This document shows positions 1 through 36,406 of a stretch of 36,406 bases of DNA, in pieces (the first letter of the stretch is position 1; each line of letters starts with the position of its first letter). The DNA comes from Christensenellales bacterium (GTDB lineage Bacteria > Bacillota > Clostridia > Christensenellales > SZUA-584). The notes below the pieces were generated by a model that saw only the letters and a list, made by a program, of their open reading frames with translations, was not told the DNA's origin and made no database searches. The translations under genes and the position numbers were made by a program. The stretch is taken from contig JBMNOT010000001.1 in the NCBI GenBank assembly GCA_050943225.1, forward strand, positions 1 to 36,406. The letters are read 5' to 3'.

Positions 1-171
1 AAACAATAAAAGGGTGCCGTCAACAGCGACCGTATCGGTATCCGGATTGATATCCACACCGACCGTGTCCACTACCCTACCGTTGACAGTCACCCTTTCC
101 TGCACGATGAGCGCGTCCGCTCCTCGCCGCGACGCCACACCGCAAGATGCTATGTATTTGTTCAGCCTCAT
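1..171 (-). CDS. rluB: rRNA pseudouridine synthase (RsuA/RluB family), N-terminal S4 domain only; the gene runs off the left edge
   Basis: Minus-strand translation from ATG at 171 gives MRLNKYIASCGVASRRGADALIVQERVTVNGRVVDTVGVDINPDTDTVAVDGTLLLF. This is the canonical S4 RNA-binding N-terminus of this family. It is absent from the ORF track because only 57 codons are present. Confidence 0.75.
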   Translation of the reverse strand, partial: MRLNKYIASCGVASRRGADALIVQERVTVNGRVVDTVGVDINPDTDTVAVDGTLLLF

Positions 172-184
172 GCATCCCCACAGC

Positions 185-1336
185 TTACATGGCGGGAACC
201 CTCCCGTTCAGCCACAGCCCGAGCAGCTTGCTCAGGTTGAACGAATAGGAATTCTCGCCGATATCATACGGGGCGGACAGCGCAACGGACTGTATTCTGT
301 CCTCGCCCAGCCAAAGATCGATACGCCCCACCTGCTGGCCTTTTTTCACAGGCGCAGTCAATGTCTCTTCGATATATACCCGCTTTTTAAGATTGGTGGC
401 TTCCTCCTGCGTCAGCGGAAAATACACGTCCTTTTCGGTGTACACAGGGAAGCTCTTCTCCATGCCATCCCTTACCGCTATTTCGCCGATTTTCTCGCCG
501 GCTTTTACGACAAGGCTGTTGTCGTAGTTTTCAAAGCCGTAGTCCATCAGCGCCATGCAATCGTTAAACATATCCGGAGCGCACAGTACCACGGATACCA
601 ATTGCATCCCTTCGCGCTCTGCAGCTGCCGCAAGACAGCGCCCCGCCTCTTTGGTAAACCCGGTCTTGATGCCGTTGCCGCCTTCGTAGTTCCACAGTAT
701 TTTGTTCTTGTTCTTCACCACGCGGTCCCATTCGTGGCCTTCCCAGGGCAGCGTCTTGTACTGTGTTTTCACGATCTCGCGGAACGTTTTATTCTGCATC
801 GCATAGGCGGACATCAGCGCCAGATCATAAGCCGTGGTGTAATGGTTATCTGCCGGCAGGCCGTTTGGATTGACAAAATGCGTGTTGTACGCGCCAATCT
901 CTCGCGCCTTGTCGTTCATCATGCCGACAAAAGTTTCCACATCGCCGCCTATATGCTCCGCGATGGCGATGGCTGCGTCGTTGCCGGATGCCAGCATCAG
1001 CCCGAACAGCAAGTCGGACAATGTCATGGTCTCGCCCGGCGACAGCCATATGGACGAGCCCTCCACGCCGCTCGCGTTGGCGCTGACCGTGACCATATCG
1101 CTGAGGTTGCCGTTCTCGATTGCCACCAGCGCTGTCATGATCTTGGTCGTGGAAGCCATCGGCATCTTCTCAAAAGCGTTCTTCTGGTACAGCACGCGCC
1201 CAGTTGACGCTTCCATTACCACGGCGGATTTGGCTGATACCGAAATTTCCACAGCCCTGACCGCACTCACATTATACGAAAATATGAGCGCAAAGGCCAG
1301 CACTGTTTGAGAAATTTTTCGTAATACCCGCCTCAA
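185..1336 (-). CDS. dacB: D-alanyl-D-alanine carboxypeptidase (serine type, PBP5/S11 family) with signal peptide
   Basis: All three penicillin-binding motifs are present: SxxK (ASTTKIMTA), SxN (ASGNDAA), KTG (IKTGFT). The N-terminus is hydrophobic. Synteny with scpAB matches B. subtilis dacB. Confidence 0.9.
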   Translation of the reverse strand: MRRVLRKISQTVLAFALIFSYNVSAVRAVEISVSAKSAVVMEASTGRVLYQKNAFEKMPMASTTKIMTALVAIENGNLSDMVTVSANASGVEGSSIWLSPGETMTLSDLLFGLMLASGNDAAIAIAEHIGGDVETFVGMMNDKAREIGAYNTHFVNPNGLPADNHYTTAYDLALMSAYAMQNKTFREIVKTQYKTLPWEGHEWDRVVKNKNKILWNYEGGNGIKTGFTKEAGRCLAAAAEREGMQLVSVVLCAPDMFNDCMALMDYGFENYDNSLVVKAGEKIGEIAVRDGMEKSFPVYTEKDVYFPLTQEEATNLKKRVYIEETLTAPVKKGQQVGRIDLWLGEDRIQSVALSAPYDIGENSYSFNLSKLLGLWLNGRVPAM

Positions 1337-1339
1337 AGG

Positions 1340-1762
1340 TTATTCCACCCCTTTTTCCCGGCATCGCCGGAATGCGTCCTTTATCTCCATGATGAAATCC
1401 GGCACCGCGTCCAGCAGGTGTTCCACCAGCGTACGGCCCGATACCGGCATCAGTTCGATGTTGTTTTCATCCACCACAAGGAAACCGACAGGGTTGATGG
1501 ATACGCCGGAGGCCGCGCCTCCTGCAAACGGATGCGGCTGGTTCGGGGCGTTGTCCTGCTGCCCTCCGCCTCCTGCCTTCGCATTTTCGCCGTATTCACC
1601 ACCGCCTGCCACAAATCCGAACGACACCCTAGTGATCGGAATGATTGTAGCACCGTCGGTGGATATAACAGGATCGCCTACGATCGTATTGACGTCCACC
1701 ATCTCCTTGATTTCGCTCATCGCGGTCTGCATGATATTCTCTATAGGATGCATATTGGTCAC
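1340..1762 (-). CDS. ytfJ: Sporulation protein YtfJ (GerW family)
   Basis: 140 aa. IVGDPVISTDGATIIPITRVSFGFVAGGGEYG followed by a Gly-rich segment is typical of YtfJ/GerW. Only 3 nt separate it from dacB. Confidence 0.8.
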   Translation of the reverse strand: MTNMHPIENIMQTAMSEIKEMVDVNTIVGDPVISTDGATIIPITRVSFGFVAGGGEYGENAKAGGGGQQDNAPNQPHPFAGGAASGVSINPVGFLVVDENNIELMPVSGRTLVEHLLDAVPDFIMEIKDAFRRCREKGVE

Positions 1763-2346
1763 CGTCCTTTGCTCATTTTGTATATCGCATAACCAATAAT
1801 AATATTTGCCAGGGACAGGGTGATTATGCAGTCTGTGTACAGCGAAAATGAGCGCTTTGAAAACACCGGGCGGACGCTGATGCTGATATGATGCCTTTTA
1901 TCTTTCACACTGGTCATGAGAGTGCCGGCAGCAGCCTGAAGCGTGCCGCACAGCATTGCTGTGGCAAAGGCGTCGTCCAGGCCGATTTCCAGCTTAAAGC
2001 GCAGCTCATAGGCAGATTTTTTGTTGATAAATGCGAACAGCCTGCCGCGCGCTTTCTCGTTGGTTTTACGCTTCCTTCTCTTCTCCTGCGCTGTTTTGAT
2101 AAAGTCAAACAGCGAAAAAACGCGTTTGGGCTGGGGCTTGTCGACGCAATAGAGCGTGAAAATTTCACCTTTCTCGCGCCGCACCTCATATTTGCGGTGA
2201 ATCAAAGCAATGCCCAGCACCCGTATGATGAGCTGGACTTGTTTGTCATGCCCTTTGATAAGAAAATCTATTTTAAGCAGCAGTACTGCCAGCACCAAAA
2301 GTATGATGGCCGCTGCGATCAGTAAAGGTGGCAATAATAAAAACAA
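1759..2346 (-). CDS. ytfI: DUF2953/YtfI-like sporulation membrane protein
   Basis: 195 aa with an N-terminal TM helix and a basic KRRKRK segment. Its stop overlaps the ytfJ start by 4 nt. The apparent start is TTG. Family assignment is from memory of the ytfI-ytfJ pair. Confidence 0.6.
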   Translation of the reverse strand: MFLLLPPLLIAAAIILLVLAVLLLKIDFLIKGHDKQVQLIIRVLGIALIHRKYEVRREKGEIFTLYCVDKPQPKRVFSLFDFIKTAQEKRRKRKTNEKARGRLFAFINKKSAYELRFKLEIGLDDAFATAMLCGTLQAAAGTLMTSVKDKRHHISISVRPVFSKRSFSLYTDCIITLSLANIIIGYAIYKMSKGR

Positions 2347-2402
2347 CGCCTTTCTCGTTTTGATCAGACGTTGTTATTATTATCTTATTTCTGGAAAACA
2401 AT

Positions 2403-2921
2403 TCATGCTTCGCTGATATTGAGCGGTGGCAGCTCGTCCAGAGATTGCAGCCCGAAATGTCGCAGGAAATCGTCGCTTGTGACGTACAGCATGGGGTTGC
2501 CCAACGTTTTTTTGCGCCCGGCCCGCTGAATCAGCCCTTTTTCAAGCAGCGCCGCTATGGAATAGCTGCTTTTTACCCCGCGTATCTGCTCTATCTCAAA
2601 GCGGGTGGTGGGCTGTTTGTAAGCGATAATGGCGAGCGTCTCCAGCATCGACTGGGACAGACGCGTTTTTTTGACGGGGGCCAGCACTTTCTCGATATAA
2701 GGCGCGTACTCAGGGTTTGTGCTCATCTGAAGCTTGCTACCCACCTTTATAATTTGCAGGCCTGAACGCTCCTGCAGCCGCTTTTCCATCATGCGCGTGA
2801 CGATATCGTCCAGCTGTTCCGTTTCAATCTCCAGAGCTGCCGCGATATCCGCCGCCTCCACGGCATCTCCCGCCATAAACAGTATGCTCTCCAGCGCGCC
2901 GACGATGATATCCTCGTTCAA
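2403..2921 (-). CDS. scpB: Segregation and condensation protein B
   Basis: 172 aa. LESILFMAGD...LSQSMLETLAIIAYKQPTTRFEIEQIRGV...LLEKGLI matches the ScpB tandem winged-helix signature. It overlaps the scpA stop by 4 nt. Confidence 0.9.
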   Translation of the reverse strand: MNEDIIVGALESILFMAGDAVEAADIAAALEIETEQLDDIVTRMMEKRLQERSGLQIIKVGSKLQMSTNPEYAPYIEKVLAPVKKTRLSQSMLETLAIIAYKQPTTRFEIEQIRGVKSSYSIAALLEKGLIQRAGRKKTLGNPMLYVTSDDFLRHFGLQSLDELPPLNISEA

Positions 2922-3661
2922 CCTGCAGCCTCCTCTGTCCTCTTGGAAATAAAGATCTCTTCAAAGCACCCGTCCTGCTGGATGGAGATAAGATTCCTGT
3001 GCAGCATATTGAGCAACGCTACAAACGTGACGGCCACTTCCAGACGGCTGCGCGCTTCGGAGAACAGCTTACTAAAGGTGGTCATCCCGTACTGGTTCAA
3101 CATGCGCATGATATTCCGCGCGCGTTCCCGAATAGTGTAGGTATCCTTGCGAATCTCCACCTCCTCGATGCGCTCTATCTCGGCGTCCGGCTGTCGGGAG
3201 ATCACCTCTAAATAGGCAGCGCATAAGCCGTCCAGCGTCATCTGCTCAAGCAGCAGCTTTTCTCCCGGGAAACCGATCTCTTCGGGCAGTTTGAAGTAAA
3301 CGCGCTCCGCCCTGGTTTCATAGCCTTTGAGCGCCTCTGCAGCCTCCTTATAAACTTTATACGTCTTCAGGCGCTGGATCAGCTCCTGCTCAGGGTCTTC
3401 CTCCTCTTCCTCTAGCTGCTCCGACGGCAGCATCATGCGCGACTTGATATACAAAAGCGTCGCCGCCATCTCCAGAAACTCGCTGGCGCTTTCCATCGAC
3501 AGCTCATCCATGGACGAAACGTATTCAAGGTACTGCCCGGTGACCTCCGAAACAAAGATATCCTCAATATTGATGCGCGCTCGCCCCACCAGGTGCAGCA
3601 GCAGGTCCAGCGGGCCTTCGAACTGTTCAATTCTGACCTTGTAATCGCCATCCACAATCAT
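2918..3661 (-). CDS. scpA: Segregation and condensation protein A (kleisin)
   Basis: 247 aa. The N-terminal FEGPLDLLLHLV motif and C-terminal VTFVALLNM are typical ScpA. Confidence 0.9.
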   Translation of the reverse strand: MIVDGDYKVRIEQFEGPLDLLLHLVGRARINIEDIFVSEVTGQYLEYVSSMDELSMESASEFLEMAATLLYIKSRMMLPSEQLEEEEEDPEQELIQRLKTYKVYKEAAEALKGYETRAERVYFKLPEEIGFPGEKLLLEQMTLDGLCAAYLEVISRQPDAEIERIEEVEIRKDTYTIRERARNIMRMLNQYGMTTFSKLFSEARSRLEVAVTFVALLNMLHRNLISIQQDGCFEEIFISKRTEEAAG

Positions 3662-4338
3662 CAGATAAACAACCCGAAAAACATTGAATAGAGATACAGT
3701 ATCCCGTTAGTGACGTAGAATAACAGGGAGCTGAGCATCCGCGTAAACACCAGTATTAACAGCAGAAACTGGCCGTAACGCATGTAATACATATAAAACC
3801 GAGGGCTCTTGCGTGCAATAAAACCTTTGACGAGGTGATGGCCGTCCAGCGGCGGAATGGGAATAAGGTTGAACACGCAGAGTACTATGTTCATCATAAC
3901 GATATAAAAGAGTATTGTGCTGATAATCTGGCTGGTGACGCCGAAGACATAAACCACTAAAAACCATATTATGTAGAAAACAAACGACAGAATCAGATTC
4001 GTTGTCACGCCGGCTAAAGCAACCAGTATGTTGGCCTTCTTGTAATGGTAATAATTGCGCGGATTGGTGGGTACGGGCTTGGCCCAGCCGAAGCCGATTA
4101 TCAAAAATGCTATTATGCCGACGAGGTCGATATGCTTAGTGGGATCCAGCGTCATCCGCCCGAGATTTTTGGCCGTCGGGTCGCCCATCCTGTTGGCCAT
4201 CCAGGCATGCGCCGCCTCATGGAAAGACAGGGCAATCACAAAGGCGGGCAGCAAATACAATATCATTAAAAGATATTCGGTAATTTGGCCGCTCATCAAA
4301 AGGCCTAACGGCGTATTCTGCAGAAAATTAGAGAACAT
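3661..4338 (-). CDS. Site-2 protease family (M50) integral-membrane zinc metalloprotease
   Basis: 225 aa and polytopic. It has HExxH (FHEAAHAWMA) and a downstream NLIPIPPLDGHH motif. SD AAGGAG lies 6 nt upstream of the ATG at 4338. Confidence 0.85.
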   Translation of the reverse strand: MFSNFLQNTPLGLLMSGQITEYLLMILYLLPAFVIALSFHEAAHAWMANRMGDPTAKNLGRMTLDPTKHIDLVGIIAFLIIGFGWAKPVPTNPRNYYHYKKANILVALAGVTTNLILSFVFYIIWFLVVYVFGVTSQIISTILFYIVMMNIVLCVFNLIPIPPLDGHHLVKGFIARKSPRFYMYYMRYGQFLLLILVFTRMLSSLLFYVTNGILYLYSMFFGLFI

Positions 4339-4368
4339 TCAACTCTCCTTATGGCTATGTATGTCTCC

Positions 4369-4397
4369 AGTATAAATAGATACAGGCTGCATTTCAA
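4369..4397 (-). promoter_or_regulatory. Putative sigma-A promoter for the M50-scpA-scpB-ytfIJ-dacB-rluB operon
   Basis: The minus strand reads TTGAAA-17 nt-TATACT, about 30 nt upstream of the M50 start and just after the zapA terminator. Confidence 0.45.
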
Positions 4398-4436
4398 TCG
4401 CGCAATGTGTCGAAACTGTAAATATACTTATTTTCC

Positions 4437-4466
4437 ATAAAAAAGCGCACCAAATAAAGCGCGCTT
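4437..4466 (-). terminator. Rho-independent terminator after zapA
   Basis: Minus-strand RNA is AAGCGCGC-uuuauuug-GUGCGCUU followed by a U run. One G-U pair forms only in the minus-strand transcript. It lies 22 nt after the zapA stop. Confidence 0.6.
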
Positions 4467-4488
4467 TACATCAGATTGATATGTACCC

Positions 4489-4845
4489 TCACTTTAAGCT
4501 GTCAAAAATCTGGTGCCGCTCTTTGCTCAGATTCGAAACATTGCCACGAAGGCTGTCCCGATCGGCAGAATAACTGCTCCGAACCCTCTTTAGCTCCTCG
4601 CTGAGCACCTGATACTCCCGGGTAAGGGCTTCCATCTGGTCCTGCAGCTTCAAAAGGTCGTCCGCCACGTTGAGCGCCGTCAACACTGCCAGCGTACTGG
4701 GGTTTAGATTGACATACTGGTTTTTGAGCTCCGACATCTTCCGGTCGACATAGATGGCCACACGGTGGATATACTCTTCGCTCTCGAACCCGGCCATCGT
4801 ATATTCCTTGCCGCATATCTTGACCACTGTCCGCGTCTTGTCCAT
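4489..4845 (-). CDS. zapA: Cell division protein ZapA
   Basis: KTRTVVKICGKEYTMAGFESEEYIHRVAIYVDRKMSEL plus a C-terminal coiled coil matches ZapA. Start chosen at MDKTR (4845). The ORF also extends to ATG 4869, so the start is uncertain. Confidence 0.8.
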   Translation of the reverse strand: MDKTRTVVKICGKEYTMAGFESEEYIHRVAIYVDRKMSELKNQYVNLNPSTLAVLTALNVADDLLKLQDQMEALTREYQVLSEELKRVRSSYSADRDSLRGNVSNLSKERHQIFDSLK

Positions 4846-4880
4846 CACCACAACACCCCAAAACATCATATATTGTATTT

Positions 4881-4909
4881 ATTATATATCAGCATGAAGA
4901 ATATTACAA
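4881..4909 (-). promoter_or_regulatory. Putative sigma-A promoter for zapA
   Basis: The minus strand reads TTGTAA-17 nt-TATAAT, between the pheT stop (4934) and zapA. Confidence 0.45.
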
Positions 4910-4933
4910 CAGCCGGGTATACAAAATATTGTA

Positions 4934-7321
4934 TCAATCGCGCAGTTTAGCCCCAAATTGTGCGGCGGCAGCAGCCACAACGGCATCTCGTGCCGCGTTG
5001 GCCTCCTCGTCGAGCAGCGTGCGGTCTTTTGAGCGCAGCACGATGGTATATGCGAGGCTCTTTTTGCCCGCGCCCAGCTTATCCCCCGTATACACGTCGA
5101 ACAGCGCTGCGCTCTCGAAATAGGGCCCTGCGTTTTCGCGTATGCAGTCCAGCAGCGCGCCCGCGGGCACATCTGCGTCCACAATCAGCGCTATATCGCG
5201 CTCCACCTCCGGGAAACGCGGCAGCGGCTTATACTTGACTACATCGCAAGACGCAGCACTCAGCTTTTTGATATCGAGTTCGGCGATATACACGCGTTTG
5301 CCAATATCAAACGCCGCGCATACATCCGGGTGCACTTCGCCCAGTTCGCCCAGTTTTTCACCGCAGGCGTACACCGACGCTTTGCAGCCCGGGTGGTAAT
5401 ATTCCGACGCGTCGGGCATAAAGCGCGTGCTGCGGATGCCGAAAGCGTCCAGCAGGTTTTCCACAACGCCTTTGATCGAGAAGAAATCATGGTCTCCGCA
5501 CAGCGCGATGCAGACGTATTTGCGCTCGTCCGGCAGCGCGCCTTCCTCGCCGGTCGGCAGATAAACGCGGCCCGTCTCAAACAGGCGGATGTCCTTAGCC
5601 TTGCGGTTCAGGTTGCCGGCGACCACTTTCAGCATATCCGGCACCGGCGACGTGCGCATAAGCGCCTGCTCGTCGCCCAGCGGGTTGAGTATCCGCACGA
5701 AACGCAGCCGCCTGTCGTCCGGCGGCAGGTTCAGCTTGGCATAATCCGCCGCGGAAGCGAACGAATACGTGACACATTCATAGCATCCCAGGTGTATCAA
5801 CAGGCGGCGCACCTTATCAGTGCACGCTTCCTCCGCGGAATAGGCGCCGCGGCGAACCGCGCCTGTCATGGGCATGCTGGGAATGTTGTCATAACCGTAC
5901 ATGCGGGCAACTTCTTCCGCGATGTCGTCGCCCATGGAGATATCGCCGCGGAAGCTCGGTATGTCGCAGACCAGAGTGCCGTTCTCCAGCTTCGTGGGGA
6001 TGAACACACTATTCAGATGCTTTGCCATCTCTTCTGCGCTGAGCGACGTGCCCAGCTTGGTATTGATGCGCTTTGCAGACACGCGGACGGTTTTCGGCGC
6101 CAGGTCAGCAGAAACGATGTCGATTTCGCCCGGCACGATTTCGCCCGCGCCCAAAAGCTGCACCAAATGCAGCGCGCGGTCCATCGCCGTCTTGCAGCCC
6201 GCCGCGTCGATGCCTTTGGAAAAGCGCATCGCCGACTCGGTCTGCAGGCCCAGCGCGCGCGATGTGCGCCGAACGCTGCCCTGGCGGAATTTCGCCGACT
6301 CAAATATTACCGTAACTGTATCCGGCTTAATCTCGGAGTTTTCGCCGCCCATCACGCCGGCGATGCCGATCGGGCCCTCGCCGTCGCAGATCAGCAGCAT
6401 ATCCGGCGTGAGCGCGCGCTCCTTGCCGTCAAGCGTGACGATGGTTTCATCCTGACGGGCACGGCGCACAATGATGCGTCCCCCGCGGATATCCTTGTAA
6501 TCAAAAGCGTGCATCGGCTGGCCCATCTCCAGCATCACGAAGTTGGTGATGTCCACGATATTGTTGATGGAGCGCACTCCCGCCGACATTAGGCGGTCGC
6601 GCAGCCACTTGGGCGACGGTCCGATCTTGACGTTCTTCACCGCACGCGCAATATAGCGCTCACAGAGGTCAGCATCCTCCACCGTCACGTTCACATAATC
6701 GCTAATATGGCCGGTTCCTTCGGTAAAACTAGTATCGGGCATCCGGATGCCCTTGCCCAGCGCGGCGGCGCACTCGCGCGCCACGCCCAGCACCGATAGG
6801 CAATCCGGGCGGTTAGCGCCCACCTCGATATCGAACACCGTGTCATTAAGCCCCAGCACTTCGCGCAGCGGCGTGCCGGGCTTATCGTCTCCGTGCAGTA
6901 TCATGATGCCATCCACATCGGCGCCCGGGTAGTCGGAAGCCGTGAGGCCGAGCTCCGCGCCGGAGCACAGCATGCCATATGAATACACGCCGCGCAGCTT
7001 GCTCTTGCTGATTTTGAAACCGCCGGGCAGGTTTGCGCCGATCAGCGCCGTCGGCACCAGCGCGCCCTCAAATATGTTTTTCGCACCGCAGACGATCTGC
7101 AGCTCTTCCTCGCCGACATCCACCTGGCAGATGGAAAGCTTGTCGGCTTCGGGGTGCTTTTTGATGGAAAGTATGCGGCCAACAACAACTTTCTCCAAAG
7201 ACTCGCCCAGTACTTTCCAGCCGTCCACGGCAGTGCCCGTCATAATCAGGCGCTGCGCCAATTCCTCCGGCGCGAGGTCTATATCTACATAATCGCGCAT
7301 CCATTTATAAGGTGCTATCAT
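4934..7321 (-). CDS. pheT: Phenylalanine--tRNA ligase beta subunit
   Basis: 795 aa. It has the N-terminal tRNA-binding (EMAP-like) domain, B3/4 and B5 domains and a C-terminal anticodon-binding domain. It sits immediately downstream of pheS. Confidence 0.95.
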   Translation of the reverse strand: MIAPYKWMRDYVDIDLAPEELAQRLIMTGTAVDGWKVLGESLEKVVVGRILSIKKHPEADKLSICQVDVGEEELQIVCGAKNIFEGALVPTALIGANLPGGFKISKSKLRGVYSYGMLCSGAELGLTASDYPGADVDGIMILHGDDKPGTPLREVLGLNDTVFDIEVGANRPDCLSVLGVARECAAALGKGIRMPDTSFTEGTGHISDYVNVTVEDADLCERYIARAVKNVKIGPSPKWLRDRLMSAGVRSINNIVDITNFVMLEMGQPMHAFDYKDIRGGRIIVRRARQDETIVTLDGKERALTPDMLLICDGEGPIGIAGVMGGENSEIKPDTVTVIFESAKFRQGSVRRTSRALGLQTESAMRFSKGIDAAGCKTAMDRALHLVQLLGAGEIVPGEIDIVSADLAPKTVRVSAKRINTKLGTSLSAEEMAKHLNSVFIPTKLENGTLVCDIPSFRGDISMGDDIAEEVARMYGYDNIPSMPMTGAVRRGAYSAEEACTDKVRRLLIHLGCYECVTYSFASAADYAKLNLPPDDRRLRFVRILNPLGDEQALMRTSPVPDMLKVVAGNLNRKAKDIRLFETGRVYLPTGEEGALPDERKYVCIALCGDHDFFSIKGVVENLLDAFGIRSTRFMPDASEYYHPGCKASVYACGEKLGELGEVHPDVCAAFDIGKRVYIAELDIKKLSAASCDVVKYKPLPRFPEVERDIALIVDADVPAGALLDCIRENAGPYFESAALFDVYTGDKLGAGKKSLAYTIVLRSKDRTLLDEEANAARDAVVAAAAAQFGAKLRD

Positions 7322-7336
7322 AGTCTGTCGTCCCTC

Positions 7337-8368
7337 CTATCTGAACTGGGCCAGGAAACGGATGTCGTTTTCAAACAGCAGCCGGATATCGGTAATGCCG
7401 TATTTGATGTTCGCCAAGCGGTCCAGACCCATGCCGAACGCAAAACCGGAATACTCGTCCGGGTCGATACCGCAGTTGCGCAGCACCTGCGGATGTACCA
7501 TGCCGCAGCCTAAAACCTCGATCATGCCGGTGCCTTTGCACGCCGGGCAGCCCTTTCCGTGGCACTTGGAGCAGGTGGCGTCCACTTCCGCGCTGGGCTC
7601 GGTGAACGGGAAATGGCCGGGCCGGAATTTCGTGACGGTATCTTCGCCGTAGAACTCCTTCAGAAACACATTGAGCGTGTCCTTAAGGTTCGCAAAGGTA
7701 ATGCCCTTGTCTACCACCAGGCCTTCGATCTGGTTGAATATCGGCGAGTGCGTGGCGTCCACATCATCGCTGCGGTATACGCGGCCCGGGCAGATCATGC
7801 GGATGGGCGGCTTTTGCGCCAGCATCGTCCGTATTTGCACCGGCGAAGTATGCGTGCGCAGCACGATATCGTCGTCCGACACGTAGAACGTGTCCTGCGT
7901 GTCGCGCGCCGGATGGTCTTTGGGGATGTTGAGCATCTCAAAGTTGTACTTGTCGTACTCCACCTCTGGGCCATCCATCACGTCGAAGCCCATGCTGACA
8001 AATATATCGCGAATCTCATAGTAGATGCGAGTCAGCGGGTGCAGCCCGCCGATGGGCTGTTTTTTGCCCGGCAGCGTGATGTCCACCTTCTCGGCGATCA
8101 GCCTTGCATCCTTCTCGATGCGCTTAAGCTCGCTGATTTTGCTTTCCAGCGCTGCAGTAATCCTGTCGCGTATCTCGTTGACGCGCTTGCCGAATACCGG
8201 CCGTTCCTGCTCCGGTATATCCTTCATGCCGTGCAGCGCTGCGGTGAGCTCTCCTTTTTTGCCCAGCAGCCTGACGCGAATTACCTCCAGTTCAGACAAT
8301 TCATGGCTGTTTTCAATTTCCAGAAGCGCGCTCTTTTCCAACTCATCCAGCCCAGAAAAAGCGTTCAT
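7337..8368 (-). CDS. pheS: Phenylalanine--tRNA ligase alpha subunit
   Basis: Class II aaRS motifs are present ([38 protein letters not shown]). Start set to ATG 8368, with AGGAG 6 nt upstream. The track ORF begins two codons earlier at a TTG. Confidence 0.95.
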
Positions 8369-8648
8369 CGCCAACTCCTTTCAACACCGGCTCACACCGA
8401 TACTTGTTCCTGTAAATGAAAAGACCTTCGCCATGGGGCGAAAGTCCGCGGTACCACCCAAATTCACCGCATCCGAAAACGGCTACGGCCTTATTCGCTG
8501 TAACGGAGCGCCCCGTCCTTCCCTTTCAGGAAGGCTGCTCTGCCGGCGAAAGTTCGCATATTCACGCGGGCGGACGCTTCCAGCCAAGGCGCCCTTCTCT
8601 TGAGCCCGCAGAGCTGAACGGCTACTGCTCCGGCTTCTTCGCATTATG
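8369..8648 (-). promoter_or_regulatory. T-box riboswitch leader of pheST
   Basis: The minus-strand RNA contains AGUA and AGAGA-type Stem I elements. It has a UUUC tract in the candidate specifier position (UUC at 8548-8550). The conserved T-box sequence AAUUUGGGUGGUACCGCG is at about 8443-8463, followed by a competing terminator. Confidence 0.85.
8412..8446 (-). terminator. Intrinsic terminator of the pheS T-box expression platform
   Basis: Minus-strand RNA is GACUUUCGCC-CCAU-GGCGAAGGUC (10 bp) followed by UUUUCAUUU. Its 5' arm overlaps the T-box/antiterminator sequence. Confidence 0.8.
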
Positions 8649-8654
8649 AAAGGA

Positions 8655-8684
8655 ATTATAGCATAAGCCGCAAAGGCGAATCAA
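8655..8684 (-). promoter_or_regulatory. Putative sigma-A promoter (extended -10) for the pheST leader
   Basis: The minus strand reads TTGATT-18 nt-TATAAT, and the last 3 nt of the spacer (TGC) give an extended -10, TGCTATAAT. The -35 overlaps the stop codon of the upstream methyltransferase gene. Confidence 0.55.
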
Positions 8685-9436
8685 GAGCGTATTTTATATA
8701 TCAGTATTCCCGCCGCCACAGCAGCGTTCAGGCTCTCTGCCTTGCCGTATATCGGTATGCGGACGCGAATATCGCTGAGCGAGAGTATTTCCCGGGAAAT
8801 GCCCCGCGCTTCGTTGCCGATTACCAGGCAGGTTTTTTCCGCGTCCAGCGTAAAATCCGTTCGCCCGCCAAGATCGGCGCAGGCGATTTTATACCCTGCT
8901 GCCAGCAGCTTGCTGAGATATGGCTTTAGCTGCGTACGCAGCACGGGCAGATGGAACAGGCTGCCCATGGAAGCCCGCACCGCTTTGGGCGCATACGGGT
9001 CCGCGCTGCCGTCCGACAGCACCACGCCGCCGCAGCCGGCTGCGTCCGCCGTTCGGATGATGGTGCCCACGTTGGCCGGGTCCTGCACGTCGTCCATCGC
9101 CACGATAAACCCCCGGCTTATCTCCACCGGTTCCGGAAGGGCGGCTACGGCTGCCACAGCCTGCGGCATTTTGGTTTCGCAGATGGCCGCCATCACATGC
9201 GGAGCTACCGTCACAGCGCGCCGTCCCAAAGACTTGGCGCGCGCGGCCCATTCCCCGCCAGCGTCCTCTGTAATAATCAACGTGCGCAACAGCGAAGGCT
9301 GATGGACGAGCAGCTCGCCTACGCATTTGACGCCCTCCACCAGAAAAGCGCCCTGCTGTGTGCGGCCCTTTTTGTCCTTAAGTGTGCGGGCCGTCCGGAC
9401 AAAGCCGTTCTGTACGCTGAGGATAATGCCGCTCAT
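8681..9436 (-). CDS. TrmH/SpoU-family RNA 2'-O-methyltransferase (YsgA-like)
   Basis: The C-terminal SPOUT motifs are present (GNEARGIS, IPIYGKAESLNAAVAAGILIY). Start set to ATG 9436, which overlaps the upstream stop as ATGA. Its position upstream of pheS matches B. subtilis ysgA. Confidence 0.85.
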   Translation of the reverse strand: MSGIILSVQNGFVRTARTLKDKKGRTQQGAFLVEGVKCVGELLVHQPSLLRTLIITEDAGGEWAARAKSLGRRAVTVAPHVMAAICETKMPQAVAAVAALPEPVEISRGFIVAMDDVQDPANVGTIIRTADAAGCGGVVLSDGSADPYAPKAVRASMGSLFHLPVLRTQLKPYLSKLLAAGYKIACADLGGRTDFTLDAEKTCLVIGNEARGISREILSLSDIRVRIPIYGKAESLNAAVAAGILIYKIRS

Positions 9437-11121
9437 GATACATCCTCCGTCGTGTACAAATACCATGACGGGATGGTCCAGAACAGGTTGCGGTCGCGCA
9501 TGCCAGACGCTATGTTGATATCCGCCTTATAGAGCAGCGAATTGGTACGAAAATACAGCCCGATATGCGGCATCGTGGCGAGGAACCGCTCTTCGAGCGC
9601 GAGATAGCCGGCCTTCGTCAGTCCGGCATCCGTCGCGGCCTTGCAGGACTCAAGCAGCATGTCCATTTCTGTGTCGGAAAAACCTCCGTAGTTGAGGTGG
9701 CCGCCCGTACCCACCAGCGGCGTGATGTCTGGGTTGACATCCAGATAAAATGAGCACAGCGCCAGCTCAAAAGCTCTGGTGTCCAGGGCTTGCCTGTATA
9801 CGTCCGGATCCAGCAGGTTGACCGTCGCATCCATGCCGCAGGCTTTGATCTGCGCAACAATGTTGTCCGCGACGTCCAAGCGGTAAGGCTCATCGGTGTC
9901 ATTGGGAACCAGTATCTGAAATTTCAGCTCCGTAATCTGGTCGCCATTTATCTGCTCGACAATGCCGTTATTGTCCCGGTCCTTCCAGCCCGACAGTTCC
10001 AGCGCCTCCAATGCCTTCTGCTGGTTGTACTCGTAGATATTGGTGGAACCGCCCGAAAGAAATGAATCGGGCGGAATGGGATAGTCCACCGCTACGGCAT
10101 GTCCCAAAAGCGCCTTGGCGATGATATCCCTCTTGTCCAGCGCATAGGCCAGCGCCTGCCGCAGGTTGACGTCGCCGAACAGCCCCTCGATGTTGGGTAC
10201 CAGGCAGTCGTAATACTGCGTCTGGTAATCCACATATTCCACTTCCTCGAACTTCTGATAGGTGTCTACCGTGAGTTCGGATGTGGTGACGATATCCAAC
10301 AGGTTCTGGTCGAACGAGCTCATCTCAGCGTCATGGTCGGGCAGGCCCACCACGTTGAGCTTGCGGATATACGGCTGCTGTTTCCACCACGACGTATTGG
10401 GCTCCAGCGTCATGCCTTCCGGCATTTTATATTCGGACACATAATACGGGCCCGTTCCCAGCGGCACGTCGGTATCGATATTGCCCGACTGGCAGTATGC
10501 CTGACACAATACGGGAAATGTCATGAAGCAGAGCGCCGCGTTGCCTGGCTCCGACATCGTAAGGACGAGCGTATAGTTGTCCACTGCGGTGCAGTCCATA
10601 ATCAGGCTGTTGTATTTCGCGTAGGATGACTCGGCTGTGGTATACGTCCGCAGCAGGTTGATGGTGTACAAAAGATCAGCCGCGGTGAATTCACCCTTAT
10701 CACGCTGCCATTTGACGCCCTTTCTCAGGGTAAACGTCCAGACCGTGCCTGTGGCATCAACCGACCAGGTCTCCACCAGTTCCGGCTGCGGCATGCCGTC
10801 GTTGCCGATGCGGATAGGCTGCTCGTATATCAGCGAAAAGAAGTTATACAGCGCGTAATTCTTCACCTTGAGCGGGTTGTAGGTCGTCCCTTCCTTATTG
10901 GGGATCGCAAACGTCAGCTCTCCGCCGAAGGTCGGCTCCGGCGACTTGACGACAGGCGGCAGCGTATACTGCGGGATGGGCGTCTGCGTCGCCGCGGGTT
11001 CGCCGCTGCCCGGCGCATGGCAGCCCGGCAGAGCGGATATCAGAAAAGCAGCAACAAAACCTGCAGCCAGACGTTTAAAAATCGCTGTAAAGCGCCTTGT
11101 ATATGTCATAGTATTTTTCAA
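9433..11121 (-). CDS. ABC transporter substrate-binding lipoprotein, family 5 (peptide/nickel, OppA/MppA-like)
   Basis: 562 aa with a signal peptide and a lipobox-like ALPGC. The length and sequence are typical of SBP_bac_5. The start is TTG 11121 or ATG 11109, and both overlap the 3' end of the SLT gene. Confidence 0.8.
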   Translation of the reverse strand: MKNTMTYTRRFTAIFKRLAAGFVAAFLISALPGCHAPGSGEPAATQTPIPQYTLPPVVKSPEPTFGGELTFAIPNKEGTTYNPLKVKNYALYNFFSLIYEQPIRIGNDGMPQPELVETWSVDATGTVWTFTLRKGVKWQRDKGEFTAADLLYTINLLRTYTTAESSYAKYNSLIMDCTAVDNYTLVLTMSEPGNAALCFMTFPVLCQAYCQSGNIDTDVPLGTGPYYVSEYKMPEGMTLEPNTSWWKQQPYIRKLNVVGLPDHDAEMSSFDQNLLDIVTTSELTVDTYQKFEEVEYVDYQTQYYDCLVPNIEGLFGDVNLRQALAYALDKRDIIAKALLGHAVAVDYPIPPDSFLSGGSTNIYEYNQQKALEALELSGWKDRDNNGIVEQINGDQITELKFQILVPNDTDEPYRLDVADNIVAQIKACGMDATVNLLDPDVYRQALDTRAFELALCSFYLDVNPDITPLVGTGGHLNYGGFSDTEMDMLLESCKAATDAGLTKAGYLALEERFLATMPHIGLYFRTNSLLYKADINIASGMRDRNLFWTIPSWYLYTTEDVS

Positions 11122-11662
11122 CCCTTATTACGTAGCCCTGCGTTTCCGCGTGACCGATATTGACCAGCTTGCCGTCGTCCTCCAGCCAGTTCTTCACGTT
11201 GGTCGGCCCCGCGTTGTACGCGGCGAACACCTTGATAAGGTCACCGTTAAACATATCGGAAAGATACGCCAGGTACCAGCAGCCAATCCGAATATTGACC
11301 TCCGGGTTCCACAGGCTGTCCGCCGTATAGTCACCGATGCCGATCTTTTCCGCCGCCCACGCGCCGGTATCCGGCAATATCTGCATGAGCCCGATGGCGC
11401 CTTTTTTTGATTCAGCCTTTTCGTTGAACCGGCTTTCGGTTCGGATGATGGCAGCGATATGGTACTCGTCTATGCCTTTCTCTTTAAGTGAAAATTCCTT
11501 GCTGTACCGGACAATCAAATCCTGATATTTGAGCGGAAAATAGATGTCCACACCCAAGCGCAGCGCTATCCCTACGCCCCATATCAGCACCAGGCACAGC
11601 ACCAGCCATGCTTTTTTATGTTTTGCCGGCAGCTCGCGGTATCTCCGCCTGCTTTTAGCCAT
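11075..11662 (-). CDS. Membrane-anchored lytic transglycosylase (SLT domain)
   Basis: 195 aa with an N-terminal TM helix. The catalytic ES motif sits in IIRTESRFNEKAESKKGAIGLMQI, and AYNAGPTNV is also present. Confidence 0.85.
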   Translation of the reverse strand: MAKSRRRYRELPAKHKKAWLVLCLVLIWGVGIALRLGVDIYFPLKYQDLIVRYSKEFSLKEKGIDEYHIAAIIRTESRFNEKAESKKGAIGLMQILPDTGAWAAEKIGIGDYTADSLWNPEVNIRIGCWYLAYLSDMFNGDLIKVFAAYNAGPTNVKNWLEDDGKLVNIGHAETQGYVIRVEKYYDIYKALYSDF

Positions 11663-11667
11663 TTTAT

Positions 11668-12258
11668 CTACCTCACATACCCTCTCTGACGCAGCAGCTC
11701 ACCGATTCTTTCGTGCAATTGCTCCAGAGTTCCGTTGTTCTCAATCACTTCGTTCGCATAGCGCCGCATTTCCTCGTCGCTCATCTGAGCACGAATTCGC
11801 CGCAGCACCTCATCGCGAGCAAGCCCGTCCCGCTGCATCACGCGCCGTATGCGCGTCTCCAAATCGGCTGTTACCAGCCACACCTCATCGACTTTATTAT
11901 GCATGCCCGCCTGTATCAGCAGCGCCGCATCCAGAATAACAAGGTCGTCTCTCCCCTGCACCTGTTCAAACATGCGCTGGATGATGATGGGATGCAGCAG
12001 ACTGTTGAGCCGCTTCACGCGCTCCGGATGGCCGAATACGTAAGCTGCCAGTTTCTTTCTGTCCAGCGCGCCGTCCGGCAGGAAAAAGCCTTCGCCGTAC
12101 TCGGCAAGCAGCGCTTCTGCGCCCGGCTCGCCGGGTCTTACCACCTCGCGCGCCGTCTCATCCGCGCATACTACGAAATATCCCCGTTCCCGAAGGTCCT
12201 GCGTTACGGCCGACTTGCCGGAACCTATGCCGCCTGTGATGCCGATCAGCGCGTTCAT
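11668..12258 (-). CDS. coaE: Dephospho-CoA kinase
   Basis: 196 aa. The P-loop is GITGGIGSGKS, and the CoaE-like body includes LLHPII. The start overlaps the polA stop (ATGA). Confidence 0.9.
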   Translation of the reverse strand: MNALIGITGGIGSGKSAVTQDLRERGYFVVCADETAREVVRPGEPGAEALLAEYGEGFFLPDGALDRKKLAAYVFGHPERVKRLNSLLHPIIIQRMFEQVQGRDDLVILDAALLIQAGMHNKVDEVWLVTADLETRIRRVMQRDGLARDEVLRRIRAQMSDEEMRRYANEVIENNGTLEQLHERIGELLRQRGYVR

Positions 12259-14804
12259 TTCGCATCCAGCCAGTTGTCGCCCACCGCCACCTGCGCCTCA
12301 AACGGCACGTCGATGACATAGGCGTTTTCCATGCATTCCTTGAGCAGCGCGGATACAGCGGTTACCTCATCCTCCGCCGCGTCGATTACCAGTTCGTCGT
12401 GCACCTGCAGTATCAGCTTGGACTTATACCCGCCGTCGCGCAGCTTTTCCCATACGTCGATCATCGCCAGCTTGATGATGTCCGCGGCTGTGCCCTGTAT
12501 CGGCGTGTTGAGCGCGGCGCGCTCGCCAAAGGAGCGTATATTGTAATTGCTGGAGCGCAGCTCAGGCAGATAGCGCCGCCGCCCCAGCATCGTGGTGACA
12601 TAGCCCTGCGCCTTGGCCTGCGCGATAATTTCGTCCATATACCGCCTCACGCCCGGAAACCGCGCAAAATACCGCTTAATGTAGTTAGCCGCCACTTTTA
12701 CCGGAATGCCCAGGCTGCGCGCGAGGCCGAAGTCGCTGATGCCGTAGACAATGCCGAAGTTGACGGCTTTGGCGCTGCGGCGCATTTCGGGCGTCACCAT
12801 GTCCAGAGGCACGCCGAACACCTCGGAGGCGGTACGCGTGTGGATATCTACGCCGGAGGAGAATGCGTCCTTCATCACCTCGTCGCCGGATATCGAAGCC
12901 AAAATGCGCAGCTCGATCTGCGAGTAATCGGCCGATACCAGCTTGCGCCCCGGCGCCGACGGCAGGAACAGCCGGCGTATTTCCCGCCCTTCCTGCGTGC
13001 GCACCGGGATGTTCTGCAGATTGGGCTCCTTGCTGGAAATGCGACCCGTCACGGTAGAGATCTGAACAAATGTTGTGTGCACAAAGCCGTTTTCATCGGC
13101 GATTTTGCGCAGCCCGTCGAGGTAAGTGCTCTTAATCTTGGTCAGCCGCCGATATTCGATCAGCTTTTCGATTACCGGATGCTTGTCGATAAGGCTCTCC
13201 AGCACCTCGATGTCGGTGGAATAGCCGGTCTTTCGCTTCTTGCCCGAGGGCAGGCCCAGCTTTTCAAAAAGCACCAGCCCCAGCTGCTTTGTCGAATTGA
13301 TGTTGAATTCGCCGCACCCGCAAAGCTCATAAATCTCCTCAGTCAGGTTGTCGATTTGGGCGGACAGTTTTTCGTCATAAGCTTTAAGCTCTTTTAAGTC
13401 AATACGGAAACCGGTGCGCTCCATATCGAGCAGCACGCGCGTGAGCGGCATCTCGATATTGTTATAGACGTACCAGAGGGCATCGTCTTTCAGCTTCTGT
13501 TCCTGTACTTTATTCAGCCCCGCGATGGCCGCGGCATTGCCGGCAAGGCCGTAGTTTTCCGCCAGCTTCGGCAGCGATATCCCGGCCTCGGAGGAGTTGA
13601 TCACATATTCCGCAAGCGCCGTATCGAAAAGCACACCCTTCAGCGTGATGCCGTAGTCGTACAGCATTGCGGAAGTCTGCTTGGCATCGTGCAGCAGCTT
13701 GGGGCAGGCGGCATCCTCCAGCAGCGGTTTCATGACGCCGAGAATGATACCGAACGAGAATTCGGTGTTAAGCAGCGAATGCTCGGTTATCACCTGATAC
13801 TCGCGGCTGTCGGAAAACGCGATCGTCAGGCTGTCTCCAAAATGTATGGCTACATGCTCTTTAACTTTGGCATCGTCCAGCAATCGTTGTAGCGCATCCC
13901 GTGACGTTACCGGTACCACGTCGATTTCTTTTTTGACCGTCTCCTTCGGGGCGATGCGCTTGAGCAGCGAATAAAACTCCAGCTCGCTGAAAACTTCTTG
14001 AACTTTTTCGCCTGTAAAGCCTACAAAGAACAGTTCTTCTATCGATACGTCCAGCGGCACCGACGGGTCTATCCTGGCAAGCGACTGGCTTAAATAAGCA
14101 AGCTCCCTGTTTTCCGCCAGTTTTTCCTTCAGCTTACCCTTTATCTCGTCCAAATGGTCATATACCCCATCCATGCTGCCGTAGGTGTGCAGCAGCGACA
14201 GCGCCGTCTTTTCCCCCACTCCAGGCACGCCGGGGATATTGTCCGACGCGTCGCCCATAAAACCTTTGAGGTCCACAATCTGAGCGGGCAGCAGCTTGTA
14301 GGTATCGTACAGCTTCTGCGTGTCGAAAAATTCGATTTCGCTGACGCCCTTGCGCGTCAGCATCACCCGGCACGAGTCGGACACCAGCTGAAGCGCGTCC
14401 TTGTCTCCCGTCAGCAGCAAAGTATCCATGCCGTTTTTGGCCGCCACGCCGGCCAAATGGCCCAGTATGTCGTCCGCCTCATAGCCATCCTGTTCCAGAA
14501 CGGCGATGTTGAGGTTATGAAGCGCGGCTTTCAGCGTATCGAACTGCGGAATGAGCTCGGGGGGAGTCGGTTTGCGCTTGCCCTTATATTCGTCGAAAAT
14601 ATCGTGCCGGAAGGTCTTCCCTTTTTTATCGAACGCGATGGCGAGATGATCGGGCTGGTGTACTGATATCGCGTTTATCAGCATCGAAAAGAAACCAAAG
14701 ACGGCATTGGTGTAGGTGCCATCCTTTCGGGTGAGCAGCGGTAATGCATAAAAAGCCCGATGCATCAGGCTGTTTCCGTCAACGGCCATCAGTGTTTTTT
14801 TCAT
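12255..14804 (-). CDS. polA: DNA polymerase I
   Basis: It has a 5'-3' exonuclease domain (DGNSLMHRAFYA..., GVPGVGEKTA). The central 3'-5' exo-like domain appears to lack the DxE motif (VAIHFGDS), as in Bst-type enzymes. Family A polymerase motifs are present (DYSQIELRILA, RRSAKAVNFGIVYG, QVHDELV). Start set to ATG 14804, with AGGAG 5 nt upstream. Confidence 0.95.
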   Translation of the reverse strand: MKKTLMAVDGNSLMHRAFYALPLLTRKDGTYTNAVFGFFSMLINAISVHQPDHLAIAFDKKGKTFRHDIFDEYKGKRKPTPPELIPQFDTLKAALHNLNIAVLEQDGYEADDILGHLAGVAAKNGMDTLLLTGDKDALQLVSDSCRVMLTRKGVSEIEFFDTQKLYDTYKLLPAQIVDLKGFMGDASDNIPGVPGVGEKTALSLLHTYGSMDGVYDHLDEIKGKLKEKLAENRELAYLSQSLARIDPSVPLDVSIEELFFVGFTGEKVQEVFSELEFYSLLKRIAPKETVKKEIDVVPVTSRDALQRLLDDAKVKEHVAIHFGDSLTIAFSDSREYQVITEHSLLNTEFSFGIILGVMKPLLEDAACPKLLHDAKQTSAMLYDYGITLKGVLFDTALAEYVINSSEAGISLPKLAENYGLAGNAAAIAGLNKVQEQKLKDDALWYVYNNIEMPLTRVLLDMERTGFRIDLKELKAYDEKLSAQIDNLTEEIYELCGCGEFNINSTKQLGLVLFEKLGLPSGKKRKTGYSTDIEVLESLIDKHPVIEKLIEYRRLTKIKSTYLDGLRKIADENGFVHTTFVQISTVTGRISSKEPNLQNIPVRTQEGREIRRLFLPSAPGRKLVSADYSQIELRILASISGDEVMKDAFSSGVDIHTRTASEVFGVPLDMVTPEMRRSAKAVNFGIVYGISDFGLARSLGIPVKVAANYIKRYFARFPGVRRYMDEIIAQAKAQGYVTTMLGRRRYLPELRSSNYNIRSFGERAALNTPIQGTAADIIKLAMIDVWEKLRDGGYKSKLILQVHDELVIDAAEDEVTAVSALLKECMENAYVIDVPFEAQVAVGDNWLDAK

Positions 14805-14845
14805 ATCGGCTCCTGCTGGAAAATCCATAATACAAAGTATAGTTT

Positions 14846-14874
14846 ATTGTGACCGCTTATGCAACCTCTTAGCC
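14846..14874 (-). promoter_or_regulatory. Putative sigma-A promoter for polA-coaE and downstream genes
   Basis: The minus strand reads TTGCAT-17 nt-TATACT, about 40 nt upstream of the polA ATG. Confidence 0.5.
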
Positions 14875-14883
14875 GGGACCGCA

Positions 14884-14916
14884 GGATAAAAAAAGAGTCG
14901 CGATTCGCATCACGAC
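14884..14916 (-). terminator. Rho-independent terminator after ispH/rpsA
   Basis: Minus-strand RNA is GUCGUGAU-GCGA-AUCGCGAC followed by UCUUUUUUUAUCC. The U-G wobble pair forms only in the minus-strand transcript. Confidence 0.7.
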
Positions 14917-14992
14917 CAATGTAAAGGGGGTCTTAATATATTTTGTGAGGTCACTTATAATTATTACCAGAATCCAGAGGATTATTCAAGAG

Positions 14993-17245
14993 TTAATCAT
15001 CTTTTTTTGGGAAAAACTCTGCCAAAGAAACCGTGGATTCCTGAACCGGAGGAATTTCATAGTGGAAATCTTCCTCTTGATCAAAATTGGCCTTCTTTGC
15101 AGGACGCTCTTCCACCGGCATCAGTGCACGGCGCGACAGGCTGATCTTGCGCTTGTCGGCATTGACTTCAAGCACCTTGGCTTCTATCTCATCGCCGATG
15201 CGCAGCTCATCCTCTACCTTGTCCAGCCGACGGTTGGACACCTGCGAGATGTGAATCAGGCCGTCCACTGTGGGTTCAAGCTGCACGAAAGCGCCGAACG
15301 GCACAATGCGCACGACCTTACCCCGGACGATATCGCCGGCATGGTACTTCTCGGGCACAAGATCCCACGGCTTGGGCAAGAGCTGCTTGTAGCCCAGCGC
15401 GATCCTCTTCTTGGACGGGTCGACGTTGAGTATCACGAGCTCCATCTCCTGGCCTTCCGATACCACGTCGGTCGGATGCTTCACGCGAGCCCACGCCATA
15501 TCCGAAATGTGCAGCAAGCCGTCCACGCCGCCGACATCCACAAAGGCGCCGAAATCCGTCAGGCGCTTGACAACGCCTTTCACGCGATCGCCCTTTTTTA
15601 AGCTCTCCCAAAGCGCTTTTTCCTTCTCTTTTTTCTCTTTAAGCAGCACCGTCTTGTGAGACGCCACCAGGCGCTCCTGTTTCTTGTCGGCATCGATCAG
15701 CGTGACTTCAAGCTCCTGGCCCTCAAACTGCTTTAAGTCTTCCACATATTTAAGCGACAACTGGGAAGCAGGAATAAAAGCGTTGTAGCCTTCGATCTTG
15801 GTGGTGACGCCGCCTTTCACGGCTTTTTTGACGACACATTTGTAAAGTATGTCTGTGCCGACATTTTGCTGAATCTTAAGCCAGTTCAGTTTCTTCTCGA
15901 CGCGCTTTCTGGAGAGAAGGATATTGCCTTCGCCGTCGTTGAGGTTGATAACTTCAGCCTCGATCTCGTCACCGATGTTGTAAACATCTTTGGGGTTAAT
16001 ATCGTGCAGCGACAATTCGCTTTTTGGAATTATGCCATCCGATTTATATCCAATATTAACATAAACGTCTTCATCAGTGATCTGAACGATATTGCCCTTG
16101 ACAATCTGTCCCTTTTTCAGTCGGACAACCTTCTCCAACCCTTCAAGAAACTCGTTTTTTTCGTCAGATTGTTTTGCAGGTGCGTTGTTCTCTACTTGCG
16201 CTGTTTCCATATCGTCAGTTGCTGTAGCTTCAGATACGACTTCGTTTGCAGTGTCTACCGTAGCTTCAACCGTTTCCTTCAACGTCGGGTCCAGAGCCAC
16301 ACCCGGTTCCTTATCGACAGGCACCTCTTCAGCAATCTGGGTAACTGCAGAGATGCCCGCCATGTCGCTGGCTGCGGTTTCCTGGCTCGGAATGTCCTCG
16401 CCTTCCTCCTGCAGCGCTTTTTCATTTTCCATCATGTAGTCAAAAACCTCCCTAATCATCGTATCCGGCGTTGAAGCACCGGAGACAATGCCTATTATAT
16501 CACCTAGATGCATTTTTTCAAGTAATAGTTCATTTTTGTGCTCAATATGATAGACATTTTTACAGCTTTTTCGACACAGTTCATAAAGCTTGCGCGTGTT
16601 GGAGCTTTGCCGGCCGCCCACAACAATGATAGTATCCACGATTTTTGCGATCTCAGCTGCCTCTTCCTGGCGCTGCTGCGTGGCCGAGCAGATGCTCATG
16701 AACGGAATGATACGTTCGACGCGGGATTCCAGCGCGGCAAGAAGCTGCTCCCATTTTTCCTGCGTAATCGTCGTCTGAGCCACCACCACAGCCTCATCCA
16801 TATGAGGCAGTGCGGCAACCTCTTCCTCGCTGTTCACCACAAACGCGCCGCTGCCCGCCCATCCGATAGTGCCGATCACTTCTGGGTGCCCTTTCTCGCC
16901 CACGATGATAACGCGCTGGCCTGCTTCGGCAGCAGCGCGCACGCGCTCATGAATACGTTTCACAAAAGGGCATGTCGCGTCAATATACGCGATACCGCGC
17001 GTTTTCAGCGCGTCGTATACCTCGGGCGAGGCGCCGTGGGAACGTATCACCACAGCAGCGCCTTCCGGCACGTCCTCCACGCGCTCGATACAGGCCACGC
17101 CGCGTTTCTCCAGCGAACGCACAACGTCGCGATTATGAATGAGCGGGCCCAGCGTTACGATGTTCTCCCCGATATGGGTTTCCACCGCATCCACGGCCCG
17201 CTTGACTCCAAAGCAAAAACCAGCATTTTTCGCAAGTATGACCAA
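14993..17245 (-). CDS. ispH: Bifunctional 4-hydroxy-3-methylbut-2-enyl diphosphate reductase (IspH) / ribosomal protein S1 fusion
   Basis: aa 1-~283 are IspH (GFCFGVKRAV, conserved Cys positions, SSNT). aa ~284-372 are an acidic, Thr/Glu-rich linker. aa ~373-735 hold four S1 repeats (for example GDRVKGVVKRLTDFGAFVDVGGVDGLLHISDMA). The start is TTG at 17245, with AAGGAG 7 nt upstream. Confidence 0.9.
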   Translation of the reverse strand: MVILAKNAGFCFGVKRAVDAVETHIGENIVTLGPLIHNRDVVRSLEKRGVACIERVEDVPEGAAVVIRSHGASPEVYDALKTRGIAYIDATCPFVKRIHERVRAAAEAGQRVIIVGEKGHPEVIGTIGWAGSGAFVVNSEEEVAALPHMDEAVVVAQTTITQEKWEQLLAALESRVERIIPFMSICSATQQRQEEAAEIAKIVDTIIVVGGRQSSNTRKLYELCRKSCKNVYHIEHKNELLLEKMHLGDIIGIVSGASTPDTMIREVFDYMMENEKALQEEGEDIPSQETAASDMAGISAVTQIAEEVPVDKEPGVALDPTLKETVEATVDTANEVVSEATATDDMETAQVENNAPAKQSDEKNEFLEGLEKVVRLKKGQIVKGNIVQITDEDVYVNIGYKSDGIIPKSELSLHDINPKDVYNIGDEIEAEVINLNDGEGNILLSRKRVEKKLNWLKIQQNVGTDILYKCVVKKAVKGGVTTKIEGYNAFIPASQLSLKYVEDLKQFEGQELEVTLIDADKKQERLVASHKTVLLKEKKEKEKALWESLKKGDRVKGVVKRLTDFGAFVDVGGVDGLLHISDMAWARVKHPTDVVSEGQEMELVILNVDPSKKRIALGYKQLLPKPWDLVPEKYHAGDIVRGKVVRIVPFGAFVQLEPTVDGLIHISQVSNRRLDKVEDELRIGDEIEAKVLEVNADKRKISLSRRALMPVEERPAKKANFDQEEDFHYEIPPVQESTVSLAEFFPKKDD

Positions 17246-17256
17246 CTGTAAGCTCC

Positions 17257-17844
17257 TTAAAAAGTTGTGTTACGCATATCCTTGAGATTGTTTTCAAGGA
17301 ACCGGGTGGCGGCTTCTACCGTCGCCTGGTCCGTCTTATTGCCCACATAATCGCTCAGCATGATGGGCTCGCCGATGATTACCTTCATCCGGCGGAACAG
17401 CTTATACTGCCCCTTGATATACACCGGGATTACCGGCGCGTTGTTTTTCAGAGCGATCATCGCTGTACCCGGCTCGAACAGCCCAATCTCCCCAGTTTTG
17501 ATGCGAGTGCCTTCAGGGAATATGCCAAACAGATTCTCCGCTTTTAGTATCTTGAACGCATGCCGGATGGCGGCTAAGTCACCTTCTCCGCGCCGCACCG
17601 GAAAAGCCTTAACAGCTTTAAAAAACATGCGCGCGATCCTGCTCTTGAACAGCTCTATTTTGCCCATCCAGTAGACCTGCCGCCTAAAAACCACCGCAAT
17701 GAGAAACGGGTCCCAAAAGCTGGAATGATTGGCAATGACGACCGCCCGTCCCTTATGGCGCGTATTCTTTTTACCGATTATTTTAGGCAAAAACAGCAGA
17801 TATATGATGGGCTTGCCTATCAATCTTAATATTTGATATAACAT
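17257..17844 (-). CDS. plsC: 1-acyl-sn-glycerol-3-phosphate acyltransferase
   Basis: The HX4D motif (NHSSFWDP) and FPEGTR motif are present. ATG 17844 has AGGAG 5 nt upstream. The track ORF starts two codons earlier at a GTG that overlaps the cmk stop. Confidence 0.85.
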   Translation of the reverse strand: MLYQILRLIGKPIIYLLFLPKIIGKKNTRHKGRAVVIANHSSFWDPFLIAVVFRRQVYWMGKIELFKSRIARMFFKAVKAFPVRRGEGDLAAIRHAFKILKAENLFGIFPEGTRIKTGEIGLFEPGTAMIALKNNAPVIPVYIKGQYKLFRRMKVIIGEPIMLSDYVGNKTDQATVEAATRFLENNLKDMRNTTF

Positions 17845-17846
17845 GT

Positions 17847-18509
17847 TCACTCCTGTTTGAGCTTGGACAAGACGAGACTTAAAACCGCATCCGCGTCCAA
17901 ATAGGTGGCGTCGATAAGTATGGCGTCGTCCGCTTTTTTCAGCGGCGCAAGCGCCCGCGAGGAATCGTTGGCGTCCCTTTGCAGCATCTCGCTTAAAACG
18001 TCGTTGTAATCTTTGTGGATGCCTTTGGCCAACAGCTCAGCATGGCGGCGGCGCGCCCGTTCGGCAGGGTCGGCAGTCAGGAAGAATTTATTAGGCGCGT
18101 CCGGCAGCACATAGGTGCCGATATCGCGGCCGTCCAGCACGACGTCGTATTGCTTTGCTACCTCGCGCTGCATTTCGACCAGCTTCTTCCTCACGCACGG
18201 AAGTGCAGATATATCCGATGCGGCGGTGGACATCTCCGGCGTCCGGATGTACGGCATCACATTGACACCGTTCAGCAGTATCTGCTGCTCGCCGTTCACA
18301 TACACCGTCTTTAAGTCGATATCCTCAAGCAGCCGCGCAACCGCTTGTTCATCTTTTACGTTGATGCCGGCGGAAACCGCTGTATAGGCTACCGCCCGGT
18401 ACATGGCTCCGGTATCCAGATAGTGGATATTAAGAGACCGGGCAAGCGCTTTGGCCAGGGTGCTCTTTCCAGCCCCGGCCGGTCCGTCAATCGCAATATT
18501 GAGTCTCAT
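17847..18509 (-). CDS. cmk: Cytidylate kinase
   Basis: 220 aa. P-loop AIDGPAGAGKST and LDTGAMYRA match Cmk. The start overlaps the upstream stop (ATGA). Confidence 0.95.
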   Translation of the reverse strand: MRLNIAIDGPAGAGKSTLAKALARSLNIHYLDTGAMYRAVAYTAVSAGINVKDEQAVARLLEDIDLKTVYVNGEQQILLNGVNVMPYIRTPEMSTAASDISALPCVRKKLVEMQREVAKQYDVVLDGRDIGTYVLPDAPNKFFLTADPAERARRRHAELLAKGIHKDYNDVLSEMLQRDANDSSRALAPLKKADDAILIDATYLDADAVLSLVLSKLKQE

Positions 18510-18913
18510 ATTACCCGATGCCCCAGGCCGATGGCCACTTCGTTAAGGTGTAATAATCCGATGCCAAAAAACATACCCACGACAAGATGCTCGCCATGAC
18601 GGGCGATGCCGATCTTACCGCCCACGTTAAGGCCGATGGCCTTGGAAGTGATCTGTGAAAGAGATTCTCGCGCCGCGCCGGCCACCGCACCTTCTTCATG
18701 ATGCGTTTCGCCGATAATACCTTCGCGCTTGGCCGCCACAACGCAGCATTCCACAATGCGCATTACCGACGTCAGGAACTCTCCGCCAAAATCAACGGCA
18801 GCCACCTTGATATCCAGCTCGGCATACCGGGCCTTGAGCGCTCTTTCTTCTTCGCGGGAAACCGACAACGCCAGCCGAATTGCCGCCCTGGCTACATCCT
18901 TGCTTCCAGGCAT
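18506..18913 (-). CDS. HutP-family protein (hut operon positive regulator-like RNA-binding protein homologue)
   Basis: By eye it aligns along its whole length with B. subtilis HutP, including the C-terminal GIGLLHLNEVAIGLGHRVI versus GLEHETFGVGINHI. Start set to ATG 18913, with GGAGG 6 nt upstream. The longer track ORF (to 18976) lacks an SD. Confidence 0.7.
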   Translation of the reverse strand: MPGSKDVARAAIRLALSVSREEERALKARYAELDIKVAAVDFGGEFLTSVMRIVECCVVAAKREGIIGETHHEEGAVAGAARESLSQITSKAIGLNVGGKIGIARHGEHLVVGMFFGIGLLHLNEVAIGLGHRVI

Positions 18914-18987
18914 ATTATTCCTCCGTAAAATTTCGGGCCCGCCGATACACACCTGCCAACTGGGGTGGTTTTCCATGATTTAAACTA

Positions 18988-19016
18988 ATTATATTAGAAA
19001 ATCATGGCGTGCACAA
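18988..19016 (-). promoter_or_regulatory. Putative sigma-A promoter for the hutP-like-cmk-plsC-ispH/rpsA operon
   Basis: The minus strand reads TTGTGC-17 nt-TATAAT, about 75 nt upstream of ATG 18913. Confidence 0.5.
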
Positions 19017-19088
19017 TAAGAATCTCAGCCCGGGCGCAAGCCCCTCTATGATGCCGTGCAATAGATGGATTTGGCAGCGGCCAAACGT

Positions 19089-19367
19089 TTAGCTTAAGCC
19101 GCACTGCTTGTCCGCCTTCCCTGCTTTCCACTCAGCGATAAGCGCAATCTTCTCGGCACGGGTTAGCTTTTTCAGCGTACACTCGCGGCGCATGGCCTCG
19201 CTTTTTGATACCAGGCTCTCAGTATATACCAGACGCGCGGGCAGCCGGCTCCGCACATACTTGCTGCCTTTGCCGGCGTTATGCTGCGCAAGCCGTTTGC
19301 CAATCTCTTTCGTCCAGCCGGTATACAGGCTGCCGTCCGCACATTCCAGCATATACACCCAGTACAT
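19089..19367 (-). CDS. GIY-YIG nuclease superfamily protein (UPF0213/YhbQ-like)
   Basis: 92 aa. MYWVYMLECADGSLYTGWTKEIGKRLAQHNAGKGSKYVRSR...ECTLKKLTRAEK aligns with E. coli YhbQ. It starts 3 nt after the degV stop. Confidence 0.85.
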   Translation of the reverse strand: MYWVYMLECADGSLYTGWTKEIGKRLAQHNAGKGSKYVRSRLPARLVYTESLVSKSEAMRRECTLKKLTRAEKIALIAEWKAGKADKQCGLS

Positions 19368-19370
19368 GTC

Positions 19371-20213
19371 TTATTTATAAATGAAGAGTATGCCGATAGT
19401 GCCCGGCCCGCAATGCGTCGATATGGTGGCAGACGCATTGGTGACCATCACGTTCTCAAATCCGAAATCCTTCTCCAGGCGGGCATTGACGTTCTCCGCC
19501 TCATCGCTCAGGCAATGCGTCACAAACACCCTTTTCGGGTCCACGTCCGCGGCGCGCTCCATCACCTGTTCATAATATTTGTCCACAAAACGGGAGCCGC
19601 GGAACTTCTGCGTGGGCACGATATACCCATCGATCAGTTCCAGTTTGGGCTTGATTTGCAGCCGGCTACCCACGATGGACGCCAGCTTCGAGCAGCGCCC
19701 GCCCATGTAGAGATATTTCAGCGTGTCCACCACAAAGCTCGCCTGCACCTTGCCGCGGATGCTTTCCGCATGTCTGGTGATCTCCGTAAGGCTAGCGCCT
19801 GCCAGTGCCATATCCGACGCTTCCAGCACCTGCAGGCCCACGCCGGTGGACAGGCTCAATGAATCGACAATCGAAATACGCTCACCTGCCCCGATGTTGT
19901 TCGCCGCAGTTACCGCGTTCTGCATTGTGCTGGACAGACGGCTGCTGATGCCCAGAAAGAATATATCATAGTCTTCGTCCAGCAGACGGCGGAAAATCGT
20001 CTCAAATTCAAAGGCATTGATCGCCGCAGATTTAGGAAGAACGCCGGTGCTGTCAGCAAAACGGAACAGTTCGCGGCTATCCAAAGTTCCATCGTCCAGA
20101 TACGATTGCTCTCCCAGAATGACATGCATGGGCACCAGCGTGATTTCGCGCTGCGCCAGCATGTCAAACGGCAGATCACAAGTGCTGTCTGTCACGATTT
20201 TTACTTTTCGCAT
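19371..20213 (-). CDS. DegV family fatty-acid-binding protein
   Basis: 280 aa. KIVTDSTCDLP is the typical DegV N-terminus, and the length and body fit. AGGAG lies 7 nt upstream of the ATG. Confidence 0.9.
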   Translation of the reverse strand: MRKVKIVTDSTCDLPFDMLAQREITLVPMHVILGEQSYLDDGTLDSRELFRFADSTGVLPKSAAINAFEFETIFRRLLDEDYDIFFLGISSRLSSTMQNAVTAANNIGAGERISIVDSLSLSTGVGLQVLEASDMALAGASLTEITRHAESIRGKVQASFVVDTLKYLYMGGRCSKLASIVGSRLQIKPKLELIDGYIVPTQKFRGSRFVDKYYEQVMERAADVDPKRVFVTHCLSDEAENVNARLEKDFGFENVMVTNASATISTHCGPGTIGILFIYK

Positions 20214-20396
20214 AGTATTGCTCCTGAAAAACTTATAATATATTTAGTAGGCCGAACCATTATGCACAGAATTATACCATCTGTCAGCCGGAATTGTCCA
20301 TATACAAGCCATAAAGCGAATTTTCCCGTGCTTTTTCGAGCCTCGCTAATGCATCAGTGTTGTTAAAAGCCAGCCGGACATATATTTCGGCACGCC

Positions 20397-20425
20397 TTGT
20401 CCCCTTCCAGACATTGGTGTATAAT
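20397..20425 (+). promoter_or_regulatory. Putative sigma-A promoter for nadD-yqeK-rsfS (possibly producing a leaderless mRNA)
   Basis: It reads TTGTCC-17 nt-TATAAT. The nadD ATG (20432) begins 7 nt after the -10 hexamer, and no SD lies between them. Confidence 0.45.
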
Positions 20426-20431
20426 GAGCAC

Positions 20432-21106
20432 ATGAGCGACTACCTGCAGGATTATGAATTTTCCAGCCTGGAGTCCAAATGCATCGCCTCCCGGCAAAAT
20501 CGGGTGGGGCTGCTTGGCGGCACGTTCAATCCCATCCATTTCGGACATATCAGCATGGCGACTATCGCGCTTTACGAATTTTTGCTGGGCGAAGTTATTT
20601 TTTTACCTTTGGGGATGCCGCCGCACAAGCGCGGCGAATTTATTGCGTCTGCGCAGCAAAGGCTTGATATGGTCCGCCTGGCTATCGCCGGTGAGAGCAG
20701 ATTCTCTTTAAGCACGATTGAGACGAGAAGAAGCGGTTATACTTATACCATAGATACGCTGGAGATGCTTTCGCGTGCCCGCAGGAATACGGATTTTTAT
20801 TATATTATCGGGGCGGACACGCTGCTGGAGCTGACGACATGGAGGAATTATGAGCGCGTGTTTTTGCTGACGGATTTCATCTGCATTATGCGACCCGGGT
20901 TGGATGAAATTAAAGTCAGGCAGTGCGCCGACAGCCTGAATCACAGGTTCGGACACAAGATCCATTTTGCCAGCGAACACGGGCCCAACATATCCTCCAC
21001 CCAAATCCGGATGATTGCGGCGCAGGGCGGCTCCTTAGCAGGGCTGGTTCCCGACCCGGTGGTCCGGTATATTGAAGAACACGGTATTTATCGCACAGAG
21101 GTATAA
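20432..21106 (+). CDS. nadD: Nicotinate-nucleotide adenylyltransferase
   Basis: The motif GGTFNPIHFGH and the ISST-type motif (NISSTQIR) are present. Start set to the first ATG in the ORF (MSDYLQ...). The track ORF begins at a non-ATG codon 25 codons upstream, inside the promoter. Confidence 0.9.
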   Translation: MSDYLQDYEFSSLESKCIASRQNRVGLLGGTFNPIHFGHISMATIALYEFLLGEVIFLPLGMPPHKRGEFIASAQQRLDMVRLAIAGESRFSLSTIETRRSGYTYTIDTLEMLSRARRNTDFYYIIGADTLLELTTWRNYERVFLLTDFICIMRPGLDEIKVRQCADSLNHRFGHKIHFASEHGPNISSTQIRMIAAQGGSLAGLVPDPVVRYIEEHGIYRTEV

Positions 21107-21690
21107 TGACGGACGTACTTACAAATATTGAACAATATCTTCACGAACATCTGGACGACAGCCGGCTCCAGCATTCCAGGAACACCGCTAAGGTCGCCGT
21201 GGAATTGGCCAGGAAGTATGGCGCCGACGAACACAAGGCGCTGGTAGCCGGCCTGCTGCACGACGTGGCCAAAGGAGTTTGCCAGAATGGCATGCTGAAT
21301 GTGGCGGAGCAATACCATGTGGATGCCGACGAGGTGGAAAAAGCGAACCCTGAACTGTTGCACGGCAAGCTGGGTGCAGCCATGGTCAAAACCGACCTTG
21401 GCATCAGCGACGACGAAATACTGTCCGCCATACGCTGGCACACCACAGGCCGCGCCAACATGTCCCTGCTTGAAAAGATCATCTACCTCGCCGACCTTAT
21501 TGAACCGAGCCGGGAGTTTGCAGACATCGACGAGATACGCAAGCTTGCATACCAGGACATCGATGAAGCGATGTTCGTCGCCTTAAAGCAGGTGATGGAT
21601 TTTGTTATGGGCAGGGGTTTTACGCTGCACCCAAGCAGCGTGGAAGCTTATCAATATATCCAGAATACAAGGAGGAACAGAAAAGCTTGA
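21106..21690 (+). CDS. yqeK: HD-domain protein YqeK (bis(5'-nucleosyl)-tetraphosphatase family)
   Basis: 194 aa. The HD residues are present (HSRNTA..., LLHDVAK, RWHTTG). Its position between nadD and rsfS is conserved. The start overlaps the nadD stop (TAATG). Confidence 0.85.
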   Translation: MTDVLTNIEQYLHEHLDDSRLQHSRNTAKVAVELARKYGADEHKALVAGLLHDVAKGVCQNGMLNVAEQYHVDADEVEKANPELLHGKLGAAMVKTDLGISDDEILSAIRWHTTGRANMSLLEKIIYLADLIEPSREFADIDEIRKLAYQDIDEAMFVALKQVMDFVMGRGFTLHPSSVEAYQYIQNTRRNRKA

Positions 21691-22067
21691 ATATTGGTTT
21701 TGACGATGACGTGATGAGCGCGGCCAAACAGCTATTCGCAAAGAAAGCGGAGGACGTGTATGTCATCAATGTATCGCATCTGACCATTGTGGCTGATTAC
21801 TTCATATTGGCCAGCGGCAGGTCGGATGTGCACGTCAAATCGCTCTGCGACGAGATCAGCAAGTATATGCATGATAAGGGGTACAGGCTGCTTCGCATGG
21901 AAGGGTATCGCGAAGGCCGCTGGATCGTGATCGACTACGGTGATATACTGGTTCATATCTTCCACAAGTGCGAACGAGAGTTTTACGGCCTGGAGCGGCT
22001 GTGGGTTGACGGAAACAACTACCGTATGATCACGGATGCCGATATGGAAGCCGGCGCAGCCCAGTAA
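21687..22067 (+). CDS. rsfS: Ribosome silencing factor RsfS
   Basis: ADYFILASGRSDVHVKSL...MEGYREGRWIVIDYGDILVHIFH...YGLERLW is the RsfS signature. The start is TTG 21687, overlapping the yqeK stop, with AAGGAGG 11 nt upstream. ATG 21714 is an alternative. Confidence 0.9.
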   Translation: MNIGFDDDVMSAAKQLFAKKAEDVYVINVSHLTIVADYFILASGRSDVHVKSLCDEISKYMHDKGYRLLRMEGYREGRWIVIDYGDILVHIFHKCEREFYGLERLWVDGNNYRMITDADMEAGAAQ

Positions 22068-22100
22068 TCGAACCGGCAGCCGGCAGAACATAACGCTTTC

Positions 22101-22135
22101 GTAAAATATAAAGGGGTGCTTATGAGCCGCACCCC
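22101..22135 (-). terminator. Candidate rho-independent terminator (minus-strand orientation) in the convergent gap
   Basis: The hairpin GGGGTGC-9 nt-GCACCCC (22113-22135) is followed on the minus strand by UUUAUAUUUUAC. It may terminate the NlpC/P60 transcript. Confidence 0.45.
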
Positions 22136-22155
22136 ATGATGTCAATAAAACATAT

Positions 22156-22182
22156 ATACCTGATATAAGGCAGGTATTTTTC
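22156..22182 (+). terminator. Candidate rho-independent terminator for nadD-yqeK-rsfS
   Basis: The hairpin ATACCTG-8 nt-CAGGTAT is followed by TTTTTC on the plus strand, about 90 nt after the rsfS stop. Confidence 0.5.
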
Positions 22183-22269
22183 TAATTAATTTTATGGCGC
22201 TGGTTTTCAAGCAGTATGCCGCAGTCCTTTCCTGCAGCCGCTGGATATTGCTTTTTTTATATTTCCCGG

Positions 22270-23724
22270 TCAAAACACGCACCGGCCGCAGATAAACGTC
22301 TTTTTCCAATAACTTGAGCTAAAAATGTTTTTGGCTATTCGGATTCCCCCAAAGCTGGAGGAAGCGTCAATCATATTCCCGTCGCCCATATAGATGCCCA
22401 CATGGCCCTTGAAGCATATGATATCCCCCTTCTTAAGGTCGGACATGCTGGTGACTTCGGGCAGGTTGCTTTTAGCCCATCCGGCGGACGTCATATATTT
22501 AATCTTGTACCCCACCTGGTTCAGGCAGTAATATACGAACCCGGAGCAATCGAAACCCTCGGGGCTTTTGCCGCCGCGGACGTATTTTGTGCCCAGAAAG
22601 TTTTTGGCGTATTCCACCAGCGCATCGGCTGAGGCCGTATCCGGAGGAGGAGGCGGCAGCTTTTCTTCCGCCTTGGTGTCGGGTTTGTTGTCGTTCTGGT
22701 CCGTTTTGGCGTCAGTGCTGCTATTCGTCCTAGAGCCGGTCTTGCTGTCCTTATTATCAGTAGTTTTGGCAGCCTTTTTGGTGCTGTCCGAAACGGTTTT
22801 GGCGGGCTTGGCGTCGTTCGAATAGAGCGCTTCCAGCGTCTGGCTGCCCACACAGCCGTCGACGGCCAGCCCGTTGCGCTGCTGGAAGCTTTTCACCGCT
22901 GCTTCGGTGTCCGTACCGAAATAGCCGGTGCTGCCGCTCTTGAGGTATTTCAGCTCGATAAGCTGCTCCTGTATGCTCTTCACATCAGTGCCGCGGTCTC
23001 CCAGCTTCACGGTGTACGGCTGAGCCTCGTCAGAAAACAGGGCCGCCATCGTCTTCTCGCCCAGCAGGCCGTCCACCTGCAGCGCATGTTTTCGCTGGAA
23101 CAGCTGCAGGGCATACTCAGTGCCGTACCCGTAATACGTGGTGGGCTCGTCCTTCTCCATGTAACCCAGCTCCATCAGGCGCAGCTGAACCTCAGCGATG
23201 CGCGGGTCTTCACCGCCCGGCATGAGTACCTGTGGCTCGGGCGCTGTGGTGGGAACGGGCGATTCCTCAGGCGTTTCGGTCGGCGTATCGTCTGCTGGTG
23301 AATTGAGCACAGGCTCCGCGCCGGCTTCCGGAACCGGAGACGGGCTGGGTGAAGCTGACGGCAAAGCTTCAGCAGAAGGGGCGCGCATGGATAAAATGGC
23401 TGTGCCCTGCTGAGCAGGAAGCAAAGCCGCGCGCAGATGAGCCTGCGCCTGAACTGTTGAAAAAGGCAGCGCCAGCACAAGCATGACCGCTAAAACGATG
23501 GCAGCCGCGCCTGCAGCGATGACGGCTGTTCTGTTTTTCCATACGGGATTCTTATGTCGGGCTGCGCGGCTTTCACTGGCCAGCTTCACATCGCAACGGC
23601 TTCGCTTTCCCGGCCGCGCGCTTGTTAATGCGGTATGCAGGCGTTTGCCCGGCCTTTCTCTTTTCATCAGGCCATGCAGGCCTTTGATCACAGACTGCAA
23701 TACCGCTTTACAATATCTCTTCAT
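22270..23724 (-). CDS. Membrane-anchored cell-wall hydrolase: 2x peptidoglycan-binding (PG_binding_1) repeats + C-terminal NlpC/P60 endopeptidase
   Basis: 484 aa. A basic N-terminal tail is followed by a TM helix (AVIAAGAAAIVLAVMLVLALPF) and Pro/Ala/Ser linkers. Two LQxxLxxLGY...VDGxxGxxT repeats come next, then a Lys/Thr/Asp-rich low-complexity stretch. The NlpC/P60 core follows (FDCSGFVYYC ... GHVGIYMGDG). Confidence 0.85.
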   Translation of the reverse strand: MKRYCKAVLQSVIKGLHGLMKRERPGKRLHTALTSARPGKRSRCDVKLASESRAARHKNPVWKNRTAVIAAGAAAIVLAVMLVLALPFSTVQAQAHLRAALLPAQQGTAILSMRAPSAEALPSASPSPSPVPEAGAEPVLNSPADDTPTETPEESPVPTTAPEPQVLMPGGEDPRIAEVQLRLMELGYMEKDEPTTYYGYGTEYALQLFQRKHALQVDGLLGEKTMAALFSDEAQPYTVKLGDRGTDVKSIQEQLIELKYLKSGSTGYFGTDTEAAVKSFQQRNGLAVDGCVGSQTLEALYSNDAKPAKTVSDSTKKAAKTTDNKDSKTGSRTNSSTDAKTDQNDNKPDTKAEEKLPPPPPDTASADALVEYAKNFLGTKYVRGGKSPEGFDCSGFVYYCLNQVGYKIKYMTSAGWAKSNLPEVTSMSDLKKGDIICFKGHVGIYMGDGNMIDASSSFGGIRIAKNIFSSSYWKKTFICGRCVF

Positions 23725-23818
23725 CAGTACCCCTTTAAAATTCGTAATACATACGTAACATTTTTGTAACTTTTATTATACACTGATGAGAGGATAATGC
23801 AAGTCTTTTATGATTTCA

Positions 23819-24484
23819 TTAATGTTCCAGCCGGTATTTCTCCATCAACTGCTTGAATATCTCTGCAGATGTGGGCGGCGTGTAGGTGATGGCGTTGGCT
23901 CCGGCCTCTATCGTGCTGCGAATGGATTCCGGCGTAGGCCCTCCCGTCGCGATGATGGGTACCTCCGGATAGCGTTTGCGGATGCTGCGGATAATATCCG
24001 GCGTTTTGGAAGCGCCCGAAACGTTAAGTATGTTAGCGCCCGCCTTCAGCCGCGCTTCGATGTCCGTTCCCTCGGATACCATCGTTACCACGATGGGGAT
24101 ATCGATGCGATCCCGCACCATGCGGATAACCTCGTTGGTCGTGGGCGCGTTGACCACCACGCCGATTGCGCCCTGGTTCTCCGCATCCATCGCGAGGCTG
24201 ACCACGCGCTTGCCCGTGGTGGTACCTCCTCCCACCCCGCAGAATACAGGGATATCCGAAACGGTGATAATTGCATGGGTAATAGCAGGCTGCGGCGTAA
24301 ACGGGTATACGGCGATCACCGCGTTGGCATTGCAATTTTTGATAAGCGCTACATCAGTGGTGAATATGAGCGATTTGATCAGCTTGCCGAATATGCGGAT
24401 GCCGCTGACCTCATTAATGATTTCCGGCAAGCGCACCATGTGCTTGCGAAGGTTTCCATGGATCTCCGGTACAAAAACGCTCAT
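23819..24484 (-). CDS. Conserved clostridial protein of unknown function, probable (beta/alpha) TIM-barrel fold (often annotated only as hydrolase)
   Basis: 221 aa. Alternating hydrophobic beta-strand and helix periodicity is seen, with Gly-rich phosphate-binding-like loops (FCGVGGGTTTGK, IIATGGPT). Start set to ATG 24484, with GGAGG 7 nt upstream. An extended -10 (TGGTAGAAT) lies at about 24539-24547. Confidence 0.55.
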   Translation of the reverse strand: MSVFVPEIHGNLRKHMVRLPEIINEVSGIRIFGKLIKSLIFTTDVALIKNCNANAVIAVYPFTPQPAITHAIITVSDIPVFCGVGGGTTTGKRVVSLAMDAENQGAIGVVVNAPTTNEVIRMVRDRIDIPIVVTMVSEGTDIEARLKAGANILNVSGASKTPDIIRSIRKRYPEVPIIATGGPTPESIRSTIEAGANAITYTPPTSAEIFKQLMEKYRLEH

Positions 24485-24674
24485 GGCCAATCCTCCTGAA
24501 ATAATAGGATAGAGCCCCAATCATAGGGATTGATGATATTCTACCAGCAAAATGGTTCTTCAAAAAGGATGCAACACTGGATATTCTTTAGACGATTCTT
24601 CAGGGAAAGAAGTTCCTGCGCGCAGCCGGAATCATCATGCAAACGGTTGAGATGCGGCGTGATGAACCGTGGTT

Positions 24675-24938
24675 CTACTCATACCGGTCAGGCGATGCCC
24701 CGGAAGATACGATATCAAACAGCGCCTCAAGCTCAGCCCGAAAAACGCCGTCGGATTGGCTCTCCTTCTGCGTCAGAGTCTCCAGTACATCGAAGCGGAA
24801 GCTTTGTCCGCCCAGCTTGGCCCAGTCGTCCTGCATCTGCGCAAATTTAAAGCGGTTCCGGCTGCCCTTAAGGTCCGTCGTGATGCTGAGAATTCTTTTA
24901 CCGGTTACGATATTGGTGATTGCATAGACACCGCCCAC
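24675..24938 (-). CDS. Small GIY-YIG-like domain protein; the 5' end appears disrupted (possible pseudogene or GTG-initiated truncated form)
   Basis: GGVYAITNIVTGKRILSITTDLKGSRNRFKF...SFRFDVLETL resembles the small (~110 aa) Firmicute GIY-YIG-like family. The expected N-terminus (MDKQRKKQLLQSYK...) is encoded from ATG 24991 in a different frame. See findings. Confidence 0.55.
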   Translation of the reverse strand: MGGVYAITNIVTGKRILSITTDLKGSRNRFKFAQMQDDWAKLGGQSFRFDVLETLTQKESQSDGVFRAELEALFDIVSSGASPDRYE

Positions 24939-24990
24939 CGAAGGTTGAGCTTATAGCTTTGCAGAAGCTGCTTTTTTCTTTGTTTATCCA

Positions 24991-25470
24991 TCAATACCCC
25001 AGATCCTTCAGCACGCGTGACAATACGGCAAGCCGCTCACCGATCAGTTCGTCGTTTTTTGACAAAACGTCCGCGAACAGACGAATATCCTCATCGATCA
25101 TGGGGTTGTCCGTACACACGGCTATTGTCATCGCGTCGCCCTGCAGGCCCACCCGGTCCAGCACCGGCTGAGCCGGGTCATATAGCTTTTCGTAGCGGTA
25201 CGCCTCGCGGAAATGCTTCAGCGCCCGGCAGACAAATATCGCCAAATCCAACACGCGGTGCAGCGGCAGCTCTTCCGACTGCCGGGACCATTTTTCTCCG
25301 GTATGACGCCATACCTTGGCGGAAACATCCAGCTTCCCGCGGTCGTTCCATTGCGCCAGCCCCACCGAGAGCCCCTTGGCGTCGGATTCATATGCAATCC
25401 GCCCGTCCACATTCGCGTAATCTTCGGCCACGATGACCGGTTTGTGTTTCAATGTTGTTGGAATCTTCAT
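24991..25470 (-). CDS. Hypothetical protein (conserved domain of unknown function)
   Basis: 159 aa with no TM segment or signal peptide. GGAG lies 7 nt upstream of ATG 25470. The distinctive segment is VWRHTGEKWSRQSEELPLHRVLDLAIF. I cannot assign a function. Confidence 0.6.
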   Translation of the reverse strand: MKIPTTLKHKPVIVAEDYANVDGRIAYESDAKGLSVGLAQWNDRGKLDVSAKVWRHTGEKWSRQSEELPLHRVLDLAIFVCRALKHFREAYRYEKLYDPAQPVLDRVGLQGDAMTIAVCTDNPMIDEDIRLFADVLSKNDELIGERLAVLSRVLKDLGY

Positions 25471-25485
25471 CCTTCACTCCATTAG

Positions 25486-25515
25486 TTGTTTATTAATTTA
25501 CTTATATCATAATAT
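25486..25515 (+). promoter_or_regulatory. Putative sigma-A promoter for the DUF1538-PII operon
   Basis: TTGTTT is followed at 16-18 nt by overlapping -10 candidates CATAAT/ATAATA/TAATAT. This would give a leader of about 110 nt. It overlaps the divergent promoter on the other strand. Confidence 0.3.
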
Positions 25516-25529
25516 CAGCCCGGCGTCAA
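25501..25529 (-). promoter_or_regulatory. Putative sigma-A promoter (extended -10) for the 159-aa / GIY-YIG-like pair
   Basis: The minus strand reads TTGACG-17 nt-TATAAG, and the last 3 nt of the spacer (TGA) give an extended -10. It ends about 30 nt upstream of ATG 25470. Confidence 0.45.
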
Positions 25530-25627
25530 GGCCTACGGTTGTCTGAGAGGTTTTACTGTGGTAAGATAAAAAAGGCTGACGTAACGGTCCTTGTTTCTTA
25601 TATCTTATTTTCTGCAGGGGGTTTGTA

Positions 25628-27112
25628 TTGAGTGCGCTGACACAAAAACTCAAGGAAGTATGCCTCACTGTTTTACCCATTGTGATCATCGTGCTGATAC
25701 TGCATTTTTTTGTCACGCCCGTTGATTCGATGGAGCTTTACCGTTTCCTTATCGGAGCGGCGCTGATCATCATAGGCATGTCCATTTTTCTGCTGGGCGT
25801 CGATCTGTGCATTACGCCACTGGGCAACCATTTCGGGCACGCGCTGACAAAGTCCAACAAATTGTGGGTTATCGTTGCGGGCGGTCTGCTGCTGGGTTTT
25901 CTGGTGTCAGTGGCGGAGCCGGACCTTCATATACTGGCCGTGCAGGTGGAAGAAGTGACTTCGGGACTAATTCCCCGGCTGACGCTTGTAGTCGTGGTTT
26001 CCCTCGGCATTGCGGCGCTGCTGGTCGTCGGTCTGGTGCGCATTTTATACAGCATACCGCTGTACTGGGTATTGACCGGGCTGTATCTGATAATCGGCAT
26101 ACTCTCTCTGCTGACCTCGCAGGGGTTCTTGGCCATTTCGTTCGACGCTTCCGGCGCCACCACCGGCGCACTCACCGTTCCGTTTATTCTTGCGCTGTCG
26201 TACAGCATCTCCATGATGAAAAAGGATAGCAAGGGCTCCGAGAAAGACAGTTTCGGCCTGGTGGGCGTTGCGTCCACCGGAGCCATACTCGCAGTGATGG
26301 TGATGAGCCTGGTATCCGGCTCCGGCGAGCTGAGCGGCCAATTAACCGATGAGGCGGCAGCTAACACGCATCTTCTGGCTCCTTTTGCAACCGCTTTCCC
26401 CCGTATTGCGGGAGAAAGCGCGCAGGCTTTAAGCCCGCTGCTCGTGATATTCCTGAGCTTTCAGATTTTCTCTTTTCGCCTGAAAAGGCGGCCCTTTATG
26501 AGAATCATCAAAGGCTTCATCTACGCTTTTCTGGGGCTTACGCTGTTTATGCTGGGCGTTAACGCCGGCTTTATGGAGTTAGGTGTATCCCTGGGTCACG
26601 CGGTTGCCGCAATCGGCTCCCCCGCGCTGCTGCTGTTTGTCGCGTTCGCGCTCGGAACGGTCACGATATTGGCGGAACCGGCAGTGCACGTGCTGACGCA
26701 CCAGATCGAAGAAGTGACCAGCGGTTCCGTCAGGCGGGGCTTCGTGCTGATCGCTTTAGCTGTGGGCGTAGGCCTGTCGCTGGTGCTCACCATCGTCCGG
26801 ATCATCGTACCTGAAGTGCAGCTATGGCATATACTGCTGCCGGGGTATATTATAGCTGTCGCGCTGATGTACTTTGGCCCCAAGCTCTTTGTCGGCATCG
26901 CGTTCGACTCGGGCGGCGTAGCCTCCGGGCCCATGACAGCGACGTTTATATTAGCGTTTACCCGGGGAGCGGCCAGTGCGACGGCCAGCGCCGACGTGCT
27001 GATCGACGGATTCGGCACCATTGCGCTGGTGGCGCTGACGCCGCTCATTACATTACAGATATTAGGCCTGATTTATCGGCGTAAAACAACCAAAGGAGAC
27101 CTAATCAAATGA
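25628..27112 (+). CDS. Polytopic membrane protein made of two tandem DUF1538-type repeats (function unknown)
   Basis: 494 aa with about 12 hydrophobic segments. The internal duplication is clear: VAEPDLHILAVQVEEVTSG / LAEPAVHVLTHQIEEVTSG and FDASGATTGALTVPFILAL / FDSGGVASGPMTATFILAF. The start is TTG, with AGGGGG 8 nt upstream. Confidence 0.8.
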   Translation: MSALTQKLKEVCLTVLPIVIIVLILHFFVTPVDSMELYRFLIGAALIIIGMSIFLLGVDLCITPLGNHFGHALTKSNKLWVIVAGGLLLGFLVSVAEPDLHILAVQVEEVTSGLIPRLTLVVVVSLGIAALLVVGLVRILYSIPLYWVLTGLYLIIGILSLLTSQGFLAISFDASGATTGALTVPFILALSYSISMMKKDSKGSEKDSFGLVGVASTGAILAVMVMSLVSGSGELSGQLTDEAAANTHLLAPFATAFPRIAGESAQALSPLLVIFLSFQIFSFRLKRRPFMRIIKGFIYAFLGLTLFMLGVNAGFMELGVSLGHAVAAIGSPALLLFVAFALGTVTILAEPAVHVLTHQIEEVTSGSVRRGFVLIALAVGVGLSLVLTIVRIIVPEVQLWHILLPGYIIAVALMYFGPKLFVGIAFDSGGVASGPMTATFILAFTRGAASATASADVLIDGFGTIALVALTPLITLQILGLIYRRKTTKGDLIK

Positions 27113-27756
27113 ACACCTCAGGGTATTCGGCGCTCGTTGTGATCACTCCCGGTCATGCAAGCCGGGTCATCCATGCCGCAAAAAAACATGGGATCCGCGG
27201 AGCCACGGTCACATTGGGCAGGGGTACAGCCCACAGCCGTCTGCTCAACTTTTTGGAGCTTGGCGATACCCAAAGAGAGATCGTCATCATGGTAACCGGC
27301 ACGCTGACGGCCACAATGGCAATGAAAGCGCTGTGCGATGAGCTCAGGCTCGAGAAAAAAGGCCATGGCATCGCTATCATCATTCCGCTGGATAACGTGT
27401 TCGGACTCAGCTATATGCCCAGCGGCGAACCAATTGCACAGGAGGAAGAAAGCTTTATGCACAAGGCGATATTTACCATAGTGGAAAGAGGCCAGGCCGA
27501 AGCGGTGATGGAAGCGGCCACCGCAGCGGGCGCGCGCGGCGGCACCATCATCAACGCCCGCGGTTCCGGAATCCACGAAACGAGCAAGCTGTTCGCTATG
27601 GAAATCGAGCCGGAAAAAGAAATCGTGATGATCATCGCGGAAAAGGCTCAAGCGGATGCCATCACCAGCGCCATTCGGGAATCGATGCGCATCGACGAAC
27701 CGGGACGCGGCATCATATTCACCGCTCCGGTCAGCCATGCGTGCGGGCTGTATTAA
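27109..27756 (+). CDS. Tandem P-II (GlnB-like) domain protein
   Basis: 215 aa comprising two homologous ~95-aa beta-alpha-beta repeats. Repeat 1 is YSALVVITPGHASRVIHAAKKHGIRGATVTLGRG...GIAIIIPLDNVFGL. Repeat 2 is HKAIFTIVERGQAEAVMEAATAAGARGGTIINARGSG...GIIFTAPVSHACGL. The ATG overlaps the DUF1538 stop (ATGA). Confidence 0.75.
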   Translation: MNTSGYSALVVITPGHASRVIHAAKKHGIRGATVTLGRGTAHSRLLNFLELGDTQREIVIMVTGTLTATMAMKALCDELRLEKKGHGIAIIIPLDNVFGLSYMPSGEPIAQEEESFMHKAIFTIVERGQAEAVMEAATAAGARGGTIINARGSGIHETSKLFAMEIEPEKEIVMIIAEKAQADAITSAIRESMRIDEPGRGIIFTAPVSHACGLY

Positions 27757-28973
27757 CCGGTCCGCGCAGGCAGGCCGGCGTCGCGCAGCGTCCGGCTAAG
27801 CAGCAGGAATATGCTCTGCACAAGCATCAGTGCGCCGGTGACAAGCAGCAGCCATTCGATGGCAATGGAGTCGGATACCGGGCCGAACAACAGCATGCCG
27901 ATCGGCATCACGGAGCTGGAAATCATTCCGTATACGCCGAATACGCGACCCATCATATCCTCCTCCACTTTTTCCTGCAGCATTACCATGGCCGGCGTGC
28001 TGAACACCGGTATCGCCAGGCCGGTCAGCGCCATGAATAACAGATACAGCCAGAAAACGGGTACCACGCCCAGCGCAACTGTGCAAATGCTGATGGCAAA
28101 GGCTGCCGCAGTCATGGTATAAGCCCGGTTTTTAAAACCGCCCCATGCGGCGATCAGCACGCCGCCCAGCACCATTCCCCCGGAAAAGGCAATCTCAATC
28201 GCCGTGAGCCGCCATACCTGATCACCAAAACTGCGCGCAACCTGCAGTGGCGTCAGAAACGCGGCCGGCGACACCAGAAAGAAAAACACCGCGGCATATA
28301 TGAAAAACAGCAGGACAAAACGGTGCTGCCGTATATACCCAAGTCCTGTCCTAAAATCCTCGAAATATCCCGTTTCCTGCTTTTGCAGCGCTTTATGATG
28401 CGGCGGCACGTGCACGAAAAGAAGCATCACTGCAATCGCCAAAGCCGCTGTCACTACATCGATGAAGAATATCACTTCAATGGCCGCAAAAGACATAAGT
28501 ACGCCGCTGACCATCGGCGATACCAGCGTGATAGCGGACTGCAGGCTGTTATTTATTCCGTTGACGCGCGTCAGCTTCTCCTCCGGCACGATCTGCGGTA
28601 AAAATGCGCTCACCGCCGGCGTCTGTATGCCGGTGCCCAGCGCCCGCACGGCGGACACGGCAAACAGCAGCCAGATGTCCCGGTATCCCAGCATGAATAT
28701 CGCAGCCAGGGCTAATGTGGCAACAGCAATGCCTGCATCGGCTATCACTATGAGATGCTTCCGGTTGTATCTATCGGCCCAAACCCCGGCGAACGGAGAC
28801 AGAAAAAACGTAGGCAGTATGCCGCAGATGATAGATACCATCATCATCACGCCAGACTGCGTATTCAGCGTAATATACCACATGATGGCATACTGCACCA
28901 GCGACGAGCCAAAAAGGGATATCGACTGGCTGAACAGGAATCGCGTGGTGTTCTTTTTCCAGTCTGTCTTCAT
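27753..28973 (-). CDS. MFS transporter (DHA3 / macrolide-efflux-like subfamily)
   Basis: About 12 TM segments. The N-terminus FSQSISLFGSSLVQYAIMWYI...FAGVWADRYNRK is typical of this subfamily. Start set to ATG 28973. The longer track ORF would run into the predicted promoter. Confidence 0.8.
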   Translation of the reverse strand: MKTDWKKNTTRFLFSQSISLFGSSLVQYAIMWYITLNTQSGVMMMVSIICGILPTFFLSPFAGVWADRYNRKHLIVIADAGIAVATLALAAIFMLGYRDIWLLFAVSAVRALGTGIQTPAVSAFLPQIVPEEKLTRVNGINNSLQSAITLVSPMVSGVLMSFAAIEVIFFIDVVTAALAIAVMLLFVHVPPHHKALQKQETGYFEDFRTGLGYIRQHRFVLLFFIYAAVFFFLVSPAAFLTPLQVARSFGDQVWRLTAIEIAFSGGMVLGGVLIAAWGGFKNRAYTMTAAAFAISICTVALGVVPVFWLYLLFMALTGLAIPVFSTPAMVMLQEKVEEDMMGRVFGVYGMISSSVMPIGMLLFGPVSDSIAIEWLLLVTGALMLVQSIFLLLSRTLRDAGLPARTG

Positions 28974-29014
28974 CAGTGTTCCCCGTTTCTTAGTTTGTGC
29001 GCGCGCGTATTGCA

Positions 29015-29044
29015 AATTTATCATTTTTGAGCTTTGCCCGTCAA
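29015..29044 (-). promoter_or_regulatory. Putative sigma-A promoter (extended -10) for the MFS gene
   Basis: The minus strand reads TTGACG-18 nt-TAAATT, and the last 3 nt of the spacer (TGA) give an extended -10. Confidence 0.4.
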
Positions 29045-29063
29045 GACAGAGCCTCGCGCACGC

Positions 29064-29092
29064 AATAAAAAAAGCACATCGGCGGGATGCGC
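29064..29092 (-). terminator. Rho-independent terminator after mscL
   Basis: Minus-strand RNA is GCGCAUC-CCGCC-GAUGUGC followed by UUUUUUUAUU. Confidence 0.65.
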
Positions 29093-29132
29093 TTCAGTTT
29101 GGCGAAAAACCAGCGTTTTTTCGCCAGATTAC

Positions 29133-29175
29133 CGATTATATGCAGTTCCACGCACCTCGAAACTGCATATAATCG
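29133..29175. repeat. Perfect 15-bp inverted repeat with a 13-nt spacer
   Basis: CGATTATATGCAGTT (29133-29147) and AACTGCATATAATCG (29161-29175) are exact reverse complements. The repeat lies in the mscL 3' region, upstream of the U-tailed terminator. Confidence 0.9.
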
Positions 29176-29238
29176 CAAGCTGTGGGCTGCGCGGGCAGAG
29201 CCCGTCTTGCCCACGAAATACATATATTTTACTTTTGC

Positions 29239-29619
29239 CTATTTATTCCTGAGCAAATCACGGATCTCGGCCAGAAGCAGCTCTTCTCTGGACGGTTCGG
29301 GCTCTTTCGGCTCTTCGACAGGCGTTTCTTTTTTCCTCCGGAGCCTGTTGATCAGCTTGATGATCAGGAAGATGCACAGCGCGATAATGAAGAAATCAAC
29401 GATGCTCTGTATAAACGCGCCGTAGGCGATCGTCGCCTCCCCCACACTGACGCTGAGCTGCGAGAAGTCAAGCCCGCCGATGATAATTCCAATGATCGGC
29501 ATGATGATGTCGTCCACCAGCGACGAGACAATCTTGCCGAAAGTGCCGCCGATGATAACGCCGACAGCCAGATCGATCACATTACCCCGAGAAATAAATT
29601 CTTTAAACTCCTTAATCAC
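29239..29619 (-). CDS. mscL: Large-conductance mechanosensitive channel
   Basis: 126 aa. [41 protein letters not shown] is the canonical MscL N-terminus. Confidence 0.95.
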
Positions 29620-29745
29620 AGTACATCACGATCCTTTATTAATTATTTACAAGGATATAACATCGAATAAGGTATGAGTTCTAACGCCATCTTGCCATAT
29701 AATTATGGCAGACAAAACGAACAATTTTCTACGCTTTCAGGAGGT

Positions 29746-30387
29746 CTATCTGTTCTGCAGTTTGTATATGATCTTAAATCCGCGTAATTCTATTGATTTC
29801 TCGATATCCTCGGTATTATATGACTGAGTAGCCACCACGACGGCGCATTTGCCGGAGCTGCCTCTGTACACAGCAACATGCGTGATATTGGCGCCGTATT
29901 CCGCAAATATGCCTGCGAGATTGGCCATAACCCCTGGCATATCGTCGGCCTCGATGGTCAGCCGCGTACCAAGTTCCTTAAACCCGAGCAGCTCGATGAA
30001 TGCATCAAAAATATCGCTTTCAGTGATAATTCCTACCAATTTGCCGTTCTCTAGGACAGGCAGAAAGCCGACTTCATTGCTGCGCATCAGAATCGCCGCT
30101 TCTTCGAGCAGCGCATCCGGGTCTATGGTGACGGGGTTTTTCTTCATGACGGTTTTGATTTTCGTTCGCGCCAGCAGGTAAGTCAGCTCGCCAACGCTGA
30201 AAGTGGTGGCCTTGGAGGGTGACGCCTGAGCGATGTCTTCACGGGAGACCACACCCACCAACACGCCGTTTTTGACAACGGGCAATCGTTTGACATTGTA
30301 CTTGCTCATAATCTCATGAGCGTCAGGAATTGTGCTGTCAGGAGAGATAGTAAAGGGATTCGTGGTCATTTTAGTTCTTACAAACAT
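29746..30387 (-). CDS. CBS-pair + ACT domain protein (AcuB-like)
   Basis: 213 aa. There are two CBS motifs (VKRLPVVKNGVLVGVVSREDI; VGFLPVLENGKLVGIITESDI). A C-terminal ACT-like segment follows (RLTIEADDMPGVMANLAGIFAEYGANITHVAVY). GGAGG inside the livF 3' end lies 8 nt upstream of the ATG. Confidence 0.85.
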   Translation of the reverse strand: MFVRTKMTTNPFTISPDSTIPDAHEIMSKYNVKRLPVVKNGVLVGVVSREDIAQASPSKATTFSVGELTYLLARTKIKTVMKKNPVTIDPDALLEEAAILMRSNEVGFLPVLENGKLVGIITESDIFDAFIELLGFKELGTRLTIEADDMPGVMANLAGIFAEYGANITHVAVYRGSSGKCAVVVATQSYNTEDIEKSIELRGFKIIYKLQNR

Positions 30388-30391
30388 CTCT

Positions 30392-31096
30392 TTAACCTCC
30401 CAAATACGCTTTTTTTATCTCCTCGCTGTTCATCAGCTCGGCTCCCGTGCCCGAAAGAACGATGGAACCTGTCTCCAGAACATAGGCGCGATGCGCGATC
30501 TGCAGAGCCATGCGCGCGTTCTGCTCAACCAAAAGTATCGTGGTGCCGGTTTCGTTGATGGTCTTGATGATATTGAATATCTCCATCACCAATAGCGGCG
30601 ACAGCCCCATGGAAGGTTCGTCAAGAAGCAGTATTTTGGGGCGGCTCATCAGGGCGCGGCCCAGCGCAAGCATCTGCTGCTCGCCGCCGGACAGCGTACC
30701 CGCGGCCTGCCTGCGCCTGTCCGCCAAACGCGGGAACAAACTGTATACGCGCTCCAAATCCTGGGCAATTCCAGCCTTGTCTTTCCGTAGAAAAGCGCCC
30801 AGCTCCAGATTTTCAAGCACAGTCAGCGTGGAGAACACGCGGCGCCCTTCCGGCGACTGGGAGATACCCCTTTGCACGCGGTCTCGCGCCGATGTATCGG
30901 TGATATCCTGGCCGTCCAGCAATATCTGGCCGCTGGTGGGCTTCTTGATTCCCGAGATGGTATGCAGCATGGTGGTTTTGCCCGCGCCGTTGGCACCGAT
31001 CAGGGTAACGATCTCCCCGTCGTTAACGGTAAAGGGAACGCCTTTTAAAGCTTCAATCACGCCGTAATGAACATGTATATCCTTAATTTCAAGCAT
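30392..31096 (-). CDS. livF: Branched-chain amino acid ABC transporter ATP-binding protein
   Basis: Walker A (GANGAGKTT), signature (LSGGEQQML) and Walker B (LLLDEPS) are present, with the LivF-type C-terminus. Confidence 0.9.
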   Translation of the reverse strand: MLEIKDIHVHYGVIEALKGVPFTVNDGEIVTLIGANGAGKTTMLHTISGIKKPTSGQILLDGQDITDTSARDRVQRGISQSPEGRRVFSTLTVLENLELGAFLRKDKAGIAQDLERVYSLFPRLADRRRQAAGTLSGGEQQMLALGRALMSRPKILLLDEPSMGLSPLLVMEIFNIIKTINETGTTILLVEQNARMALQIAHRAYVLETGSIVLSGTGAELMNSEEIKKAYLGG

Positions 31097-31874
31097 TGTC
31101 GATATCCTCTCCCAGGTAAGCCTTGATCACGCGCGGGTCGGCCTTGATTTCATCGGGCGTTCCATGCGCAATCAGCTTGCCGTAATCCATCATGTAGATG
31201 CGCTCGCAGATAGTCATGACCACCGACATATCGTGCTCAATAAGCAGTATCGTAATCCCGAACTGTTCCCGAAGCTGCGCGATGGTAGACGTCAGCTGCG
31301 CAGTCTCCGCTGGGTTCATGCCGGCAGCCGGCTCGTCCAAAAGCAGCAGCTGCGGCTTGGTGGCAAGGGCCCGGACGATTTCGAGACGACGCTGTTCGCC
31401 GTATGGCAGATTGGCCGCCATTTCATCCTGCTTTGAAGCGAGATTAAATATATCCAGAAGCGCGAGGCTTTCCTCCCGAACCCGCTTTTCCTCCCGGATA
31501 TATGAAGGCAGGTGCAGGAAACCGGAAAGCAGACCGTAATGAACATTCTGGTGTATGGCGATGCGCACGTTGTCCAGCACCGAGAGGTTCTTAAAGAGCC
31601 GGATGTTCTGGAAGGTGCGCGCAAGCCCCGCTTTGCTGATCTTGTCAGGGCGCAGCCCTCCTATCTGCCGCGGCTTGCCATCGCAGTCCAGAACAATTTT
31701 TCCAGATGTCGGCGGGTATATGCCCGTCAGCAGGTTAAAAACGGTGGTCTTACCGGCGCCGTTCGGGCCAATCAGACCGACAAGCTCTCCCCGGTTAATC
31801 TCGATATCTACATCGGAGACGGCTGTGAGGCCGCCAAAGGTTTTCGTCAGTTTGGTGACGCTCAGTAATGCCAT
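31089..31874 (-). CDS. livG: Branched-chain amino acid ABC transporter ATP-binding protein
   Basis: Walker A (GPNGAGKTT), signature LPYGEQRRLEI and Walker B LLLDEPAAG are present, with the LivG-type C-terminal extension. Confidence 0.9.
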   Translation of the reverse strand: MALLSVTKLTKTFGGLTAVSDVDIEINRGELVGLIGPNGAGKTTVFNLLTGIYPPTSGKIVLDCDGKPRQIGGLRPDKISKAGLARTFQNIRLFKNLSVLDNVRIAIHQNVHYGLLSGFLHLPSYIREEKRVREESLALLDIFNLASKQDEMAANLPYGEQRRLEIVRALATKPQLLLLDEPAAGMNPAETAQLTSTIAQLREQFGITILLIEHDMSVVMTICERIYMMDYGKLIAHGTPDEIKADPRVIKAYLGEDIDNA

Positions 31875-31877
31875 AAC

Positions 31878-32873
31878 TCACACCCTCTCCTTTTTCTTAT
31901 TCAGTAAAAGGCCTTTGGAGAACTTCTTAAACAAATCCATGCTGATTTCTTTCGAGCCCATCAGCCCCTGAGGCCGGAAAATCATGATGATGATGAGCAG
32001 CAGCGCATAGAGCACCATGCGGATATCCGCAAAAGACTGGAGCAATGTCGATATGACAGCCAAGACGACCGCAGCTAATATCGAACCGGATATACTGCCC
32101 AGCCCGCCTAATACCACAATGATTAGAATGTCGATGGATTTCAAAAACCCGAAATAGTCAGGCTTTATGACGTAGAAGTATGACGCATAGAGCGCGCCCG
32201 CCATACCTGCAAAACACGAGCCCACAATAAACGCGGTCACTTTATAGCGCGTTGTCGCCACGCCCATGGTTTCCGATGCAATCTCGTCCTCGCGGATGGA
32301 TATGCATGCGCGCCCATGAGTGGATTTTAAGAAGTTGCTTATCAGCAGCACTGTCCCAGCAGTAAAGAAGAATATCCAGGGCCAGTTCACAAATTGCGGT
32401 ATGTTGCTAAGCCCCGCGGCGCCATTGGTGATTTCAAGATTGACGAATATGATGCGGATGATCTCGGAGAAGCCCAGAGTGGCGATAGCCAGGTAGTCGC
32501 CGCGCAGCCGCAGCGTGGGCAGCCCAACGACCATGCCGACGATGCCTGAAAGTATAATCGCCGCCAGAATGCCGAGCAAAAACCCCAATATGGTCGGCAT
32601 CTGCATGGTGATCAGGGCGCAGGCATAAGCGCCGATAGACATAAATCCCGCGTGCCCCAGAGAAAACTGGCCTGTGAATCCTGTGATAAGGTTCAGGCTG
32701 ACCGCGAGGATGATATTGATGCATATCGTCATGAGCGTTACCTGAAGGTAAGCACTGAGGATATCAGTCCATATCAGCACCTGTACCACAATGAATATGG
32801 CAATCAGTATAATCAGCTTCCGAACAGCCGGATGGTTAGTAAAGAACTTGCCTGTCTTTGCTGCCATATCCAT
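31878..32873 (-). CDS. livM: Branched-chain amino acid ABC transporter permease
   Basis: A polytopic permease with the LivM-type body (TGFTGQFSLGHAGFMSIGAY). ATG 32873 shares one base with the livH stop. The track ORF starts one codon earlier at a GTG. Confidence 0.9.
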   Translation of the reverse strand: MDMAAKTGKFFTNHPAVRKLIILIAIFIVVQVLIWTDILSAYLQVTLMTICINIILAVSLNLITGFTGQFSLGHAGFMSIGAYACALITMQMPTILGFLLGILAAIILSGIVGMVVGLPTLRLRGDYLAIATLGFSEIIRIIFVNLEITNGAAGLSNIPQFVNWPWIFFFTAGTVLLISNFLKSTHGRACISIREDEIASETMGVATTRYKVTAFIVGSCFAGMAGALYASYFYVIKPDYFGFLKSIDILIIVVLGGLGSISGSILAAVVLAVISTLLQSFADIRMVLYALLLIIIMIFRPQGLMGSKEISMDLFKKFSKGLLLNKKKERV

Positions 32874-33757
32874 CACACCTTCTCTCTTTCAGCCCGGCCC
32901 ATCAGGCCCGTCGGTTTAATAATCAAGATGAGGATAAGTATTGCAAACACCACAGCGTCCTTATACAAAGAGTTCACATAACCGGACACCATAACCTCCA
33001 CCAGACCTATGAAATAGCCCCCGATCATCGCGCCGGGTATGCTGCCGATACCGCCGAATACCGCGGCGACAAACGCCTTAATGCCAGGAAGATAGCCCAT
33101 AAGAGGCCTGATTGATTTATAAAGCATGCCGACCATGACGCCTGCCGCGCCCGCAAAAGCCGAACCCAGCATAAACGTAAAGGAAATAGTTGCGTCTACG
33201 TTTATGCCCATCAAGCGCGCCGCATCCGCGTCCAGGGAGACCGCACGCATCGCCTTGCCCATCTTGGTCTTTTTGACGATGAATTGGAGCAGGATCATCA
33301 GAAGCACGGAAACCCCAACAATAACAATCTGCATCATCGAAATTGCGATATTGTCCAGATTGATCTTAGTAGCAAAAAATCCGCTCATTTCGGGATAAGA
33401 TTGAACTCCGGCACCCACCAGGGCAACCATGCCATATTCCAGGAACAGTGAAACGCCGATTGCCGTGATCAGCACAGCAATACGCGGAGAGTTCCGTAGC
33501 GGTTTGTAGGCGATTTTCTCTATGGCAACGCCCAAAGCCGTACAGATTGCCATCGCAATGAGCAGCGACGGTACAAAACCGAGATTCAATAAAGTCAGGC
33601 AGTAAAAGCCGACATAAGCCCCGATCATGTAAATATCACAATGGGCAAAATTGATGAGCTTGATGATACCGTACACCATGGTATACCCCAGCGCAATCAA
33701 TGCGTAGGTGCTGCCCAGCGATAGCCCGTTGATGAGCTGCTGCAGAAACTGTTCCAA
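32873..33757 (-). CDS. livH: Branched-chain amino acid ABC transporter permease
   Basis: The N-terminus QQLINGLSLGSTYALIALGYTMVYG is the classic LivH signature. The apparent start is TTG at 33757, preceded by GAGGGGAA. Confidence 0.9.
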   Translation of the reverse strand: MEQFLQQLINGLSLGSTYALIALGYTMVYGIIKLINFAHCDIYMIGAYVGFYCLTLLNLGFVPSLLIAMAICTALGVAIEKIAYKPLRNSPRIAVLITAIGVSLFLEYGMVALVGAGVQSYPEMSGFFATKINLDNIAISMMQIVIVGVSVLLMILLQFIVKKTKMGKAMRAVSLDADAARLMGINVDATISFTFMLGSAFAGAAGVMVGMLYKSIRPLMGYLPGIKAFVAAVFGGIGSIPGAMIGGYFIGLVEVMVSGYVNSLYKDAVVFAILILILIIKPTGLMGRAEREKV

Positions 33758-33909
33758 GTGTTTCCCCTCTTTCGTTCTCCGACCAAAAATACGTCATTCA
33801 AAGCAGGTTGGTCGCTTTTTTAAATCATAACATAAAATCAGCCAGCCCGTGTACACTAATTATTCATAAAATGGACACTTGTATTTCCATATGCTGTATT
33901 TATACGAGC

Positions 33910-33947
33910 CAGTAAAACATAAAGTGAGGGCCATTGCTAGCCCTCAC
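33910..33947 (-). terminator. Rho-independent terminator/attenuating hairpin after livJ
   Basis: Minus-strand RNA is GUGAGGGC-8 nt-GCCCUCAC followed by UUUAUGUUUUAC, 17 nt after the livJ stop. Confidence 0.7.
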
Positions 33948-33964
33948 TCCATTGTGAAGCCGTG

Positions 33965-35116
33965 TTAAACGCCAGCGCGTACGCTGCTGACCTGTTTGCC
34001 ACCCTGCATCTCGATAACGACGAGAGCCTTGATCGCGTTGTGGTCTTCGCCGACGCTGAACGTACCGGTGACGCCTTCGAAGTCTTTCGTTGCCTTAAGG
34101 GCATCCTTAACAGCTTCTCCCGTGAGCTGAGACGCGCGGCTAATACCGTCGCAGGTGAACTTGCCAAGGTCATAACCAAGCGCGTTGAATGCGTTAGGCT
34201 CCACACCGTATTCATCTTTGAACTCCTTAATGAAATCCTGGACGATCGGGCTTTCATCCAAAGACGAATAGTGGTTAGAGAAGTAGATGTCGTTTGCCGC
34301 GTCTGCGCCCGCCAGTTCAGCCAGCTTCGGGGAATCAAAGCCGTCAGCGCCGAGCACCGGTACGGTAATGCCAAGCGCGCGGGCCTGCTTAACGATCAGA
34401 CCGGCTTCCTCATAGTAACCGGGGACAAAGAGCACGTCAAAGTCCATGTCCTTCATCTTGGTCAGAACCGCGTTAAAGTCGGTATCGCCCGCAACATATG
34501 CTTCCTGAGACACAATCGTGCCGCCGCCCTCAGTAAAGGCAGCCGTAAAACTTTCGGCCAGGCCCTTGCTGTAGTCGTTGGAGCTGTCCATCAGGATAAC
34601 CGCTTTGGTCTTGGAGAGGTTCTTTAAAGCGAAGTTTGCCATCGCGGTACCCTGATAAGAGTCATTGAAGCAAATACGGAATGCGTATTCCTTTACACCC
34701 GAAGCGTCAAATGTCACGTCGTCAGCTGTTGCCGATCCGGAAATGACGGGAACCTTGTTCTGGATGGCAACAGGGATCTCGGCCTTAAACGCGCCGGATG
34801 TTGCCGGGCCCATAATCGCCAGAACCTTGTCGCTGGTCATCAGCTTGGTCGCCAGCGTGGTGGCTTCCGCCGCATCCGATTTGTTGTCGTATTTGATAAC
34901 ATCAACCTTCTTGCCGTCAATGCCGCCGGCCTCGTTGATCTGCTTGATTGCAAGTTCGATACCCTTTACGGAATCCTGGCCATAGGTCGCCACAGCGCCA
35001 GAAAGCTCCATATTGATGCCAATTTTAATCGTATCAGCAGTTTTTTGCCCGCCACAGGCAGTAAATAATGACACCACCATCAGAATTGCAAAAATAGTGA
35101 CAATTATTCTCCTCAT
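33965..35116 (-). CDS. livJ: Branched-chain amino acid ABC transporter substrate-binding lipoprotein
   Basis: A signal peptide ends in LFTACGG. The type-I periplasmic binding fold is LivJ/LivK-like (IKIGINMELSGAVATYG...). ATG 35116 has GGAGGG 8 nt upstream. Confidence 0.9.
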   Translation of the reverse strand: MRRIIVTIFAILMVVSLFTACGGQKTADTIKIGINMELSGAVATYGQDSVKGIELAIKQINEAGGIDGKKVDVIKYDNKSDAAEATTLATKLMTSDKVLAIMGPATSGAFKAEIPVAIQNKVPVISGSATADDVTFDASGVKEYAFRICFNDSYQGTAMANFALKNLSKTKAVILMDSSNDYSKGLAESFTAAFTEGGGTIVSQEAYVAGDTDFNAVLTKMKDMDFDVLFVPGYYEEAGLIVKQARALGITVPVLGADGFDSPKLAELAGADAANDIYFSNHYSSLDESPIVQDFIKEFKDEYGVEPNAFNALGYDLGKFTCDGISRASQLTGEAVKDALKATKDFEGVTGTFSVGEDHNAIKALVVIEMQGGKQVSSVRAGV

Positions 35117-35160
35117 CAATCTTTCCCTCCCTCATTTTAATGGGCTAAATTAATGCTATA

Positions 35161-35189
35161 ATAATATTCGCAAATAGAATTGATGTCAA
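35161..35189 (-). promoter_or_regulatory. Putative sigma-A promoter for livJ
   Basis: The minus strand reads TTGACA-17 nt-TATTAT, about 45 nt upstream of the livJ ATG. Confidence 0.55.
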
Positions 35190-35237
35190 GGATAAAAAGC
35201 CTGTTGCTGCAATATGCCTATGTTAAATATTCACCAC

Positions 35238-35263
35238 GACAAAAACACCATGCCGCGGGTGTC
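35238..35263 (-). terminator. Rho-independent terminator after the amidase gene
   Basis: Minus-strand RNA is GACACC-8 nt-GGUGUU followed by UUUGU, starting 7 nt after the stop codon. Confidence 0.55.
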
Positions 35264-35269
35264 CATAGC

Positions 35270-36295
35270 TCACTTGAAGCAGGCGAGAAAACCTTCTGTA
35301 AGACCCTGAACGATTTTTTTCTGGTAGGTTTCAGTGACGAGCTGGGAATCTTCAGTTTTATTGGTCATATGCCCCATTTCAAACGTGCAGACTGGCACTT
35401 CCGACCAGCCAAATCCGGTCTGGTCGGACCGAAACTTAATGCCAAGGCTTTTGGCTCCGGTGGAACTCTGCGCAGCCTGCAAAAGAGTTCCTGCCAGTGC
35501 GACGCTTCGTTCCTGCACGCCCGGGTCGTCTGCTGCCAAACTGCCCACAGCGGGCACCAGCATGAACATGCCGCGGGCTTCCGGATTGTCGTTGCCGTTG
35601 GCATGAATGCGCAGCCAGCAATCGACATTCGCTCTGTTCATCATCATGGCGCGTTCCGCGTTGGATATATCGACGTCGTGCGTTTCACGGGTCATCACAA
35701 CCTGAGCGCCCAGCGATTCCAGCGCCTTTTTGAGCTTCAGGCTTACCTGCAGGTTAACGACGTACTCGGGCACGCCCGTATAACGCCCCGCAGTGCCGGA
35801 GGATACCTTTTTCTTCATTTGGCTGCCGCCCGGCCTATCGGGCTCGAGATCGCTGTTGCCCGTGCGCTGATGGCCCGGGTCCAGCCCGATAACCACTCCT
35901 TTCAGCGGCTGTTCAGCCTGACTGATGCACGTCATGGCCTCATCGTACAGGGATTTCAGCGCATCAATCGTTGCTTTATCGGCTACGCCGTTTGCGTCCA
36001 GACTCGCATACAGCTGAAAGTTCCGGACCGCTTTTTCCAGCTGCGAGCCAAAGATGCCGTCAATATCGCCCGGGTCAAAGCCCAGCCCCGCCAGCATGCT
36101 TTGCAGCAGCATAATATCCTCCGCCCTGTCGCCGGCCTTGTCGACCGGTTGGTATGGCGTAGGCGAAAGGCTTGGAAGCGGCTGCACAGGTGCAGCAGAT
36201 AATACGGCGCCGGATACTTCCGCACCCGGCGCTATGTTTTCCCTCCCGCAGGCACAAAAAGAAGCCAGAACAAGCATCAGCCCCGCCAGCAGCAT
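35270..36295 (-). CDS. N-acetylmuramoyl-L-alanine amidase (Amidase_3) with N-terminal peptidoglycan-binding domain; probable lipoprotein
   Basis: The signal peptide contains Cys (LASFCACG). A PG_binding_1 repeat is present (LQSMLAGLGFDPGDIDGIFGSQLEKAVRNFQ). The Amidase_3 core follows (IGLDPGH..., RIHANG..., FEMGHMTN). Confidence 0.85.
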   Translation of the reverse strand: MLLAGLMLVLASFCACGRENIAPGAEVSGAVLSAAPVQPLPSLSPTPYQPVDKAGDRAEDIMLLQSMLAGLGFDPGDIDGIFGSQLEKAVRNFQLYASLDANGVADKATIDALKSLYDEAMTCISQAEQPLKGVVIGLDPGHQRTGNSDLEPDRPGGSQMKKKVSSGTAGRYTGVPEYVVNLQVSLKLKKALESLGAQVVMTRETHDVDISNAERAMMMNRANVDCWLRIHANGNDNPEARGMFMLVPAVGSLAADDPGVQERSVALAGTLLQAAQSSTGAKSLGIKFRSDQTGFGWSEVPVCTFEMGHMTNKTEDSQLVTETYQKKIVQGLTEGFLACFK

Positions 36296-36354
36296 TAAAC
36301 CACGCTGGACACGCTGGCAAAATTTTATATGCCCATGTGTATTTAGGCTGGTAT

Positions 36355-36406
36355 TCAGTCGAGCACCACCAGCTTTGCTTTTACGCGGTCCATTGCATTG
36401 AGCGCC
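36355..36406 (-). CDS. 3' end of an unidentified gene running off the right edge
   Basis: The minus-strand frame reads ...ALNAMDRVKAKLVVLD then TGA at 36355-36357. It is too short to identify. Confidence 0.3.
   Translation of the reverse strand, partial: ALNAMDRVKAKLVVLD

Follow-up and report, generated by a model that had tools for sequence, protein, structure and literature searches.

Organization of the locus

Within the window, the whole 36,406-nt stretch of DNA that was analysed, two plus-strand open reading frames were confirmed, one at 25628–27112 that starts with TTG and encodes 494 amino acids, and one at 27109–27756 that starts with ATG and encodes 215 amino acids (Table 1). The first encodes a DUF1538 membrane protein and the second a PII-family protein. 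Since the ATG occupies positions 27109–27111 and the TGA of the upstream frame positions 27110–27112, the ATGA start/stop overlap that a first-pass annotation had read from the sequence is real. In 76 related loci, the two genes likewise overlap or lie no more than 9 nt apart. Alignments with DUF1538 homologues begin at residue 1 of the longer protein, 64 of 69 related loci have TTG at the equivalent first codon, and the region before it is conserved among related loci (AAAGGAAG...TAT/TTGAATGTA).

Rfam searches found no match across the whole window, none at permissive thresholds in the interval 25300–25800, and none ahead of the operon in a set of 11 diverse loci. A riboswitch or leader RNA that could have served as a clue to the substrate was therefore ruled out. 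Promoter and terminator scans returned background level only.

Table 1. Positions of the features at the DUF1538–PII locus, counted from the first letter of the window.
Feature	Position	Strand	Description
DUF1538 gene translation start	25616–25630	+	AGGGGG Shine-Dalgarno-like run at 25616–25621, 6-nt spacer, TTG at 25628–25630
Fused DUF1538 membrane protein	25628–27112	+	494 aa; predicted 7+7 TM inverted repeat, N- and C-termini inside
Repeat 1	25628–26341	+	Residues 1–238; orthologous to gene 1 of split operons
Repeat 2	26378–27109	+	Residues about 251–494; orthologous to gene 2 of split operons; inverted orientation
Coupling junction	27093–27112	+	Shine-Dalgarno AAGGAGA at 27093–27099 within the end of the DUF1538 gene, then ATGA at 27109–27112
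Tandem PII-family protein	27109–27756	+	215 aa; Pfam P-II; AF2 model; Foldseek to GlnK/GlnB
N-terminal PII domain	27124–27387	+	Residues 6–93, divergent; T-loop-like segment at about 40–54; mean conservation 0.63
C-terminal PII domain	27460–27744	+	Residues 118–212; ancestral signature of DUF1538-associated PII proteins

The membrane protein is an internally duplicated member of the DUF1538 family

The 494-aa protein matched Pfam DUF1538 (PF07556; gathering cut-off 22.6 bits) with 428.8 bits and E = 3.5e-129, in two stretches spanning both halves. When the halves were aligned with each other, they showed 27% identity over 240 residues (E = 9e-22), and each contained the two motifs that had been quoted for it, AEP...EEVTSG as SVAEPDLHILAVQVEEVTSG (residues 94–113) and ILAEPAVHVLTHQIEEVTSG (347–366) and the FD motif as FDASGATTGALTVPFILA (172–189) and FDSGGVASGPMTATFILA (426–443). 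The earlier description of two homologous halves sharing both motifs thus stands. In related split-type operons the two halves are encoded by separate genes; the N-terminal half of the window protein has its best match in split gene 1 and the C-terminal half in split gene 2. As judged from these matches, the window transporter is a colinear fusion of both split-system subunits into one chain.

The distribution of charges in 71 sequences predicts that the protein is a 7+7 inverted repeat whose two termini are both inside. Repeat 1 carries AEPDLH...EEVTSG (94–113), which is predicted to face outward, R138, FDASGATTGA (172–181) and a hydrophilic cytoplasmic loop, KKDSKGSEKDSFG (198–210). In repeat 2, a cytoplasmic RLKRR loop (284–288) is followed by AEPAVH...EEVTSG (349–366), which is predicted to face the cytoplasm, R391, FDSGGVASGP (426–435) and a basic C-terminus. 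The universally conserved residues form pseudo-symmetric pairs, Glu97/Glu350 of the AEP motif, Gln106/Gln359, Arg138/Arg391 and Asp173/Asp427, which sit at helix breaks or inside helices and could line a putative ion pathway. The K-rich loop at 198–206 is at most a candidate site at which PII could dock in those systems that have an N-like PII domain, as it is not universal; it has from 1 to 4 K/R among these systems, and its basicity is absent in the split class.

AF2 modelled the DUF1538 protein with a pLDDT of 82.6 and a pTM of 0.81. A Foldseek search of the PDB with this model gave nothing at E ≤ 0.001, with non-significant generic helical matches only, and a PDB sequence search gave no match at E ≤ 1. 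There is therefore no mechanistic template to borrow from a solved structure.

The downstream gene encodes a tandem PII protein

Searched as a whole, the 215-aa protein matched Pfam P-II (PF00543; gathering score 25 bits) with 57.1 bits and E = 2.6e-15 through its C-terminal half (119–211), so that HMM searches recovered both families named in the first-pass annotation. The N-terminal half alone scored below threshold (17.4 bits, E = 0.0057) and aligned weakly with the C-terminal half (E = 7e-6). The AF2 model (pLDDT 83.6, pTM 0.81) contains two beta-alpha-beta-beta-alpha-beta domains, and its low-confidence loops fall at about residues 40–54 and 152–168. Foldseek matched the model to GlnK/GlnB structures at E of about 1e-6 and probability 1.00, one domain per match, the best matches including GlnK1 and the E. 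coli AmtB–GlnK complex 2ns1. Together, the weak scores of the N-terminal half, the two-domain model and the per-domain structural matches identify a tandem of two PII-fold domains of which the N-terminal one is divergent. With the two DUF1538 repeats, this agrees with the earlier proposal that both partners are duplicated. A two-domain PII chain does not fit a simple trimer.

Tandem PII relatives formed 479 clusters (50% identity, E ≤ 1e-30). The short acidic T-loop of the C-terminal domain, ARGSGIHETSKLFAMEIEPEKE (150–171), shows 93% conservation against an overall identity of ~50% within the family, and a GRGxGxxE...IEPEKEIV signature is common to this domain and the single-domain partners of split systems. 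Of the GlnB effector residues, the alignment retains only the equivalent of K58 (K170) and the glycine frames; R38 is replaced by I/V, Q39 by H/N and K90 by I/L, and R101 and R103 are absent. The T-loop is 6 residues shorter than that of GlnB and has no Tyr at the position aligned to Tyr51; no T-loop modification site corresponding to Tyr51 or Ser49 was found in the alignment. Because the phosphate-binding positions R38, K90, R101 and R103 are not conserved and the T-loop is shorter, the ligand may be one other than ATP/ADP or 2-oxoglutarate.

Against the PDB, the N-terminal domain matched 9p1x_H (NifI) at E = 0.029. A profile of DUF1538-associated PII proteins retrieved NifI as its best match (9p1x, E = 1.9e-6) together with GlnB/GlnK, and its match list down to E = 10 held no entry described as SbtB, PstA/DarA or CPII. 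The DUF1538-associated proteins therefore belong to PII proper (PF00543). A precomputed PF26733 annotation on one protein (P0023) was not reproduced in the Pfam search.

The gene pair is conserved across genomes and metagenomes

In 80 of 80 fused-type genome loci, the tandem-PII gene lies directly downstream of the DUF1538 gene, and no other downstream gene is conserved in these loci. The recurrence of the same gene pair in all of them is not a matter of chance. Among 64 testable split-type metagenome loci, a PII gene adjoins the DUF1538 genes in 63; it encodes a single-domain protein directly downstream in 62 and lies directly upstream in 1. PII genes upstream of split DUF1538 genes occur in L102 and L153. 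The sole testable split-type locus with no visible PII gene is L122, whose contig starts inside the first DUF1538 gene, so that a PII gene could lie upstream there. The pairing also occurs in annotated plasmids of Chelativorans, Methylocystis, Vescimonas and Paraclostridium and on three further contigs. The co-occurrence of the two families, which the first-pass annotation had put forward for checking, thus extends well beyond the window, and its reading of the locus as a translationally coupled, dedicated two-gene module is strengthened by a pairing kept in 143 of 144 testable loci from two very different subclasses.

Across 166 loci, no third conserved gene stands beside the pair, and no nitrogen or carbon assimilation genes recur near fused- or split-type loci. 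Some loci carry extra PII paralogues (L056, L063). The number of PII domains in the partner is one with split DUF1538 pairs, two in the window or three, and three triple-PII genes sit after a fused DUF1538 gene. The earlier idea of an unusual tandem-chain assembly is sharpened by these one-, two- and three-domain partners. DUF1538 and PII are thus joined in a conserved operonic linkage in the style of a regulator and its transporter, as in pairs of the GlnK–AmtB or SbtB–SbtA type.

Covalent fusions of the two proteins were also recovered. Two polypeptides from independent metagenome samples (P0413 and P0380) are in-frame DUF1538x2–PIIx2 fusions that are 59% identical across the DUF1538–PII junction, and in both the PII part is joined to the C-terminus, which is predicted from charge bias to be cytoplasmic. 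The two independent fusions argue, indirectly, for a physical association of transporter and PII and make it the natural reading. A third candidate (P0025, 338 aa, DUF1538 plus P-II) was rejected as a genuine fusion because its DUF1538 residues 1–146 run straight into the middle of the first PII domain; it resembles a deletion or chimera.

Clues to the transported substrate

The first-pass annotation described DUF1538 as lacking an experimentally defined substrate, which no longer holds. A 2017 study reported that UmpAB of Halomonas zhaodongensis, a split DUF1538 pair, is a Na+(Li+,K+)/H+ antiporter (PMC5484666), and NCBIfam has models for UmpA and UmpB. Antiport was shown in E. coli KNabc and in everted vesicles from a clone with no PII gene, and the paper mentions no PII partner (PMC5484666). 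Against the two models (NF041627 and NF041628), whose equivalog cut-offs are 490 and 500 bits, the window protein scored 159.4 and 144.5 bits. It is therefore a family relative and not an UmpA/UmpB equivalog, and the transfer of a substrate from UmpAB is weak. Split Methylocystis-type proteins likewise scored far below these cut-offs. In our judgement, heterologous complementation screens can report side activities, and UmpAB rests on one such study.

Genes that recur beside split-class DUF1538 pairs are tandem Usp genes (16 of 86 loci), a type-II P-type cation ATPase, an NhaP-type exchanger with TrkA_C and a K+-channel-like gene; these associations are minority patterns and some of the loci are redundant. 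At one triple-PII locus, an MgtE_N+CBS protein comes next. UmpAB homologues are present in saltwater cable bacteria, and DUF1538 has been named among pH-adaptation features. Hosts of the fused type include Gracilibacillus, Halobacillus, Virgibacillus and Thalassobacillus, and many belong to such genera of moderately halophilic Bacillaceae. By analogy with UmpAB, and from the gene context, the substrate would be a cation exchanged for H+.

A proposed PII-gated antiporter and alternative readings

We propose, with a probability of roughly 55%, that both genes form one unit in which a cation/proton antiporter of the DUF1538/UmpAB family is gated by a dedicated cytoplasmic, ligand-sensing PII regulator. 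The DUF1538 product would be a secondary antiporter with its two 7-TM repeats oppositely oriented, and the PII protein, supplied by coupled translation, would dock on its cytoplasmic face. The near-invariant short acidic T-loop of the C-terminal PII domain is the likely contact or plug. An inter-domain ligand site, probably for an adenine nucleotide, would decide through its occupancy whether the T-loop blocks or releases ion flux, analogous to the action of GlnK on AmtB and of SbtB on SbtA. The N-terminal PII domain, as a diverged copy, would supply a second input or serve as a scaffold. We infer the plug mechanism, and likewise the PII ligand and the stoichiometry of the complex.

The same regulator–transporter pair could instead handle a substrate other than Na+, K+ or H+, for example bicarbonate, an ammonium-like species, Mg2+ or an organic acid, with UmpAB antiport as a side activity. 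Such a substrate would suit the low UmpA/UmpB scores of the window and split Methylocystis-type proteins, the MgtE_N+CBS protein after one triple-PII gene and the lack of any solved relative of the fold that would constrain the chemistry; the known PII-controlled transporters move nitrogen or carbon species. Yet the only experimental datum for the DUF1538 family is cation/H+ antiport (PMC5484666), the universally conserved intramembrane residues are acidic ones plus Arg and suit cations better than anions, and the recurrent neighbours encode cation ATPases, Na/H exchangers and a K+-channel-like protein and not nitrogen or carbon assimilation functions. We consider a different substrate doubtful, if still the most serious of the alternatives.

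Two further readings concern the role of PII itself. Instead of an inhibitory plug, PII might be a subunit that the transporter requires or is activated by, for example in its assembly, stability or turnover, or a one-way valve against back-flux. Strict translational coupling and covalent fusion are no less compatible with a permanently attached subunit than with a reversible inhibitor, and for SbtB/SbtA and B. subtilis GlnK/AmtB a valve model has been put forward (10.1101/2023.08.10.552651). UmpAB, in turn, catalysed antiport in E. coli from a clone lacking a PII gene (PMC5484666), so that PII is not needed for basic activity in that system, and a highly conserved flexible T-loop is typical of switchable contacts; we regard a subunit or valve role as unlikely. 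One established outcome of the GlnK–AmtB system is that AmtB sequesters GlnK at the membrane. By the same logic, the chief role of the DUF1538 protein might be to sense or to anchor, keeping PII at the membrane, and the true targets of PII would be soluble proteins elsewhere; the extra PII paralogues in some loci would fit. This is very improbable, however, given that no third gene is conserved beside the pair, that a covalent fusion to the transporter would bar release of PII to other targets and that one member of the DUF1538 family transports ions (PMC5484666).

Significance

To our knowledge, few families of signalling proteins are as widespread as PII, and only a small number of PII transporter targets are understood. 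A literature search of open-access papers and bioRxiv found no description of a DUF1538–PII partnership, which looks like an undescribed counterpart of the GlnK–AmtB and SbtB–SbtA pairs. More tentatively, at slightly less than even odds, it would be a third ancient and widespread PII–transporter partnership after Amt–GlnK and SbtA–SbtB. The cation/proton antiporter, whose 7+7 inverted-repeat fold has no solved relative, would on this reading be gated by members of a PII clade in which the T-loop is short and acidic and the effector site departs from the canonical one, and the chains of one to three domains and the fusions would reveal an assembly logic new to PII systems, for example single-chain pseudo-trimers or double rings. 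The PII regulon would then extend to an entire family of transporters, whose homologues number in the thousands and occur in Bacillota, Proteobacteria and actinomycete-like bacteria, and PII signalling would be tied to cation and pH homeostasis besides nitrogen and carbon supply. The DUF1538/UmpAB family, now used to indicate salinity, with cable bacteria as one example, gains a testable regulatory mechanism. As structural targets, the locus offers a transporter fold with no solved relative and two- and three-domain PII chains, and the natural transporter–PII fusions could ease cryo-EM of the complex.

Relation to characterized systems

Like UmpAB, the window transporter belongs to PF07556 and consists of two homologous ~7-TM domains that would act together, its halves matching split genes 1 and 2, but UmpAB is made of two separate subunits whereas the window protein is one chain. 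With GlnK–AmtB, in which a canonical PII protein plugs the ammonium channel, the locus shares an operon that joins a PII-family gene to a membrane-transporter gene, the same PII fold and a flexible T-loop as the probable contact. In contrast, the DUF1538 family and fold are unrelated to AmtB, the PII chain comprises two domains where GlnK has a single one, the T-loop is shorter, acidic and without Tyr51, and R38, K90, R101 and R103 are not conserved. SbtB–SbtA, in which a PII-like protein controls a cyanobacterial Na+/bicarbonate transporter, similarly pairs a dedicated PII-type regulator with a co-transcribed, Na+-linked secondary transporter, and its valve-plug concept would apply; SbtA is not a DUF1538 protein, however, and the DUF1538-associated regulator belongs to PII proper. 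NifI1/NifI2 (PDB 9p1x) differ in acting on a soluble enzyme, the archaeal nitrogenase, and as separate chains with no tandem, yet they are the closest solved sequence relatives of the DUF1538-associated PII clade and their T-loop is about as short. The nitrogenase is a single target controlled by two distinct PII proteins, a precedent for the cooperation of non-identical PII domains.

Results

The 494-aa membrane protein matched DUF1538 (PF07556) in two stretches (E = 3.5e-129), as the first-pass annotation had proposed, and its two halves are homologous (27% identity over 240 residues, E = 9e-22), each carrying both motifs singled out earlier (AEP...EEVTSG and FDxxG). In operons that encode the two DUF1538 domains separately (split class), gene 1 is the best match to the N-half and gene 2 to the C-half, which argues at the sequence level that the window protein arose when the subunits of an older heterodimer were fused colinearly. 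Charge counting in 71 sequences gave +0.6 for the N-terminus, -1.0 for loop 1-2, +1.4 for loop 2-3, -3.1 for the AEP...EEVTSG helix of repeat 1 (K/R almost absent), about 4 K/R for loop 6-7, -1.9 for the inter-repeat linker, +4.9 for loop 1'-2', 2.5 K/R for the AEP helix of repeat 2, -2.8 for loop 6'-7' and +3.4 for the C-terminus. These counts fit a predicted 7+7 inverted repeat with both termini inside. AlphaFold2 modelled the protein with confidence (pLDDT 82.6, pTM 0.81) and placed helix breaks at the AEP and FDxxG motifs. We detected no solved relative of the predicted fold: a PDB sequence search gave no match, and Foldseek against the PDB gave none at E <= 0.001 (best E = 0.018, TM 0.17). 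A pseudo-symmetric polar set (E97/E350, Q106/Q359, R138/R391 and D173/D427, window numbering) is at least 90% conserved across the fused and split classes, as are D99 and T178/T179.

Both overlapping ORFs reported earlier were recovered from the ORF list and raw sequence (Table). TTG is the first codon of the fused DUF1538 gene, at the homologous position, in 64 of 69 related loci (from L001-L080, Bacillaceae through Clostridia), far exceeding usual TTG usage, and the initiation region AAAGGAAG...TAT directly followed by TTGAATGTA is conserved ahead of this start in fused loci. The conserved codon suggests that transporter initiation has been selected to be weak, or regulated, relative to that of the PII gene, which starts with ATG. 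At the other end of the operon, the PII gene converges with an MFS gene; their stop codons overlap, and no intergenic room for a terminator is left between them.

Table. Positions of features in the window and in compared loci (L-numbers)
Feature	Locus	Position	Strand	Description	Source
IspH-S1 gene	window	14993-17245	-	750 aa, IspH/LytB fused to four S1 RNA-binding domains	
DUF6530 gene	window	24991-25470	-	full-length match, E = 1.2e-84; divergent from operon	
DUF1538 gene	window	25628-27112	+	494-aa ORF, TTG start (25628-25630)	ORF list, raw sequence
Shine-Dalgarno	window	27093-27099	+	AAGGAGA	raw sequence
Tandem-PII gene	window	27109-27756	+	215-aa ORF	ORF list, raw sequence
Start/stop overlap	window	ATG 27109-27111, TGA 27110-27112	+	ATGA	raw sequence
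Stop/stop overlap	window	27753-27756		TTAA	
MFS gene	window	27753-29024	-	convergent with PII gene	
MscL gene	window	29239-29619	-	1.5 kb downstream of operon	
Single-domain PII gene	L056	5551-5928		stand-alone, C-half-like	
Two tandem-PII genes	L063	7483-9004		in series; Clostridium lamae	
P0413 fusion	L171	311-2440		DUF1538x2-PIIx2, 709 aa, one reading frame	
P0380 fusion	L173	24-1277		DUF1538x2-PIIx2, 417 aa, one reading frame; cut by contig end	
Triple-PII locus	L172	4001-7248		actinomycete-like in appearance	

The operon is surrounded by ordinary chromosomal genes (pheST, polA, the IspH-S1 fusion, a Liv-type ABC transporter, cell-wall hydrolases, the MFS transporter, MscL and a CBS-ACT protein), and the whole window contains no tRNA and no Rfam match. 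The IspH-S1 gene is unrelated to the operon, and the DUF6530 gene is not conserved beside the module in 80 fused-type loci.

For the 215-aa partner, described earlier as a tandem PII protein, Pfam identified P-II (PF00543) at residues 119-211 (E = 2.6e-15). The N-half scored 17.4 bits (E = 0.0057), short of the gathering score of 25, and matched the C-half (E = 7e-6) and PDB 9p1x_H (E = 0.029), a NifI-type PII from a methanogen nitrogenase supercomplex. The tandem fold, weak by sequence in the N-half, is clearer from the AlphaFold2 model (72-sequence alignment; pLDDT 83.6, pTM 0.81), which has two beta-alpha-beta-beta-alpha-beta domains (residues 6-93 and 118-212), both interrupted by a T-loop-like insert of low confidence, and which led Foldseek to GlnK/GlnB structures (E about 1e-6, one domain per match).

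The window C-half shares the signature G-R-G-x-G-x-x-E ... I-E-P-E-K-E-I-V with the single-domain partners of split systems, whose T-loop is six residues shorter than that of GlnB. Within the tandem family, conservation is 0.75 for the C-half versus 0.63 for the N-half, and the C-half T-loop (about residues 150-170) is 93% conserved in proteins only about 50% identical overall, a pattern expected of an interaction surface. Two features of GlnB persist, the glycine/threonine frame on the adenosine side and an equivalent of K58; conservation does not extend to R38, K90, R101 and R103, and Tyr51 is absent. A profile of 33 single-domain partners matched NifI first in the PDB (E = 1.9e-6), then GlnB/GlnK, and none of its matches was labelled SbtB, PstA/DarA or CPII, which argues that the DUF1538-associated proteins form a clade of their own within PII proper, with a putatively non-canonical effector site. 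By inference an adenine nucleotide is the most likely ligand; sequence alone names none.

Both proteins are members of large families: homology searches gave 2544 scored tandem-PII matches and at least 7996 fused-DUF1538 matches, mostly in Bacillota. A fused-DUF1538 alignment run against one genome per species confirmed 520 loci; 80 were retained, the closest being in a Christensenellaceae MAG (92% identity). All 80 have a tandem-PII gene as the next gene downstream, in the same orientation (three cut by contig ends), and ORF clustering found no other conserved neighbour among them (next cluster 14/80). In 76 related loci the two genes overlap or are no more than 9 nt apart. RefSeq plasmids of Vescimonas and Paraclostridium carry the same fused pair, whereas those of Chelativorans and Methylocystis carry two DUF1538 genes followed by a single-domain P-II gene, an order repeated in three further contigs. 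A metagenome scan with the split-type alignment gave 80 loci, 64 of them testable (350 nt or more of sequence beyond the second DUF1538 gene). Single-domain PII is immediately downstream in 62 and immediately upstream in one (L102); the last (L122) shows no PII and starts inside the first DUF1538 gene, where an upstream PII would be invisible. The pairing thus holds in 143 of 144 loci against an estimated chance adjacency of about 1 in 1000 (1-3 PII genes among a few thousand), well beyond the chance level against which the annotation had set co-occurrence.

Some loci depart from the common layout. L056 has a single-domain PII gene upstream of fused DUF1538 besides the downstream tandem gene, and two tandem-PII genes stand in series in L063 and L066. 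L080 (JBLNDC010000146.1), labelled a Bacteroidota MAG, carries a Bacillota-type operon with 58% identity to the window; the contig may have been misbinned or the operon transferred horizontally.

When the tandem PII protein was used in an exhaustive profile search (E <= 1e-30; 479 clusters at 50% identity), P0413 and P0380 turned out to have transporter and PII joined covalently. These come from independent samples (ENA and JGI metagenomes) and are only 59% identical over 419 residues, junction included, which argues for a fixed natural architecture and against sequencing error. About 17 residues separate the last TM helix from the PII part. Such fusions are "Rosetta-stone" evidence, at the sequence level, that both proteins would act together physically, and the two proteins are potential ready-made constructs for structural work. 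In a third candidate, P0025 (338 aa), DUF1538 breaks off after residues 1-146 and continues directly in mid-domain of the first PII repeat; we rejected it as a functional fusion because it looks like the product of internal deletion or assembly chimerism.

Six apparent triple-PII proteins were also found (P0361, P0410, P0429, P0475, P0485 and P0496; 325-357 aa), with apparent domain order N-like, C-like, C-like. This reading is based on length, repeated motifs and, in most, two stretches matched within the same protein; the P-II domains that Pfam resolves number one or two in each. A fused DUF1538 gene directly precedes the triple-PII gene in all three placeable cases (L172, L174 and L175). 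In L172, genes for an MgtE_N+CBS and a DUF1003 protein come next. The module therefore occurs in four forms: split pair with one-domain PII, fused pair with two-domain PII (the window), fused pair with three-domain PII, and transporter and PII in one chain. Among the loci sampled, a lone single-domain partner was never seen with fused transporters, nor a multi-domain one with split transporters.

Discussion

The analysis shows how the genes are built, which families they belong to, how they are linked and fused, and what topology is predicted for the transporter. As to substrate, the earlier statement that none is known for DUF1538 is outdated: with UmpAB, a split pair of Halomonas zhaodongensis, E. 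coli KNabc regained tolerance of Na+, Li+ and alkaline pH, and UmpAB showed pH-dependent Na+(Li+,K+)/H+ antiport (PMC5484666). The window protein scores 159 and 144 bits against the UmpA and UmpB NCBIfam equivalog models (cut-offs 490 and 500), and split Methylocystis-type proteins likewise fall far below, so an UmpAB-like substrate is a family-level lead rather than an orthology call, and the actual substrate may differ. The neighbours of split modules hint at cation transport: 16 of 86 loci (including L089, L096, L097, L103-L106, L110 and L121) have a tandem Usp gene beside the module in the same orientation, and type-II P-type cation ATPases (seven loci), an NhaP-type exchanger with TrkA_C (three) and a K+-channel-like gene (four) occur nearby, some of these loci being redundant. 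Many fused-type hosts belong to moderately halophilic Bacillaceae genera. UmpAB homologues mark saltwater cable bacteria, and DUF1538 is among the features that predict growth pH. MscL, near the module in 7 of 80 fused-type loci, possibly offers a weak link to osmotic or ion stress.

The role of PII can also be read in several ways. It may be an activating or obligatory subunit; against this, the umpAB clone contained only truncated ORF1, ORF2, umpA and umpB, so UmpAB activity did not require a PII protein (PMC5484666). Alternatively, the membrane may sequester PII, which would then have other targets. In the model that we infer for substrate, plug, ligand and stoichiometry, a cation/proton antiporter would bind its own PII protein at the cytoplasmic face, and the acidic T-loop conserved in the ancestral, C-terminal domain of that PII would serve as a ligand-controlled plug or valve. 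Trimeric rings would accommodate one-, two- and three-domain chains alike, if built from three chains each, from three chains for every two rings, or from a single chain, respectively.

The gene pair is common, and RefSeq already annotates it as 'DUF1538 domain-containing protein' and 'P-II family nitrogen regulator'. In the open-access and bioRxiv literature searched, no paper joins DUF1538/UmpAB to PII or describes multi-domain PII chains of this kind; the new part would be the functional partnership and its variants, a PII-regulated transporter. Specialists would probably be surprised by the covalent fusions, triple-PII chains and cation-transport link, and the system is open to direct testing. 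The proposed gating would parallel GlnK-AmtB and the valve-plug model of SbtB-SbtA (10.1101/2023.08.10.552651).
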